A stretch of DNA of 16,103 nt, taken from contig JBFOMH010000031.1 in assembly GCA_040830765.1 (NCBI GenBank), forward strand, positions 1 through 16,103. Direction: 5' to 3'. This document shows, one piece after another, positions 1 to 16,103 of the stretch (positions within the stretch are counted from its first letter, which is position 1; each line of letters starts with the position of its first letter). A model generated the notes under the pieces. It searched no databases, had not been told where the DNA came from, and saw only the letters and a program-made list of their open reading frames with translations. The stretch is from Puniceicoccaceae bacterium. Lineage in GTDB: Bacteria > Verrucomicrobiota > Verrucomicrobiia > Opitutales > Oceanipulchritudinaceae. A program made the position numbers and the translations under genes.

Positions 1-2
1 AT

Positions 3-443
3 ATCCGCGAGGAACTGGAACGGGATACTTTCGAGGAGATTGACTTCCGGTCCACGACAGCAGGTGGTTTGTCGTACAAGTTCATTGAGGAAGACCGCAT
101 GACGCTGGAAGGCAATGCCGGTCTCAGCTACCGCTATGAAAGCTATACTTTCGACGATCCCTCGGATGACGACTTCGCCGGCCTCGATTTCGGTCTCGAC
201 TTCGGCTGGCAATTCGCTGACTGGGGCAAGCTGGTTTCCAACTTCACCTATGTGCCCAGTATCGACGATTTCGGAGATTATCTCTTCACCCATGAATCGG
301 GTGTGGATATTCCCTTGGGAACCTCGGAAGGTTGGGTCCTGAAGATTGGCCTGAGCCACAAGTATAACAGCAACCCGGCTGACGCCTCTCTCGAGACCCT
401 CGACACAACTTACTTCACCCGCCTCATCCTGAATTGGGAGTAA
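3..443 (+). CDS. DUF481/YdiY-family outer-membrane beta-barrel protein, 5'-truncated by the window edge
   Basis: The frame of ORF 69..443 stays open to position 3 (IREELERDTFEEIDFRSTTAGGLSYKF...). It has alternating aromatic/hydrophobic beta-strands, an 'E.D.F..IDFR' segment, a 'YNSNP...LDTTYFTRL' end and a penultimate Trp, all typical of DUF481 barrels. Confidence 0.75.
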   Translation: MREELERDTFEEIDFRSTTAGGLSYKFIEEDRMTLEGNAGLSYRYESYTFDDPSDDDFAGLDFGLDFGWQFADWGKLVSNFTYVPSIDDFGDYLFTHESGVDIPLGTSEGWVLKIGLSHKYNSNPADASLETLDTTYFTRLILNWE

Positions 444-490
444 GGGTGAATCTCTTGTCATCTAACCACTAAAAAAACAAAGGCTATACT

Positions 491-1312
491 ATGGAATTAT
501 CACAAGAACAGATCGAATCGGTCGTCGGCTTCATTACGAATTATGGCTTGAAGATCGTCGTTGCTCTCCTGATTTTCATCATCGGGAAGTGGATCGCAAA
601 ACTGATCAAAGGAGTCATCCGCCGGGGCTTGGAGAAGTCCAATACGGACCCCATCCTGGTCGGATTCCTTTCCAACATTGCCTATTACCTTCTCATGGTG
701 ATGGTGATTATTTCGGCGATTTCCCAATTGGGCATCAAGACTACCTCCTTCGTTGCCGTCCTTGGTGCCGCCGGTCTTGCCGTTGGCTTGGCTTTGCAGG
801 GCTCCCTGTCGAACTTTGCCAGCGGGGTCCTCATCATCATGTTCCGTCCCTTCAAGATCGGCGATTTTGTTGAAGCCGGTGGAGTCACGGGTGTGATTGA
901 TGAAATCGGGATTCTTGTCACTAAGATGCACACGCCTGACAACAAGGGGATTATTGTTCCCAATTCCCAGGTCATGGGCGGGCACATCGTCAACTTCAAT
1001 GCTCATGAAAACCGTCGCTGTGACATGGTTTTCGGCATTGGATACGGCGATGATATAGACAAGGCGAAGAAGATTATCACCGAAGTCATCGACGCGGACG
1101 AGCGTTGCCTCAAGGACCCGGCCGTGACCATTGCCGTCAGCGAGCTGGCCGATAGCAGCGTCAACATCGTTTGCCGTCCATGGGTCAAGGCCTCCGACTA
1201 CTGGGGTGTCTTCTTCGGCACCCACGAGACGATCAAGAAGCGCTTCGACGCGGAAGGGGTGTCCATTCCCTTCCCGCAGACGGACGTACACCTGCACAAG
1301 GTGGAAGCCTAA
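491..1312 (+). CDS. mscS: Small-conductance mechanosensitive channel MscS
   Basis: 273 aa with three N-terminal hydrophobic helices, TM3 signature LGAAGLAVGLALQGSLSNFASG, FRPFKIGD motif and C-terminal IPFPQ. AAAGG SD-like sequence lies upstream. Confidence 0.95.
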   Translation: MELSQEQIESVVGFITNYGLKIVVALLIFIIGKWIAKLIKGVIRRGLEKSNTDPILVGFLSNIAYYLLMVMVIISAISQLGIKTTSFVAVLGAAGLAVGLALQGSLSNFASGVLIIMFRPFKIGDFVEAGGVTGVIDEIGILVTKMHTPDNKGIIVPNSQVMGGHIVNFNAHENRRCDMVFGIGYGDDIDKAKKIITEVIDADERCLKDPAVTIAVSELADSSVNIVCRPWVKASDYWGVFFGTHETIKKRFDAEGVSIPFPQTDVHLHKVEA

Positions 1313-1337
1313 GCGGAATCCTATTCCATTTTATCGC

Positions 1338-1369
1338 AAAGCCCCGGCATATGCCGGGGCTTTTTTATT
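1338..1369 (+). terminator. Rho-independent terminator after mscS, possibly also serving the convergent LytTR gene
   Basis: Perfect palindrome AAAGCCCCGGCATATGCCGGGGCTTT (1338-1363) whose 3' arm runs into TTTTTTATT. It starts 25 nt after the mscS stop and lies between convergent genes. Confidence 0.9.
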
Positions 1370-1391
1370 CAAAGTTCCTGGTTGGGGGTCA

Positions 1392-2129
1392 CTAAATACT
1401 CATGACCGACTTGAAGAACTGGGCTGCCCGGCGTGACATCTGGACCTTGGTTTCGTCCTTCAGGGTAACCAGCAGGCCGCCGTTGAACCATGGCTGGATG
1501 TTGCGAATCCACTTCAGGTTGACCATTTGCTTCCGGTTGGCGCGGAAGAAGTACTTTGATGGGAGGCGATCCTCCATGTAGTTGAGGGTCCGGCTGACCA
1601 GGGGCTTGTTGTCATCGAAGAATATCCGGACATAATTGTCCTCGGACTCGAGAAGCCGGATTTTGTCATAATCGACAAACCAGCAGCTTTCACCATCCTT
1701 GATGAAAATGTAGTCGTAATCGTCACTTCCCACCGCGGTCACAGCCGCTTCGGAAATTCGCTTGTACTTCTCCAGGCGCTGCTCAATGGAGCCAAGCAGA
1801 TCCTCCGGTTCGAAAGGCTTGGTGATATAGTCATCAGCACCAGCGCCCAACCCCTCACGGATGTCATCCGGGTCGGTTTTCGCGGTCAGGAAGATAAAGG
1901 GGATAACGGCTGTTTCCGGGTCTTTCTGCAAGGCATCAAAAACCCCATGTCCATCCAGTTCCGGCATCATGACGTCCGAGACAATAAGGTCGGGTTTTAT
2001 CTTCTTGGCCAGCTTGAGGCCTTCCTTGCCGTCGTTGGCGGACTCCACGGTATAGCCTGCGGTTTCCAGCAGATCGACCACCGGCAGGCGGACATTTTCA
2101 TCGTCTTCGAGAATGAGGATAGTGGTCAT
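1392..2129 (-). CDS. Two-component response regulator, REC + LytTR DNA-binding domain
   Basis: N-terminal REC (EDD acidic pocket, phospho-Asp52 in SDVMMP, FLTAK, KPF). C-terminal LytTR (IFIKDG..CWFV, ESEDNYV, FFRANRKQMVNL, VQMSRR). Start overlaps the kinase stop (ATGA, 2126-2129). Confidence 0.92.
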   Translation of the reverse strand: MTTILILEDDENVRLPVVDLLETAGYTVESANDGKEGLKLAKKIKPDLIVSDVMMPELDGHGVFDALQKDPETAVIPFIFLTAKTDPDDIREGLGAGADDYITKPFEPEDLLGSIEQRLEKYKRISEAAVTAVGSDDYDYIFIKDGESCWFVDYDKIRLLESEDNYVRIFFDDNKPLVSRTLNYMEDRLPSKYFFRANRKQMVNLKWIRNIQPWFNGGLLVTLKDETKVQMSRRAAQFFKSVMSI

Positions 2130-3643
2130 GATGTTCCTTTGGATTCAGTATGCTTTGGCAGCGAGACACGAAAGGTGGATCCTTCGTTCTCAGTGGAGGA
2201 AAACTCGATATCTCCCTTCAGGAGTTCAACCGCGCGGCGAACAATATTGAGCCCGAGGCCGGTTCCTTGTCGGGCACCGACGTTTCCGGCCCGATGGAAG
2301 GCTTCAAAGAGGCGCTTCTGGTCGGATTCTGGAATGCCGATTCCCTTGTCACTGACGGAAAACTGAAGATGTGTATCGGATTCATCGACAGAACAGGTCA
2401 CGGCTGACTCCCCATTGGAGTATTTGACGGCGTTTCCGAGGAGGTTTTGGAGGATATGGTCCAGCAGGTGTTCGTCGAGCAAGTAGGGATTGCCCTTTGG
2501 GATCCGGCAATCGCTGAGAATTTCCCGGTCCGGATATATGGGCGAGAAACGCTCGATGAAGGCCGGAAGATAGGTCGCAAGGTCAACCGGCTTAAGAGAG
2601 ACCTTAACTTTATCGGACTCAGCCTGACTGAAGAAGAGGACATCATCGAGAAGGCGGTTCATGCGTTTCAGGGAAACCTCGATGTTTTCAAGGTGACGTT
2701 CCTTCTTGGTCTCCTGCAGTTTGTCCCCGTATTTCTTGAGAAGGGCGGCGGAGGCGCGTATACCGGTCATGGGAGTGCGGAATTCATGGCTGACCATCGA
2801 GATGAAGCGGGTCTTGATGTCGTTCAATTCCTTTTCCTGCTCCAGGGCCTGGCGGTAGCGCCTCTCGCTTCGCTCGAGGGATTCCTGTGCCTTAACTTGC
2901 TCGGTCACGTCCAGTTGAATGCCGACAAAATGGGTCAGCTCACCTTTTTCGCTGTAAACTGGTGAGATGTGGAGCTCGTTATGGAAAAGGGTTCCATCCT
3001 TGCGGTAGTTTCGCAGGCGGACGATGCAGGACTCACCGTTACGGAGGCACTTCCGGAGGTGTTCCAGTTCCAACTGGTCCCGGTCGGTTCCCTGGAGGAA
3101 GCGACAGCTTCGTCCTATGGCCTCCTTGGCTGAATACCCAGTGATGTCCTGGAAGCCCTTGTTGACATAGATCAACGGCAAGTCGGGTTGCCGGGCATCC
3201 GCAACCGTCACACCTGAAGTGACGTTGGCAATGGCAATGTTACGCAGGGCAATATCTTCCCGGGCCTGGACCCGCTCGGAGACATCCTGGAAAGTAATCA
3301 AATACAGGGGCTCTTCGGTCTCGACCGTGCTGCAGGTAAACTCGCAGGAGAAGGGGAATCCGTCCCGATGCTCGAGAAGACCTTCAAATCGGGCGGATTG
3401 ATTTGGGGCCGTCAGGCTGTCGATGAGCGCGGAAAGTTCCTTCGAGGACTGTTCCGGCCAGAGCTGCCCGAGGTCCATTTTCTTCAATTCTCGTTCATTC
3501 CAGCCGAGGAGGTCCTGTGCCCGCTCATTGGAGCGGAGAATCTGGCAATCCACCGCCTTCGCTACCAGGACGGCCTCGCCTGTCTGGGCGAGGAGCGCAT
3601 CAAGGAGAGGATCGTGCGGATCGGATGGATTGGCTGAGGTCAT
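2126..3643 (-). CDS. Cytoplasmic sensor histidine kinase: PAS + LOV + HisKA + HATPase_c
   Basis: No transmembrane helix seen. PAS1 ends in QDVSER. The second PAS has LOV signatures (PLIYVN.GF..ITGY, GRSCRFLQG, NYRKDG, FVGIQLDVT). H-box SHEFRTP (His286), N-box NLLGNAVKYS, G1 DKGIGI, F-box LFEAF, G2 GTGLGL. Confidence 0.93.
   Translation of the reverse strand: MTSANPSDPHDPLLDALLAQTGEAVLVAKAVDCQILRSNERAQDLLGWNERELKKMDLGQLWPEQSSKELSALIDSLTAPNQSARFEGLLEHRDGFPFSCEFTCSTVETEEPLYLITFQDVSERVQAREDIALRNIAIANVTSGVTVADARQPDLPLIYVNKGFQDITGYSAKEAIGRSCRFLQGTDRDQLELEHLRKCLRNGESCIVRLRNYRKDGTLFHNELHISPVYSEKGELTHFVGIQLDVTEQVKAQESLERSERRYRQALEQEKELNDIKTRFISMVSHEFRTPMTGIRASAALLKKYGDKLQETKKERHLENIEVSLKRMNRLLDDVLFFSQAESDKVKVSLKPVDLATYLPAFIERFSPIYPDREILSDCRIPKGNPYLLDEHLLDHILQNLLGNAVKYSNGESAVTCSVDESDTHLQFSVSDKGIGIPESDQKRLFEAFHRAGNVGARQGTGLGLNIVRRAVELLKGDIEFSSTENEGSTFRVSLPKHTESKGTS
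2903..3230 (-). other. LOV (flavin-binding PAS) domain within the histidine kinase
   Basis: GRSCRFLQ is encoded at 3115-3092 with the adduct-forming Cys180. Conserved Gln243 (GIQ), both Asn residues (NYRKDG, HNEL), the E/K salt-bridge residues and the DVT terminus are present. Confidence 0.85.
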
Positions 3644-3654
3644 TTATCCATGGA

Positions 3655-3682
3655 ATTATAATGAAAACGGGCCGTTCTGCAA
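3655..3682 (-). promoter_or_regulatory. Putative sigma70-type promoter of the LOV kinase-LytTR operon
   Basis: Minus strand TTGCAG (3682-3677), 16 nt spacer, perfect TATAAT (3660-3655), then 11 nt to the ATG at 3643. Confidence 0.55.
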
Positions 3683-3711
3683 ATCCTTCAGTGGACTTCC
3701 TTCAATGGCGA

Positions 3712-5098
<1,387 letters not shown>

Positions 5099-5114
5099 GG
5101 GGACAAGCTGATAC

Positions 5115-5525
5115 CTATACGGGGAACGTCTCTACGGGCTGAAGGGTGGCATCCAGCAACTGGGGCTTGCGATAAAAGTATGTCCAGGCGAGGTGTTGCC
5201 CCGTATCCGTTTCGACCCGCTCGAGTCGGCGGAGGTATTCGCGGGGATGGTCCTCCAGTCGGTCAACCGCTATCCATGTCTCCATGGATCCGATACTGAA
5301 CAGCTCTCCCCGGACCCGGTAACCATTGCCAGGCTGGTCGAGCAGGCAGGGATATTCGGCCAGGATGAGCGGGTAGGGCGTCACCAGCTGGGCACTCCCC
5401 TTGAAGACTGTCCCGTTGTCTTTCAGGAGGTGATGATACTGGCCCCCGCGCTTGAGGGTCCCGTAGACAAATAGAAGTTCCCCGGGTGCGGGAAGATCAA
5501 TTGCCTCATTGGGACATCTCGACAC
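5115..5525 (-). CDS. Gamma-glutamylcyclotransferase (GGACT/YtfP/AIG2-like) family protein
   Basis: Signature LFVYGTLKRG, YPCL, VRGELF, catalytic-type Glu in DRLED, Y.R..V and AWTYFY. The GTG start is uncertain. Confidence 0.85.
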   Translation of the reverse strand: MSRCPNEAIDLPAPGELLFVYGTLKRGGQYHHLLKDNGTVFKGSAQLVTPYPLILAEYPCLLDQPGNGYRVRGELFSIGSMETWIAVDRLEDHPREYLRRLERVETDTGQHLAWTYFYRKPQLLDATLQPVETFPV

Positions 5526-5547
5526 TTACGAAGACCCGGCTGGCTGG

Positions 5548-7275
5548 TTAGTTGACCTTGGGTTCGTGGTAGTTCGTCCCCGGTTCGTAAGCGGTAACAA
5601 TCCCCGTACGGATGCAAAAGTCGCCAAATCGTTCCCCGTTCTCCCGCTCAGTGGCATAGCGCTGGATGATTGGGCGGAGTTCGTCGGTAAGGTCCTCTGA
5701 CTTGACGGATGTCTTGTAGAGACGGTTCAACCTTGCCCCGTCAAAGCCGGCTCCGAGATAGAGGTTGTACTTCCCGGGCGCTTTCCCAACGAGGCCGATT
5801 TCACCGAGATAAGGGCGGGCACATCCGTTGGGGCAGCCCGTCATGCGGATGACAATCTCATCATCCCGCAAACCGGCTTCCTCAACCACGGTCTCCAATT
5901 CCGTCAGGAGGTCCGGCAGGTAGCGTTCCGACTCGGCCAGGGAAAGCCCGCAGGTCGGCAGGGCCACACAGGCCATTGAATTGAGTCGCAGGCCGGTCGC
6001 TCCAAGGCTGGCATCAAGGCCATATTCCTTCACCAGGGCCTCAATGGCGTCCCGGTCGCCGGAAGCGATGCCCCCGATGATCAGGTTCTGGTTACAGGTC
6101 AGGCGAAAGTCACCCTTGTGAACCTTGGCAATTTCCCGCAAGCCAGTCTTCATCGGGAAGTCTTCAGTATCCTTCACCCGGCCGTTCTGGATGTTCAGGG
6201 TCAGGTGCCAATTGTCGTCCACGCCCTGCACCCAGCCATAACGGTCACCCGTGCTGGTGAAGCTGAAGGGACGGGCGGCTTCCATCTTGTAGCCAAGGTA
6301 CTTCTCCACCTCGCCGCGGAACCAGTCCAGCCCGTGGTCAGCGATGGTGTATTTCAGGCGTGCGTGGGCCCGGTTGACCCGGTCCCCGTGGTCGCGCTGA
6401 ACCTTGACCACCGATTCGGCAACTTCCAGCAATTGCCCCGGCGTGCAAAAGCCCATCACCTCGGCCAGGCGCGGGTAGGTTTCCGCCTTGTTGTGGGACA
6501 TGCCCATGCCACCGCCAACGGTCACGTTGTAACCAACCACTTTGTCGTCATCGACAATGGCAATAAAGCCAAGGTCGTGGGCGTAGATGTCCACGTCGTT
6601 GCTCGGCGGGACGGCGATGACAATCTTGAACTTTCGGGGAAGATAGGTCTTGCCGTAAATGGGTTCCACGTCTTCTTCCCCACCGGCTACGCGCTCCTCG
6701 TCGAGCCAGATCTCGTGATAGGCCCGCGTCTGCGGGGTCAGGTGATCGGAGATGTCCCGCGCTGCCTGCAACACCGTCTCGTGGACCGCGCTTTGTGCCG
6801 GGTTCGGATTGCACATGACATTGCGGTTGACGTCGCCACAGGCCGCCAGGGTGTCCATCATCACCGCATTGATGTCCTGGACAGTCTTTTTCAAATTGGT
6901 TTTCAGGACCCCGTGCAGTTGATAGGCCTGGCGGGTGGTCAACTTCATCGTCCCGTTGCCATAACGGTCGGCCAGCTCATCCATGGCCAGCCATTGCTCC
7001 GGGGTCGTCACGCCGCCCGGAACCCGTACCCGCAACATGAAGCTGTAGGCCTTGTCCAGTTTCTTCTTCCGCCGCTCCCGCCGCTCGTCCCGATCGTCCT
7101 GCAGGTAAATACCGTGGAACTTCGTCAGCTGCGCATCCTCCGCACTGACATCTCCCCGCAACGAGTCCTGCAAGGACTCCGCCAGGGTGCCCCGCAGATA
7201 GTCGCTGTCCGACTTGATCCCCTCGTTCTTGTGCAACGGCTTCCCGCCCGCTTCTTCTCCACTTTTCATGGTCAT
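5548..7275 (-). CDS. cysI: Assimilatory sulfite reductase hemoprotein (siroheme/4Fe-4S) subunit
   Basis: [33 protein letters not shown], cluster ligands CVALPTC and TGCPNGC, ERFGDF. The start is placed at ATG 7275 (AAGG upstream); 7269 is the alternative. Confidence 0.92.
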
Positions 7276-7323
7276 CAGCCTTAATAAAGGTTCATTAGGC
7301 AAAAAAGTAAAGTTAAGAGTGGG

Positions 7324-7935
7324 TTATTCGCTGCGGACAATGTCGCGGTTGCCGGGGAAGAGGCGCTCGAGGGTCTTGGCAAGGAGGTCAAACTCGAGGT
7401 TGACGAGGGAACCGGGGGTCTTGCTATCGAGGTTGGTGACCTCGAGGGTGTGTGGGATGAGCCAGACCGCGAACCCGGTTTCGTCGACTTCGGCGACAGT
7501 GAGGGAGACCCCATCGATGGCGATGGAACCCTTGTAGACAAGGTACTTAAGAAAGTCCGCGGGTGGTTCGATACGCAGGTAGAGGTCTTTTCCCCTGCGC
7601 TCGGCGTGGGTGACGGTTCCGGTGGAATCGATGTGACCCGTGACGAAATGACCACCGATCTTGCCATTGAATCGGAGGGAGCGCTCCAGATTGACCGGGT
7701 CGCCGGCCTTGGCGGTCTGGAAGGAAGTCAGGCGGACCGACTCTTGCAGCAGGTCAAATGAGACGGATTCAGCATCCCATTCGACGGCGGTCAGGCAACA
7801 GCCGTTGACGGCGACCGAGTCACCCATTTCCATCCCTTCAAGGACCCGGCTGGCAGCCAGCTTGAGCCGGTAGGCGCTTTCCTGTTCGGCAAACGAGAGA
7901 ACGGTGCCGGTTTCTTCAATAATACCAGTGAACAT
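7324..7935 (-). CDS. ribE: Riboflavin synthase (alpha chain)
   Basis: The invariant N-terminus MFTGIIEE fixes the start at 7935 rather than 8055. Also [40 protein letters not shown] and VNLEFD. Called ribC in E. coli nomenclature. Confidence 0.96.
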
Positions 7936-7978
7936 TCCCGAATCTTGTGCGGCCCCGTGCGGGAAACGCCAGTCAAAT

Positions 7979-9580
7979 TTACGAGCCCGTAGCGACCGCG
8001 ACATCCTTGCCGACGTAGCGGAGGGACATTGCGGTGACAAAGCCCCCCAGGACAAGCATCACCGTCGACACGCCGCCGATGAGCGAGAAAGGTCCGTTGG
8101 AGACCGCCATCATGGCAAGGGCGGACAGCGGCATGATCACCATGACAACAACCGCGGGGATGATAAATCCGTAGGCGATGCGGTTGCTCTTGAGAAAGAC
8201 GAGGAAGGTCAGGAGGGCCAGGGCTGCCATCAACTGGTTGGTGGCGCCGAAGAGCGGCCATACGGCCTTCCACGCCGGCTGGCCGTCAATGGTCTGGAAC
8301 ATGGCGAATGCCGGAATGACCAGTACCGCCAGTGTGCCCAGGTAACGGGTCTTGGGGCCCCGGGAATCAAGTAATTCCTCAAGGATAAAGCGGCTCAACC
8401 GGGTACAGGTATCGAGGGTGGTCAAGAGGAAGGTACTGACTGCCAGGAGGGTGAATTCCATCGCCAGGGATTGGGGAAGGCCGATGGAGCCCATGAACTT
8501 TGCCGCCCCGGTGGCGAAAATGGCAACCGGTGTGCCCGCCGTTGTACGCTCAACCTCGGTCAGGATGGCGATGGTGCCAAGGGCGAAGACCGCCAGGACG
8601 CCCTCGACCAGCATGCCGCCGTAGTTGACTTTGCGGATATCGCTTTCGCGGGCCAGCTGCTTGGAGGTTGTCCCGCTGCTGACAATGCTGTGAAAGCCGC
8701 TGCAGGCCCCGCAGGCCACCGTTATGAAGAGGATGGGGATCAGGGTGCCCGCCTGCGGATGATTCCAGCCGCTGAACAGATCAATCTGGATCGGGGCGGA
8801 TGAAAAAAGAACCCCGACAATACCCGTCGCCATGAGGATGTAGAGAAAGGTCGAGGATAGGAAATCCCTTGGTTGCAGGAGGACCTGAACCGGCAGAATG
8901 GAGGCAATGAAACAATAGACGAGGATGCAAAGAGCCCAGGTACTCCCGCTCAGTTCAGGCATGGGAAAGTAATGTCCCACTACCAGGCCAAAGTAAGTCA
9001 GCGGAATGAAAATCGCGATGCTGGTCACGAACGACAGCTTGGTCCGCGTCAGGGCAAATCCAAATCCCAGCGCGATGAGGATGAACCAGCCCGATGATGT
9101 CGCCACCGACGGGGTGGTGGAGAAGGTCGAGGCGGTCAGGTCAAGAAAGACGATGATCACATAAATCAACGCCAGCAGGACAAACAGGGCAAACAAGCGG
9201 CCCGTCCGCTGCCCGACAATGGAACGCATCGCTTCCGCAATCGACCGGCCCCCTGTCCTCGCCGATATGAAGGCTGCCCCGTAGTCATGCACGCCCCCCA
9301 CAAACGCCGCCCCAATGAGAATCCACAGCCACGTCGGACCCCAGCCAAAGTACATCGCTGCCAGGATCGGGCCCACGATCGGTCCCGCTCCCGCAATCGA
9401 GGAGAAATGATGGCCGAACAGGATGGAGGCCCGCGTCGGTACGTAATCCACTCCGTCCTTCAACGTCTCCGCCGGCGTCGGACGGCTGTCATCCAATTGG
9501 CAACGCCGGTCCAAAAATTTCCCGTAGACCCGGTAGGCCACCGCGAAAAAGACGATCGAAATCAGGAGTAGAGCTAACAT
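7979..9580 (-). CDS. cstA: Carbon starvation protein A family transporter (peptide/pyruvate uptake family)
   Basis: TPA...[71 protein letters not shown] and many TM helices. The start is placed at ATG 9580. Confidence 0.93.
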
Positions 9581-9587
9581 GGGGCGG

Positions 9588-9618
9588 ATTTTTACCCTGT
9601 CCACCCCGGTCCTGTCAA
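9588..9618 (-). promoter_or_regulatory. Putative promoter of cstA (leaderless candidate)
   Basis: Perfect TTGACA (9618-9613), 18 nt spacer, TAAAAAT (9594-9588), then 7 nt (CCGCCCC) to ATG 9580. No SD is present. Confidence 0.5.
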
Positions 9619-9724
9619 TCCGCTCCGGAATTATTCACACACGTGTTGGTTTTTTTGCTGGACGGAGGCGGGCAAGTATGGGCAGAGTGGGAATTTTGAG
9701 AACGAAACCCTGAAAGGAAAGACG

Positions 9725-10798
9725 ATGAAGACACGAGAAGGAGCGAAATACGAATTACTGGTGGCGACGAGCATGGGCGTGCGGTTAACGCCGAAGGCGG
9801 GGCAACCGGTGCACAGTGCGCGGGAGTTCATCATGCAGGCGACGAGTGCTGAATCGAACGTGGCGAGCATTGTCTCGTACCTGGGACTACCGGTGAAGGT
9901 ATTGACCAATTTTGTTAAAGGAAGCCCGGTGGCGCGTTTCATCAGGGATGACTTGGCCTCGCGGCACATGGATGTGGAGGGCCCGGAAGTGGAGCAGGGC
10001 GGTCCCTGGGGCTGCCGGCACCAGATCAACATCGCGGACAGCGGAGCGGGCCTGCGGGGTCCCCGGGTCCAAAACGACCGGGCTGGGGAAGTAGGCCGGA
10101 CCCTTTCGGTTGAGGACTTTGACTTGGAGCGTATCTTTGGCGAGGAAGGCGTAAAGGTGGTGCACCTTTCGGGGCTGGTGGCAGCCTTGTCACCGGAGAC
10201 TGGCCAATTTTGCCAGGAGATCGCACGGGCGGCCAAGAAGCATGGCAGCCTGATCTCCTTTGATTTGAATCACCGGGCCTCATTCTGGATAAATCGCGAG
10301 GAGGAACTGGCGGGAATTTTCAAGGAGATTGCCGGTCTTTCGGATATTCTCGTTGGCAATGAGGAAGACTTCCAGCTTTGCCTTGGGGTTGCCGGACCGG
10401 AAGCGGGTGGCCAGGGCCTGCAGGGCAAGATTGACGGGTTCAAGGAGATGATCACCCGGGTGAAGGCCGAGTATCCCGATACTTCTGTATTTGCGACTAC
10501 CTTGCGGGAAGTCATCAGCGTAAACAAGCACCTCTGGGGAGCGATCCTCTCCGCAGGCGACGACTGGCATGTCATCGAGCCGAGGGAAATCGGCGTAGTT
10601 GACCGGATTGGTGGTGGCGACGGATTTGTTGGCGGGATGCTCTACGCGATGCTGAAGGGCTGGGAACCAGAGAAGTGGGCCCAGTTTGGCTGGGCCAATG
10701 GGGCTTTCACGACGACGCTCCTGACCGATTACTCCCAACCGGCCGACGAGGAACAGATCTGGTCCCTCTGGGAAGGCAACGCCCGCGTGCGCCGCTAG
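9725..10798 (+). CDS. PfkB/ribokinase-family sugar kinase, 2-keto-3-deoxygluconate kinase-like
   Basis: AESNVA, VHLSG, SFDLNHRASFW, GNEED, ATTLRE and anion-hole motif DRIGGGDGF. AAAGGA SD lies upstream. The substrate cannot be determined from sequence. Confidence 0.85.
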   Translation: MKTREGAKYELLVATSMGVRLTPKAGQPVHSAREFIMQATSAESNVASIVSYLGLPVKVLTNFVKGSPVARFIRDDLASRHMDVEGPEVEQGGPWGCRHQINIADSGAGLRGPRVQNDRAGEVGRTLSVEDFDLERIFGEEGVKVVHLSGLVAALSPETGQFCQEIARAAKKHGSLISFDLNHRASFWINREEELAGIFKEIAGLSDILVGNEEDFQLCLGVAGPEAGGQGLQGKIDGFKEMITRVKAEYPDTSVFATTLREVISVNKHLWGAILSAGDDWHVIEPREIGVVDRIGGGDGFVGGMLYAMLKGWEPEKWAQFGWANGAFTTTLLTDYSQPADEEQIWSLWEGNARVRR

Positions 10799-10807
10799 GA
10801 CCTGTCC

Positions 10808-12097
10808 TTAGTAAAGGTCCATCAAGGTCCCGAAATCCGGTTCAAAGAGCCGCTTGTAGGCGCGGATTGCCTGGCCATCCGTCAGGGAGGCGAGGTAATC
10901 ACAGAGCAAGCGACGCTTCGTCTGGTCGTCCCCGGCGTTGTGGACCCATTGATTGACCGGGTCGGGCAGGATTCGCAAGGGCTTCTCGAGGTTGCCAAGG
11001 AGGTGTTCCGTGTAGGCTTCAAAAAGGCGGGTCAGCAGGTATCCGCCTTTGAACTCAATTTGCTGGAGGGGTGGGGACTTGAAAATCAGATCAAAGGCAA
11101 TCCGCTTGTGCAGGCTGCAGACCTCGCGGACCCGCGGCTCGATGTGCAACTGGAAGCGGTGCCGGTTGGTTAATTCGGCGAGCTCGGAGTCAACCGGCTT
11201 CAAGGAGCAGGCTTGGATGAACTGGCCGATCCAGAGACTGGTCCGGGGTTCATAACCGCCGGAGCGGATTTCATTAATCAAATCGTCAAGGGTCTGGTTC
11301 TGGTAGCTGGTCAGATCCGCCTGCTGATCGGCCCATTCCTGGAGGGAGTCCGGGGTGATGAAACGGGCCTTGATGCCGTCAACAATGTCGTGGAGGGAAT
11401 AGGCGGTGTCGTCGGCCCAGTCCATAATCTGGCACTCGATACTCTTGAGGGAGTTGATTTGGTCAGGTGAGCGTCCACTGAAGTCAATGCCCGGGAAGAC
11501 GAATTCCCGCAGATCCTTCTGGTCATCATAAAGGAAATGATTGTCAGGATATTGCATTTGCTCCCCGGTATCCCGGCAGCTCTCCGTATGCAGGGCCTTG
11601 TATTTGAGGATGCCGTCAAGGAAGGCCCGTGTCGGTTTCATGCCAGAGGGGCGATCCGGCCGTTCATATATGAGTTTGGTAAGGATGCGCAGTGTTTGGG
11701 CGTTGCCCTCGAAGCCTCCGTGAACGGACATCAGCTCGTTCAGTTTGCGCTCACCGATGTGACCAAAGGGCGGATGGCCAAGGTCATGGGCGAGACCGAC
11801 GGCCTCGACAAGGTCCGGGTCAATCTGAAAGTCCGGCCGCAGTCGCTCGCTGGTCTGGTTGATGTATTCGGCAATGGAGCGGGAAATGCGGGCGACCTCG
11901 ATGGTATGGGTCAATCGCGTGCGGTAAAAATCATATTCACCCGACTGGAAGACCTGGGTCTTGGATTGCAGTTGGCGGAAGGCGGAAGAAAAGAGAACCC
12001 GGTCCCGGTCAATCTGGAAGGGCGTGCGGTGGTCATTCTCCGGGCGCTTGCCCGGCAGGTGCTCGCAGTCGAATTCCCCGTAGAATCGATTTTCCAT
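10808..12097 (-). CDS. dgt: Deoxyguanosinetriphosphate triphosphohydrolase (HD superfamily dNTPase)
   Basis: RTPFQIDRDRV, KTQVF, RTRLTHTIEVA, AHDLGHPPFGH.GE, FEGNAQ, WADDTAYSLHD, DYLASLTD. The start is placed at ATG 12097 (MENRFY) rather than the TTG at 12133. Confidence 0.92.
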   Translation of the reverse strand: MENRFYGEFDCEHLPGKRPENDHRTPFQIDRDRVLFSSAFRQLQSKTQVFQSGEYDFYRTRLTHTIEVARISRSIAEYINQTSERLRPDFQIDPDLVEAVGLAHDLGHPPFGHIGERKLNELMSVHGGFEGNAQTLRILTKLIYERPDRPSGMKPTRAFLDGILKYKALHTESCRDTGEQMQYPDNHFLYDDQKDLREFVFPGIDFSGRSPDQINSLKSIECQIMDWADDTAYSLHDIVDGIKARFITPDSLQEWADQQADLTSYQNQTLDDLINEIRSGGYEPRTSLWIGQFIQACSLKPVDSELAELTNRHRFQLHIEPRVREVCSLHKRIAFDLIFKSPPLQQIEFKGGYLLTRLFEAYTEHLLGNLEKPLRILPDPVNQWVHNAGDDQTKRRLLCDYLASLTDGQAIRAYKRLFEPDFGTLMDLY

Positions 12098-12151
12098 ATT
12101 TGCCAAGTAGAAGCATTCCCGCACCGGGTACAACCGGAAAGCAATCCTTCC

Positions 12152-12607
12152 TTAAAAGTCCTTGTCGTGCGTATCGAGGACCAGCGTAACCGGTCCATCG
12201 TTGTGGGCTTGGATGAGCATCTCCGCACCGAAGATTCCGGTTGCCACCGGCCGACCGGTAATTTGCTCCAAGGTGGCGACAAATTGTTCATAGATCGGGA
12301 TCGCCATGGCCGGTTCCGCTGCCCGGTTGAAGGAGGGTCGCGTACCCTTGCGTAAACTCCCGAAAAGGGTGAACTGGCTGATGACCATGAGTTCCAGGTC
12401 GAGGTCGATCAGGCTGCGGTTCATTTTTCCTTCATCATCCTCAAAACAGCGAATGACCGGTATCTTGTTCGCCAGCCAGAGCATGTCTTTCTCTGTATCC
12501 GACTTCTCTATTCCAAGGAATACCAGCAGACCCTTGCCAATCGCTCCGGCAACCTTGTTGGCGACCCGGACCTCTCCCCAGTTTACTCTTTGTATCACCG
12601 CTCTCAT
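12152..12607 (-). CDS. dtd: D-aminoacyl-tRNA deacylase
   Basis: Canonical N-terminus MRAVIQRV (start 12607), SQFTL, KGTRPSF and NDGPVT (Gly-cisPro motif). Confidence 0.96.
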   Translation of the reverse strand: MRAVIQRVNWGEVRVANKVAGAIGKGLLVFLGIEKSDTEKDMLWLANKIPVIRCFEDDEGKMNRSLIDLDLELMVISQFTLFGSLRKGTRPSFNRAAEPAMAIPIYEQFVATLEQITGRPVATGIFGAEMLIQAHNDGPVTLVLDTHDKDF

Positions 12608-12622
12608 GACACTTGCAACGAA

Positions 12623-12651
12623 AGGATGCAGGAGGACAGCACGCCCTGCAA
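12623..12651 (-). promoter_or_regulatory. Putative promoter of dtd(-dgt)
   Basis: TTGCAG (12651-12646), 17 nt spacer, CATCCT (12628-12623), then 15 nt to the dtd ATG. It has the same -35 hexamer as the LOV kinase promoter. Confidence 0.35.
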
Positions 12652-12787
12652 TGCTGTTTTCCCTACACAAGATCCCTATTGAAATTAGGTGAAATTACCT
12701 AGGCCTGCCCGGTCAACCACCCAAGCCTTTATGGTTGCAGTGTGGACAGGATTGGCATTGTATCCTTCACTCAAGACTGCTGGCCGC

Positions 12788-13378
12788 ATGGATATACTCA
12801 TAGCTGAGGACGACTTCATTTCTCGCAAACTGCTCGTGAACATTCTCGAGGAGCTTGGGCATGTGGTATCTGTTGCTTCCGATGGGGAAGAGGCCTGGGA
12901 GATTTATAAAAAGCAACCCAGTCGCATGGTCATTACCGATTGGCTCATGCCGCGACTTGATGGGCTGGAACTGGTGCGGAAAATCCGCTCCGAGGACATG
13001 TCCGACTACACCTACGTTGTTCTCCTGACGGCAAATATTGGCCAGAGGGAGAACTACTTCAAGGCCATGGAGGCCGGGGTAGATGATTTCCTTGCCAAGC
13101 CGCTGGACCGTATCGAACTCGAGATCCGTCTCAATGTCGCCTCCCGTATCCTCAAGGCCAGTTCCCACATTCATTCATTGGAAAGTGTCCTGACGATTTG
13201 TGCCTACACCAAGAAGATCAATTTCCCGGACGAAGGCTGGCAGACGATCGAGGACTTCATGCGCAAGCATCTTGGGCTCACGGTTTCCCATGGAATTGAG
13301 CCCGAGTACTACGACAAGGTCATCAAGCCACAGTTGGAAAACCTGAAAAAACACAATTCCAAGGCCAAGGAGGCCTGA
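12788..13378 (+). CDS. Orphan response regulator: REC + short C-terminal domain of unknown function
   Basis: MDILIAEDD start at 12788 (not GTG 12689), TDWLMP phospho-Asp, LLTA, DDFLAKP, a coiled-coil linker, then ICAYTKKI...W..IE.F...SHGI.P. Confidence 0.88.
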   Translation: MDILIAEDDFISRKLLVNILEELGHVVSVASDGEEAWEIYKKQPSRMVITDWLMPRLDGLELVRKIRSEDMSDYTYVVLLTANIGQRENYFKAMEAGVDDFLAKPLDRIELEIRLNVASRILKASSHIHSLESVLTICAYTKKINFPDEGWQTIEDFMRKHLGLTVSHGIEPEYYDKVIKPQLENLKKHNSKAKEA

Positions 13379-13430
13379 GGAATTGTAGGGGCTTTGTCAC
13401 GACTTTGTGACACTCGTACAGGAGGATGCC

Positions 13431-14426
13431 TCAATCCTGCTTGCTGAATCCGTCGGGATGATTCTTGTGCCATTCCCACGCCGTGGAAATGGTTTCGCGG
13501 ATGTCCATGTATTGCGGCTTCCATCCGAGCTCGCCTTGCGCCTTGCTGCTGTCCGCGTAGAGGGCGGGAGGATCTCCCATTCGCCGTGGACCCATTTCAT
13601 AGGGCACCTTTAACCCGGTCACTGATTCCACCGCATTGACGACCTCGAGGACACTGACCGGTGTCCCGGTTCCGAGGTTATAGAAAAGGCAAGTGCCCTT
13701 CTTCTCCATCTTGTTAAAGACGGCAATATGTGCCCGGGCCAGGTCATCCACATGGATATAATCCCGCAGGCAGGTCCCATCCGGCGTGTCGTAGTCGTTT
13801 CCGAATACAGTCAGCTTATCCCGTTTCCCTTGGGCGGCCCAAATGGCGAGGGGAATGAGGTGCGTTTCCGGATCATGATCCTCGCCGATGGAGCCATCGC
13901 TGGCGGCCCCGGCGGCATTGAAGTAGCGGAAGGAGGCGGAGCTCAGTCCGTAGGCGTGGGCACAGGCCTTGAGCAGGTTCTCGACATCCAGCTTGGTCTG
14001 GCCGTAGGGATTGATGGGATTCTGTGGCAGATCCTCGGTCATGGGCATTTTTTCGGGAACGCCATAACTGGCACAGGTCGAGGAAAAGACGAACTTAGCG
14101 ACCCCACAGGCCTGCATGGCCTGAAGGAGGGAGACAGTCTTGCTGAGGTTGTTTTCGTAGTACTTCAGTGGGTCTGTCACGGATTCCCCGACATAGGCGA
14201 AGGCCGCAAAGTGCATAACGAGGTCGATTGACTCCTCCCGCAGGACTTTCTTGACCAGTGCGCGGTCTCCCAGATCCCCCTCGTGGAAGGCAATGTGGCC
14301 GGCGACCGCCTCCCGGTGGCCGAAGACCAGGTTATCCAACACAACCGGACGGTGTCCGCTGGTTTCCAACTGCTTCACACAATGACTGCCGATATAACCG
14401 GCTCCTCCGACGACCAGGACATTCAT
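13431..14426 (-). CDS. galE: UDP-glucose 4-epimerase
   Basis: GGAGYIGSH, HFAAFAYVGES, FSSTCA, catalytic YGQTK, RYFNAAGA, PETHLIP and DGTCLRDYIHV. Confidence 0.95.
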   Translation of the reverse strand: MNVLVVGGAGYIGSHCVKQLETSGHRPVVLDNLVFGHREAVAGHIAFHEGDLGDRALVKKVLREESIDLVMHFAAFAYVGESVTDPLKYYENNLSKTVSLLQAMQACGVAKFVFSSTCASYGVPEKMPMTEDLPQNPINPYGQTKLDVENLLKACAHAYGLSSASFRYFNAAGAASDGSIGEDHDPETHLIPLAIWAAQGKRDKLTVFGNDYDTPDGTCLRDYIHVDDLARAHIAVFNKMEKKGTCLFYNLGTGTPVSVLEVVNAVESVTGLKVPYEMGPRRMGDPPALYADSSKAQGELGWKPQYMDIRETISTAWEWHKNHPDGFSKQD

Positions 14427-14532
14427 GGCGTGATTAAGTCCATGGAGTATCGTTCTGAAAAGCCTTTTTGCATGCTTCTTGGCCGATTCGCTCCCTTTGG
14501 ACCAACTTTAGGGGCGGGGATTTGCCTTTGCA

Positions 14533-14551
14533 TTGACAGCTTCAAGCTGTC
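14533..14551 (+). promoter_or_regulatory. TTGACA box overlapped by a 17-bp palindrome (candidate operator) upstream of the ketosynthase
   Basis: TTGACA at 14533-14538. GACAGCTT-C-AAGCTGTC at 14535-14551 has perfect 8-bp arms and lies in the galE/fabF divergent spacer. Confidence 0.45.
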
Positions 14552-14606
14552 TTATTGAGACTGTGTCTTTCTATTGACGGGATGATCCCGCCAGCATGAG
14601 CCATTA

Positions 14607-15857
14607 ATGAGCGAGCCTATCAACAGCCGAATTGTGATCACGGGAATCGGATTGACCTCACCGAGTGGCAACACTCTCGAGGAGTACCGCGGCAATCTGC
14701 TTTCCGGAGTGAGCAAAATTACCAATATCGACATGCGCTACATGGGCCAGGTGCATGCCGGTGTTTGCGACTATGACGCCCGCAAGTACCAGACTCGCCG
14801 GGAATTACGCAATAGCACGCGAGCGGGCAGTATTGCCATTTTCTGCAGTCGGGAAGCGATTCAGGATGCCCGAATCGACTGGGAGAACGTGGACACCAGC
14901 CGGGTAGGGGTCTACATCGGGACCACCGAGCACGGCAACGTCGAGACGGAGAATGAGGTCTACAACATTTCCCAGTACGATTACGACGTCCGCTTCTGGT
15001 CCCACCATCACAATCCGCGCACGGTAGCCAACAATCCTGCCGGCGAGGTCACGATGAATCTCAAAATCCACGGGCCGCATTACACGATCGGGGCCGCCTG
15101 TGCCGCCGGGAACGCCGGAATTATCCAGGGGTACCAAATGCTCAAGCTGGGTGAAGTGGACATGGCCCTCGCCGGGGGTGTCTCCGAGTCCATCCACACC
15201 TTCGGGATATTTGCCAGTTTCAAGAGCCAGGGCGCCTTGGCCGTCCATGATGACCCGACCAAGGCCAGCCGGCCCTTTGATTCCGGCCGCAATGGCATTG
15301 TAGTCAGTGAGGGAGGAGCGGTCTACACCCTCGAGCGGCTTGAAGATGCCAAGGCCCGGGGAGCCCGCATTTATGCGGAAGTTGTCGGTTATCATATCAA
15401 TTCGGATGCCACCGACGCGGTTCTGCCGAACAGTGAGCGGCAGCGCCAGTGTATGGAAATCGCCTTGCGCAAAGCCGGCCTGGAGGCGGGCGACATCGAT
15501 ATTGTGAATACCCATGCGACCTCGACTCCGCAGGGGGACATCCAGGAATGCATGGCTATCCGGGAGCTATTCCCGGCGGAGACCTGCCCCAATACGCGGG
15601 TCAACAATACCAAGAGCTACATTGGGCACGCCATGGGGGCCGCCGGGGCCCTGGAGCTGGCCGGAAACCTTCCCGCCTTCGAGGACGGCATGGTCCATCC
15701 AACAATTAATATCGAGCAGCTTGACCCCGAGTGCTCCTTGCCTAACTTGGTGGTCAATGAGCCTGAGCAGCGACCTGAAGTCCGCACCATTTTGAATAAC
15801 AGTTTCGGGATGTTGGGGATAAATTCCTGCTTGATCGTTAAAAAGTTTGCAGAATAA
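14607..15857 (+). CDS. fabF: Beta-ketoacyl-ACP synthase II-like (FabF/KAS family, atypical subfamily)
   Basis: RIVITGIG, catalytic Cys in AACAAG, His in NTHATST, His in KSYIGHAMGAAG, SRPFD..RNG and NNSFGMLGIN. Confidence 0.85.
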   Translation: MSEPINSRIVITGIGLTSPSGNTLEEYRGNLLSGVSKITNIDMRYMGQVHAGVCDYDARKYQTRRELRNSTRAGSIAIFCSREAIQDARIDWENVDTSRVGVYIGTTEHGNVETENEVYNISQYDYDVRFWSHHHNPRTVANNPAGEVTMNLKIHGPHYTIGAACAAGNAGIIQGYQMLKLGEVDMALAGGVSESIHTFGIFASFKSQGALAVHDDPTKASRPFDSGRNGIVVSEGGAVYTLERLEDAKARGARIYAEVVGYHINSDATDAVLPNSERQRQCMEIALRKAGLEAGDIDIVNTHATSTPQGDIQECMAIRELFPAETCPNTRVNNTKSYIGHAMGAAGALELAGNLPAFEDGMVHPTINIEQLDPECSLPNLVVNEPEQRPEVRTILNNSFGMLGINSCLIVKKFAE

Positions 15858-15883
15858 GCCGATTTATCTACAACCGCGCCAAT

Positions 15884-16103
15884 ATGACCAAGGAAGATTG
15901 TAAGAAGGTGGTTTTGGACATTATCTCCGAAATCGCCCCAGACGAGGATTTAAGCGATGTTCAGCCGGACGTCCGGCTCAGGGACCAGCTGGATCTGGAT
16001 TCCATGGACTTTCTCGATATCGTTATGGAATTGCGCAAGCAGTTCGGCATTGAGGTACCCGAGGAAGATTATCAACAACTGGCCAGCCTCGACAGCTGCG
16101 CGG
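15884..16103 (+). CDS. Acyl carrier protein, 3'-truncated by the window edge (absent from the ORF track)
   Basis: Manual translation gives MTKEDCKKVVLDIISEIAPDEDLSDVQPDVRLRDQLDLDSMDFLDIVMELRKQFGIEVPEEDYQQLASLDSCA... It is acidic, has the phosphopantetheine site Ser40 in LDSMD and starts 26 nt after the KAS stop. Confidence 0.9.
   Translation, partial: MTKEDCKKVVLDIISEIAPDEDLSDVQPDVRLRDQLDLDSMDFLDIVMELRKQFGIEVPEEDYQQLASLDSCA

Follow-up and report, generated by a model that had tools for sequence, protein, structure and literature searches.

A LOV histidine kinase paired with a LytTR response regulator in Opitutales, and a predicted triple-repeat operator upstream of fasciclin genes

Introduction

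The LOV kinases of alphaproteobacteria are of the HWE/HisKA2 type and signal to PhyR, and LovR consists of a receiver domain alone. Caulobacter LovK-LovR represses a stress pathway, apparently independently of light (PMC4844311). The Caulobacter pair, Brucella LOV-HK, the Erythrobacter kinases, YF1/SB2F1 and Mrub_1259 have a reactive Cys, a D-x-T motif and a coiled-coil linker into the DHp domain in common with the kinase described here. To our knowledge, a transcription factor and an operator have been assigned to only a few natural LOV kinases.

On the regulator side, the LytTR domain is common to YehU/YehT (BtsS/BtsR), YpdA/YpdB, the canonical LytTR regulators of Opitutales and the family studied here. 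The E. coli YehT site consists of three repeats with periods of 20 and 21 (PMC4847170). In Rhodobacter, the fasciclin gene RSP_1409, RSP_1091/1090 and cfaS are singlet-oxygen-induced targets of RpoE (PMC7074977), and fasciclin genes of Mycobacterium kansasii are light-induced (PMC9861118). Here we describe a LOV kinase that is encoded directly upstream of a REC-LytTR regulator, together with its predicted operator and target genes.

Results

The window analysed is a 16,103-nucleotide stretch from a Puniceicoccaceae bacterium (contig JBFOMH010000031.1), and both genes lie on its minus strand. The kinase gene (P0001, 2126..3643) encodes 505 residues with a PAS-LOV-HisKA-HATPase arrangement and the regulator gene (P0002, 1392..2129) encodes 245 residues; the original prediction had the kinase stop overlap the regulator start in an ATGA, which is found at 2126-2129. 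Pfam recognised PAS_9 (in two stretches, the best at 153-248), HisKA (277-343) and HATPase_c (390-497) in the kinase, and Response_reg (4-115) and LytTR (150-242) in the regulator. On the DNA, all on the minus strand, the kinase comprises an N-terminal PAS domain (PAS1, residues about 11-125, 3269..3613), the LOV domain (residues about 137-247, 2903..3235, with the Cys180 codon at 3104-3106), a helical linker from the DVT motif to His286 (2789..2902), the HisKA (DHp) domain that carries His286 (2615..2815) and the HATPase_c domain (2153..2476). These cytoplasmic Pfam domains cover the chain and, together with a reading of the sequence by eye, suggest that the kinase is soluble. In the regulator, the receiver with Asp52 (1785..2120, minus strand; E8/D9/D10, D52, T82 and K104 read directly) is followed by the LytTR DNA-binding domain (1404..1682, minus strand).

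A sigma-70-like promoter match lies just 5' of the kinase gene (3655..3683, minus strand, 10/12 consensus) and is a mere consensus match, two such matches being found against 1.2 expected. An 11-pair hairpin at 1338..1363 (no strand assigned), in the interval that separates the regulator from the convergent mscS gene, is the likely terminator of the pair. The flanking pair of gdhA and mscS is kept within genus g1 only, which we took as synteny. At the edge of the window, the 3' part of a DUF481 gene (3..443, plus strand) runs on into contig C27, which places the COG2907-DUF1365-cfa operon about 2.2 kb past the regulator stop.

The original prediction claimed a nearly complete LOV signature for the kinase, and this is borne out by direct reading of the residues (N161, G177, S179, C180, R181, Q184, N212, N222, Q243, D245-V246-T247 and H286): Cys180 and the DVT motif are present, as are the flavin-contacting Arg, Gln and two Asn (R181, Q184, N212, N222) and the signalling Gln243. 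The arrangement N161-x2-F164-x4-G169-x10-C180 satisfies a LOV search pattern that ends at the adduct-forming Cys (PMC4844311). In the PDB, sequence searches with the LOV segment gave LOV domains as the top matches (best E 1.4e-33), and those with the full-length kinase gave the engineered YF1 and SB2F1. An alignment-based structure model (pLDDT 82.7) gave exclusively LOV domains as top Foldseek matches, with an rmsd of 1.3-1.7 Å to the closest solved LOV domains and the LOV domain of Meiothermus Mrub_1259 (MrLOV, 1.3 Å) as the best match. A single-sequence model was set aside (pLDDT 50). The model also contains the helical linker that had been proposed, as a single unbroken helix that starts at the DVT motif and reaches the H-box. 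Pfam identified HisKA and LytTR as given above; the LOV-specific NCBIfam models stayed below their whole-protein cut-offs, both that of the YtvA family (NF052652, 156.5 versus 250) and that of blue-light-activated histidine kinases (NF052306, 134.4 versus 450). Homologues are named only 'PAS domain' or 'ATP-binding' proteins, as expected if routine annotation sees only a PAS kinase.

With the aligned PDB LOV chains as reference, Ser179 occupies the usual Asn position and His221 the usual Trp position, two departures that the original prediction had left out. G177, C180, R181, Q184, N212, N222 and Gln243 are invariant in 26/26 kinases of the family, and position 179 is Ser in 17 and Asn in 9 of these. 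The same position toggles among the best 96 homologues (Ser in 79, Asn in 14), with the other flavin contacts fixed; kinases with a Cys-less PAS domain occur among distant homologues, mostly outside the best-scoring set. LOV domains of the PpSB type carry Asp before the Cys in the PDB alignment, so Asn is not strictly required. In AsLOV2, the Asn-to-Ser substitution before the Cys is photoactive with a tau of 0.99 s, the fastest published single mutant (PMC10751770). The position is nevertheless sensitive, since Ala, Ile, Lys or Thr there abolishes flavin binding of AsLOV2 (PMC10751770).

Median identity among the kinase orthologues is highest for the LOV domain (75%), followed by HisKA (70%), HATPase (58%) and PAS1 (28%), and PAS1 was not found in the orthologues of G008, G009, G016 and G202. 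We conclude that the LOV domain is the conserved sensor, and that the kinase is likely to sense blue light. The distance from Asp245 to the phosphoacceptor His is 41 here and 27, 34 or 41 in 57/57 direct LOV-HisKA homologues; the spacing therefore varies by whole heptads only, a pattern known for LOV kinases (PMC6798134). The linker is five residues longer than that of YF1 and the rules in the same review cover just 7n and 7n+1 linkers (PMC6798134), so the sign of light regulation is not transferable from YF1.

Judged from its sequence, the regulator looks chimeric, with a receiver of the kinase's own class and a LytTR domain like those of LytS-partnered regulators. Its receiver is 45-57% identical to those of REC-Crp, REC-LuxR and REC-EAL proteins encoded beside similar kinases and 26-30% identical to the receivers of canonical LytTR regulators. 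The LytTR domain (PF04397, 80.6 bits versus a cut-off of 22.6) is 57-64% identical to those of the canonical regulators. The family receivers form a separate branch (support 98/97), but a tree that unites them with canonical LytTR receivers in a single clade was not rejected by the AU test (p = 0.384). At 11 of the 15 best receiver-class loci, the gene directly upstream encodes a P0001-like kinase; none of these 15 carries a LytTR domain, the outputs tested being Crp-HTH, LuxR-HTH or EAL. The family regulator is the sole LytTR protein found in the genome of P0002 (G000) and in G004, G010, G011, G012, G007, G017, G019, G022 and others.

The regulators form a discrete Opitutales family with 27 carrier genomes, which are related by kinship, so that counts among them are not independent. 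Conservation of the neighbourhood bears out the predicted pairing: the LOV kinase is directly upstream in 25/27 carriers from three families, and the other two loci are cut by contig ends. A fasciclin gene lies directly 3' of the regulator in 5/27 genomes from two families. A metagenome scan added three family loci; two of these have a complete LOV kinase of the Ser type upstream, and a fasciclin gene is present at none of the three. A contig scan with common receiver words gave no family member among the matches listed. No LOV-LytTR pair appeared in the papers that our literature searches covered, in keeping with the original view of the pairing as uncharacterised. That prediction is thus supported, at the level of sequence, as a LOV kinase and LytTR pair, with light sensing as the part that we infer.

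Upstream of fasciclin genes we found a YehT-like triple repeat, a new feature that we predict to be the operator of the regulator. It consists of three 9-bp direct sites with a period of 20-21 bp. The form of the three-site model was set after inspection of the promoters, and random-start fitting on 19 fasciclin promoters gave a score of 355, compared with 205-217 for shuffles and 217-246 for ten other period pairs. When held out, the fasciclin promoters of G000 ranked 1 and 2 of 1894. With the whole genus left out, 18/24 promoters fell into the top 1% and 6/24 missed it; two genomes from a different family, G096 and G154, scored 23.1 and 20.9. Among listed fasciclin genes, a strict version of the pattern was found upstream in 10/22 carriers versus 0/73 non-carriers, with 7 of the 10 matches having been used in writing the pattern. 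Genome-wide counts of the strict pattern were about those of the reversed control, so only position beside fasciclin genes is informative. The repeat matches the published build of LytTR operators (9-11 bp repeats, 11-13 bp spacers, PMC4847170), and among the periods fitted only that of 20-21 bp stands out. The fasciclin gene that adjoins the regulator in G391 scored 1.5 as a triple. An initial two-site matrix (10 half-sites, G000 genome) showed no enrichment, with 7 matches scoring at least 18 versus 5-16 in permuted controls. Autoregulation was rejected: the half-site-like words in the kinase promoter are 14 bp apart, not 20-21.

A weaker site lies 5' of the neighbouring COG2907-DUF1365-cfa operon in G000, where the COG2907 promoter has one strong half-site only and a triple score in the top 40%. 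A strong site at this position is absent in 12/21 carriers. Footprinting between G000 and G004, which took in 2.02 Mb of the about 3.5 Mb of G004, ranked COG2907 second for a single conserved site; no new triple site appeared among 586 orthologous promoter pairs. Class I photolyase promoters had no evident repeat by eye and were outside the top 45 promoters of G000, and photolyases show no sign of membership in the predicted regulon. We take the COG2907 and DUF1365 genes to be the equivalents of Rhodobacter RSP_1091/1090. By this comparison both predicted target sets, fasciclin and COG2907-DUF1365-cfa, would be members of the Rhodobacter singlet-oxygen RpoE regulon.

Discussion

We propose that the LOV kinase and its REC-LytTR partner act through the triple repeat to activate a small group of light-stress genes, namely those for secreted fasciclin proteins and probably the membrane-lipid operon COG2907-DUF1365-cfa, a reading that we regard, as a whole, as moderately probable. 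Blue light would form an FMN-Cys180 adduct in the LOV domain. With Ser179 the lit state would be short-lived, so that only strong light would keep the kinase switched. Torque would pass along the linker helix to His286 and phosphate from there to Asp52, and the phosphorylated regulator would bind the three 9-bp repeats cooperatively. Binding would activate rather than repress the fasciclin genes, and the COG2907-DUF1365-cfa operon would probably also be activated; that light induces them is an assumption based on the nature of the targets. Together, these genes would adapt envelope and membrane to photo-oxidative stress, a response that in Rhodobacter is run by RpoE-ChrR. The regulator itself likely arose when the LytTR domain of a LytS-partnered regulator was set behind the kinase's own receiver. 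The original prediction did not include the apparent chimeric build, the predicted fast photocycle, the operator box or the target genes.

The same pair and operator might instead serve a flavin that reports redox state, oxygen or singlet oxygen, with photochemistry kept and light secondary. In Rhodobacter the targets belong to the general singlet-oxygen response, Caulobacter LovK apparently needs no light to act on its stress pathway, phytoene synthase was not found in five carriers searched, and a very short-lived adduct, as extrapolated from the AsLOV2 mutant data, would hardly accumulate in dim light. Cys180 and Gln243 are nonetheless invariant, Cys-less PAS kinases fall mostly outside the best-scoring set and fasciclin genes are light-induced in another phylum, and we consider this explanation unlikely, while giving it appreciable weight. 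Doubt about the LOV domain can be taken further: Ser179 could weaken flavin binding to the point where the LOV-like domain lacks photoactivity and acts as a PAS for dimerisation or ligand binding, with input from PAS1. Ser179 and His221 do deviate, and several substitutions at position 179 end flavin binding in AsLOV2. Yet the AsLOV2 Ser variant photocycles, Ser and Asn toggle while the flavin contacts stay fixed in the best 96 homologues, and PAS1, which some orthologues lack altogether, shows the lowest conservation of all domains. We regard such an inactive domain as very improbable.

A separate question is whether a real light pair acts at the fasciclin repeat, which could be bound by another factor, or has its main targets elsewhere. 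Shared length, period and letters with the published LytTR site argue for the regulator, as do its standing as the sole LytTR protein found in G000, G004 and other listed carriers, the absence of the strict pattern at the listed fasciclin genes of 73 non-carriers and the fasciclin gene behind the regulator in five genomes of two families. Against this, the repeat is missing from some fasciclin or COG2907 promoters in several carriers, the promoter comparison with G004 took in 2.02 Mb of its about 3.5 Mb, and the held-out promoters share homology with those used for training, so any conserved factor would score. On balance we judge another factor or other main targets to be fairly improbable, and we retain activation of fasciclin genes by the LOV kinase and its regulator as the preferred reading.

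Going further, and only tentatively, as a view that may well prove wrong, Opitutales might have rebuilt the core of the proteobacterial singlet-oxygen regulon under a dedicated photoreceptor, by a swap of a LytTR domain onto the receiver of a LOV kinase, recruitment of its YehT-type operator to fasciclin and cyclopropane-lipid genes and a natural Asn-to-Ser change that turned the LOV domain into a sensor of high light only, working on the scale of seconds. If true, this would exemplify regulon capture through domain swapping and would give Verrucomicrobiota a light-signalling pathway, none having been found there in our literature searches. Optogenetics would gain a compact switch with fast kinetics, and a native set of LOV kinase, transcription factor and operator whose type does not occur in the literature searched; a LOV kinase that cycles fast by nature and brings its own promoter would be a useful tool there. 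Every component is named, from the kinase and regulator to the operator and targets, so the complete circuit is testable in vitro and in E. coli. The circuit would further give access to the bacterial fasciclin proteins, for which no role is known and whose induction by light or singlet oxygen spans three phyla.

Compared with known LOV kinases, the one described here is of the HisKA type and has a LytTR transcription factor in the same operon. PAS-HisKA kinases of Bacteroidota, Verrucomicrobiota and Cyanobacteria that accompany REC-Crp, REC-LuxR or REC-EAL regulators have a similar receiver class but no LytTR domain at the 15 best loci. The canonical LytS/LytTR partner is His_kinase (PF06580), seen in G343 and G369, in contrast to HisKA (PF00512) here. 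Other light- or singlet-oxygen-related modules were sought. Phytoene synthase, BLUF and the ChrR cupin were not found in five carriers searched, and Cupin_7 (ChrR) had no match in G000 and 11 other genomes of its genus, with positive controls; a strong ChrR-type cupin occurs in 0/25 carriers versus 18/376 non-carriers, numbers too small for significance. For B12 photoreceptor control of the CarH/LitR kind, which uses a B12-binding MerR-type repressor, the two B12-binding_2 matches in G000 were a frame of 1251 aa and a corrinoid protein of 209 aa, with no N-terminal HTH by eye. The operator of YehT resembles the one predicted for the family in its three 9-bp direct repeats and 20-21 bp period (PMC4847170). 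RpoE-ChrR of Rhodobacter sphaeroides shares the predicted target classes, namely fasciclin, RSP_1091/1090-like genes and cfaS; in Opitutales, a photoreceptor kinase and a LytTR operator would replace its anti-sigma control.

A conserved LOV kinase-LytTR regulator pair

The kinase gene (2126-3643, minus strand) encodes P0001, a 505-aa protein in which Pfam assigns PAS in two stretches, HisKA and HATPase_c, and the regulator gene (1392-2129, minus strand) encodes P0002, 245 aa with Response_reg and LytTR. The HisKA and LytTR domains of the original prediction were both returned by this HMM search, the ATGA overlap of the two genes was located on the minus strand, and every residue named earlier was found, namely C180, N212, N222, Q243, D245-V246-T247 and H286 in the kinase and D52 in the regulator. 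A two-gene operon would be consistent with the flanks, where a sigma-70-like sequence lies at 3683-3655 and a hairpin lies at 1338-1363, both being consensus matches only. P0001 carries the sole LOV domain and P0002 the sole LytTR domain detected in the source genome, G000. Elsewhere in the window, a 357-aa PfkB/KDG-kinase-like sugar kinase (9725-10798, plus strand, by eye) neighbours a transporter resembling CstA (7979-9604) and an HD protein resembling dGTPases (10808-12133), and a second response regulator (12776-13378, plus strand; receiver 7-118) lacks a recognised output domain and ends in a short C-terminal tail bearing a C-x2-like motif.

Compared with aligned PDB chains, P0001 has Ser at position 179, where Asn usually precedes the Cys, and His at 221 in place of the usual Trp. 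Built on an alignment of 36 rows, the structural model (pLDDT 82.7) agrees with solved LOV domains at a best rmsd of 1.3 Å, and a single predicted helix spans DVT to the H-box. G177, C180, R181, Q184, N212, N222 and Q243 are invariant in 26/26 kinases (25 paired, plus that of genome G020), with Ser (17) or Asn (9) at position 179; of the 96 best protein homologues, 79 have Ser and 14 have Asn there, and three lack the motif. Relative to P0001, LOV is the best-conserved domain (median identity 75%), followed by HisKA (70%), HATPase (58%) and PAS1 (28%), the N-terminal PAS, which is absent from some orthologues; others carry a third PAS inserted after LOV. LOV is probably the working sensor of the kinase. 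Four 627-aa multi-PAS kinases (P0233, P0234, P0236 and P0240, three named as Winogradskyella) keep the Asn-Cys LOV motif in one member and have no such motif in three, which suggests that photochemistry was lost within this group.

We surveyed the LOV-HisKA linker in 97 proteins (57 direct LOV-HisKA, 35 with an extra PAS, five unparsed), and the Asp-to-His distance was 27, 34 or 41 in 57/57 direct proteins. This is the heptad rule described for LOV kinase linkers in the portion of PMC6798134 available, which covers 7n and 7n+1 only; the P0001 linker is +5 relative to the engineered kinase YF1, so the rule assigns no sign to its predicted light response.

Among the best 120 of 3062 matches, the P0002 family is discrete (114 clusters at E <=2e-85, one at 7e-67, the next at 4e-52), with the source names Oceanipulchritudo, Puniceicoccales and Opitutales. 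The family occurs in 25/401 order genomes (E <=3e-98; families f1, f6 and f16), and 20/401 have only matches of the canonical LytTR type, near 1e-46 to 1e-50. Together with G011 and G017, found separately, this gives 27 carriers, and a neighbourhood survey bore out the proposed pairing, with the LOV kinase directly upstream of the regulator in 25/27; the locus is cut by contig ends in G368 and G397. Both genes look frameshifted in G017 (L155:3617-5999), through either decay or assembly error, and the triple repeat at its fasciclin promoter is among the strongest. In G020, which gave no LytTR match and whose fasciclin gene lacks the repeat, a REC-HATPase protein takes the place of the LytTR regulator behind a related LOV kinase. 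This REC-LOV-HisKA kinase (L154:151-2971) is of the same class with a different output.

Origin of the regulator

The LytTR domain of P0002 is 57-64% identical to those of canonical regulators (P0117-P0121, loci L125-L129), whereas its receiver gives only 26-30% identity, or no match, with the same proteins; the two canonical regulators tested have His_kinase (PF06580) partners beside them. The receiver is instead 45-57% identical to receivers of Nostoc, Bacteroidota and Verrucomicrobiota. Of the 15 top-ranking loci of this kind, 11 have a P0001-like kinase directly upstream and all 15 lack a LytTR domain; the outputs at four loci tested were EAL, Crp-HTH and, twice, LuxR-HTH. A 41-row receiver tree placed the P0002 family with these receivers (98/97), far from the canonical ones. 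P0002 is likely a chimera in which a LytTR domain was swapped onto a receiver of the kinase's class; we grade the swap as likely, not proven, because an AU test did not reject one clade of family and canonical receivers (p = 0.384). Identity to P0002 is 56% in the receiver but only 44% in the LytTR domain of P0116, a REC-LytTR protein of 244 aa that would stem from either a sister lineage or another swap made independently.

A predicted operator at fasciclin promoters

A fasciclin gene directly follows the regulator in 5/27 carriers (G016, G202, G391, G096 and G154). Repeats 20-21 bp apart were first suggested by reading the promoters, from which the three-site form of the model was chosen, and three 9-bp sites were then fitted from random starts to 19 fasciclin promoters of 16 carriers, excluding G000, G010, G016 and G202. 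The fitted consensus, TCCGTTCAA, reached a total score of 355, compared with 205-217 for five shuffles and 217-246 for ten other period pairs. In held-out G000, two fasciclin promoters ranked 1 (21.5) and 2 (18.3) of 1894 promoters derived from our own crude gene calls, and held-out fasciclin promoters scored 21.4 (G010), 17.3 (G202) and 16.5 (G016), as against -4.9, -1.2 and 0.5 in genomes without a LytTR match (G020, G374 and G021). Triples score 23.1 in G096 and 20.9 in G154, but 1.5 at the fasciclin gene adjoining the regulator in G391. When whole genera were left out, 18/24 fasciclin promoters fell in the top 1%; of the remaining six, one is from G012 (2.7%), two are from G023 and three from genus g4. 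By hand comparison, the 1 kb preceding a listed fasciclin domain contains a strict pattern in 10/22 carriers, seven of which had helped write the pattern, vs 0/73 non-carriers; this covers listed fasciclin matches, with 79 weaker ones outside and G245, G203, G272 and G275 dropped as lacking coordinates. The YehT oligonucleotide, in the available part of PMC4847170, has three repeats with periods of 20 and 21, and its half-sites score 8.6, 1.2 and 7.8 on our matrix.

Many tandem 21-bp arrays in G020 (contigs C18, C50, C62, C70, C92 and C96) match the pattern in both orientations and are probably repeats that either encode 7-residue units or lie between genes. Long fasciclin proteins (G000 C17:255717-257024, minus strand; L142, L144 and L141) combine a signal peptide, an unassigned N-terminal domain rich in Trp (about 150 aa) and 2-3 FAS1 domains; FAS1 domains number up to six in G023 C74.

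Since the end of G000 contig C27 overlaps the window start, an operon of amine oxidase (COG2907-like), DUF1365 and CMAS genes lies about 2.2 kb past the regulator. The COG2907 family was never in matrix training, and a half-site of >=8 at -85 to -95 occurs in 9/21 carriers vs 0/4 non-carriers, against a background of 0.5% of G000 promoters; G391 and G016 have full triples and G000 a single strong site. A two-site scan of G000 gave no enrichment, 586 promoter pairs between G000 and 58% of G004 yielded no new targets, and photolyase promoters bore no sign of the repeat, all of which speaks against a broad regulon. We take COG2907/DUF1365 to correspond to RSP_1091/1090.

Discussion

We consider it moderately probable that the pair acts as a blue-light two-component system, with its LytTR output acquired by a swap, and governs a small set of envelope genes responding to photo-oxidative stress. 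The available part of PMC7074977 places fasciclin RSP_1409 (log2 change 2.8 and 4.5), RSP_1091/1090 and cfaS in the Rhodobacter sphaeroides singlet-oxygen RpoE regulon, and that of PMC9861118 reports that light induces two fasciclin genes 3- and 6-fold in M. kansasii. That the regulator's true targets are others is quite unlikely. G000 has one photolyase gene of class I, another that is photolyase-like and a DPRP gene; at C21:62104-66166 a cysK-like gene precedes the class I photolyase and the DPRP photolyase-related gene, and most of the family conserves the cysK-photolyase order, with or without the LOV pair.

Redox sensing in place of light seems unlikely. Searches of five carriers returned neither a ChrR cupin nor BLUF nor phytoene synthase, and strong ChrR-type cupins occur in 0/25 carriers vs 18/376 non-carriers, numbers too small to establish exclusion. 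A photo-inert LOV domain is highly improbable. In the accessible portions of PMC10751770 and bioRxiv 10.1101/2025.10.28.684865, AsLOV2 N449S, which matches Ser179, remains photoactive and cycles about 60-fold faster (0.99 s), while flavin is lost with Ala, Ile, Lys or Thr at the same position. By analogy with this one other protein, the P0001 photocycle may be fast and biased to high light.

The literature searched, which covered few subscription papers, contains no description of a LOV kinase-LytTR pairing, as the original prediction had supposed, nor did we find there such a system in work on Verrucomicrobia/Opitutales LOV photoreceptors or a LOV histidine kinase linked with fasciclin. The word LytTR is absent from the available text of PMC4844311 (section 2.1 included) and PMC6798134. 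The gene pair falls outside the canonical LytS/LytR family in its HisKA-type kinase, and the kinase itself outside the named NCBIfam LOV families; the system would operate as a LOV kinase coupled to an activator of the YehT type.
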